32,000 bases of DNA from Candidatus Electronema aureum (GTDB lineage Bacteria; Desulfobacterota; Desulfobulbia; Desulfobulbales; Desulfobulbaceae), in contig NQJD01000005.1 of NCBI GenBank assembly GCA_004284765.1, positions 60,001 to 92,000 of the forward strand, read 5' to 3'. The notes beneath the pieces are model-generated. The model was not told where the DNA came from, made no database searches, and saw only the letters and a program-made list of their open reading frames with translations. Of this stretch, positions 1-32,000 are shown in pieces; positions within the stretch are counted from its first letter, which is position 1; each line of letters starts with the position of its first letter. The position numbers and the translations under genes were made by a program.

Positions 1-162
1 GCTGTAGTCAGCAAAAGGCAGAACAACAGCGGTCATGCCCTTTCCCTGAGCATTCGGATACTCTCCGTTCGGAACCATCATGGTTTCCACAGAGGTCTGA
101 CCGCAGCCGGCCAGCATTCCTGTCAGCAGTATCCCTGCGGATACAAATTTCAGCAGGTTCAT
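1..162 (-). CDS. Lipoprotein, N-terminal fragment (gene runs off the left edge)
   Basis: Manual minus-strand translation from the ATG at 160-162 gives MNLLKFVSAGILLTGMLAGCGQTSVETMMVPNGEYPNAQGKGMTAVVLPFADYS. This is a hydrophobic signal peptide ending in the lipobox LAGC. The gene starts 38 nt downstream of the secretin stop on the same strand. It is absent from the ORF track because it is open-ended. Confidence 0.6.
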   Translation of the reverse strand, partial: MNLLKFVSAGILLTGMLAGCGQTSVETMMVPNGEYPNAQGKGMTAVVLPFADYS

Positions 163-200
163 GGTTGCTCCCAGATAGATTGATATAAATCGCAATCAGC

Positions 201-2273
201 TCAGTTAATGATGCGCGGACGCAGCAGGATAATCAATTCACGCTTCTTTTTCTGCGTTTCCTCATAGCCGAACAGATATTTCAGATAGGGAATATTTTTG
301 GCTCCGGGAAGAAATTCTCCGCTTTTTGTATCCACTTCACTGATCAGTCCGCCAACCACGAGCATCGAGCCGTCCTTGATTTTAACCGTGGTACTCATTT
401 CTCGCTTGTTCACCACCGGCAGGCCAATTTTATTACCTTGACCAACTTCAACGTATTCAATGGGTTCTGAAAGCTCGGAAGTGATCGGCACCAAGTTCAT
501 AACGATTTCGTTATCTTGCTTCACCACCGCTGACAAGGCCAACCCGATGCCGGAGAGGATGTCAGCCGTCGTCACGGTAGAGGCTAATCCGCCGCCTTCG
601 GTTTGCGTTGTCGCTATCGATTTAATGTAGGTCACATTTCTTCCGACAGAAATCAGTGCAGGCTGACCATTCATCACACTGATCTTTGGATTAGAAAGAA
701 TCGAAGTCTGGCCCTGATTCTGCAACGCCTTGATGAAAGAAGTAAAGTTAAAACCAGCTAATGTAACCCCTGTGGACACAGCTTCTGCCATCCCGCCGCT
801 GCTGGTAATAAAGGTGGCAGCAGTGGTTCCCATAGACAAGGCATCGGTCAGACTGCGCACTGTTGACCTGCCGCTCGAATTCATGCTGGACTCTCCGCTT
901 AACGTTGCGTCTGAAAATCCAGAATTGAGCGCACCTGACAATGTATTATTAGAACTATTGACACCTGTGGTAACGCCTGTGGTTGTATTTGTACCAGTAT
1001 TTGTATTTGTCGTGCCAGTGCTGTTAGTCACAGTGCCGGTATTTGTGTTTGTACCGGTATTGTTGACGGCACTGTCAGATAGTTGGCTATTCGTTCCATC
1101 GCTACTGCTGCTATTGGAACTGTCTTGATTGGAAAGGCGAGAATTTGCTTGGCTTGTTGTATCAGTTGTGGTATCTGAAAAATCAGCTGAAGAGGTCGTT
1201 CCACTGTCTTCGCCACTATCCCTGTTGTAAGTTTTCATTTTACCGTAGCGAATGCCGTCCAAGCTCAAACCCTGTAACAGCATGTTCCAGTTGACACCCA
1301 GCGAGGAGCTATCATTCAACTGTACCTCAATAATTTTTGCTTCAATCAGAATTTGCTTATACAGCTCCTTTTCCAAGGTAGCAAGATAATCGGAAATTCT
1401 CTTCTGTAGCGATTTGGGTGCGTGTACCGTGATCAAGCCGACAGGCTTATCGATGGTGTAGGTTGAATCGGTGGATGAAACCCGGCGAGAAAGCGGGGCA
1501 GGAGCGACCGCTTCCTCTTCATCACTCTTCTTTTTATCAGCAGTTGCAGCTCCCTTTTTTTCTTCTTTCTGCTCCGGTACAGCAGTTGTCTGCGCTTCCG
1601 GCGTGGCAACAGATGCACTCCATGTGCTTATGAGGCTATCGATATTTTTCTGGATATTTTCCCAGATATCAAATTTATTGTCGCTGCTGGAAACTGATGA
1701 CCCTGAATCAGTTCCGGTGAACGATTTATAATCCTGCTTAATGAAAGGCATAGCAACATGATAACGTTTTGTCTCCCGGTATTTAATAACCAGTGTCGAT
1801 CCTTCCACTTCGTGGAAATAATCTAACTGACGCAGGATATTATCAATCGCCTCATAAAAATTATCATTAGCCGTGGCATCAATATCAACAAGCAGCTCTT
1901 GATCTACATCGGGAGACCAACTCAGACTCATGTTTTTGGTTTTAACTATCGCCTTCATTGCCTCCCGCAGCGGAATCGGTTGCGTAGTGGTGATGTTGGC
2001 TCCAACTTTCAGCTGGAGGCCATCTAACGCTGCGGCATTGCTCCCACTTAATGAAGTACCTGTGTCTTTTTCCTCATTGATCATATAGCCTGTTTGCCGA
2101 AAACGATTTGGCAACAGAGCTGGTTCAACCACCGTGCGATGCTGAGGCGTTTCCGAAGCTGCCGCTGGCGGCGGTGTTTCAGTTTTTTTGTCTTTTTCCA
2201 CGCAGGAGCAGAGCAGGAGCAGCGGGAGAGCCGCCGCAAGACAGCTAGGCAGCAGGCGTGTATGAAGTTTCAT
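201..2273 (-). CDS. pilQ: Type IV pilus secretin (PilQ/MshL-like, probable lipoprotein) with a large Ser/Thr/Asn-rich insertion
   Basis: 690-aa ORF. The N-terminal signal has LLLLCSC (possible lipobox). The secretin core starts at ILIEAKIIEVQLNDSSSLGVNW. The C-terminal secretin signature is ILSNPKISVMNGQPALISVG...VVGGLISE...IPYLKYLFG...RELIILLRPRII. It is the last gene of the pilMNOP-linked cluster. Confidence 0.85.
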   Translation of the reverse strand: MKLHTRLLPSCLAAALPLLLLCSCVEKDKKTETPPPAAASETPQHRTVVEPALLPNRFRQTGYMINEEKDTGTSLSGSNAAALDGLQLKVGANITTTQPIPLREAMKAIVKTKNMSLSWSPDVDQELLVDIDATANDNFYEAIDNILRQLDYFHEVEGSTLVIKYRETKRYHVAMPFIKQDYKSFTGTDSGSSVSSSDNKFDIWENIQKNIDSLISTWSASVATPEAQTTAVPEQKEEKKGAATADKKKSDEEEAVAPAPLSRRVSSTDSTYTIDKPVGLITVHAPKSLQKRISDYLATLEKELYKQILIEAKIIEVQLNDSSSLGVNWNMLLQGLSLDGIRYGKMKTYNRDSGEDSGTTSSADFSDTTTDTTSQANSRLSNQDSSNSSSSDGTNSQLSDSAVNNTGTNTNTGTVTNSTGTTNTNTGTNTTTGVTTGVNSSNNTLSGALNSGFSDATLSGESSMNSSGRSTVRSLTDALSMGTTAATFITSSGGMAEAVSTGVTLAGFNFTSFIKALQNQGQTSILSNPKISVMNGQPALISVGRNVTYIKSIATTQTEGGGLASTVTTADILSGIGLALSAVVKQDNEIVMNLVPITSELSEPIEYVEVGQGNKIGLPVVNKREMSTTVKIKDGSMLVVGGLISEVDTKSGEFLPGAKNIPYLKYLFGYEETQKKKRELIILLRPRIIN

Positions 2274-2293
2274 TGCAATTTTCCCTGATTTTT

Positions 2294-3991
2294 TTAGTTG
2301 GAACGGGTCCTGTTGATGATGAAAGCCCTCAAGTCTTGCGGGACACTGAAACCGGCATGAAGAATTGCCGTGTATGTCTTGTCCGCTTCCTCTTGTCGGC
2401 CCTGCTGATCCTGGATGCGAGCACGAGAAACCATAGAATCCAAATCTTCTCCGTACAACTCGCTGTATTTGTTCAGCAGCCGCAAGGCTGCATCATACTG
2501 TTTTTGCCGCTCACTGAATACTGCGTAACTAAACAGAGCTTCCCGACTTGGCTTGCTCATGCTGATACTTTGATCAAAATACTGTTGCGCTTGGCTGTTC
2601 TCTTCCATGTTGGCATGACCAATCGCCGCATTCAGAGCTGCACTGCCGTTTTTCTTGTCAATGGCAAGTGCTTTGTTGGCGTAATAAACTGCCTTGGCAT
2701 TTTGATTGAGTTTAACAAGATAGATAGAAGCTATCCTGTTGGCTAACTTGCCTTTTTCCTTTTTTTCTACTTTCTCCGGCCAAACATCAAACGCTTTTTC
2801 ATAAAGCTGAACAGCCGTTTCTACGCTGCCCTCTTTTTCTGCCTTGATTGCCAAAGCTGCAATTTTTTTTGCTTCCATAGCTTCTGGCGGCACTGCCTGT
2901 CCATCACCCTGCGTGATGACAATAGGAATACCTTTGCTGTTCGTTTTTCCAGCGTCCACTGTGTCGATATTCAGCGAAGATTCCGCTGCTGACCTCTGTG
3001 GCCAGACAAATTCCTTGCTCTTAGGATAAATGACAATGGTGTTGTGCCGTTGCTCTTTGGCTAAATCTTTTAAATTTAGAATGATGTCTAAGACAAAATC
3101 CCAAGGAACTTCGTGCAAAGCAAGGGTTAAAGTGCCAGCAACGCCTTCAGATACAATAATATTGTAACCGCTGATTTCTCCCAAGAGACGGAATACATTA
3201 TGCAGATCAACCTTATAAAAATCGACTGTGATTAAACTACTGTCCGCCCCAGCTAAAGGAGAGGTCGCCGCAGCAGGCCCTGCTGCGGTCGAGCTGCCGC
3301 CGAAATTTCCAGCGTTTTTCATGGTCGGATTCACCGGTGGCAGATGCGCTTCAAGAGATTCGCCACTGGGTGTGCTATTTTTCACCTTATTTGTATCAAC
3401 AGGAGCTGAACTGGTCGCTGGAAGTGACAAAGGCCCAGTGCCTCCTGCTGGAGACTGCTCTTTGAAAAAATTCACAATAACTAAAATGACACTATTTTCC
3501 TTTAAGCTGGATGTATATGAAGAATACGGCTCTGGAAAATCAAATTTTAATCGCAACCGATCAATTCCATCCTCTATTTTTGCTGAACTGTTAAGTACAA
3601 CATTAAAAACTTTTAACGAACTCAAATCTGCTGACTTCTGCATCTCCGTATTAGCGATATCAACACTAATACCTTTCCTGTCGCTGCCGGGTAGCTCATA
3701 TACATTTGGCGGAGGTTCTATTATTTTTTCGCAGCGGATAGTAATTTCCAGATTTTTTTCAACCTGCTGCGCACTTATTCCGAGAATGCTGTTTCCTTTC
3801 GCAGCAGGAGCAACTGTTGCACCCGTCTCCTGCTGTTGCGGCTGAACAACAGCGGCTCCAGTGTCCTGAGCGACCGCGTCAGAAGGAATTTTTGTCAACA
3901 AAAGACCCGCAACCGCAGCGGCGGTAAAAAAAAGATGATTGCAACTGTATCTGTTGTTTTTCTGACGAGCTGACAAAACGAAATGCGACAT
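2294..3991 (-). CDS. AMIN domain + secretin-N0(STN)-like domain + C-terminal TPR repeat protein (pilus secretin accessory)
   Basis: 565-aa ORF with a signal peptide (FFTAAAVAGLLLTKIPSDAVAQD). It has an AMIN-like segment (NLEITIRCEKII...LRLKFDFPEPY...VILVIVN). It also has a PilQ-N0-type signature (ITVDFYKVDLHNVFRLLGEISGYNIIVSEGVAGTLTLALHEVPWDFVLDIILNLKDL). About 180 aa of TPR-like helical repeats follow at the C-terminus. Domain calls are by eye. Confidence 0.7.
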   Translation of the reverse strand: MSHFVLSARQKNNRYSCNHLFFTAAAVAGLLLTKIPSDAVAQDTGAAVVQPQQQETGATVAPAAKGNSILGISAQQVEKNLEITIRCEKIIEPPPNVYELPGSDRKGISVDIANTEMQKSADLSSLKVFNVVLNSSAKIEDGIDRLRLKFDFPEPYSSYTSSLKENSVILVIVNFFKEQSPAGGTGPLSLPATSSAPVDTNKVKNSTPSGESLEAHLPPVNPTMKNAGNFGGSSTAAGPAAATSPLAGADSSLITVDFYKVDLHNVFRLLGEISGYNIIVSEGVAGTLTLALHEVPWDFVLDIILNLKDLAKEQRHNTIVIYPKSKEFVWPQRSAAESSLNIDTVDAGKTNSKGIPIVITQGDGQAVPPEAMEAKKIAALAIKAEKEGSVETAVQLYEKAFDVWPEKVEKKEKGKLANRIASIYLVKLNQNAKAVYYANKALAIDKKNGSAALNAAIGHANMEENSQAQQYFDQSISMSKPSREALFSYAVFSERQKQYDAALRLLNKYSELYGEDLDSMVSRARIQDQQGRQEEADKTYTAILHAGFSVPQDLRAFIINRTRSN

Positions 3992-4200
3992 TTTTATTGA
4001 TCTCCCTCTTTTTTCAAGCGAATGACCGTTCTCTTCGCAATAATTCTGTCACACAGAATGTGATATTTTTTCATGATACATCCGTCTTTATTTTCATGAC
4101 AGTGTCCTCTCTGCCCCGATTCTTGATCAGTATCCTATCTCAAAAGAACTGTTACGAACAATAATAAATGCAAAATATACGCACCGTATTGACTCATTCC

Positions 4201-4752
4201 TTACTTATCTTCTTCTTTTTTTAAGGTCATTATAATTTCATTATTTATCTCTCTGCCGGATTGCGTTTTACGAATTTCTTGGATAATGACTTGACCATCT
4301 TTAATCATCACTATTTTTCCGTGTTTACCTATGAGTATGTTTTCACGCAGGATATACCCCTTGCCAGCCGTATCTTCTGCCATAGCGATTTTGCTGCCCT
4401 GAACCCCCATCACCGCTACCAGTCTCAACTGACCTGGCTCAAATAAACGCATTCCAGTGAGCCGCTCGTTGTTTTCGTCAATAATCGGGTCTACAGTATC
4501 TTTTTTTTCTTTAGCTTCCTTAGCTATGAACGAATAAAAAGGATCAGGCCGGTTATCTAACTGATATTCAAATTTAGCCCTTTTTCGTCCCTCTCCTGCA
4601 TCTAATGTTTGTTCCGCTGTCGTTGCAGCAGTCTCTGCCTCTACCACAGCGGGAGGAGGCGGTTCTTGAGCTATGGACACCATCACCCGGCATAGTTCGC
4701 CTGTCAGCAGCGTCACTATCAGGAAAGCGTATTTTTTTGAGCTAAACCGCAT
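4201..4752 (-). CDS. pilP: Type IV pilus assembly protein PilP-like
   Basis: 183-aa ORF directly after pilO. It has an N-terminal hydrophobic anchor and a Pro/Ala linker. The C-terminal beta-domain pattern is LRLVAVMGVQGSKIAMAEDTAGKGYILRENILIGKHGKIVMIKDGQVIIQE, typical of PilP. Confidence 0.7.
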   Translation of the reverse strand: MRFSSKKYAFLIVTLLTGELCRVMVSIAQEPPPPAVVEAETAATTAEQTLDAGEGRKRAKFEYQLDNRPDPFYSFIAKEAKEKKDTVDPIIDENNERLTGMRLFEPGQLRLVAVMGVQGSKIAMAEDTAGKGYILRENILIGKHGKIVMIKDGQVIIQEIRKTQSGREINNEIIMTLKKEEDK

Positions 4753-4801
4753 TGCATCTCGCCCGCTTTTTTTGTGTTTTTGAAAAGCTACGCCCCGCCT
4801 G

Positions 4802-5431
4802 CTACTTCGCTGCCGCTGGTGGAGGAGCCGCCGCCTGTCCCGTATAACGATAGGTCAATAAGTTACAGGAGGAGTTGAGCATTATGTCTCCATCTACTTC
4901 CTGAGGGCCGCCCATGTTGATGTTGTTCACTGTCACCAAGCGTTCCAGCCCGCTTACTTCACCAAGAAAATAACCTACATTATGATACGGCCCTCTGATT
5001 GATATACTGATTGGGATTTCAGCGTAAAAATCTTTTGGTGTTTCAGTTCCCGGTACAAAAGAGATAAAATCTAAACCTGCCCTTTTTCCAAGATCGGAAA
5101 TGCTCCGCAACAGAGCAGGGATTTCTGGACCTTTTGGAAGAATCCCCGATATTTCTTCAAATTTTTGCGTCGCTCTTTTAAGCTCTTCTCTATGGTGGTC
5201 GATGTTCGCTGCTGCGGTTTCTGCTTCTTTTACTTCAGCATCCAGTTTGCTTTTTGTCTCTTCCAGTGTAGCTATTTCCTGCTGCGTTGGATTATAAAAG
5301 AGAAAAATAAAAGCAGCTATCGGCGCAATGATTAATCCTGCTGCCAAAGCTATTTTGACATTTTTTTTCCACGGAATATATTTTTCGTTAACAAATTTAT
5401 CAAGCTGTACCGCAAATTTTTCCGAAGCCAT
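4802..5431 (-). CDS. pilO: Type IV pilus assembly protein PilO
   Basis: 209-aa ORF with a single TM helix, a coiled coil, then LPKGPEIPALLRSISDLGKRAGLDFISFVPG...YAEIPISISIRGPYHNVGYFLGEVSGLERLV (PilO signature). Its position between pilN and pilP fits. Confidence 0.85.
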   Translation of the reverse strand: MASEKFAVQLDKFVNEKYIPWKKNVKIALAAGLIIAPIAAFIFLFYNPTQQEIATLEETKSKLDAEVKEAETAAANIDHHREELKRATQKFEEISGILPKGPEIPALLRSISDLGKRAGLDFISFVPGTETPKDFYAEIPISISIRGPYHNVGYFLGEVSGLERLVTVNNINMGGPQEVDGDIMLNSSCNLLTYRYTGQAAAPPPAAAK

Positions 5432-5448
5432 GTTGTCCTGAGCCTTGT

Positions 5449-6060
5449 TCAGTTTTTCTGTGCTGTAGCCGCTCCCGGCCCTTCTGGAGTTGCTTCCTTT
5501 TCTTTCTCTGCTTCAGGCATTGCAGCAGTACAAGAGAGAGTGAAACTCTTCAGACTTCTTCCTCCTTGCGCCGCAGTCAATGTAGCATTGACCAGCTTTA
5601 CTTCTGAGATGTATTGTGATCCATCCAGCTTGTCAAGATATTCCGCCACGGTCTGATTGTCCAAGGCAACACCACTCAGATTCAGAGCGGTACCGCTCTG
5701 GTTAAAGGAAGTCAACCATAGTCTCTCGTTCGGCGTAACATTGGCGACTTCATCCATAATATGAGCAGTCAGCGCGGAAGATTTCTCTACATTTTCAATC
5801 AAAGCAGTCTGTTTGTCTATGGCATCTTTCTTTTGCTTTAGTTCTTCAATCTGCTTTAATATTTCTGCGAGTGCCGTTTTTTTCTGTTCAAGATTGGCGA
5901 TATCAGTCTTTAGGCCGCTCACTTTTCCGCTCAGATGAAGGAAAGCTAAAATCAAAATAACAAGTAATGCTGCGAAAACAGCACCGAATATCTTCAGCTG
6001 CTGCCACGCAGCAGCCCGCTGCTTGATTTTTTTGACTGGCAGGAGGTTAATCCGCAGCAT
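5449..6060 (-). CDS. pilN: Type IV pilus assembly protein PilN
   Basis: 203-aa ORF beginning MLRINLLPVKK (the classic PilN INLLP motif), followed by a TM helix and coiled coil. It starts 3 nt after pilM. Confidence 0.85.
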   Translation of the reverse strand: MLRINLLPVKKIKQRAAAWQQLKIFGAVFAALLVILILAFLHLSGKVSGLKTDIANLEQKKTALAEILKQIEELKQKKDAIDKQTALIENVEKSSALTAHIMDEVANVTPNERLWLTSFNQSGTALNLSGVALDNQTVAEYLDKLDGSQYISEVKLVNATLTAAQGGRSLKSFTLSCTAAMPEAEKEKEATPEGPGAATAQKN

Positions 6061-6063
6061 GGC

Positions 6064-7113
6064 TCAAAACTCCGCCGGACGGATGGCAAGTCCGGTTGCG
6101 ATGGACATTTCAGGAGCAGCAACCTTCAGATATTCCATATCAATTTTTTTACTGATCTTCATGCCTTCAAAAGGATTAAAGGCAATGACCTCCAGTCCAG
6201 TCTCTTTAGCAAGATATTCATGCAGCCCTTGGACTTTTGAACCGCCACCACTAAGTACCAAAGAAACCAGCGGCTTGCCCGGATTGTTGTTTCCGTACAA
6301 ATCAATAGCTTTTTTGATTTCTAACACCCAGCGAGTGCAAATCCGGGTGAAAATACCGTGCAGCTCCTCCATGTCCTCTTCCTTTGCCTGCTGGCGACCG
6401 AGCTTAATCTTCTCCGCCTCCTCGTAGTCAATCTCTAACGTGTTGGCGATTTCTTGGCTAAGATTGTCGCTACCTGTCACCACATCTCGCGCCAATACCG
6501 AAGCACCACCCGCGATGATATTGATGTTCATCTTGGAAGCTCCGATGTCAACCAAGCAGACATTTTTCTCGCTACCCGCGATGGTGTTCCAGATATTTTC
6601 CAACGCAAAGCCATCAACATCTACCAGCACTGGCAGCAGTTTAAGCCCCTCGATCATTTCCAAATAATTGTCGATGACCTCTTTTTTCGCTGCCACCAAC
6701 ATGACTTCGCTGCGCTCTGTTTCGCTTTTAGCCTGCTTGATTACTTGGAAATCAAGATAAACTTCGTTGATATCAAAAGGAATATATTGTTCAGCTTCTT
6801 GGTGGAGCCGTTCATCCAGCTCTTCTTCGTTCTCTATTTCAATGTTGATTTTTTTTACAATCACCGAGTAGCCAGAAATAGAAAGGCCCACTCGTTTGTT
6901 TTTAATTTTGAGATTTTTGAACAATTCGGAAATAGCGGCTGCAACATCCCCGGCATCTTGGAGTACACCGTCATCGACAGAGCCGGGAGAGAGCGCAGCA
7001 GCACCGAGAGCCAAGAGCTGGTAGCCGTTCTTGCCCACTCTTTCTACTTGGCACACTTTCACCGCATGAGAGCCGATGTCAATGCCAACTACGGGGATTT
7101 CCTTTTTTGCCAT
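6064..7113 (-). CDS. pilM: Type IV pilus assembly ATPase-fold protein PilM
   Basis: 349-aa ORF with actin-like ATPase motifs (VVGIDIGSHAVKV, VCLVDIGASKMNINI, LVLSGGGSKVQGL). It is the first gene of the pilMNOP series. Confidence 0.9.
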   Translation of the reverse strand: MAKKEIPVVGIDIGSHAVKVCQVERVGKNGYQLLALGAAALSPGSVDDGVLQDAGDVAAAISELFKNLKIKNKRVGLSISGYSVIVKKINIEIENEEELDERLHQEAEQYIPFDINEVYLDFQVIKQAKSETERSEVMLVAAKKEVIDNYLEMIEGLKLLPVLVDVDGFALENIWNTIAGSEKNVCLVDIGASKMNINIIAGGASVLARDVVTGSDNLSQEIANTLEIDYEEAEKIKLGRQQAKEEDMEELHGIFTRICTRWVLEIKKAIDLYGNNNPGKPLVSLVLSGGGSKVQGLHEYLAKETGLEVIAFNPFEGMKISKKIDMEYLKVAAPEMSIATGLAIRPAEF

Positions 7114-7243
7114 GTTCGGTCGTTAAATCTTTTTTTCTCAGGCTACTCTCGCCAAAAACTGCATATAAGTATATAGCGCAGAATATGAAAAAAAAGCAAG
7201 GGCGGTTTCATTTTTTTTATTTTCGAGCGGCTTCATTTCGCAG

Positions 7244-7969
7244 TCAATTGATGATAAGCTGCCGTACCCGAATGCTCGTCTTGGGCGGCGAATAGGTGGA
7301 ATAATAAACGCCATAATCGCTGCCTTGATAATTCTGATACTGACGCATCACTTTGCCTACATAGTCAACTGTCTCCGGGATGCGCGGGATTCCACCACTT
7401 TTCATCACTCTGGTCGGACCAGCATTGTAGGCTGCTAAACTAAGATGTACATCTCCGTTAAAATTATCAAGCATCTCACGTAAATATCGAGTTCCGCCGT
7501 AGATGTTTTGCCAAGGATCAAACGGATCGCTGATATTGAGATATCTGGACGTACCCGGCATGAGTTGCATCAGCCCTTGAGCACCTTTGGAAGACACGGC
7601 GTAACGGTTGAATCCTGATTCTGTTTTAATGACCGCCTTGATCAGCATAGGGTCAACATGATGTACGCGAGCTGCCTGCTGAATATGATAATCAAAGCTA
7701 CTCCGCTGAGTTAATGCTGGCCTGCCAAAACGCAGATAGCGGCGGTCAATGCTGCGTACACTGGGTGCTGCGGAAGTAATCGTCAGTCGAGGTTGATTTG
7801 ACGAAAAAGGGCTGTAGTTCATGGGCTTGCAGCGTTTGTCGCCGGACACGTTAGTGTAGTGAACTACCCCGCGCTCGTCGGTATATTTGCAGATTTCTCC
7901 CTGTGCCTGCCCTACGTGAGACAACAAACTCGACACAGCAAAAATGCAACACAGCATACAGGTTCGCAT
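7244..7969 (-). CDS. Lytic transglycosylase (SLT domain) with N-terminal DUF4124-like segment
   Basis: SLT motifs are present: IKTESGFNRYAVSSKGAQGLMQLMP ... AYNAGPTRV. The signal peptide MRTCMLCCIFAVSSLLSHVGQAQG favours the internal Met at 7969 over the ORF-track start at 8020, which would overlap tal. The start is uncertain (7969, 7984 or 8020). Confidence 0.8.
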   Translation of the reverse strand: MRTCMLCCIFAVSSLLSHVGQAQGEICKYTDERGVVHYTNVSGDKRCKPMNYSPFSSNQPRLTITSAAPSVRSIDRRYLRFGRPALTQRSSFDYHIQQAARVHHVDPMLIKAVIKTESGFNRYAVSSKGAQGLMQLMPGTSRYLNISDPFDPWQNIYGGTRYLREMLDNFNGDVHLSLAAYNAGPTRVMKSGGIPRIPETVDYVGKVMRQYQNYQGSDYGVYYSTYSPPKTSIRVRQLIIN

Positions 7970-7991
7970 GGCAGAACACCCCATTCTTCGA

Positions 7992-8636
7992 TTATTTTTG
8001 CCGTTTTTCCCAGTCGGCAAGAAACTGCTCCATACCGATGTCAGTCAGCGGATGGCGGGCAAGCTGGGCAATGACTTTGTACGGGATCGTGGCGATATCA
8101 GCCCCGATCAGCGCGGATTGAATCACGTGCATAGGGCTACGCACTGAAGCAACGATGACTTCTGTTCGCAGGCTGTAATTACGGAAAATTGTCATGATCT
8201 CGTTCACTAACGACATGCCATCCTGAGCAATGTCGTCTAAACGACCGACAAAGGGGCTAACATAGGCTGCGCCCGCTTTGGCCGCCAGCAGAGCTTGAGC
8301 AGGCGAAAAAATGAGGGTGACGTTGGTGCGAATGCCTTCAGCGGCTAACCGCCTAACTGCCTTGAGTCCGTCTGCCGTCATTGGCACTTTAATCACGATA
8401 TTTTTGTGCAATTTTGCCAATTCGCGGGCTTCAGTCACCATACCGTCAGCGTCTAAGCTAATTACCTCAGCACTGATCGGCCCGTCAACTAAGGCGCAAA
8501 TATCAGCGAGAATATCGGCGAACGGACGTTGTTCTTTCGAGATGAGAGAGGGATTGGTGGTTACGCCATCAACCATGCCTAATTCTATCCCTTTTTTGAT
8601 TTCGTCGATATTGGCCGTGTCAATAAAAAACTTCAT
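7992..8636 (-). CDS. tal: Transaldolase / fructose-6-phosphate aldolase family (short, 214 aa type)
   Basis: [32 protein letters not shown] ... [12 protein letters not shown] ... NVTLIFS are hallmark motifs of the short transaldolase/FSA family. Confidence 0.9.
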
Positions 8637-8947
8637 TCCTTTGCTCCTTCCTTTCTGCTAATAAACGTATCACAGCAAGTATCACTGCAAAAATAATAGG
8701 TTTTACCGTCCTGTCGTAGCCGGATAGCCTGCTGTCGGGGAATCAAAATACCGCAAACAGAATCTTCTTCCAGCACATCCTGCGCCGCTGACTCTGTTTT
8801 TTGACGCTCTTGTTGCTGCCGTAGCTCGCTGCGGATTTTGTCTCGTATCAGATTGCGCAACAGCCGCCAAACGATATAAAACAGTCCAGCAAGAATGATC
8901 AGGCGCTGCGGACTCATGCTGCGCCTCCGGTTGGCCAGAGTTGACAA
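8633..8947 (-). CDS. Small membrane-anchored TRASH/YHS-like metal-binding domain protein
   Basis: 104-aa ORF with a TM helix ([15 protein letters not shown]). The C-terminal pattern is C-x21-C-x3-C ([28 protein letters not shown]). Its stop overlaps the tal start (ATGA). The start may be the internal Met (MSPQRL). Confidence 0.55.
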
Positions 8948-9096
8948 TTCATAAAATCATTATAGTCGCGGGAATACAAAAGTCGAACCAATTTTTTATT
9001 TTCCGGTGCAGTGTAGAGTGTAAGAGGATGAAAAAACGTTATTTACGATAAGCCTCGCCAATTTGGGGTCTATCTCGCGTCTGCCTTAAAAAAGAT

Positions 9097-9126
9097 TTGA
9101 CATACCCCCGCATTTCTTGGTAGTAA
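9097..9126 (+). promoter_or_regulatory. Candidate sigma70-type promoter for the atp operon
   Basis: TTGACA (9097-9102), 18-nt spacer, TAGTAA (9121-9126), about 75 nt upstream of the atpF' start. Pattern match only. Confidence 0.3.
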
Positions 9127-9201
9127 GTGTCAATCAAATTGATCAAAGCAGCCGCTGGGTTAGGCTGTGCAATTTTTTAGGTGCACTAGGAGCTGTTAAA
9201 T

Positions 9202-9633
9202 ATGATTTCCATCGACAGTACAGTCCTTATCCATATCATCAACATGATCGTGCTGATGATCGTCCTTAACCAAATTCTGTACAAGCCTATTCTGGCGATC
9301 ATGGACCGGCGGCAGGAAAACATGGATGCCATGACCGGCGATGTAGAACATTTTGAGCAACAGGCTCGCGACCATCAGGCTCTCTTGAATAAAAAAATGC
9401 ACGAAGCCAGCGTTAAGGCGAAAAAAGCCTTGGATGCGGCAAAAAGCGAGGCTGAGGCCGTAGGCGCAGAAAAAATGGCTGCAATCCGTCTGGAAGCCGA
9501 CAGCGAGAAAGAGCGGCAGCTTGCCGAAATCCGAGTCAGTTTTGATGTCGCCCGTAAGGAATTGCTGAATAATATCAACGGCGTTGCCCAAGACATGGCG
9601 GCTAAGATACTGGGAAGGAGTGTGCACGCATGA
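9202..9633 (+). CDS. F0F1 ATP synthase subunit b' (second b-type subunit)
   Basis: 143-aa ORF with an N-terminal TM helix (LIHIINMIVLMIVLNQILYKPI) followed by a long charged helix. It is the first gene of the atp operon and overlaps the next gene by 4 nt. Confidence 0.8.
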   Translation: MISIDSTVLIHIINMIVLMIVLNQILYKPILAIMDRRQENMDAMTGDVEHFEQQARDHQALLNKKMHEASVKAKKALDAAKSEAEAVGAEKMAAIRLEADSEKERQLAEIRVSFDVARKELLNNINGVAQDMAAKILGRSVHA

Positions 9634-10331
9634 AGGTGAAAAAAGTTCTGCCACTGCTGGCTGCGACTTGGCTCTGCGTCGGAGCTGCGGGAGCGGTTTT
9701 TGCTGAAGAGCATGGCGCAGCAGCAAGTCACGAGCAAGCGGCTGTCCAGGACGCTCATCAGATTGATCATGCGGCGGAGGCTTCTGTCGGACACGATGCC
9801 CATGCGGGCGGAGAAGAAGGCCACGGTGAAAGTCATGCCGCACCGATGATCACCGGCGAAAAATTGAAAGACCTGCTTTGGCGCACCCTGAACTTTGCCG
9901 CCTTGGTCTTTTTGTTGGTCAAATTTGCGGGTAAACCTATCGTCGAAGGATTAGGTAGCCGTCGCAAGGCAATTGAAGACGATCTGCAAGAACTCCAAGC
10001 TAAACGCAACGAGGCCGAGCGTTCCTACAAAGATTTTGAGGCGCGGCTAGCTGGCATGGAGCAAGAATTTGAGCTGATCGTCGGTCGGGCTGTGGCCTTG
10101 GCTCAAGACGAGCGCAGCCGCATTCTTGCCGAAGCTGAGAGTTCGGCGCGGGACATTCGGCGGCAGGCCGAGGCCGCAGTGGAAGCGGCAGCGGCAGCAG
10201 CTCGGAGCAGCCTTCAGGACGAAGTGGCGGAGCAGGCAGCGGCGATGGCCGAACATTTGATCCTGAAGAATCTGACCCCAGCGGATCAGGTCATGATTAT
10301 TGAACAGTATCTTGAAAGGGCGACGCAGTGA
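9630..10331 (+). CDS. atpF: F0F1 ATP synthase subunit b with His-rich N-terminal extension
   Basis: 233-aa ORF with a signal-like N-terminus and a His-rich stretch. A TM helix (LNFAALVFLLVKFAGKPI) and a long Ala/Glu/Arg-rich helix typical of subunit b follow. It is 4-nt coupled to atpH. Confidence 0.8.
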   Translation: MKVKKVLPLLAATWLCVGAAGAVFAEEHGAAASHEQAAVQDAHQIDHAAEASVGHDAHAGGEEGHGESHAAPMITGEKLKDLLWRTLNFAALVFLLVKFAGKPIVEGLGSRRKAIEDDLQELQAKRNEAERSYKDFEARLAGMEQEFELIVGRAVALAQDERSRILAEAESSARDIRRQAEAAVEAAAAAARSSLQDEVAEQAAAMAEHLILKNLTPADQVMIIEQYLERATQ

Positions 10332-10876
10332 AACAGATCATTTTAGCCAAAAGGTATGCCAGAGCCATCTTCGCTTTGGGCAAGGAACATGGGACGGTAG
10401 ATGTCTATGCGCAAGCACTTAAAGCTATTGCCGATCTCTTTGTCAATCCCGATCTGGGAGTCGCTGATGCGCTGACCAATCCCTTGTATCCTCTTGAGGT
10501 TCGGTTGAAGGTCATGGCTGGAATCGCGGAGTCTGCGGGCGCGGATTCTCTTCTGGGGGCCTTCCTTCATCTACTGGTGGAAAAAAAGCGGGTCTCTGTG
10601 CTGCCAGAAGTTGCCGACCAAGTGCGAGAGATGATGGAGCGCGAGGAAAACATCAGCCACGGCTGGGTTACGTCCGCTGTCAAATTAGACAAAGCACTGT
10701 TAGCGAAAATTCGGGCCACGTTAGAAAAAATTACGGGAAATAAGATACTTCTTGAAACGCAGGTCGATCCCTCAATTATCGGCGGCATGGTGGCCAGGGT
10801 CGGCGATCTGGTGCTGGACGGAAGCATCCGCACACAGCTTAATGGATTAAAAGAATCTATCAAGGGGAGAGAATAG
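10328..10876 (+). CDS. atpH: F0F1 ATP synthase subunit delta (OSCP)
   Basis: 182-aa ORF. The sequence [14 protein letters not shown] ... [26 protein letters not shown] is the typical delta/OSCP signature. Confidence 0.9.
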
Positions 10877-10881
10877 TCAAG

Positions 10882-12405
10882 ATGCAGATTAAAGCCTCAG
10901 AAATTAGCCGGATTATCAAGGATCAGATCGCTGGTTATAAAAGCGGTATCGACCTGAAGGAAACCGGAACAGTTATTTCAGTGGGCGACGGTATTGCCCG
11001 CGTGTACGGCGTAGAGAACTGCCAAGCCATGGAACTGCTTGAGTTCCCCGGTAAAATTATGGGGCTGGCTCTCAACCTTGAACAGGACAACGTCGGCGTG
11101 GCGGTTATGGGCGACGTGCGCAACATCAAAGAGGGCGACATTGTGCGCCGTACTGGCAGGATCGCTGAAGTGCCGGTGGGACCGGAGCTAGAAGGCCGGG
11201 TTGTGGACGGCATCGGCCAGCCTATCGACGGCAAAGGGCCGCTGAATGCCAAGCTGACCCGCAAAATGGAGGTCATCGCTCCCGGCGTTATCGCCCGTAA
11301 AAGCGTACATGAACCCTGCTATACCGGCTACAAGGCGGTTGATGCAATGACCCCGGTGGGACGCGGCCAGCGCGAGCTGGTTATCGGCGACCGACAGATC
11401 GGCAAGACCGCGCTCTGCGTTGATGCGATCATCGCCCAAAAAGGCACGGGTGTGCATTGCGTCTATGTCGCCACCGGCCAGAAAAAATCCACCGTGGCTC
11501 TGGTGGTCGAAGCCCTGCGCAAGCACGGGGCGATGGAATATACTACCGTAGTGGCTGCGTGCGCCTCTGATCCCGCGCCGATGCAGTATGTCTCGGCCAT
11601 GACCGGCTGCGCAATGGCTGAATATTTCCGCGACAACGGCCAGCACTCGCTGATCGTGTATGATGATTTGTCCAAGCAGGCTGTTGCCTACCGCGAGCTG
11701 TCCCTGCTTCTGCGCCGTCCGCCCGGACGCGAGGCCTATCCCGGCGACATCTTCTTCAACCATTCCCGTCTGCTGGAGCGGGCAGCCAAACTGAGCGATG
11801 CGCTCGGCGCAGGCTCAATGACCGCTTTGCCGATCATTGAAACCCAGGCGGGCGACGTGTCCGCCTTCATTCCGACCAACGTTATTTCGATCACCGACGG
11901 TCAGGTCTTCCTGGAGCCGAGCCTATTTTTTGCTGGTGTTCGTCCGGCAATCAACGTTGGTATTTCAGTTTCCCGCGTCGGCGGCGCGGCCCAAGTGAAG
12001 GCGATGAAGCAGGTCGCAGGCACCTTGCGGCTTGATCTTGCTCAGTACCGCGAACTGGCGGCCTTTGCTGGTTTCGGTTCTGATCTCGACGCAGCCACGC
12101 AAGCCAAACTGACCCGTGGCGAGCGGCTGGTGGAAATCCTCAAGCAGCCCCAATATCAACCGCTGCCGATGGAGAAGCAGGTCACGATCATCTTTGCAGG
12201 CACCAAGGGGTTCTTGGACGAGCTACCGGTTAATCTGCTGGCCAACTACGAGCAGGAGCTGTATGGCTACATTGAGATGAACGAGCCTGCGATTTTTGCT
12301 GAACTGCGGGAAAAACAGGCGATTTCTCCTGAGCTGGAGCAGAAGATCAGAGCCACGCTGAAGACTTTTGGCAGCACCTTCAAAACGGCTAACGGTCTGA
12401 ACTGA
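10882..12405 (+). CDS. atpA: F0F1 ATP synthase subunit alpha
   Basis: 507-aa ORF with Walker A GDRQIGKT and conserved [28 protein letters not shown]. Confidence 0.97.
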
Positions 12406-12434
12406 GGCTGGATTAAACCAGGATACGGATCACC

Positions 12435-13298
12435 ATGCCAGGATTAAAGGAAGTCAAGAACAAGATCGAAGGCGTTTCCAAAACTTCGCAGATCACCAAG
12501 GCGATGAACATGGTTGCCTCGGCCAAGCTGCGCGGTGCTCAGATGCGGATGGAGGCGTTTCGGCCTTATGCAGGCAAGTTCGCCGAAGCCATGCAGAAAC
12601 TCTCCAGCGGCGCAGGCAGCGGCCAACCGCTGATGGTTGCCCGCGAGGTGAAGAACATCGAGCTGGTGGTCATCACCTCTGACCGAGGGCTGTGCGGCAG
12701 CTTCAATACCAACGTCATCAACAAGGCCCAAAAGTTGATCGCTCAGTACGAGAGCGAGGGCAAAAAGGTCACGCTGGTGACGGTCGGCAACAAGGCAACG
12801 CGGGCTTTCAAGCGGTCGGGTAAAGTCCGGCGGTCGGTCATGGACATCATGGGCACCTTCCAGATGTTCAATGCCCGTGGAATCGCTGAAGATGCGGCCC
12901 AGCAGTTTCTCAGCAAGACGGTTGACCAAGTGGAGCTGATTTATGCCCGCTTCAAGTCGCTGGCCGCGCAGGTGCCAACACAGGAAACTTTGCTGCCGAT
13001 CAGACCGGTCGAGAAAGATAAGGCTGCGGAGGATTCGGTTGAGTATATATTTGAACCGACTCCTGCCGAGATCATGGAGACCCTGCTGCCCCTGTACTTA
13101 GACGTGCAGGTTTTTCACGCCATGCTGGAGGTTGGCGCAGGTGAGCAGGCCGCCCGAATGACGGCGATGGACAACGCAACCACGGCCTGCGGCGACATGA
13201 TCAAGGAACTAAAGCAGCTGTACAACAAGGCCCGCCAGGCAGCCATCACCGGCGACCTGATGGATATCGTCGGCGGTGCCGAGGCACTGAAAGGCTGA
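12435..13298 (+). CDS. atpG: F0F1 ATP synthase subunit gamma
   Basis: 287-aa ORF with IKNKIEGVSKTSQITKAMNMVASAKLR at the N-terminus and ITGDLMDIVGGAEAL at the C-terminus. Confidence 0.95.
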   Translation: MPGLKEVKNKIEGVSKTSQITKAMNMVASAKLRGAQMRMEAFRPYAGKFAEAMQKLSSGAGSGQPLMVAREVKNIELVVITSDRGLCGSFNTNVINKAQKLIAQYESEGKKVTLVTVGNKATRAFKRSGKVRRSVMDIMGTFQMFNARGIAEDAAQQFLSKTVDQVELIYARFKSLAAQVPTQETLLPIRPVEKDKAAEDSVEYIFEPTPAEIMETLLPLYLDVQVFHAMLEVGAGEQAARMTAMDNATTACGDMIKELKQLYNKARQAAITGDLMDIVGGAEALKG

Positions 13299-13349
13299 CA
13301 GAACAGAAAACTTACGCAGAGACTGCTGAAGATATTGGGAGGCTGGTAG

Positions 13350-14804
<1,455 letters not shown>

Positions 14805-14840
14805 CCCTGCGCGGAAAATCTCAGGCAGAGGTAACGAATA

Positions 14841-15260
14841 ATGGCACAGATTCATCTGGAAGTGGTGACACCCGCCGGGTCAGTGGTTAGCGAGGATGTG
14901 GATATCGTCACCGCGCCCGGCACCAACGGCGAATTTGGTGTACTGGCAAATCACGCGCCTTTTCTGACCACGATTAAAACCGGTGTTCTGCACTACAAAA
15001 AGGACAAGGACGTTAAATATCTGATGGTCAGTGGTGGTTTTGCTGAGGTCTCAGGCAACGCCATCACTTTTCTTGTAGAAAATGCTGAGTACGGCCAAGA
15101 AATTGACGTACCCCGCGCCCTGCTGGCCAAAGAACGGGCTGTGAAACAGCTGGCGCAGGAACAGGCTCATGCGGAGAATATCAACCGCATTTTGGTAACC
15201 TCAGCCCTTCAGCGGGCGATGGCCAGACTCGCTGCGGCAGAACGTACTAAACTACAATAG
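14841..15260 (+). CDS. atpC: F0F1 ATP synthase subunit epsilon
   Basis: 139-aa ORF. LEVVTPAGSVVSEDVDIVTAPGTNGEFGVLANHAPFLT is the typical epsilon N-terminal beta-sandwich. It is the last gene of the operon. Confidence 0.92.
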   Translation: MAQIHLEVVTPAGSVVSEDVDIVTAPGTNGEFGVLANHAPFLTTIKTGVLHYKKDKDVKYLMVSGGFAEVSGNAITFLVENAEYGQEIDVPRALLAKERAVKQLAQEQAHAENINRILVTSALQRAMARLAAAERTKLQ

Positions 15261-15291
15261 CAGTCAATACGCCGGAATAGCTGTGAGCAGC

Positions 15292-15325
15292 AAGGGCCGC
15301 CCATTCGTTGGGGCGGCCCTTTTTT
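15292..15325 (+). terminator. Rho-independent terminator of the atp operon
   Basis: An 11-bp perfect stem, AAGGGCCGCCC (15292-15302) / GGGCGGCCCTT (15311-15321), with an 8-nt loop, running into a T-tract (15320-15325). It lies 32 nt after the atpC stop. Confidence 0.85.
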
Positions 15326-15370
15326 GTGCAACGGAGATAGATCACCTGCATAACTTCGATAGTTATTTAT

Positions 15371-15487
15371 CTATCCTTTGATCACCGCCAGCGGCAGCAG
15401 GCTCACTTCAGCCGCCACCAAATCGCTCTGATTTGCCATCACTGTCTCAATATTTTTGTACGGGCCGAGAGCTTCGTCAAGGTCTTT
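15371..15487 (-). pseudogene. rtcB: Displaced 3'-terminal remnant of rtcB (last ~38 codons plus stop)
   Basis: By manual alignment, 117 nt match the real rtcB 3' end (16987-17103) at about 100 of 117 positions without gaps. The minus-strand translation is KDLDEALGPYKNIETVMANQSDLVAAEVSLLPLAVIKG*. The intact gene reads KDLDEAPGSYKDIETVMENQSDLVDIAVSLLPLAVIKG*. There is no upstream coding continuation. Confidence 0.8.
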
Positions 15488-15512
15488 TTTGCAGCAAGCG
15501 GCAGAGCGGTCT

Positions 15513-16157
15513 TCAAAGGTCGAGCATTTTCAGCAAGTCCGGGGCATCTTCGCAGGCCAGTTCCGCCAAGGCATAGAATTCGGACATGGCGCTGTCCAAG
15601 GCATCTGTCTTCTCATCCCGATCCTTTGTTGCCTGCTGGGCTTCGCCGGTTTCTTTAGCTTGAATGATGTTGGCCTGTTCCGCTGCAACGACCAAGGCCT
15701 TTGCTGCGTTGACGGCATCCGGCGGGGTGTTGTACTGGCTGTATTTTGCCAAGGCATTCTGATCACTCAGGAGATTGCTGAAAAAGGTGTTGGCTTGGGC
15801 CAGCCAGCCGGAAAAGGTCCGCTTGCGCTCCTCGTTCAGGGTCAGCTTGATAAAGATGGCGTGGTTATCCCGGAACAGAATCCGCCCCAGCCGGATCAGG
15901 CGCATATAGGTGTCATGGGCGGTCTTCCAAGCCTGCTCAAAGGCGGCGGTGGCGGCGTGCTGCTCGCTGTACTCGGTTTTCTGGGCAAGATAGAGGTCGA
16001 AGGCCTGCTGCCGCTGCGCCAGCATCTGATTGAGTTTGTCCGGGGTGTAGCCGTACAGAGCGACCCGGCTTTGCAGCTCCGGGACATCGCGGGCATTGGT
16101 GAGGCCGGTCAGGTAGCGATTCAGGCGGTCTTCGATGGAATGATACGGGGCTGGCAT
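15513..16157 (-). CDS. Hypothetical all-helical protein (214 aa), cassette gene 2
   Basis: The ORF has a strong RBS (AGGAGG, 6 nt before the ATG). Its composition looks protein-like and helical, unlike the overlapping plus-strand ORF. I recognise no motif. Confidence 0.6.
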   Translation of the reverse strand: MPAPYHSIEDRLNRYLTGLTNARDVPELQSRVALYGYTPDKLNQMLAQRQQAFDLYLAQKTEYSEQHAATAAFEQAWKTAHDTYMRLIRLGRILFRDNHAIFIKLTLNEERKRTFSGWLAQANTFFSNLLSDQNALAKYSQYNTPPDAVNAAKALVVAAEQANIIQAKETGEAQQATKDRDEKTDALDSAMSEFYALAELACEDAPDLLKMLDL

Positions 16158-16437
16158 AGTGTCCTCCTGAATTGGGTTGAGGGAAGAATTTCCCGGATGA
16201 TGAGCGGGTGCAGCAGGAGAAAATGGCGTTGCAGTGCTGCGGAGCCGTTTTCTCCCGCTGCGAAATGACTTTTTCCTGTTGCAGGATGAGTTCTGCCTGC
16301 TGTAGAGCCTTTTTCTCTTGCTTTAGTGCGATTTCTGCCGCTTCGGGAAGGGTTTTTCTCAATGCAGTGAGAGAGTCTCCTCTTGCAGAGGGAGTTTTTC
16401 TCGGTGCGGTACGTTATTCGTTGAGCGATGACAACAT

Positions 16438-16875
16438 TCACTGGAAAAGGAGAAATTTCTTGAAATGTATAAACCAGCTTTCCGGTTGCGGTTTAATACT
16501 AGCTATCACTTTAAAAGAATCTTTATGAGAAGCCTCGAATTTTCCTAATTCTTCCCATTTATTAACTTTTTCATAATCAAATGGATCCGATAAGTAAATG
16601 TGACGAATTGTGTCTAAAAACACATCCTGACTAAACGCTGAACTTTTTGCAAGAATTTCAAGAACAGCGGGGTCTATATTATCATTGTGTTTTTCTTTAT
16701 ATAGTTTATATGCATTTTGGACGGCACCAGTAGCATTATTTGCCCTAGCATGTAGATCCCATGTTTGTGAATGCACAAGTTTTTTCAGCTGACTATTTTT
16801 TATCCCCTGATAAATTCCATACACAAAACTTAATGTTGTAATAACTAAACCAGTTATAGTCCAAATATCAGGCAT
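16438..16875 (-). CDS. Hypothetical protein with N-terminal TM helix (145 aa), cassette gene 1
   Basis: The ORF has an RBS (TAGGAGT). The N-terminal sequence IWTITGLVITTLSFVYGIY is a TM helix. By eye it is markedly more AT-rich than its neighbours, suggesting foreign origin. I recognise no motif. Confidence 0.55.
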   Translation of the reverse strand: MPDIWTITGLVITTLSFVYGIYQGIKNSQLKKLVHSQTWDLHARANNATGAVQNAYKLYKEKHNDNIDPAVLEILAKSSAFSQDVFLDTIRHIYLSDPFDYEKVNKWEELGKFEASHKDSFKVIASIKPQPESWFIHFKKFLLFQ

Positions 16876-16986
16876 GTTTTACTCCTATTGAAAAAGTATC
16901 AATGTGTTCTACCGACTACCCCCAAAAGCTCCTGCACCTTCTCCCCGGCCACAAGATGTAAAACAATTGCGGAAAAATCGCAAGAC

Positions 16987-17947
16987 CTATCCCTTGATCA
17001 CCGCCAGCGGCAGCAGGCTGACCGCGATGTCCACCAGATCGCTCTGATTTTCCATCACCGTCTCAATATCTTTGTACGAACCAGGAGCTTCGTCAAGGTC
17101 TTTCTGATTGCGGATGCCGTGCACCACGCCGAGCGCGTCCAGCCGCTCCACTTCGGCCTGCAAATTCAGCTCGCGCTGGGCTTGGCCGCGCCCCATCTTC
17201 CGTCCTGCGCCGTGACTGCACGAGCAGTAACTTTCCCTGTTCCCTTTGCCGATGACGATGAAGCTGCGGCTGCCCTGCGAGCCGGGAATGATGCCAAATT
17301 CCCCGGCAAAGGCGCGGGTGGCCCCTTTGCGGTGAATCAGCACTTCTTTGCCGAAATGCTCCTCCATTGCTGCGTAGTTGTGGGCGATGTTGATGAACTG
17401 CGGAAACTCAACCGCGCCAACAACCTCCTGCACCGCTGCCTTGACCCGCTCCATCATCAGCTTGCGGCTGGCAAGGGCGAAATCCACGCACCAGCTCATT
17501 TCCGCCAGATACTCCTGCGCCTCTTGCGTCTCCAGCGGCAGAAAGGCAAGCTCCCATTTCTTCGGCACCTCGCTCCGCCACCGCTCGTTCAGACTGACAG
17601 CCAAGCGGTTGTAGTGCTCCGCCACCTTCAGGCCGATGTTGCGGCTGCCGGAGTGAATCATCAGCCAGACATGGCCGTCGTCGCCCTGCTGCATTTCGAT
17701 GAAATGATTGCCCCCGCCCAAGGTGCCGATCTGCTTGCAGCCCGCCTCGAACTGCTCGCGGACAATGGATTTTTCCACGCCGTCCAGCCGGGCCGGATCG
17801 GGCATCAGGCTTCTGTCCTGCTGCCGCTTGTGGTGGTCAAAGCCGACTGGCACCGCTGCCCGGATCAGGCCGAGAATCTTTTTCAAGGTTTCGCGGTCAA
17901 GGCCGGGCAGAGAAGTCTGCACGGCGCATACGCCGCAGCCAATGTCG
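16987..17947 (-). CDS. rtcB: RNA 3'-phosphate/5'-OH ligase RtcB, exon 2
   Basis: The reading frame extends upstream of the ORF-track start to (G)DIGCGVCAVQTSLPG. It contains RtcB hallmarks GGGNHFIE, IHSGSRNIG, AHNYA and SCSHGAGR. Exon 1 (212 nt) plus exon 2 (961 nt) gives 1173 nt, or 390 codons plus a stop. Confidence 0.9.
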
Positions 17948-18689
17948 CCTTAGTCCGCATGTTTTCATGCGGCGTGGACTATACCTTCATCCCGGTCTCA
18001 GGAATTAACAGTTCCTCGCGGGAGTCCGCCGTGTTAACAGCATCCCAGTCCCAATGCACCAGCCGATGGCAGTTGGCGCACAACAAGTCACATTTGGCAG
18101 CCTCTTCACGTATAGCAGGCAGGCTGTATCTGTTGACAGAGTTGTTGTTGAGATTAAACAGTTTTTCCGAAGCGTCACGATGGTGAAAGTCAAATATTGC
18201 TGTGCACTCTCCATCGAAATCAAGTCCGCACAATAAGCATTTTCCGCCAGCCTCGATGATAAGCTGTGCTTTGATGCTGTGAGTGCGGATTTTTTTGTAT
18301 TTTTGACGCTTCGGCCTGTTCCGGTGATTCCATTCACGTTTATACTGGCGCGGATCATCATATTTTCGATTGTTATGACCACTGACATACTGCTTGTCAC
18401 GGCCATAACGATCCTTTGATTTAATGACAGTGCCGCAGCCGCAAGCACATGGAACCTCTGGGGCTTCGTTGTAGATGCGGTCGAAATATCGCTGTTTTAT
18501 CTGTTGTGCTGTCAGTTTCATTTCAACGCATCTGCAACATTTTTGCTGTTCTGCGGCCCTGTCTGTTGCAAGGCCGCAAGTCTCTGAACCATTTGACTGC
18601 GTCGCCGCAGCCTCTGGCTGCTGATTGCCATGTCCTTTCGGATTTAGGGTTCCAGCAATTGAGCGGATTTAACGGGGGCCGATCAATTA
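17948..18689 (-). mobile_element. Group I intron (742 nt) carrying an HNH homing endonuclease ORF, inserted in rtcB
   Basis: All sequences are read on the minus strand.
- P1: exon GGGGGU pairs with intron GCCCCC (intron nt 11-16), giving a U.G pair at the cleavage site.
- P10: exon 2 CGA pairs with UCG immediately 5' of the guide.
- The last intron nucleotide is G.
- Core elements resemble the classical P/Q/R/S set: TCAATTGCTGG (18652-18662), AATCAGCAGCC (18616-18626), GGTTCAGAGACT (18579-18590) and AAGGTATAGTCC (17976-17987).
- GNRA-capped hairpins are UCC-GAAA-GGA and GGCUGCG-GCGA-CGCAGUC.
- The 3' hairpin is CCGCATG-AAAA-CATGCGG. Confidence 0.85.
17979..18521 (-). CDS. HNH homing endonuclease (intron-encoded)
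   Basis: 180-aa ORF with an N-terminal Cys cluster (CACGCG...GH). The HNH motif is CLLCG...FDFHHRD...N...CANCHRLVH. It lies wholly inside the rtcB intervening sequence, and its stop codon overlaps the S-like element. Confidence 0.85.
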   Translation of the reverse strand: MKLTAQQIKQRYFDRIYNEAPEVPCACGCGTVIKSKDRYGRDKQYVSGHNNRKYDDPRQYKREWNHRNRPKRQKYKKIRTHSIKAQLIIEAGGKCLLCGLDFDGECTAIFDFHHRDASEKLFNLNNNSVNRYSLPAIREEAAKCDLLCANCHRLVHWDWDAVNTADSREELLIPETGMKV

Positions 18690-18901
18690 ACCCCCACAGC
18701 GTTTGGAATCACCGCGCCGTCGCAGGCCAGCACGCCGCCAATGGGCATTCCGTAGCCTTCGTGGGCATCGGGCATGAGCGCCACGTGGCGGAAGGTGAAG
18801 GGGTGATTGGCCAGATTGCGGGCCTGCGCCAATGCGCCCGCCTCCATGTCGTCAAGCCAGAGCTTAATCGGCCTTTTTTCCGAGTCTATGACCTTTTTCA
18901 T
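18690..18901 (-). CDS. rtcB: RNA ligase RtcB, exon 1
   Basis: MKKVIDSEKRPIKLWLDDMEAGALAQARNLANHPFTFRHVALMPDAHEGYGMPIGGVLACDGAVIPNAVGV matches the RtcB N-terminus layout (MPDxH...G.PIGGV...IPxAVGV). In the genomic sequence the frame hits a stop 2 codons later. Confidence 0.9.
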
Positions 18902-19024
18902 GCTATTCAGTTTAATTGAGGAGCATTTTCGTTTTTTGTAGCCCCTGTAGCTCAGGCAACACTGCGCCTTGTTGATCGCTAAAATACCTATCTGTCGCCG
19001 CAGAATCGTTTTGATGCACAGGAA

Positions 19025-19049
19025 AGCAGCCGAAAAAATTCCGGCTGCT
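19025..19049 (-). terminator. Possible terminator hairpin downstream of the cytochrome c peroxidase gene
   Basis: An 8-bp stem, AGCAGCCG / CGGCTGCT, with a 9-nt loop, 15 nt after the ccp stop. The U-tail on the minus strand is weak (UUCC), so confidence is low. Confidence 0.35.
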
Positions 19050-19063
19050 CAAGTCAGGCCCGA

Positions 19064-20059
19064 TTACTCTTCAAAGGGCTTAGGCTGTGGGGTTTTATCT
19101 GAAGAAGGCGGCAACATCGGCAGGGTAAATGCAGGTTGATCGCCAGTCAAGCTCTTGAGGAAGGCGACAATCTGTGCGTTCTCCGTATCGGAGAGCTTCT
19201 TGCCGAGCTGGAGACGACCCATGACATCCACTGCCTCAGTCAGAGTCTCCGCTTCGCCGTCATGAAAATATGGATAAGTCAGCTCAACATTGCGGAGATT
19301 CGGCACTTTGAACATGAAACGGTCTTCATCCTTGCCCGTGACCGCTTTGCGGCCCTCAGCCGGACTTTTGGCTTTGTACTCCTCAACCATGCCCATTTTA
19401 TGGAAGGTACCGCCGCCAACAGATTCGCCGTAATGACAGGAAATGCAGCCAAAATCCTTGAACAATTTGTAGCCAGCCAGCTCTTGCTCGGTCACAGCCT
19501 TCACATCGCCCAAGAGCCATTTGTCAAAGCGGGAATTGGGCGTGACCAAGGTTTTCTCAAATTCTGCAATAGCATCTGTCACTCGGTCGATATCAATTTT
19601 GTTATCACCAAAGACTTGCTTGAATTCAGTTACATAACCGGGAATGGAAGTCAAAATACCTTCCGCCAGAGCATGGGTTAAGGCCATCTCGCCGGGGTTG
19701 GCAATCGGCCCGCCCGCCTGCGCTTTCAGACTGTCAGCTCTGCCGTCCCAGAACTGGACAAAACTGAGGCTGGAGTTGAGAACGGTTGGCGCGTTGATCG
19801 GCCCTTTCTGCCAGTTGTGGCCGATAGAAGTTTTCAGGTTGTCCGAACCACCTATGCTGAGGTTGTGGCAGGAGTTGCAGGAAATGAAGCCAGATTTGGA
19901 CAGCCGGGGGTCAAAAAAGAGCTTTTTGCCCAGCTCGGCTTTCGCTTGATTGATCTCCTTGGGCGGGGTGATTGGCTTGATCGGCTCCTCTGCCCACGCT
20001 GCTCCAGCGGTTGTAGCCGCAAGAAAAATGACTGCTGTGACACATTTTTTTACTGCCAT
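19064..20059 (-). CDS. ccp: Di-heme cytochrome c peroxidase (CcpA/MauG family)
   Basis: 331-aa ORF with a signal peptide and two heme motifs (CNSCH and CISCH). The conserved blocks FFDPRLS, APTVLN, FWDGRA and PNLRNV are present. Confidence 0.9.
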   Translation of the reverse strand: MAVKKCVTAVIFLAATTAGAAWAEEPIKPITPPKEINQAKAELGKKLFFDPRLSKSGFISCNSCHNLSIGGSDNLKTSIGHNWQKGPINAPTVLNSSLSFVQFWDGRADSLKAQAGGPIANPGEMALTHALAEGILTSIPGYVTEFKQVFGDNKIDIDRVTDAIAEFEKTLVTPNSRFDKWLLGDVKAVTEQELAGYKLFKDFGCISCHYGESVGGGTFHKMGMVEEYKAKSPAEGRKAVTGKDEDRFMFKVPNLRNVELTYPYFHDGEAETLTEAVDVMGRLQLGKKLSDTENAQIVAFLKSLTGDQPAFTLPMLPPSSDKTPQPKPFEE

Positions 20060-20488
20060 ATTTCTTCTCCTGTTTTTTTTATTACAAGCCTACACGCTTA
20101 ATCTCTGCTCGCACTGCTATCGATTCCTTTTACAGTGTAAGTAAAAAGTATTTTTACTTTTTATTCAACACGAAATTACGCTTACAAAGATAAGCTGCTC
20201 ATTCGTATAGCAATAAAGATGATGCTCAATGAAGGTGATCATCCGCAGCAAAGTTGTTCATCCAAACTACCCCGCTGTCGTACATAACCCTCTGCCGTTT
20301 TCCCTGCTCATGGGAGGTTGACAGCGGGCAGAATATTCTGTTTAATAAAAGTTATTGAATCAGGTTTCATTCTGTATCGTTCCAAACATAGCGCAATCAT
20401 GTTATGACTGATCTTCCTGCAACAGATTTATTTTGCCGGAGACGATACGGTTTTTCTGAAAGAATAATTTAAACAAGAGACTGCCATC

Positions 20489-21043
20489 ATGGATAGACGT
20501 TCTTTTCTTGCCCTCGGCGCAAAAGCGGCGGCTGGAATTCTCGTTGCCCACGCTGCTCCCGCTCTGGCTGCCGTTCCTACCCGTCCTCGCGCCGATAAAG
20601 GCACCCGGAACTTGGCTTTTTATCATACCCATACCCGCGAATGTCTTGATATTAATTATTTGCGCAACGGAAAGTACGATTTCAAGGCACTTCAACAAAT
20701 CAACAAATACCTCCGTGATTTTCGTACCAGTGAAGTATATCCTATTGACCCAGAAATACTGAACATCCTTTGGACGATACAGCAGGAAATTGGCTGTAGA
20801 AGCACCTACGAGATCATTTCCGCCTACCGTTCTCCCCAGACGAATCAGAAGCTGCGCGGCAATAGCGATGGCGTGGCCAAGCGCAGTCTACACATGCAAG
20901 GCCAAGCTGTTGACATCCGCCTCACCGGTAAGAATACCCGCATGGTGCGTGACTGCGCGGTTGCGCTGGAGGCGGGCGGTGTGGGCTACTACGCCGCGTC
21001 AGATTTTGTTCACATTGATACCGGTAAGTTCCGCACGTGGTAG
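20489..21043 (+). CDS. DUF882/YcbK(MepK)-family peptidase M15, Tat-exported
   Basis: 184-aa ORF with the twin-arginine signal MDRRSFLALGAKAAAGILVAHAAPALA. The C-terminal sequence YRSPQTN...SLHMQGQAVDIRL...GGVGYY..DFVHIDTG is typical of DUF882. Confidence 0.8.
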   Translation: MDRRSFLALGAKAAAGILVAHAAPALAAVPTRPRADKGTRNLAFYHTHTRECLDINYLRNGKYDFKALQQINKYLRDFRTSEVYPIDPEILNILWTIQQEIGCRSTYEIISAYRSPQTNQKLRGNSDGVAKRSLHMQGQAVDIRLTGKNTRMVRDCAVALEAGGVGYYAASDFVHIDTGKFRTW

Positions 21044-21080
21044 CCGACAGAGAAAATCAGTCAGCCACCACGTAGTACGC

Positions 21081-21908
21081 TCATGCTACAGCAAGGAAGG
21101 GACGCATTGCCGCATCACTGCGGGCGATATCCATCAGTGTTCGGTCGTTGCAGTTGAGAATGACTGCGTCTAAGCCAGCAGCGGCCAGCAAAGGCAGCAG
21201 CCGATGGTGGAAGGCTGGGCGTTTAGCCGCAGGCAGAAAAGTGGAGGCACTGGACAGTGCCAGCAGTGAAGGCACTTTTTCTTGGCTCAGAAGCGGCAGA
21301 GCGGCAAGAGTTTCCAGCACCGGATCAATGTCCGGCAATCCTTGACGAACAGGATCAGGGCTGGGACGAAAAAGCGGATCAACGTAGAGTTTTTTCAACG
21401 GAAAATTGGTGCGAGTTGCAGTTTCCAACACCTCGGCAGCCAGCTGGAGCCGGTCATCCGCCGTAAAGGGCGAGAGACCGGGCCGAGCCAGCAGCACCAC
21501 CAATTTAGCCCCGCAGTCCCTTACTTTTTCCATGTCAGTGGCTAAAGTCATCGGATCAGCGGTCACAGAGTTGACAGTCAACTTATCCCCGTGTTTCCGC
21601 AGCAATGCGGGTTGGGACAAAATCTGAGAGGCAACAAACAAAGGCAGCTGCGTTGCTGCCAGAATGGTCTCAACCGCCCAAGTGAGCAGGCCACCGTTTT
21701 TCTTGGCCGGGCCGAGGTTTAAATCCAAGGCATCAGCCCCGGCCTCTGCTTGCCGGACAGCTACAGCTGCCAGCGCACGGCTATCTCGCCCCTCAATTGC
21801 CCGGAAAAATAACGGATTCATGATCTGCATGTCTTGGCCGATGAGGCGCAAGGCGTTCCTCTCTCCGTCGGTATTCCGGCGGGCTTTTTCTTGTTCAAAA
21901 AATATCAT
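21081..21908 (-). CDS. Stand-alone pterin-binding domain protein (methyltetrahydrofolate methyltransferase / MeTr-MetH-like)
   Basis: 275-aa ORF with a strong RBS (AAGGAGAA). LIGQ...AIEGRDSRALAAVAVRQAEAGADALDLNLGP resembles the start of the pterin-binding TIM barrel. ...NSVTAD... and a degenerate SNxSFG-like block (LSSASTF), followed by AAGLDAVILN, are also present. Assignment is by eye. Confidence 0.6.
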   Translation of the reverse strand: MIFFEQEKARRNTDGERNALRLIGQDMQIMNPLFFRAIEGRDSRALAAVAVRQAEAGADALDLNLGPAKKNGGLLTWAVETILAATQLPLFVASQILSQPALLRKHGDKLTVNSVTADPMTLATDMEKVRDCGAKLVVLLARPGLSPFTADDRLQLAAEVLETATRTNFPLKKLYVDPLFRPSPDPVRQGLPDIDPVLETLAALPLLSQEKVPSLLALSSASTFLPAAKRPAFHHRLLPLLAAAGLDAVILNCNDRTLMDIARSDAAMRPFLAVA

Positions 21909-21923
21909 CTGTTCTCCTTGTTT

Positions 21924-22037
21924 TCAGGCGAAATGGAAATCAACAAACGCGAATGAAAACAGGGGACAGGCAGGACTACGGATGCAGGGAAAACCGGCAC
22001 GGTTAGCCGTAGATACGGCGCGGACAAACTGCGGCAT
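21924..22037 (-). CDS. Candidate small ORF (37 aa) between the riboswitch and the pterin-binding gene
   Basis: The ATG at 22035-22037 is preceded by AAAGGAGAGAGG (5-nt spacer). It encodes MPQFVRAVSTANRAGFPCIRSPACPLFSFAFVDFHFA. Its stop lies 15 nt before the next start codon. There is no homology evidence, and it could simply be the expression platform. Confidence 0.25.
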   Translation of the reverse strand: MPQFVRAVSTANRAGFPCIRSPACPLFSFAFVDFHFA

Positions 22038-22082
22038 ACCTCTCTCCTTTCCTCGAAGGGGATTAAGTGGGATGGTGCGTTG

Positions 22083-22292
22083 TCGGCAGGTTTTCGGACT
22101 TACGGACAAGCAGGCAAAACGCCTACGGGCCTACTAACCGTCGCTTCCCGTACCTTTCGGCACAGTGCTTTTCCTTGTTCAAGGAGACGGTGTTCGTTTC
22201 CGCTTACCGCTGCGGGACAGTCCCGGTTTTTCACCGGATTCCCTGTTGGCTGCCCTGCTCAATTCAGCAGGACAGCGTGCCACGCTTCCCAT
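22083..22292 (-). promoter_or_regulatory. Cobalamin (B12) riboswitch
   Basis: Three stretches read on the minus strand match the conserved core, B12-box region and 3' pseudoknot element of the cobalamin riboswitch as I recall the consensus: AACAGGGAATCCGGTGAAAAACCGGGACTGTCCCGCAGCGGTAAG, GCACTGTGCCGAAAGGTACGGGAAGCGACGG, and GTCCGAAAACCTGCC. An upstream hairpin CCTGCT-gaatt-GAGCAGG is also present. Confidence 0.8.
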
Positions 22293-22324
22293 GAAGCGTA
22301 CCGACAGCCATTATGATGATGGAT

Positions 22325-22353
22325 ACTTTATATGGTGGATACAGATTGGTCAA
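22325..22353 (-). promoter_or_regulatory. Candidate promoter driving the riboswitch leader
   Basis: On the minus strand: TTGACC (22348-22353), 17-nt spacer, TAAAGT (22325-22330), about 30 nt upstream of the riboswitch. Pattern match only. Confidence 0.4.
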
Positions 22354-22404
22354 GCACTGAATGATGTGGAAGCAGGTAAAAAACTCCGCTATCGTCCAAC
22401 GAAA

Positions 22405-23013
22405 TCAAGCAAAGTCTTTTTCATGCAGCAACGTATAGGTGAATTTGTTGCCGAATGCTTTTTTCCCTTCCTTGCATTTCAGGATGAAGTCATTAAACTG
22501 ACGCTGATCGGCAAAAACTTGACAACCTGCGGAGAATTTTTGTTCATTCGCGTACCTGTCGGTAGTGCGATGAATGTTGATTGAGAACATGCCGGTTTCT
22601 GTTTTTTCAGCCTTGAGATTGAGCTTCGCATCGCGGTTACTGTCACGATAAACCGTGACCGAACCTAACCGTTGACAAAGAGCTAAGTGGCCACTTATTC
22701 GTCCTCGGTTATGAATATCCATCTGATACGCTCCCTTGTATTGACCTTCCTTGAGAATAGCAGCACCAGAGCTGTTGACTGGATGAGTAAGATAATAAAT
22801 ACTAGGGTCAGTAGTGATGTGATAATAATATATTTCCCAAATTCCACGAAATCTCTGGAAAACAGTCAAGGTATCGTTGAATTTTCCAAGTTCAGGATCA
22901 AGCGCGCGAATGCCAACAATATTCAGATTCCAATCAATTCCAGGGGTGTCATAGAGTGCGTATCCCTTGGCTTTAATCACCTCAATCAGCTTATCTACAG
23001 ATGGTCTGAACAT
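22405..23013 (-). CDS. Putative cell-wall enzyme with L,D-transpeptidase (YkuD)-like catalytic motif, no signal peptide
   Basis: The start is set at the Met preceded by AAGGAGGAGG (MFRPSVDKL), giving 202 aa. The motif INIHRTTDRYANEQKFSAGCQVF has the form H-x12-S-x-G-C, the same form and spacing as the YkuD active site as I recall it. The gene is AT-rich by eye. Confidence 0.5.
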   Translation of the reverse strand: MFRPSVDKLIEVIKAKGYALYDTPGIDWNLNIVGIRALDPELGKFNDTLTVFQRFRGIWEIYYYHITTDPSIYYLTHPVNSSGAAILKEGQYKGAYQMDIHNRGRISGHLALCQRLGSVTVYRDSNRDAKLNLKAEKTETGMFSINIHRTTDRYANEQKFSAGCQVFADQRQFNDFILKCKEGKKAFGNKFTYTLLHEKDFA

Positions 23014-23089
23014 AATGCACCTCCTCCTTTGCATGAGTAAAAATTGAAGTTGCCGCCCGCAGGCGTGAAGCAACGGGCGGTTCCATCTA

Positions 23090-24541
23090 TCAGGCAGCGT
23101 ACTGCTGTTTCAGTTTACGCAGAAGATTGCCGACATGAATATCCGGCGCAGTCTGCGGCCCCCAATCCAACGTAGTGTTGGCACGGCTATCGGGGATAAT
23201 GACATTGCGCAGCCTTTGCTCTTTGTTGTACCAATCCCGTTTAGTAGAACCGTCAGGGCAGGATGTCGTTTGTGTATCGCCCCAGCGCAGTTCAGGGCAG
23301 TGATAGGGGTCAAAAGAAAGCTTAAAGAGCCGATCCATGATATCCGACAAGGTCAGCGATACTGCTGCTCCGACTGAATTGGTATAACCGATCCGCATTG
23401 CTGCCGAATTTGCAGTCCAGATTGCATCGTATTCGCGCACCAGCGTTCCCACGCTCCCACTGAACAGGTAAGGATGATTGCCACGTTCTACTGCGGCAAC
23501 GCTGCTGGTGATAAAATTAAAAATTTCTCTGACTTGTGCCTTTAACCGCGCATCACGGCCTGGCGTGGAGTAGGATTCCCATTCGCCTTCCGCTCCGTAG
23601 ATATTGTAAGGCAGACTGGTAGGATGTGCTTTCGTGTGGATGTCTTTGGCAACCGCCGCATCGACAGCATCAACCCGCTCTTTCAGGGCTTCGTGCAGAG
23701 CAGTCAGTTGCTGGGTCAATTCTTTGGTCGGATCAATCCTAACGTTACCAGAGGCAAGTCGCCGTTTTACCCACTGATGATAATTGAGGTCAAAACCGTC
23801 AACGCGGTAGTTAGATTGGCACTGGCTTTGTCCGGCATCAAAAAAGGCTGAATTTTTGTTTGAAGTCAAGACAAAGCTACCGCTGCTATCCACCGTCTGC
23901 GGTCGCCAGCGACGGAACCCGCCGCCTGTTTTACAAGAGCCACGTGACAGTGATTCGCCGAATCGTTTGCTGGTCAGACTGTTGTCAGGATGTCCGTCCA
24001 CAAACCAAACCGTGCCGTCGGCATCTACCTTGGAAACGACCAGCACATGGCCGTTCGCATCGTAATATACTACGCCCGGAACAATGCTCTCTCGGTTGAT
24101 TTCCGCCAGATAGGTATCTGTTTTTTCTGTCGTCCAAAAATAACGAAAAAAGCCGCTGTGGACACTGTTGCTGATTGCTTTAGCCAAAAGGGAAAATTTG
24201 GCATAATTCATAAAAGAGCGACGTGATCCTGGCGTGTTCCCGCTGGTATATCGCCCACCAGCAATGGAAACGTTGAATGAAAACGGCAGTTTCTTTTTGT
24301 AACAGAAATACGCCCGCACCACATACGGCAGATCGGCGCAATCGCTGAACACCGAAAGATTTTTATCTTCGTCCGAATACAGAGAGTTAGCTGCTTGGTT
24401 GCGTAAACAGGCAGTCAGCGTTGGCCCTTTCTTGGCAAACAACTGCTCGATCCAGCGAGAAAATTCGACTTCGTAACTGTCGTTCCATTGGTGCTGGGCA
24501 ATCCACGCGGTGCTGGCGTTGCCGAGATTCAGATCAGGCAT
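23090..24541 (-). CDS. Hypothetical 483-aa protein with possible papain-like (NlpC/P60 or transglutaminase-like) Cys-His-Asp N-terminal domain
   Basis: The start is set at the ATG at 24539-24541, preceded by AAGGAGGAA. The ORF-track start two codons upstream is a TTG. Candidate catalytic residues are SDCADLPYVVRAYF, then YDANGHVLVVSKV, then FVDGHPD. There is no signal peptide. The C-terminal ~280 aa is unrecognised. Confidence 0.45.
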   Translation of the reverse strand: MPDLNLGNASTAWIAQHQWNDSYEVEFSRWIEQLFAKKGPTLTACLRNQAANSLYSDEDKNLSVFSDCADLPYVVRAYFCYKKKLPFSFNVSIAGGRYTSGNTPGSRRSFMNYAKFSLLAKAISNSVHSGFFRYFWTTEKTDTYLAEINRESIVPGVVYYDANGHVLVVSKVDADGTVWFVDGHPDNSLTSKRFGESLSRGSCKTGGGFRRWRPQTVDSSGSFVLTSNKNSAFFDAGQSQCQSNYRVDGFDLNYHQWVKRRLASGNVRIDPTKELTQQLTALHEALKERVDAVDAAVAKDIHTKAHPTSLPYNIYGAEGEWESYSTPGRDARLKAQVREIFNFITSSVAAVERGNHPYLFSGSVGTLVREYDAIWTANSAAMRIGYTNSVGAAVSLTLSDIMDRLFKLSFDPYHCPELRWGDTQTTSCPDGSTKRDWYNKEQRLRNVIIPDSRANTTLDWGPQTAPDIHVGNLLRKLKQQYAA

Positions 24542-24770
24542 GGGCAATTCCTCCTTATTCGTTGACGACGAGTGTGTGTTTTGCTCTGAACAGAGCCTCT
24601 AATGTTCCACCTTTTCATATCAAACGAAGCTAAAAGACACCCGCTTGATATGACGAATTATATTCCTCCTATCCTTTCTGTCAATCGCATAAATTGTATA
24701 AAATGTAAATTTGCCAAACAAGATATAAATCACGGTTTCATTATCCGTGAAGAATGAAAACTGATTTCAG

Positions 24771-24798
24771 TTGCTCCTGTTGGAAAAGATGGTATAAC
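24771..24798 (+). promoter_or_regulatory. Candidate promoter for ispA
   Basis: TTGCTC (24771-24776), 16-nt spacer, TATAAC (24793-24798), about 60 nt upstream of the ispA ATG. Pattern match only. Confidence 0.25.
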
Positions 24799-24859
24799 AG
24801 TGCGAAACAGGACAGTAGCATCCGAATCAGTTTGTCAGCGGAAGTGAGAAAGGAAAAAT

Positions 24860-25759
24860 ATGTTTGATATCAAACAGTATCTTCAGGAACAGCGGCAGCT
24901 TGTCGAGGAGGCACTGCGCCAGTATATGCTGGCGGCGGAAGGAGATTTTGCTGCTCATATTGAGACGATGCGCTACAGTCTTTTTGTCGGCGGTAAACGA
25001 ATTCGGCCTATCCTGTGCTTGACTGCGGCCCGCTGCGTCAGCGATGAACCGGACGTGGATATGTTACTCTTGCCTGCCGCCTGCGCCTTGGAGTGCATTC
25101 ACACGTATTCGCTGATTCATGACGATTTGCCCGCGATGGACAACGACGACCTGCGCCGGGGTCAGCTCACCTGCCATAAAAAATTTGGCGAAGCTGAGGC
25201 CATTCTTGCGGGCGACGGCTTGCTCACCTACGCCTTTGAGCTGATCAGCAGCGAGCAATTCCTTGGCCTGTCCTTGGAAGTTCGTCTGCGTCTGATCGCA
25301 GTGTTGGCGCGGGCTGCCGGTTCTTTAGGTATGGTCGGCGGCCAGTTTTTAGACATTGCCAGCGAAGGAAAGGAAATACCTTTTGCGCTGCTCAAGACCA
25401 TTCACCGCTCAAAAACCGGCGCATTGATCACTGCGGCGGTACAAATGGGAGCCATCGGCGGCGGTGCGGTTGCGGCGCAGCTACAAGCACTTACCGAATA
25501 TGGGGGCGCAGTTGGTTTGGCGTTCCAGATTGTCGATGACCTGCTGGATGTAACGTCCTCCAGCAAGCAGCTCGGCAAAACCGCAGGTCATGATGCCGGG
25601 CAAGGCAAAGCCACCTATCCGGCCTTTTTCGGAGTAGAAAAAACCCGCGCTCTGGCAATAGAGGCAGCGGAACGCGCTGTGGCTGCGCTGGTGGGCTTTG
25701 ATGAGCGGGCAAACCCACTGCGAGCTTTGGCACGGTATATCGTTAGCAGGACAAATTAA
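24860..25759 (+). CDS. ispA: Farnesyl/geranyl diphosphate synthase (polyprenyl synthetase family)
   Basis: 299-aa ORF with the first Asp-rich motif LIHDDLPAMDNDDLRRG and the second, FQIVDDLLD. Confidence 0.9.
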   Translation: MFDIKQYLQEQRQLVEEALRQYMLAAEGDFAAHIETMRYSLFVGGKRIRPILCLTAARCVSDEPDVDMLLLPAACALECIHTYSLIHDDLPAMDNDDLRRGQLTCHKKFGEAEAILAGDGLLTYAFELISSEQFLGLSLEVRLRLIAVLARAAGSLGMVGGQFLDIASEGKEIPFALLKTIHRSKTGALITAAVQMGAIGGGAVAAQLQALTEYGGAVGLAFQIVDDLLDVTSSSKQLGKTAGHDAGQGKATYPAFFGVEKTRALAIEAAERAVAALVGFDERANPLRALARYIVSRTN

Positions 25760-25923
25760 AAATGCCATGAACTTATGAGATTTCCCCTATGCTTAATGCT
25801 TACCGTAGAGCGAGAGATAGTTTTGTCCGCAGTTGCCAAAATTGGTAGCCAGCGGTTATAGTGAGGGCAATTCATGAACTGCCCTTGCGGTTACCCGCTG
25901 ACCACCTCCTTGCTGAATAGCCC

Positions 25924-27687
25924 ATGCCTGCACCCCGCAAATCCTTCCGCATCCTCGCTGCTCTGCCCTTTATCCTCCTTTTGATCGGCTATTTGGTCTA
26001 TCAGGAGCGACAGACCGAGCGGCCTGAGCAGATTGAAGTCACCACTGCTGGTTTTTTGGAAATGTGCCTGTCCTGCCACAAAGATGAAAAGCCTGATCCA
26101 GCCCACGCAGCCCAGATGATCGGCTGCTCGCCTTGCCACCTCGGCGACGCAACGGCAATTGACAAAGACAAGGCGCACAAAAACATGGTGTTGAATCCCG
26201 GCGACCTGCGGGTAGTGGAAAAAACCTGTGGCACAGAGGGCTGTCACCCGGCAGATGTGCATAAGGTGAAAAACTCGTTGATGGCCACCAATCGGGGCAT
26301 TCTTTCCACTCTGCTTTATTATTGGGGCGAGCGCGACACCCAGCACGCGGGCATCACAGTCGAGCAGTTGTTAAAAAGCGGTGAAAATTCCTTAGCCTTG
26401 GATTATTTCCGCAAACTTTGCGCCACCTGCCACCTCTGGAAGCAAAAAAATGATCTACCCGACAAGCCAGAGCTGAAATTCTTCAACGAAAAAGGCGGCG
26501 GTTGTTCGGCCTGTCACTACATTCCAGCCAAAGGCGATCAGCGTAGCACCGTGACCTCCTTTGAGGATAAAAAATCGGAAGGCAAAAAGCCGCATCCACT
26601 GATCAGCAAAAAGGTACCGGATGAAAACTGCATTCGTTGTCACAACCGTTCAGGCCGGATTGGCATTTCCTACACCGGACTCTTTGAAGGCGAAGGCTAC
26701 GGCACACCTTACGAGAAAGGCGGGCCGTCCTCAAAGAAGCTGCCAGGCGGACGTTTTTATCTCGAAATTGCTGAAGATGTGCATCACAAGAAAGGTATGT
26801 CCTGTATCGACTGCCACACCCGCGAGGAAATCATGGGTGATGGTACCCAGTACACCCACTACGAGGAGCAGCTGGAGATCAGCTGCGCTGGTTGTCACAC
26901 CGCCGAGCCAGGCTTGACTCGCAAGGGCCGTAAAGTCACCAATATAAAAAAAGAAAAGGACAGCTTTGTTCTCACTGGGCGCAATGATGGCCAAGTCCGC
27001 CCGCTCAAGCCACCCAAGCAGGATGCCTGCGCTTATCCGGGCCATAAACGGCTCTCTTGCGAGTCTTGCCACGCTACTTGGGTGCCACAGTGTTACGGTT
27101 GCCACGTCAAACGCGACATGAGTGATACCGATTTGGACAAACTTAGTCTTCAGGAAACGCCGGGCTGGTGGAAGGAAGGCCGCTCCTACATTCGCTACGA
27201 GCAGCCCATGCTTGGGGTGTGGAAGGACAAAGTGGTGATTGTTACGCCCGGCTGTCAGGATGTGGTCACGCTGATTGATAAAAACGGCAAAGTAGAAGGC
27301 GGCTTCAATCGCTTCACAATGGCGGCGATCAATCCGCACACCACCCAAGCCCAAGGCAGACCCTGCGCTGACTGTCACACTTCAACCAAGACCGTCGGCC
27401 TCGGTCAAGGCACGGTGACAAAAAAGAACGGCAAATGGGAATTTTATCCGGTGGGTCAGGGGGTGGAAACGCTCAAAGGTAGAACTGTGCCTTTAGATGC
27501 TTTCGTGACTATTGATGGTCAGCAGCTACAGCACGGTTCCCGGCCTGATTTACGTCCCTTTAATGCCGAGGAACTGCGGCGCATTCTGCGAGTTGGGCTA
27601 TGCTTGCAATGTCACAAGCGGTACGATGATCCGGCTTATAAGGATTATGACGGGAAGCGGATTTGCCCTAAGTATCAGGAGCCATGA
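25924..27687 (+). CDS. Membrane-anchored multiheme c-type cytochrome (about 12 heme-binding motifs)
   Basis: 587-aa ORF with an N-terminal TM/signal anchor (FRILAALPFILLLIGYLVY). I counted eleven CxxCH motifs (CLSCH, CSPCH, CATCH, CSACH, CIRCH, CIDCH, CAGCH, CESCH, CYGCH, CADCH, CLQCH) and one CxxxxCH (CGTEGCH). Confidence 0.85.
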   Translation: MPAPRKSFRILAALPFILLLIGYLVYQERQTERPEQIEVTTAGFLEMCLSCHKDEKPDPAHAAQMIGCSPCHLGDATAIDKDKAHKNMVLNPGDLRVVEKTCGTEGCHPADVHKVKNSLMATNRGILSTLLYYWGERDTQHAGITVEQLLKSGENSLALDYFRKLCATCHLWKQKNDLPDKPELKFFNEKGGGCSACHYIPAKGDQRSTVTSFEDKKSEGKKPHPLISKKVPDENCIRCHNRSGRIGISYTGLFEGEGYGTPYEKGGPSSKKLPGGRFYLEIAEDVHHKKGMSCIDCHTREEIMGDGTQYTHYEEQLEISCAGCHTAEPGLTRKGRKVTNIKKEKDSFVLTGRNDGQVRPLKPPKQDACAYPGHKRLSCESCHATWVPQCYGCHVKRDMSDTDLDKLSLQETPGWWKEGRSYIRYEQPMLGVWKDKVVIVTPGCQDVVTLIDKNGKVEGGFNRFTMAAINPHTTQAQGRPCADCHTSTKTVGLGQGTVTKKNGKWEFYPVGQGVETLKGRTVPLDAFVTIDGQQLQHGSRPDLRPFNAEELRRILRVGLCLQCHKRYDDPAYKDYDGKRICPKYQEP

Positions 27688-27763
27688 TTCTGTAGACCTC
27701 TTGCATAAATCGCAGTTAAGCTATGTCTTCTCGCTACGATGCACGTAGATACTGTTGTCCGAG

Positions 27764-28672
<909 letters not shown>

Positions 28673-28815
28673 CTACGTCGCGGAGTCTTTGCTCCAAGGG
28701 GCGAATCTTGTGATCTCCCTAGATGCTTGCAAGAGAGGGAAGCAAGACGGCAGGAGTATCGGCACCTCTCCGCCCTTGGTAGGACATCACCTCAACCGCC
28801 GGACACTATTTATTT

Positions 28816-29574
28816 ATGCAGATACAGAAAACACCTGCCGACAGCATCCGCTCCTGGCTCGCCTGCCGATACGGAGGCGTGCTGATCTTCCTTCTCGTGT
28901 ACCTCTGCCTTTCCTTTGCCACCCGCGCCACGCTTCTTCTGCAAACCACCTCCAATCACAGGCCCTTCACCTTCCCAGAGGGACAGATTGATCTGCCCTC
29001 GCTCACCTCAGGCCGGAAGGGTGGAGTCAAGTACAGTGATCATGCTATTGGTGAGTTCATCCGCAATGCCTCCAGCAAGCCGTGGTTCAAGAACACCGTC
29101 TTCGTGATTGTCGCTGATCACTGTGCTTCCAGTGCAGGCAAGACTGAGCTGCCGGTGGATAAGTACCATATCCCTCTGCTGATCTACGCCCCAGGTGGCC
29201 AGATTGCGCCCGGTAAGGTGGATACCCTGATGAGCCAGATGGACTATGCACCCACCCTACTGGGCCTCCTGCACTGGACATACCCTAGTCGCTTCTTTGG
29301 TCACGATGTCCGCAAGATCAAGCCCGCTACCGATGCTCATGCCCTGCTGGGGAACTATCAAAAGGTCGGCCATATAGAGGACGGAAAAATGACGGTGCTT
29401 GCTCCAAAGCAGGTCAAAACCTTCTATGACGTTGCTGCTGATTCAACTTTGCGGCAGCGCAGCTCCTTGCCCAAAGAGAATGAAGAGGAAGCAATCAGCT
29501 ATTATCAGATGGCTGACTACCTTTTTGATCAGCATACCTACAGCGAGCTGAAGGCAGAGGAGTTTGCCAAATAG
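28816..29574 (+). pseudogene. LTA-synthase/phosphoglycerol-transferase-type sulfatase, internally deleted remnant
   Basis: 252-aa ORF. An N-terminal TM segment (YGGVLIFLLVYLCLSFATRATLLL) is fused directly to the C-terminal third of a sulfatase domain (YSDHAIGEFI...WFKNTVFVIVADHCAS...IPLLIYAPG...QMDYAPTLLGLL). The other TM helices and the catalytic N-terminal part of the sulfatase domain are absent. Confidence 0.6.
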
Positions 29575-29780
29575 ATATCTTGCTGGATTCCCTCGGACAT
29601 ATATCCCAATTTCCCGCCTCTGTTCTTGACCAAAAACCTGGAGTTCTCATACTACCAGCCTGCCGCTGCCCGTATCTGCCGGGCATTTTGCCTAGTAAAA
29701 TGAGGTGGCCACCTCATTGTTCGGGCTGACCGAATCGTTTACTATCCGCAGATACGATCAGCGGATACACCAACTAGACT

Positions 29781-30704
29781 ATGATGCAACAGACGCTCCG
29801 GCTCATGCTCACCCTGCTGGGCGTGTCGCTGCTTACCTTCCTGCTGTTGGAATTTGTGCCGGGCGACGCGGCAGAGCTGCTGCTCAGTGGCCAGCAGAAC
29901 CTAAGCACCGAGAAGATCACCGCGCTTCGGCAGGAGCTGGGCTTGGACGCGCCGCTGCCGCTGCGTTATCTCCGCTGGCTGAGACGCGCTGCTGTGCTCG
30001 ACTTCGGCACGTCCTTCCGCAGCGGCGAGCCAGTCAGCCAAGAGCTGCTGCGCTGCCTGCCAATCACCCTGACGCTGGCCTGCTGCACCTTCTGCTTCGC
30101 AATCAGCATGGCGATGGCGGGCGGCATCGTTGCCGCGCTCTTGCAGAATCGGTTGCCCGACAAGATCCACCGCCTCTGGACAGTGCTGGCGGTCTCCGTT
30201 CCAGACTATTGGATGGGCCTGATGCTCCTGCTGATCTTCGGCCTCAAGCTGCGCTGGCTGCCAGTGGCAGGCGGCAGCGGCCTGAAGATATACATCCTGC
30301 CAACGCTTGCCCTCGGCCTCTCGGTCTCGGCAGCAGAAGGCCGGGTCTTCCGCGCCAGCATCATTGAGGTCATGAACCAAGACTGGGTGCTCTTTGCCCG
30401 CGCCAAAGGCCTGAGCCGGACGCAGGTCTTCCTTGGTCATGTCCTCAAGCCTGCACTGCTGCCGATGCTCTCCATCTGGGGAATGCTGCTGGGGCATCTG
30501 CTCGGCGGCGCGGTAGTGGTGGAGTCAGTCTTCTCACTGCCCGGATTGGGCAAGCTGGCTGCTGACGCAGTGCTGCAACGGGACATGCCAATGGTGCAGG
30601 GAACGGTTCTTCTAATGACCTTCTTCTTTGTTGCAGCAAGCACTGTCATGGAGTCGGCACGGGCCGCGCTGCTGCCATTCCGGTCTGAGGCTCGGCTGCA
30701 CTAG
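29781..30704 (+). CDS. ABC transporter permease, DppB/OppB/NikB family (orphan)
   Basis: 307-aa ORF with the typical N-terminus LTLLGVSLLTFLLLEFVPGD, LGLDAPLPLRYLRWL and the EAA-like loop FARAKGLSRTQVFLGHVLKPALLP. No partner permease, ATPase or binding-protein genes are adjacent. Confidence 0.85.
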   Translation: MMQQTLRLMLTLLGVSLLTFLLLEFVPGDAAELLLSGQQNLSTEKITALRQELGLDAPLPLRYLRWLRRAAVLDFGTSFRSGEPVSQELLRCLPITLTLACCTFCFAISMAMAGGIVAALLQNRLPDKIHRLWTVLAVSVPDYWMGLMLLLIFGLKLRWLPVAGGSGLKIYILPTLALGLSVSAAEGRVFRASIIEVMNQDWVLFARAKGLSRTQVFLGHVLKPALLPMLSIWGMLLGHLLGGAVVVESVFSLPGLGKLAADAVLQRDMPMVQGTVLLMTFFFVAASTVMESARAALLPFRSEARLH

Positions 30705-30726
30705 ACTGCCTAACTTTCCCTGTATA

Positions 30727-30818
30727 CGAAACCATGCATTTGATTGGATCGAAACCATGCATTTGATCGGATCGAAACCATGCATTTGATCGGGACGAAA
30801 CCATGCATTCGTGGATGC
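30727..30818. repeat. Four tandem 23-bp direct repeats (CGAAACCATGCATTTGATCGGAT consensus)
   Basis: The units are 30727-30749, 30750-30772, 30773-30795 and 30796-30818. The first three are nearly identical. The fourth diverges in its second half. The array ends 40 nt upstream of the TonB-dependent receptor start. Confidence 0.9.
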
Positions 30819-30858
30819 TCCGGCTATAACAAAAGACCTACTACAACATGAGGAGACG

Positions 30859-32000
30859 ATGAAGAGCACAGCTGTTTCAGTGGCGGCGATGACTGCCGTC
30901 CTGACGATTATGAACGGGCCGTCCGCTGCCCAAGAGCAGGCGCACACCATGAACGAGATCGTGGTCACTGCAACCAAGACCGAGCGCGAGGTGAAGGAGA
31001 TTCCCACCAACGTGGCCGTGCTGACCGAAAAGGACATTGAGCAGATCCAGCCAACAGACACTATGGATCTGCTCCGCCATGTGCCTGGCTTGGTGCTCAA
31101 CGGCATGGGCAGCAGCAAGGCATCGCATTATGCGGGAGTACGCGGTATGCAGCCCTCGTCGCGGGGCATGTTGCTGCTGATGGACGGGATTGAGATGAAT
31201 GATCCCAGCAACTACCTCTCTGTTTCGACCATTCCGCTGGATGCCATCGAGCGAATCGAAGTGATTAAAACGCCTGCCTCGGTGCTCTACGGCCCGGCAG
31301 CAGTTGGCGGCGTGATTAACATCATCACCAAGAAGCCAAGCAAGCCGCTGGAGGCTAGGGTTGCAGCAGGCTATGGCTCCTTTGAGCGCAAGGAAGTGTC
31401 AGCGAATATCGCCGGACTGCGGGAGAGCGGCCTCACCTACGGCCTCAATTATCAGATGCTGGACAGCGACGGCTACCGCGACAATAGCTGGCGCACGCAG
31501 CACGCCTTCACCCCGCGCCTTGGTTATCTTGGCGAGCAGGTGGACTTTGACCTTGTTGCCAACGTGGTTGATGCGGAATACGCCTTCCCCGGCGGTCTGC
31601 CTCTGAGCACGTGGGAACAGGATCCAACCAAGTCCCTCCAGCCTGACCGCGAGGGCGATTCGGTCAAGAGCACAGTCGGCGCGACCATGAACTGGAGCCT
31701 GAACGAGAGCAACATCCTCAAGCTGAAGACCTCCTACCGCGACAACGACTGGGAGACTGAGGACTACGGCATGTTCTTCAAGGGCGATAACTACAAGGTC
31801 TGGACGGGCGAGGCCGCCTATCAGCACCTTGCGGTCATCAATGGGATGCGCAACTCGCTGCTCCTTGGCACAGAATACCGGGACCTGAACAATGAGCCGA
31901 GCATGTACATGGACGATCAGCACGGCTCCATGCTCCTTAGCCAAGCGAAGATTCAGGAGCAGATCACCGGCTTCTTTGTTCAAGATGAGCTGTCGCCAAC
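30859..32000 (+). CDS. TonB-dependent outer-membrane receptor, N-terminal part (runs off the right edge)
   Basis: Manual translation from the ATG at 30859 (RBS AGGAGA) is open to the window end. It shows a signal peptide, the TonB-box-like NEIVVTATK and plug motifs (DLLRHVPGLVL, IERIEVIKTPASVLYGPAAVGGVINIITK). It is absent from the ORF track because it lacks a stop in the window. Confidence 0.85.
   Translation, partial: MKSTAVSVAAMTAVLTIMNGPSAAQEQAHTMNEIVVTATKTEREVKEIPTNVAVLTEKDIEQIQPTDTMDLLRHVPGLVLNGMGSSKASHYAGVRGMQPSSRGMLLLMDGIEMNDPSNYLSVSTIPLDAIERIEVIKTPASVLYGPAAVGGVINIITKKPSKPLEARVAAGYGSFERKEVSANIAGLRESGLTYGLNYQMLDSDGYRDNSWRTQHAFTPRLGYLGEQVDFDLVANVVDAEYAFPGGLPLSTWEQDPTKSLQPDREGDSVKSTVGATMNWSLNESNILKLKTSYRDNDWETEDYGMFFKGDNYKVWTGEAAYQHLAVINGMRNSLLLGTEYRDLNNEPSMYMDDQHGSMLLSQAKIQEQITGFFVQDELSP

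Follow-up and report, generated by a model that had tools for sequence, protein, structure and literature searches.

The end of rtcB is present twice in this stretch of DNA, and the question that it raises is how a second copy of a gene end came to lie more than a kilobase away from the gene, and which of the two copies is the original. The window, a stretch of 32,000 nucleotides from a Candidatus Electronema aureum contig, has the two copies at 15371-15487 and 16987-17103 on the minus strand. A repeat search, with which a MAFFT alignment agrees, returns them as a single ungapped direct repeat of 117 nt with 100 of 117 positions identical (85%) and starts 1616 nt apart, exactly where the first-pass annotation had placed a same-orientation duplication matching at "about 100 of 117" positions. 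Translated on the minus strand, both copies yield the RtcB C-terminus (...KDLDEA.G.YK.IETVM.NQSDLV...SLLPLAVIKG) and a stop. The proximal copy is the working 3' end of rtcB; the distal copy, as had also been observed, is translatable but has no gene body, and it starts 25 nt past the stop of a gene for a 214-aa protein. Twelve codons differ between the copies, five by synonymous changes only and seven by non-synonymous ones. Eight of the 17 nucleotide differences fall within 12 nt, and a 26-nt block at the extreme end of the gene is perfectly identical in both.

The simplest explanation would be a fortuitous match or an error of assembly, and it can be given practically no weight. In a self-BLAST of 14800-19200 the pair scores 135 bits, as against 24.2 +/- 2.0 bits (maximum 30.1) in 200 dinucleotide-preserving shuffles of the same region, so the similarity is significant. 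A closed genome, GCA_942492785.1, has the same structure, as have the Logan assemblies made independently from runs SRR14559660 and SRR14559659, and a homologous repeat and remnant structure occurs in at least five other lineages. A diversity-generating retroelement was rejected because the block has no reverse-transcriptase-sized ORF or Pfam match and because only 5 of the 17 mismatches are an A in the distal copy. Integron cassettes were rejected for want of an IntI-like protein, and a transposon target duplication because 117 nt is far too long and terminal inverted repeats are absent.

To decide which end is native, we compared the rtcB loci of relatives, using two loci without the insert, L217 (Ca. 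Electronema sp. PJ) and L218 (a metagenome contig), and three filled ones, TJ, JC (Electronema sp. JC) and S01.Bin068. At the empty sites, rtcB is directly followed by a gene for a protein of 348 or 354 aa and then by a MORN-repeat gene of 547 or 555 aa. In the filled relatives, the 350-aa and MORN-repeat genes come after the distal copy, which we call the remnant. BLAST alignments of empty against filled sites run unbroken from the remnant into these two genes: PJ position 7055 (-118 of rtcB) aligns onward to JC position 6669, where the remnant begins, and L218 position 1382 aligns onward to TJ position 3396. The sequence after the stop also agrees (ACTGCTTGCAGTCCGGCCCTGCTTGTGGCACCG against AGTGCTTGCAGTTTGTCCCTGTCTGTGGCACGG).

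The working copy is followed by a different sequence, a trailer of 38 nt (16949-16986, minus strand) that contains a weak terminator-like hairpin (terminator-like site at 16983-16967) and ends in ATCTTGTGG. This trailer is near-identical across the filled loci and differs from the native one, whether behind the remnant or at an empty site. The working end itself is 97% identical to that of TJ (L007) and 96% to that of L008, and JC's is identical. Because the remnant and its downstream genes are collinear with the empty-site rtcB end and its genes, these alignments identify the distal copy as the displaced native end of rtcB, a pseudogene fragment of the original last 117 nt (39 codons plus TAG), and the working end and its 38-nt trailer as sequence that arrived with the insert. 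The first-pass annotation had read the block, from the window by itself, as the footprint of an insertion into the 3' end of rtcB that supplied a replacement gene end; the empty sites and the collinear remnant in the relatives bear this out. In the window genome the 350-aa and MORN-repeat genes are absent beside the block, so it is by way of the relatives that the native end is identified. Here the block has a cytochrome c peroxidase gene on one side and atpC on the other, and its right flank, specific to this context, is the hairpin terminator of the convergent atpC (15292-15321, plus strand; an 11-bp stem and then a T run), possibly bidirectional, where relatives have the 350-aa gene.

The DNA between the copies had been described as a two-gene cassette, a description that does not survive comparison with relatives: one gene, together with a repeat array, is constant, and the other occupies a variable slot that holds other genes elsewhere. 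The constant gene (15513-16157, minus strand) encodes the 214-aa protein, which belongs to the PQLLE family (NCBIfam NF052641, E 7.8e-59, 198.9 bits against a cut-off of 80, residues 5-212 of 214) and ends in ...APDLLKMLDL, the counterpart of the PQLLE motif. An AlphaFold2 model (pLDDT 94) is all-helical, as had been anticipated, with two long helical hairpins. The leader of the gene (16158-16420, minus strand) contains a degenerate array of 21-nt units resembling CTGCAnnGAGAAAAAC, with a GAAAAT core, a 14-bp hairpin (about 16211-16259) and then a ribosome-binding site; its top autocorrelation lag is 21 and its RNA fold has a z of -3.4. The earlier description of a repeat-containing spacer of 280 nt thus holds, with a 21-nt period for the degenerate repeats; Rfam has no family for this spacer. 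The PQLLE gene and array are constant in the filled loci examined and truncated in L219. The window's PQLLE gene is 92-93% identical in nucleotides to the TJ and L009 copies, and its array is homologous to those upstream of Electrothrix-type PQLLE genes. At the amino acid level, the block's PQLLE protein is 81-85% identical to Electrothrix-type copies and 65% to that of Electronema sp. PJ, whereas RtcB is 85% identical to PJ and 63-65% to Electrothrix. The insert is therefore foreign, its PQLLE being closer to the Electrothrix type and RtcB closer to PJ.

The variable slot (16372-16948, minus strand) is delimited by a break in homology to relatives, which is lost at 16949 and picked up again at 16371 or 16297. 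It consists here of a GC-rich leader (CCGGGGAGAAGG...) and the gene for a 145-aa protein (16438-16875), whose AT-rich composition, visible at first reading, amounts to 32-36% GC within surroundings of 55-62%. Different cargo occupies the slot in TJ, JC, L008, L009 and S01. The GC-rich leader is common to the cassettes in L008, L019 and S01, where the ORFs are unrelated, and the motif ATCTTGTGG, after a T-rich stretch, recurs at cassette borders. The 145-aa gene was found in the slot of the window's genome only. Its protein has no match in Pfam, PHROGs, PADLOC or NCBIfam, and its structure model (pLDDT 58) was too poor for a structure search. The single transmembrane helix once assigned to it is plausible, but the N-terminal hydrophobic stretch stays under a Kyte-Doolittle threshold of 1.6. 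A suggestion that the cargo might be stress- or phage-related gains indirect support from the relatives, whose slots contain toxin-antitoxin genes and PADLOC candidate-defence genes (PDC-S70, PDC-M11B, 2TM effectors), but none from the window's own 145-aa gene, which matches nothing. A small swap-slot for defence-like genes adjoins a widespread PQLLE module here. Like defence islands and hotspots, the block has constant flanks (the rtcB end and trailer on one side, the PQLLE array on the other) around small unrelated cargo in each strain; unlike them, its slot is tiny (1-3 genes), one flank is a repeat array, and the cargo gene in the window has no defence match.

The insertion is old. It predates the split from Electronema sp. 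JC and goes back to the ancestor of one sub-clade of Candidatus Electronema, the freshwater cable bacteria. The window's remnant has six derived substitutions in common with that of JC, and the junction of PQLLE gene, a 25-nt piece 'x' (AGACCGCTCTGCCGCTTGCTGCAAAA; 15488-15512, minus strand, between the PQLLE stop and the remnant) and remnant is common to the window, JC and L219. Flanks are 77-81% identical among the filled lineages and 70-74% identical between these and the empty-site genomes. In other lineages the remnant is shortened to 65, 42 or about 35 nt, and one deletion explains each of the forms in TJ/L009, L008 and S01, two of these deletions lying between short direct repeats. We considered whether the differing lengths might reflect independent insertions or two nested rounds, and dropped the idea; one ancestral form with lineage-specific deletions is simpler. 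From these comparisons the block appears to derive from a single old event, neither recent nor restricted to the window's genome.

As to how the insert arrived, we think it probable, though far from certain, that the insert of about 1.6 kb, which displaced the original rtcB end and brought a replacement, came by way of a circular donor and a Campbell-type crossover. The incoming DNA carried, in order, an rtcB end with the 38-nt trailer, which kept rtcB intact, then the accessory-gene slot, and then the PQLLE gene with its 21-nt array. The donor would have been a related one that already had cargo and PQLLE behind its rtcB; a fragment of its DNA would have closed on itself between the end of PQLLE and position -117 of rtcB, and one homologous crossover would have put the circle into the resident rtcB end, leaving two direct copies of the common stretch around the insert. 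Subsequently the remnant eroded, through point changes in this genome and deletions in its sister lineages; the slot was re-filled repeatedly, in the window by an AT-rich 145-aa gene of mobilome origin; and the flanks were rearranged so that the block came to lie between the cytochrome c peroxidase gene and atpC. Insertion of circles in the Campbell manner, as with suicide plasmids and integrative vectors, duplicates the homologous segment and needs nothing beyond the host's homologous recombination. The rtcB block has the same outcome, in that the insert lies between direct copies and the gene body continues into the upstream one; it differs from a suicide-plasmid insertion in that both the circular intermediate and the homologous crossover are deduced from the product. 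Neither a circular form nor an excised site was found among close relatives, and no donor-type locus (rtcB, cargo and PQLLE without a remnant) was found. One DNA scan of metagenomes, made with a 20-mer of the gene end, lacked specificity: none of the 120 loci that it returned was related.

The closest parallel to the arrangement is site-specific. In Escherichia coli, the element e14 provides icd with a replacement 3' end, and the pseudogene icdC is the displaced original end; e14 is 15 kb long, and its site-specific excision and reintegration are known (PMC13626634). Recombination between icd and icdC can restore a chimeric single gene, according to Hill et al. (1989) as cited there (PMC13626634). 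The rtcB locus resembles e14 and phage 21 in icd in that a slightly different replacement 3' end keeps the target gene intact and a remnant lies on the far side, and we see the corresponding features: a duplicated target-gene end whose upstream copy completes the gene, an empty site, and a remnant collinear with it. By this analogy the rtcB scar is of a known and ordinary kind, in an integrase-less variant. It is unlike the 15-kb e14 in its length of about 1.6 kb, in being an old, eroding scar without a recombinase, in the piecemeal exchange of its cargo, and in the existence of a second locus with another target. We know of no described class of natural small islets fixed at the end of a protein gene through speciation.

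The icd parallel raises the possibility, which we regard as unlikely although it deserves weighing, that the islet has an attP mimicking the rtcB end and was integrated by a tyrosine or serine recombinase since lost or acting in trans. The topology is that of the icd case (PMC13626634), and the perfectly identical 26-nt block at the extreme gene end could pass for a core site, but the block belongs to conserved coding sequence, and other remnants vary in it. Breakpoints at or near the remnant end in the window and in L219, and the recurrence of ATCTTGTGG at cassette borders, could point to a site-specific activity acting in trans. Piece 'x' resembles the rtcB tail CTGCCGCTGGC in a by-eye alignment, and 18 of 22 positions are identical to the beginning of the short remnant of S01.Bin068. 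Possibly 'x' is a still older remnant; in that case there was more than one round of insertion, which would fit a site-preferring process better. Against this, domain and profile searches of the ORFs detected no recombinase in the block or up to about 6 kb away in any of four genomes (the window, JC, TJ and S01), in line with the first-pass annotation, which had noted no integrase or recombinase in the interval. An insert of merely 1.6 kb or so also speaks against site-specific integration, as does L019, where the same architecture is built on quite another target: the duplicated sequence is the PQLLE array, and its two copies, a direct repeat of 111 nt and 90% identity, enclose a truncated DUF3368 gene and a gene for a 144-aa protein, and the first array copy stops abruptly at the junction. 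That one architecture recurs with another target suggests a homology-driven rather than a site-specific process.

The favoured crossover from a circular donor makes a demand of its own. By our reading of the alignments, the working copy matches the outgroups at most positions where the copies differ, so the two copies would have been near-identical initially, though their trailers are very different. This combination requires that the donor was very close and its trailer altered, or that gene conversion followed. Apparent near-identity at the start would also suit two related routes, namely one-sided homologous recombination with illegitimate joining of linear DNA, or a segmental duplication in situ that was overwritten by foreign DNA. 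The right junction (PQLLE stop, 'x', -117) has no homology, as an illegitimate join would leave it, and the locus is prone to rearrangement, L219 having an IS66-like fragment and gene fusions. The one-sided route, however, usually deletes rather than duplicates the recipient sequence beside the anchor, and a duplication in situ leaves the foreign trailer, the Electrothrix-type PQLLE and the empty sites unexplained. We consider these routes quite improbable.

A further proposal linked the insertion to an intron in the same gene. The two exons of rtcB (exon 1, 18683-18901; exon 2, 16987-17946; minus strand) match Pfam PF01139 with E-values of 1.2e-15 and 5e-84, respectively, and exon 2 is collinear with the uninterrupted rtcB of relatives. 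The spliced gene has 1173 nt, the same as in relatives, and the joined exons cover the PF01139 domain. Between them lies a probable group I intron (17955-18699, minus strand), assigned from a full-length match to Rfam RF00028 at 40.3 bits (E 4.8e-8), below the gathering score of 50, from an HNH endonuclease ORF (17979-18521; PHROG HNH match, 2e-21), and from its precise absence from the rtcB of TJ, JC and S01. The first-pass annotation had suggested that repair of a break made by this endonuclease imported the heterologous flanking DNA. Exon 1 is 83-87% and exon 2 93-95% identical to relatives in nucleotides, and exon 1 and roughly the first 100 nt of exon 2 have diverged further (87-88%) than the remainder (92-98%), a pattern that a co-conversion tract could leave. 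But this step in divergence adjoins the intron and not the gene end, some 850 nt separate the intron site from the repeat downstream of it, and TJ, JC and S01.Bin068 have an uninterrupted rtcB and carry the same insertion and remnant. The proposal is therefore very hard to sustain, and we regard the intron as separate from the insertion event.

The constant part of the insert belongs to a family that extends far beyond cable bacteria. PQLLE comprises about 3,500 protein clusters at 50% identity, from Bacteroidota, Chloroflexota, Calditrichota, cable bacteria and others. Arrays with a period of 21, 42, 63 or 84 lie upstream of most family members, across phyla, and in cable bacteria, and likewise in some other phyla, the repeat core recurs in inverted orientation after the array. 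The 214-aa protein has no match in Pfam, PHROGs or PADLOC; a PDB sequence search and Foldseek with its model returned no PDB fold below E 0.07 and only generic coiled coils; PQLLE was not found in PLSDB plasmids or INPHARED phages; and our search of the published literature returned no paper mentioning PQLLE, nor one mentioning RtcB together with cable bacteria. The family neighbourhoods compared contain no conserved protein partner.

Repeats near the gene for a small DNA-binding protein are familiar from iteron plasmid replicons, with their iteron-plus-operator arrangement, and from the ParR/parC centromere. The PQLLE module is similar to both in having direct repeats of about two helical turns (21 nt) upstream of a small protein gene. 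It differs in that the PQLLE protein is predicted from its model to form helical hairpins, with no winged-helix or ribbon-helix-helix fold, in having no partner ATPase, and in its absence from the plasmid and phage collections searched. Our guess is that the PQLLE protein binds its own array and autoregulates. A bolder reading, which we consider a long shot, would make PQLLE and its iteron-like 21-nt array an autonomous chromosomal module, not recognised before, that serves in cable bacteria as a landing pad, at which small cassettes for defence or toxins would be captured and exchanged through single crossovers in short homology; the duplications of the rtcB end and of the L019 array would be footprints of this capture, and the array-bound protein would promote the process or regulate it. 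Across the modules tested, PQLLE modules in general do not duplicate the ends of neighbouring genes. The only other long flanking repeat near a PQLLE gene, in L069, consists of two paralogous T9SS sorting domains, and the short ones are REP- or array-like.

At rtcB, a tiny islet without an integrase lodged in the end of a housekeeping-type RNA-repair gene without breaking it and persisted through speciation while its cargo turned over, a history documented by empty sites and a series of decaying remnants. Such cases may help in annotating "orphan" gene-end fragments and in locating variable defence slots in genomes of organisms, cable bacteria among them, that resist cultivation. A by-product may be of greater consequence: in a sizeable family of helical proteins of about 215 aa, named in NCBIfam for a motif only, the gene nearly always lies downstream of a 21-nt-period array whose core is conserved across phyla, and this pairing leads to the testable hypothesis that protein and array form a sequence-specific pair.

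The 3' end of rtcB occurs twice in the window as a single direct repeat of 117 nt (15371-15487 and 16987-17103), which a repeat search aligned without gaps at 85% identity, exactly 100 of 117 positions. In a self-comparison of 14800-19200 the pair scored 135 bits, against 24.2 +/- 2.0 bits and a maximum of 30.1 in 200 dinucleotide-preserving shuffles, and both copies encode the RtcB C-terminus and stop codon on the minus strand. An assembly artefact was ruled out since the identical structure recurs in independent assemblies from two sequencing runs; it is also present in the closed genome GCA_942492785.1 (OW818638.1, 2.94 Mb) of a cable bacterium close to Candidatus Electronema. The duplication proposed in the first-pass annotation is therefore real. 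Read along the minus strand, the block consists of rtcB exon 1 (18901-18683), a group I intron with an HNH ORF (18699-17955; Rfam 40.3 bits, E 4.8e-8, below the gathering score; PHROG HNH 2e-21), exon 2 with the working gene end (17946-16987), a 38-nt trailer with a weak hairpin (16986-16949), an AT-rich gene for a 145-aa protein (16875-16438, GC 0.32-0.36), a 280-nt spacer (16437-16158), a gene for a 214-aa protein, here the PQLLE gene (16157-15513), a 25-nt junction piece, 'x' (15512-15488), and the distal copy of the rtcB end, or remnant (15487-15371). Beyond the remnant lies the terminator of the convergent atpC (15321-15292).

The nearest relatives of the 214-aa protein are found in Ca. 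Electronema sp. TJ and JC, the Desulfobulbaceae MAG S01.Bin068 and several metagenome contigs, each with rtcB upstream of the PQLLE gene and an rtcB-end fragment directly 3' of it. Two sites reached through the closest RtcB proteins are empty: in Electronema sp. PJ (L217) and metagenome contig Ga0394878_0006714 (L218), a 348/354-aa gene and then a convergent MORN-repeat gene (547/555 aa) come directly after rtcB. These same two genes sit after the remnant in TJ, JC, S01.Bin068 and two further filled loci, L008 and L009. BLAST alignments of empty to filled sites run unbroken from the remnant into them: position -118 of PJ rtcB aligns onward to the first base of the JC remnant, and L218 position 1382 to TJ position 3396. 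The post-stop sequence of the TJ/L009 remnant is homologous to that of L218 rtcB, and the trailer after the working end is highly conserved in all filled loci and unlike the native trailer. Judged from these genes, alignments and trailers, the native end of rtcB is the distal copy, now displaced, and the inserted DNA runs from the working end's trailer through the PQLLE gene. Synteny thus supports the central reading of the first-pass annotation, an insertion that supplied a surrogate gene end. In relatives, the native downstream neighbour of rtcB is a 543-aa protein with about 20 MORN repeats (TJ locus L007, 4573-6204; L017, 7873-9504). The MORN-repeat and 350-aa genes are 77-81% identical between strains versus 92-97% for the rtcB-PQLLE block; either these genes change quickly or exchange of the block is more recent.

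Flanking genes are 77-81% identical among filled lineages versus 70-74% to the empty-site genomes; one insertion in the common ancestor of the filled lineages is the simplest reading. The junction of PQLLE stop codon, 'x' and position -117 is common to the window, JC and a rearranged contig (L219), and six derived substitutions are common to the window and JC remnants. Elsewhere the remnant is eroded: its last 65 nt are left in TJ and L009, a further 17 nt, between GCGGTC repeats, are gone in L008, and loss of the DNA between CTGCCGCT in 'x' and an identical octamer at about -30 accounts for the S01.Bin068 form. Each of these three forms is one deletion away. The shared junction and substitutions and the eroded forms in other lineages show the insertion to be old, not recent. 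The most complete scar is kept in the window, with a 39-codon frame still open. By our reading of the alignments, the working copy agrees with outgroups at most positions that differ between the copies, and the 15% divergence therefore mostly reflects decay of the remnant, in which eight changes within 12 nt form a cluster specific to the window's genome.

In that genome the native downstream genes do not adjoin the remnant and the upstream neighbour is also unlike that of relatives; by gene order, the block is rearranged relative to theirs. The locus, which has still other contexts in E. halotolerans and L219, is a rearrangement hotspot. Positions 2708-5497 of L219 (JGI Ga0643526_0004412) hold a heavily rearranged derivative in which rtcB is reduced to its last ~174 nt plus trailer. 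After these come part of an IS66-like transposase gene, a gene for 471 aa, a 5' piece of thiC joined in frame to the 3' part of PQLLE, 'x' and a JC-type remnant. Piece 'x' itself is identical at 18 of 22 positions to the start of the short S01.Bin068 remnant and resembles the rtcB tail; it may be either an older second remnant, implying two insertion rounds, or a donor 3' UTR.

The target segment is directly duplicated around the insert, its upstream copy joined to the gene body and foreign trailer and its downstream copy to the native flank. Exactly this topology results when a circular molecule bearing a copy of the rtcB end recombines with the chromosome by one reciprocal crossover. Integrase and host recombination would leave an identical picture; we favour the host route because, as the first-pass annotation had noted for the interval, there is no recombinase in the block, nor within ~6 kb of it, in four genomes, because the insert is very small, and because the same architecture occurs at a different target in L019. 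In that locus 111 nt of the PQLLE array are directly repeated at 90% identity (1283-1393 and 2292-2402), the first copy breaking off abruptly at the join. Between these diverged target copies lies a second insert, with a toxin-gene 3' fragment (DUF3368), the leader shared by the cassettes and an AT-rich gene for 144 aa. Against these points, a site-specific activity acting in trans, which we consider unlikely, would draw on breakpoints that recur at the remnant's end, the 9-mer ATCTTGTGG that recurs at borders, the rtcB-tail likeness of 'x' as a possible older remnant, copies that were apparently almost identical at first although their trailers differ, and the fact that neither donor locus nor circle was seen. 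Insertion driven by the HNH intron, also suggested in the first-pass annotation, is contradicted by TJ, JC and S01.Bin068, whose rtcB is uninterrupted yet carries the same insertion; the sole divergence step in rtcB adjoins the intron, not the gene end.

The intron lies in the region encoding the conserved ...NAVGVDIGCG... and no relative examined has it. Identity to sp. JC is 87-88% across exon 1 and roughly the first 100 nt of exon 2 versus 92-98% for the rest, a step that suggests co-conversion during homing. In the 5' part of rtcB, a stretch of 24-26 nt (17817-17842) is 88% complementary to the extreme 3' end (16994-17017 and 15376-15401); it is conserved in relatives, its antisense reads ...CTGCTGCCGCTTGTGGTGGTCAAAG and contains CTTGTGG, and the complementarity possibly reflects long-range mRNA pairing, or chance. 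Elsewhere in the window, a cobalamin riboswitch (RF00174, 22068-22320, minus strand, 84 bits, E 1.4e-19) lies upstream of a minus-strand 275-aa ORF (21081-21908).

The insert was first described as a two-gene cassette, but only the PQLLE module is constant, the 145-aa gene occupying a slot whose content differs between genomes. This slot, from the trailer end (16949) to the array's outer limit (16371 or 16297), holds the 145-aa gene in the window, a UPF0175 antitoxin-like gene and a 281/304-aa gene in TJ and JC, UPF0175 and DUF3368 genes (PADLOC PDC-S70, 1.9e-37) with a 170-aa weak 2TM-effector match in L008, a 274-aa protein with a PDC-M11B match (3e-20) in L009, and a HigA-like antidote with the 304-aa gene in S01.Bin068. 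The 145-aa family is tiny (11 clusters) and is found elsewhere among HigB toxin, AbiEi, Fic, T4SS coupling protein and plasmid replication protein genes; this setting fits both its 33% GC and its having arrived separately and later. A GC-rich leader starting CTTGTGG[A/C]CGGGGA[A/G]AAGG is common to cassettes whose AT-rich ORFs (145, 144 and 170 aa) are unrelated, the 9-mer occurs after the rtcB trailer and after DUF3368, and a related CTTGTGG lies 28 nt past the native rtcB stop. Every cassette border carries, just after a T-rich stretch, the motif (AT)CTTGTGG (window 16949-16957; L008 591, 1361 and 2901; L019 1603; L016 1295 and 3465), with the leader next; the motif could be a recombination site or merely shared flanking homology.

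Integron, DGR and transposon footprint do not fit the insert. The closest described case is E. coli e14 (and phage 21), where the working icd extends into the prophage and an icdC C-terminal pseudogene lies at the far end (PMC13626634). Topology and consequence for the gene are the same here, but the rtcB insert lacks an integrase, differs in size, has aged and eroded, and has had its cargo replaced piece by piece. The class of event is known; an integrase-less, long-lived islet with a swap-slot is a variant of it.

The constant gene matches NCBIfam NF052641, "PQLLE family protein" (E 7.8e-59, 198.9 bits, cut-off 80), and homology between the window and relatives covers it and ~214 nt upstream (16371-15510), ending 2 nt past the stop codon. 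Its structure, predicted with high confidence (pLDDT 94), is a pair of long helical hairpins suggestive of an internal duplication, and no significant PDB match was found by sequence or fold. The family spans many phyla, with 3,476 clusters at 50% identity at E <= 1e-3 and 1,124 at E <= 1e-30; no conserved neighbouring gene was found, and the plasmid and phage collections searched contain no member. The block's PQLLE protein is 81-85% identical to Electrothrix-type copies versus 65% to that of Electronema sp. PJ, the reverse of RtcB, which is closer to PJ; by these identities, the PQLLE part is foreign to the lineage.

What had appeared as a repeat-containing spacer (16158-16420, minus strand) is a trait of the family. 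Tandem arrays with periods of 21, 42, 63 or 84 nt and 3-18 copies lie 70-300 nt upstream of nearly every PQLLE-family gene, in Bacteroidota, Chloroflexota, Calditrichota, KSB1, cable bacteria and others (L013, L019-L089), with 55 arrays in 41.9 kb upstream of PQLLE genes versus ~21 in 571 kb elsewhere. The array's unit varies by lineage, keeping the core RRAAAATGAY and, at position 21, a C, and an inverted core copy that forms a strong hairpin closes it off in cable bacteria and a few other phyla. It looks like a protein-binding array. Array and inverted repeat resemble the iteron-and-operator layout of iteron replicons and are similar in layout to a ParR/parC centromere, but fold and chromosomal setting are unlike either, and the likeness is only a lead. 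The PQLLE gene with its conserved 21-nt array, although incidental to the insertion, is the most interesting result.

What the first reader, a model, noticed from the sequence alone, without database searches (positions are those of the whole stretch)
17948..18689. rtcB (RNA ligase) is split at its active-site motif by a group I intron carrying an HNH homing endonuclease
**What the sequence shows**
- An ORF encoding the RtcB N-terminus ends ...AVIPNAVGV, followed two codons later by a stop.
- 742 nt further on, the frame of the RtcB C-terminal ORF opens with DIGCGVCAV.
- Joining GGGGGT|CGACATT restores NAVGVDIGCG, the universally conserved metal-binding motif. From memory, E. coli has AAVGVDIGCGM.
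- The joined CDS is 1173 nt, or 390 codons plus a stop.

**Why it is not an intein**
- 742 is not a multiple of 3.
- The intervening sequence has in-frame stops.

**Group I hallmarks read directly on the minus strand**
- P1: exon GGGGGU pairs with GCCCCC, with a U.G pair at the splice site.
- P10: a 3-bp pairing (CGA/UCG) abuts the guide sequence.
- The terminal nucleotide is G.
- Elements closely resemble the classical P, Q, R and S sequences: UCAAUUGCUGG, AAUCAGCAGCC, GGUUCAGAGACU and AAGGUAUAGUCC.
- Two hairpins are GNRA-capped.
- A P9-like hairpin lies just before the 3' end.

**Context**
- The HNH ORF is looped out between R/P3' and S.
- Group I introns in bacterial chromosomal protein-coding genes are rare; most known cases are in phages or in tRNA/rRNA genes.
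- I am not aware of one described in rtcB, whereas inteins in archaeal RtcB are known.
- The host gene is itself an RNA repair and splicing ligase.
Basis: partly seen in the sequence, partly recalled or inferred. Interest (0 to 1): 0.8.

Follow-up and report, generated by a model that had tools for sequence, protein, structure and literature searches.

The report
Self-splicing intron inside bacterial rtcB
The RNA-repair ligase gene rtcB of a cable bacterium (Candidatus Electronema aureum type) is interrupted at its metal-binding motif by a mobile group I intron carrying its own HNH endonuclease gene. This is a well-known kind of selfish element in a host gene and bacterial group where I found no published report of it.

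Summary

- **Gene:** on the minus strand, exon 1 (18901..18690) and exon 2 (17947..16987) join into a 1173-nt CDS. It encodes a 390-aa full-length RtcB and restores NAVGV|DIGCG.
- **Intron:** the 742 nt between them is a P2-less group I intron with P7.1 and P7.2, as in subgroup IA.
- **Rfam:** RF00028 gives 40.3 bits (E 1e-8), below the gathering score of 50. A homologous ORF-less copy at the same rtcB site scores 57.1.
- **Covariation:** across 13 homologues, 94.8% of cells pair, against 31-40% when partners are slid. 39 of 68 pairs change on both sides.
- **Correction:** the HNH ORF (18521..17979) sits in the P7.2 loop, not in P8. P3' lies within the ORF's 3' tail.
- **Mobility:** close Electronema relatives have an uninterrupted rtcB. 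Intron-bearing alleles share a flanking co-conversion tract. Their introns are 98.4% identical while their exons are 90.6% identical, which indicates recent homing.
- **Distribution:** the same intron sits unannotated in Bacillus phages CM1, Goe20 and Goe27 and in many phage-like contigs.

It is a new member of a known kind. Splicing itself remains untested.

The parts
18690..18901 (-). rtcB exon 1 (codons 1-70 plus GT of Val71). Its last six bases, GGGGGU (18695..18690), are the 5' strand of P1.
17948..18689 (-). Group I intron, 742 nt. It has no P2 and has P7.1 and P7.2 (subgroup IA-like). The first base is U (18689) and the last is G (omega G, 17948). GC is 48.9% against 60.9% in the exons.
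16987..17947 (-). rtcB exon 2 (third base of Val71, Asp72 to Gly390, and the stop). The first bases, CGA, pair with the internal guide (P10).
17979..18521 (-). Intron-encoded HNH endonuclease ORF, 180 aa. Its body lies in the P7.2 loop. Its 3' tail (NTADSREELLIPETGMKV*) is read through P7.2-3', P3', P8 and into P7-3', where the UAG stop lies inside GGUAUAGUCC.
18674..18682 (-). Internal guide sequence. GCCCCC (18679..18674) pairs with exon GGGGGU, with a U.G pair at the splice site. UCG (18682..18680) pairs with the 3' exon CGA (P10).
   Evidence: (helix 1); direct reading
18662..18667 (-). P3 5' strand, UCCGCU. It pairs with GGCGGA at 18030..18025.
   Evidence: helix 2 (100% paired, 3 pairs with changes on both sides)
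18615..18657 (-). P4-P5-P5a(GAAA)-P5'-P4' and the start of P6. This covers the P (UCAAUUGCUGG) and Q (AAUCAGCAGCC) elements.
   Evidence: (helices 3-6)
18579..18612 (-). P6a hairpin with a GCGA loop, P6 3' strand, and element R / P7 5' strand (GGUUCAGAGACU).
   Evidence: (helices 7, 8)
18545..18578 (-). P7.1 hairpin (18578..18552) and P7.2 5' strand AACAGC (18550..18545).
   Evidence: helices 9, 10
18025..18041 (-). P7.2 3' strand GCUGUU (18041..18036) and P3 3' strand GGCGGA (18030..18025). Both lie inside the HNH coding sequence.
17955..18023 (-). P8 extended hairpin (18023..17990), element S / P7 3' strand AAGGUAUAGUCC (17987..17976), and P9 hairpin (17972..17955).
   Evidence: helices 8, 11-13

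Best explanation
This is a mobile group I intron inserted in the chromosomal rtcB gene of a cable bacterium (Candidatus Electronema aureum type). It sits between the second and third base of the Val71 codon, one base before the Asp72 codon, in the metal-binding motif VGV|DIGCG.

**Inferred mechanism**
- rtcB is transcribed as one precursor.
- The intron folds into the P3-P9 core.
- Its guide sequence (GCCCCC) pairs with the exon end GGGGGU, giving a U.G pair at the 5' splice site.
- An external guanosine attacks that site.
- The terminal G (17948) then occupies the G-site. The UCG/CGA pairing (P10) aligns the 3' exon.
- The exons are ligated to give mRNA for a 390-aa RtcB.

The 180-aa HNH endonuclease encoded in the P7.2 loop is inferred to cut intron-less rtcB alleles near this site. 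Repair then copies the intron, plus a short stretch of flanking exon, into the cut allele (homing).

**Shown here:** the anatomy, the conserved and covarying RNA structure, in-silico restoration of a full RtcB, the existence of intron-less alleles, and the co-conversion and identity-discordance signatures.

**Inferred, not shown:** catalysis of splicing, endonuclease activity and its target site, and a phage origin.
For: **Host gene**
- The joined CDS is a full-length RtcB.

**RNA structure**
- RF00028 aligns over the whole model at 40.3 bits, E 1.1e-8.
- ORF-less homologues at the same rtcB site score 57.1 and 49.8 bits, against a gathering score of 50.
- On 13 homologous introns, 94.8% of cells pair, against 31-40% when partners are slid.
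- 39 of 68 pairs change on both sides, and 0 of 500 shuffles reach the observed values.
- P3, P6a, P7.1, P7.2, P8 and P9 all show compensatory changes.
- A blind MFE fold of the ORF-deleted core recovers P1, P4-P6a, P7.1, P7.2 and P9, with z = -3.8.
- The P1 guide tracks exon changes. For example, exon GGGCGU goes with guide GCGUCC in L277.

**Endonuclease**
- The ORF matches PHROG HNH families at 2e-21.
- It keeps the invariant HH...N...H residues and four Cys.

**Mobility**
- Uninterrupted 390-aa RtcB at 82-94% identity occurs in Ca. Electronema and Desulfobulbus genomes.
- The two intron-bearing alleles (window and L003) are identical over CDS 199-263.
- Across that tract they differ from the intron-less L345 at ten positions: CDS 201, 204, 207, 210, 229, 231, 237, 239, 247 and 263.
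- Their introns are 98.4% identical while their exons are 90.6% identical.
- Intron GC is 48.9% against 60.9% in the exons.

**Context**
- The window is chromosomal: it carries the ATP synthase operon, a secretin and multihaem cytochromes.
Against: - There is no RNA or protein evidence of splicing.
- The window copy is below Rfam's gathering score, and a default scan misses it.
- P2 is absent.
- No obvious Shine-Dalgarno sequence precedes the HNH start codon.
- The exact joined protein is not in the 15-billion-protein collection, so no spliced cDNA or identical intron-less allele was found.
- Five related introns appear to end in A rather than G. This shows that not every family member fits the canonical rules.
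- The identical exon tract of 65 nt is not by itself statistically exceptional, because other equally long identical runs exist in the gene.
Confidence: 0.88

Rival explanations
1. The intron is real but no longer splices efficiently, or at all. rtcB in this genome would then be effectively a pseudogene, or be expressed as two fragments, and the element would be a recent and still intact-looking insertion.
For: - The insertion looks recent: the intron is 98.4% identical between two lineages whose exons differ by 9.4%. Intact exons therefore do not yet prove selection after insertion.
- There are no transcript data.
- The Rfam score is below gathering.
- rtcB is dispensable in many bacteria (general knowledge).
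Against: - Every core helix, the U.G pair, the omega G and P10 are intact.
- ORF-less derivatives of the same intron are maintained with a perfect core in phages (L317, L342, L270). That is expected only if splicing is selected.
- A more diverged intron-bearing allele also keeps an open exon 2 as far as its contig reaches (L246: HNH 79% and RtcB 78% identical).
Confidence: 0.08
2. rtcB is disrupted by a free-standing HNH gene with no ribozyme. The two pieces are either dead or work as a split protein, as in the mobE-split nrdA of phage Aeh1 (recalled from the literature).
For: - Homologues of this HNH do occur as free-standing genes directly upstream of intact rtcB (L254, L006, L167, L086, L091).
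- Annotators call the pieces separate ORFs.
Against: - About 200 nt of non-coding flanks carry the invariant P/Q/R/S core and covarying helices.
- The boundaries restore the reading frame to the nucleotide in 14 of 14 loci.
- ORF-less versions of the insert exist.
- The free-standing HNH copies that were checked lack the core: L254, L167, L086 and L091 by Rfam, and L006 only by an R-motif scan.
Confidence: 0.02
3. The insertion is an intein, or another in-frame protein-level insertion, in RtcB. Inteins are known for this protein.
For: RtcB is a recognised intein host: 27 bacterial and 10 archaeal cases are listed in PMC4760082.
Against: - 742 is not a multiple of 3.
- A stop codon follows one codon after the junction.
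- The HNH ORF is in a different frame and has its own start codon.
Confidence: 0

Closest known systems
Phage subgroup IA group I introns in protein-coding genes (T4 td, nrdB, sunY; Bacillus phage SPO1/SP82 DNA-polymerase introns encoding the HNH enzymes I-HmuI and I-HmuII). Comparison from established literature, recalled.
   Same: - Same core sequence elements (P, Q, R, S).
- Extra P7.1/P7.2 helices.
- Insertion at a highly conserved catalytic motif of a nucleic-acid enzyme.
- An endonuclease ORF looped out of a peripheral helix.
- Homing with co-conversion of flanking exon.
- 34 IMG/VR sites share the 16-nt Q-element string followed by the R motif.
   Different: - The host gene is rtcB.
- P2 is absent in all 14 copies.
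- The ORF sits in the P7.2 loop, and its tail is read through P3', P8 and P7'.
- The HNH protein family has no significant sequence match to any solved structure, I-HmuI included.
- This copy is in a bacterial chromosome.
Group I introns in bacterial chromosomal protein-coding genes (recA and nrdE of the Bacillus cereus/anthracis group, flagellin genes of thermophilic Geobacillus, nrdE of Trichodesmium/Nostoc). Recalled literature, not re-read here.
   Same: A rare class: a self-splicing group I intron in a chromosomal bacterial CDS, plausibly acquired from phages.
   Different: - The clade is new (Desulfobulbaceae cable bacteria) and so is the gene.
- Here there is direct comparative evidence of recent spread between diverged alleles of one genus.
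The same intron in Bacillus phages CM1 (LC785692), vB_BsuM-Goe27 (OM728304) and Goe20 (OM728301)
   Same: - Identical insertion point (GGGGU|...|N-GAY-AUH-GG).
- Same architecture.
- HNH of the same family, about 61% identical.
   Different: - The phage RtcB is only about 32% identical.
- The records annotate separate ORFs and no intron.
- The CM1 copy ends in A rather than G.
- Goe27 carries a second intron, encoding a LAGLIDADG protein, further along in rtcB.
RtcB inteins (survey in PMC4760082)
   Same: A selfish, self-splicing element with a homing endonuclease lodged in a conserved part of RtcB.
   Different: They splice at the protein level and are in-frame. The element here is an RNA intron. 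I did not verify the intein insertion positions.
Free-standing homing endonucleases that target an intron insertion site (F-CphI next to cyanophage psbA; the Bonocora and Shub 'collaborative homing' model). Recalled.
   Same: One endonuclease family occurs both free-standing beside the target gene and inside an intron in that gene.
   Different: - No cleavage data exist here.
- The family also occurs antisense inside the intron (L088).

Membership tests
Group I intron (Rfam RF00028) | Covariance-model match at or above the curated gathering score (50 bits) | tested here: inconclusive
   - Window copy: 40.3 bits, E 1.1e-8, full model 1-253. It gets no hit in the default whole-window scan.
- The model has no place for P7.1, P7.2 or a 490-nt loop, and it misplaces the ORF in P8.
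- Homologous ORF-less copies at the same rtcB site: 57.1 bits (L317) and 49.8 bits (L270).
Group I intron | Conserved core helices P3-P8, including the P3/P7 pseudoknot, supported by comparative data | tested here: met
   - 68 pairs, 94.8% of cells paired against 31-40% when slid.
- 39 pairs change on both sides, and 0 of 500 shuffles reach the observed values.
- P3 is 100% paired, with 3 covarying pairs.
- P7 is invariant, which is uninformative but complementary.
Group I intron | P1 formed by an internal guide sequence, with a U.G pair at the 5' splice site | tested here: met
   - GGGGGU (18695..18690) pairs with GCCCCC (18679..18674).
- The guide changes with the exon in L277, L256 and L247 (and helix 1).
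Group I intron | Terminal guanosine (omega G) and P10 pairing with the 3' exon | tested here: met
   - The window has G at 17948, and UCG/CGA gives a 3-bp P10.
- In relatives P10 is 3-6 bp and covaries (L276 GUCG/CGAC, L270 AAAUCG/CGAUUU).
- Caveat: 5 of 14 relatives end in A.
Group I intron | Self-splicing initiated by exogenous guanosine | not testable with these tools
   This needs an in vitro transcript or RNA-seq.
Subgroup IA (Michel and Westhof classification, recalled) | Additional helices P7.1 and P7.2 between P7 and P3' | tested here: met
   -, helices 9 and 10: 92% and 97% paired, with 6 and 4 pairs changing on both sides.
- P7.2 is 6-12 bp in every copy.
- Assignment to a finer subgroup was not attempted.
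HNH (beta-beta-alpha-Me) homing endonuclease | Profile match and catalytic/zinc motif (HH...N...H plus CxxC...CxxC) | tested here: met
   - PHROG HNH endonuclease families match at 2e-21 and 1.7e-18.
- H113, H114, H152, C95, C98, C148 and C151 are invariant, and N150 is conserved in at least 90% of 40 homologues.
- Pfam gives no HNH hit, and PDB gives none at E below 0.1.
HNH homing endonuclease | Cleaves the intron-less allele and promotes homing | not testable with these tools
   Indirect support only: the co-conversion tract, and intron versus exon identity of 98.4% against 90.6%.
RtcB RNA ligase (PF01139) | Full-length domain with the metal-binding D-x-x-C motif intact after joining | tested here: met
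   - 368.6 bits over profile positions 1-426 of 426.
- It aligns with solved RtcBs across ...GVGFDINCGV....
Intein | In-frame insertion with no stop codon, translated with the host protein | tested here: not met
   742 nt is not divisible by 3, and a stop follows one codon after the junction.

The most novel reading that the evidence does not exclude
This HNH family may be a dedicated rtcB-targeting homing endonuclease caught in every stage of intron colonisation.

- It is found free-standing, immediately 5' of an intact rtcB.
- It is found inside the rtcB intron in the sense orientation.
- It is found inside the same P7.2 loop in the antisense orientation.
- ORF-less copies of the intron also exist.

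If so, the rtcB system would make the long-standing hypothesis directly testable that free-standing endonucleases first target an intron's insertion site and then move into the intron. The Electronema copy would be an intron that is currently homing between chromosomes of an uncultured bacterial population.
Probability: 0.45. Interest if true: 0.65.

Novelty: new member of a known kind. Interest (0 to 1): 0.55.

Why it matters
- **Annotation:** rtcB in Ca. Electronema aureum, and in several Bacillus phages, is currently called as two or three unrelated ORFs, with the endonuclease called 'hypothetical' or a 'restriction endonuclease'. These calls should be merged into one spliced gene.
- **Rarity:** it adds a new host gene and a new bacterial clade to the short list of group I introns in bacterial chromosomal protein-coding genes.
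- **Mobility in the wild:** it comes with unusually clear comparative evidence of recent mobility. Intron-less and intron-bearing alleles occur in one genus, with a co-conversion tract and a near-identical intron in diverged alleles.
- **A model system:** rtcB has two intron hot spots at active-site motifs. One endonuclease family occurs in free-standing, sense and antisense arrangements. Together these offer a compact natural system for studying how endonuclease genes and introns associate.
- **Limits:** it does not reveal a new mechanism.

Tried and rejected
- **Default Rfam scan of the whole window.** It found only a cobalamin riboswitch. The intron needed the permissive mode on a short stretch.
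- **Rfam's placement of the ORF in the P8 loop.** Rejected. Comparative data put P3' after the ORF and the ORF in the P7.2 loop.
Only about 10 useful loci came out. Exact-protein look-ups and a 16-nt core pattern worked better.
- **L246 as an apparent 'HNH upstream of contiguous RtcB 51-311'.** This was a spurious tblastn extension. It is the same intron, cut off by the contig end.
- **A loose regular expression for the 3' exon.** It matched inside the ORF and was fixed.
- **Alternative splice junctions for the five copies ending ...AGUA|C.** I tried to rescue an omega G. No combination of a U at -1 and a G at omega keeps the frame without adding a residue. P10 supports the common junction. 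This is left unexplained.
- **Exact look-up of the joined 390-aa protein,** as a proxy for a spliced cDNA or an identical intron-less allele. It is not in the collection.
- **PDB profile search with the HNH family.** Nothing was significant.
- **Literature searches for a group I intron in rtcB, in cable bacteria or in Electronema.** Nothing was found. Subscription journals are not covered.

Full report
**1. The observation**

On the minus strand an ORF runs from 18901 and reads ...DGAVIPNAVGV-N-stop. Downstream, the frame that continues RtcB opens with DIGCGVCAV. Cutting after GGGGGT (18690) and before CGACATT (17947) removes 742 nt (18689..17948). What remains is a 1173-nt CDS of 390 codons plus a stop.

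The product matches Pfam RtcB from end to end: 368.6 bits, profile positions 1-426 of 426. It aligns with the solved Thermus and Pyrococcus RtcB proteins straight across the junction, which read GVGFDINCGV and GIGYDINCGV there. The removed stretch is not a multiple of three, and a stop follows one codon after the junction. An intein is therefore excluded.

**2. Is the intervening sequence a group I intron?**

A default Rfam scan of the whole window finds only a cobalamin riboswitch. A permissive scan of 17850-18780 aligns Intron_gpI (RF00028) over the whole model at 40.3 bits, E 1.1e-8. That is below the curated score of 50, so I looked for independent evidence in homologues.

The intron-encoded protein belongs to a large family: 273 hits, aligned as A1. 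Context look-ups, a phage search and a 16-nt core pattern gave 14 loci in which rtcB is interrupted at exactly the same nucleotide. In all of them exon 1 ends ...GGGGU, or GGGCGU, and exon 2 begins N-GAY-AUH-GG.

The 14 loci include:
- Bacillus phages CM1 and Goe27;
- phage-like metagenome contigs;
- three ORF-less copies of 272-304 nt (L317, L342, L270).

The ORF-less copies score 57.1 bits (L317) and 49.8 bits (L270) on RF00028. In those alignments P7.1 and P7.2 appear as an insertion between P7 and P3'.

**3. Structure**

I aligned 13 of the 14 copies (L342, a near-duplicate of L317, was left out), with the ORF replaced by NNNN (alignment A2). The model I wrote for the window sequence has P1, P3, P4, P5, P5a, P6, P6a, P7, P7.1, P7.2, P8 and P9. 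Counting pairs on A2 gave these results:

| Measure | Result |
|---|---|
| Cells forming standard pairs | 94.8% |
| Same, with 3' partners slid by 1-3 columns | 31-40% |
| Pairs with changes on both sides | 39 of 68 |
| Shuffles reaching any observed measure | 0 of 500 |

P3 (UCCGCU/GGCGGA) changes to CUCACU/GGUGAG in CM1 and to CCCUCU/GGAGGG in Goe27. P6a, P7.1, P7.2, P8 and P9 covary at most positions. P4, P6 and P7 are invariant.

The P1 guide follows the exon: GGGCGU goes with GCGUCC in L277, and GUCGGGGU with GCUCAGAC in CM1. P10 is 3 bp in the window and 3-6 bp elsewhere, and it also covaries.

A blind minimum-free-energy fold of the ORF-deleted window core recovers P1, P4, P5, P5a, P6, P6a, P7.1, P7.2 and P9, with z = -3.8.

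The intron has no P2. It has the P7.1/P7.2 pair that characterises subgroup IA. I recalled that classification rather than testing it beyond the presence of the helices.

**4. Correction on the ORF**

- P3' (18030..18025) lies after the body of the ORF.
- The ORF occupies the loop of P7.2 (AACAGC 18550..18545 with GCUGUU 18041..18036).
- The last 21 codons, encoding ...AVNTADSREELLIPETGMKV*, are read through P7.2-3', P3', P8 and into P7-3'. The UAG stop lies within GGUAUAGUCC.

This explains why the 'NTAD' tail is conserved in the proteins that extend that far.

**5. The endonuclease**

The 180-aa ORF has no Pfam hit but matches PHROG HNH endonuclease families at 2e-21. In 40 homologues the HH...H residues and two CxxC pairs are invariant, and the Asn (N150) is conserved in at least 90%. 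This is the pattern of a zinc-stabilised HNH fold. No solved structure is detectably related by sequence. Activity and target site are inferred.

**6. Whose gene is it, and is the intron mobile?**

The HNH protein is identical to a protein of Candidatus Electronema aureum (TAA75623.1, CAK8714909.1). The window carries the F1Fo ATP synthase operon, a secretin and multihaem cytochromes, so it is chromosomal.

The joined RtcB is 82-94% identical to uninterrupted 390-aa RtcB proteins. These come from:
- Ca. Electronema spp. JM, JC, TJ, V4, VV and PJ;
- Ca. E. halotolerans;
- Desulfobulbus sp. F3/F4.

At the DNA level the comparison runs as follows:
- Intron-less alleles read GCG GTT GGT GTC GAC ATT (L345) or similar.
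- The two intron-bearing alleles (window and L003) both read GCT GTG GGG GT|C GAC ATT. They are identical from CDS 199 to 263.
- Within that tract they differ from L345 at ten positions (201, 204, 207, 210, then 229, 231, 237, 239, 247, 263).
- The two introns are 98.4% identical and their HNH proteins are 100% identical. Their exons are only 90.6% identical.
- Intron GC is 48.9% against 60.9% for the exons.

Together these are the classical marks of recent homing with co-conversion into diverged alleles.

One caveat applies. The 65-nt identical tract is not on its own statistically exceptional, because the gene has other long identical runs. The argument rests on the shared differences from the intron-less allele and on the discordance between intron and exon identity.

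**7. Wider family**

Most other carriers look like phages, with many small ORFs, tRNA genes and an Rnl-type RNA ligase nearby. Among 50,697 cultured phage records, only CM1, Goe20 and Goe27 carry this intron. There it is annotated as separate ORFs, while many related Bacillus phages have an uninterrupted rtcB.

The same HNH family also occurs in other arrangements:
- **Free-standing:** immediately upstream of an intact rtcB in L254, L006, L167, L086 and L091. No ribozyme core was found there: Rfam for L254, L167, L086 and L091, and only an R-motif scan for L006.
- **Antisense:** inside the P7.2 loop of the rtcB intron in L088.

By my count, 20 of the 22 informative contexts put this HNH family next to or inside rtcB. 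I read this as a dedicated rtcB-targeting endonuclease lineage with several relationships to the intron. That reading is an inference.

**8. What is not settled**

There are no RNA or protein data, so splicing competence of this copy is inferred from intactness and from the maintenance of ORF-less relatives.

Five related copies (L247, L248, CM1, L317, L342) end ...AGUA|C. The terminal nucleotide would therefore be A, although their P7 is identical to the others and P10 supports the same junction. I could not find a frame-preserving alternative and leave this unexplained.

**9. Novelty and score**

I found no paper describing a group I intron in rtcB, in cable bacteria or in Electronema. RtcB inteins are documented (PMC4760082). 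The library does not cover most subscription journals.

The element is an ordinary kind: a phage-type group I intron with an HNH homing endonuclease. What is new is the host gene, the bacterial clade, and the unusually good comparative evidence of recent mobility.

- **Verdict:** finding supported.
- **Novelty:** new member of a known kind.
- **Interest:** 0.55.

Noticed in passing
window 22068-22320 (-): A cobalamin riboswitch aptamer (RF00174, 84.2 bits, E 1.4e-19). It lies upstream, on the minus strand, of a 275-aa ORF (21908..21081) that has no Pfam hit.
   Followed up: no
window 15371-15488 (-): A 117-nt duplicate (about 87% identical) of the last 39 codons of rtcB, including the stop. 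It lies 1.5 kb downstream of the real rtcB 3' end.

The two copies flank two ORFs with no Pfam hit (145 aa at 16438-16875, and 214 aa at 15513-16157). This looks like the scar of an insertion or replacement at the rtcB 3' end.

Related genomes carry different cargo at this position: a UPF0175/DUF3368 pair in L003 and L345.
   Followed up: partly
L255 (Bacillus phage Goe27) about 3291-4400; L088 about 898-1127 (-); L087 about 372-1467 (-): rtcB has a second group I intron site, between GTLGGG and NHFIE (exon GGU|...G|AAUCAYUUC).

- The Goe27 copy scores 67.4 bits on RF00028 and carries a 262-aa double-LAGLIDADG ORF.
- The L088 copy is about 230 nt and has no ORF.
   Followed up: partly
L088 1646-2146 (+), inside the rtcB intron, which is on the minus strand: The HNH gene (50% identical to the window's) lies in the P7.2 loop of the same rtcB intron, but on the antisense strand relative to the intron and rtcB.
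   Followed up: partly
L254 2001-3663; L006 3001-4709; L167 2501-4099; L086; L091: Homologues of the HNH gene are free-standing, directly upstream of an uninterrupted rtcB and often overlapping it. No group I core is present.

L091 also keeps an RtcB N-terminal fragment (residues 7-65) upstream of the HNH gene.
   Followed up: partly
L247, L248, L256 (phage CM1), L317, L342: 3' ends of the rtcB intron: These copies end ...AGUA|C-GAY. The terminal intron nucleotide would therefore be A, not the near-universal G. P7 is unchanged and P10 supports the same junction.
   Followed up: partly
L007 (Aliterella atlantica CENA595) 2719-3674: An HNH homologue sits between an RtcB N-terminal fragment and the last roughly 50 codons of rtcB. 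Most of rtcB appears to have been deleted or replaced.
   Followed up: no
L167, L249, L277, L091, L087: tRNA genes cluster next to the phage-like rtcB loci; L277 alone has eight. This fits a tRNA-repair role for phage RtcB.
   Followed up: no
IMG/VR loci L257-L342: 34 sites in IMG/VR contigs share the 16-nt Q-element string GGCAAUCAGCAGCCAG followed by the R motif GUUCANAGAC. Most of them have a P2 hairpin and different flanking exons. The rtcB intron therefore belongs to a large phage intron family that also sits in other genes.
   Followed up: no
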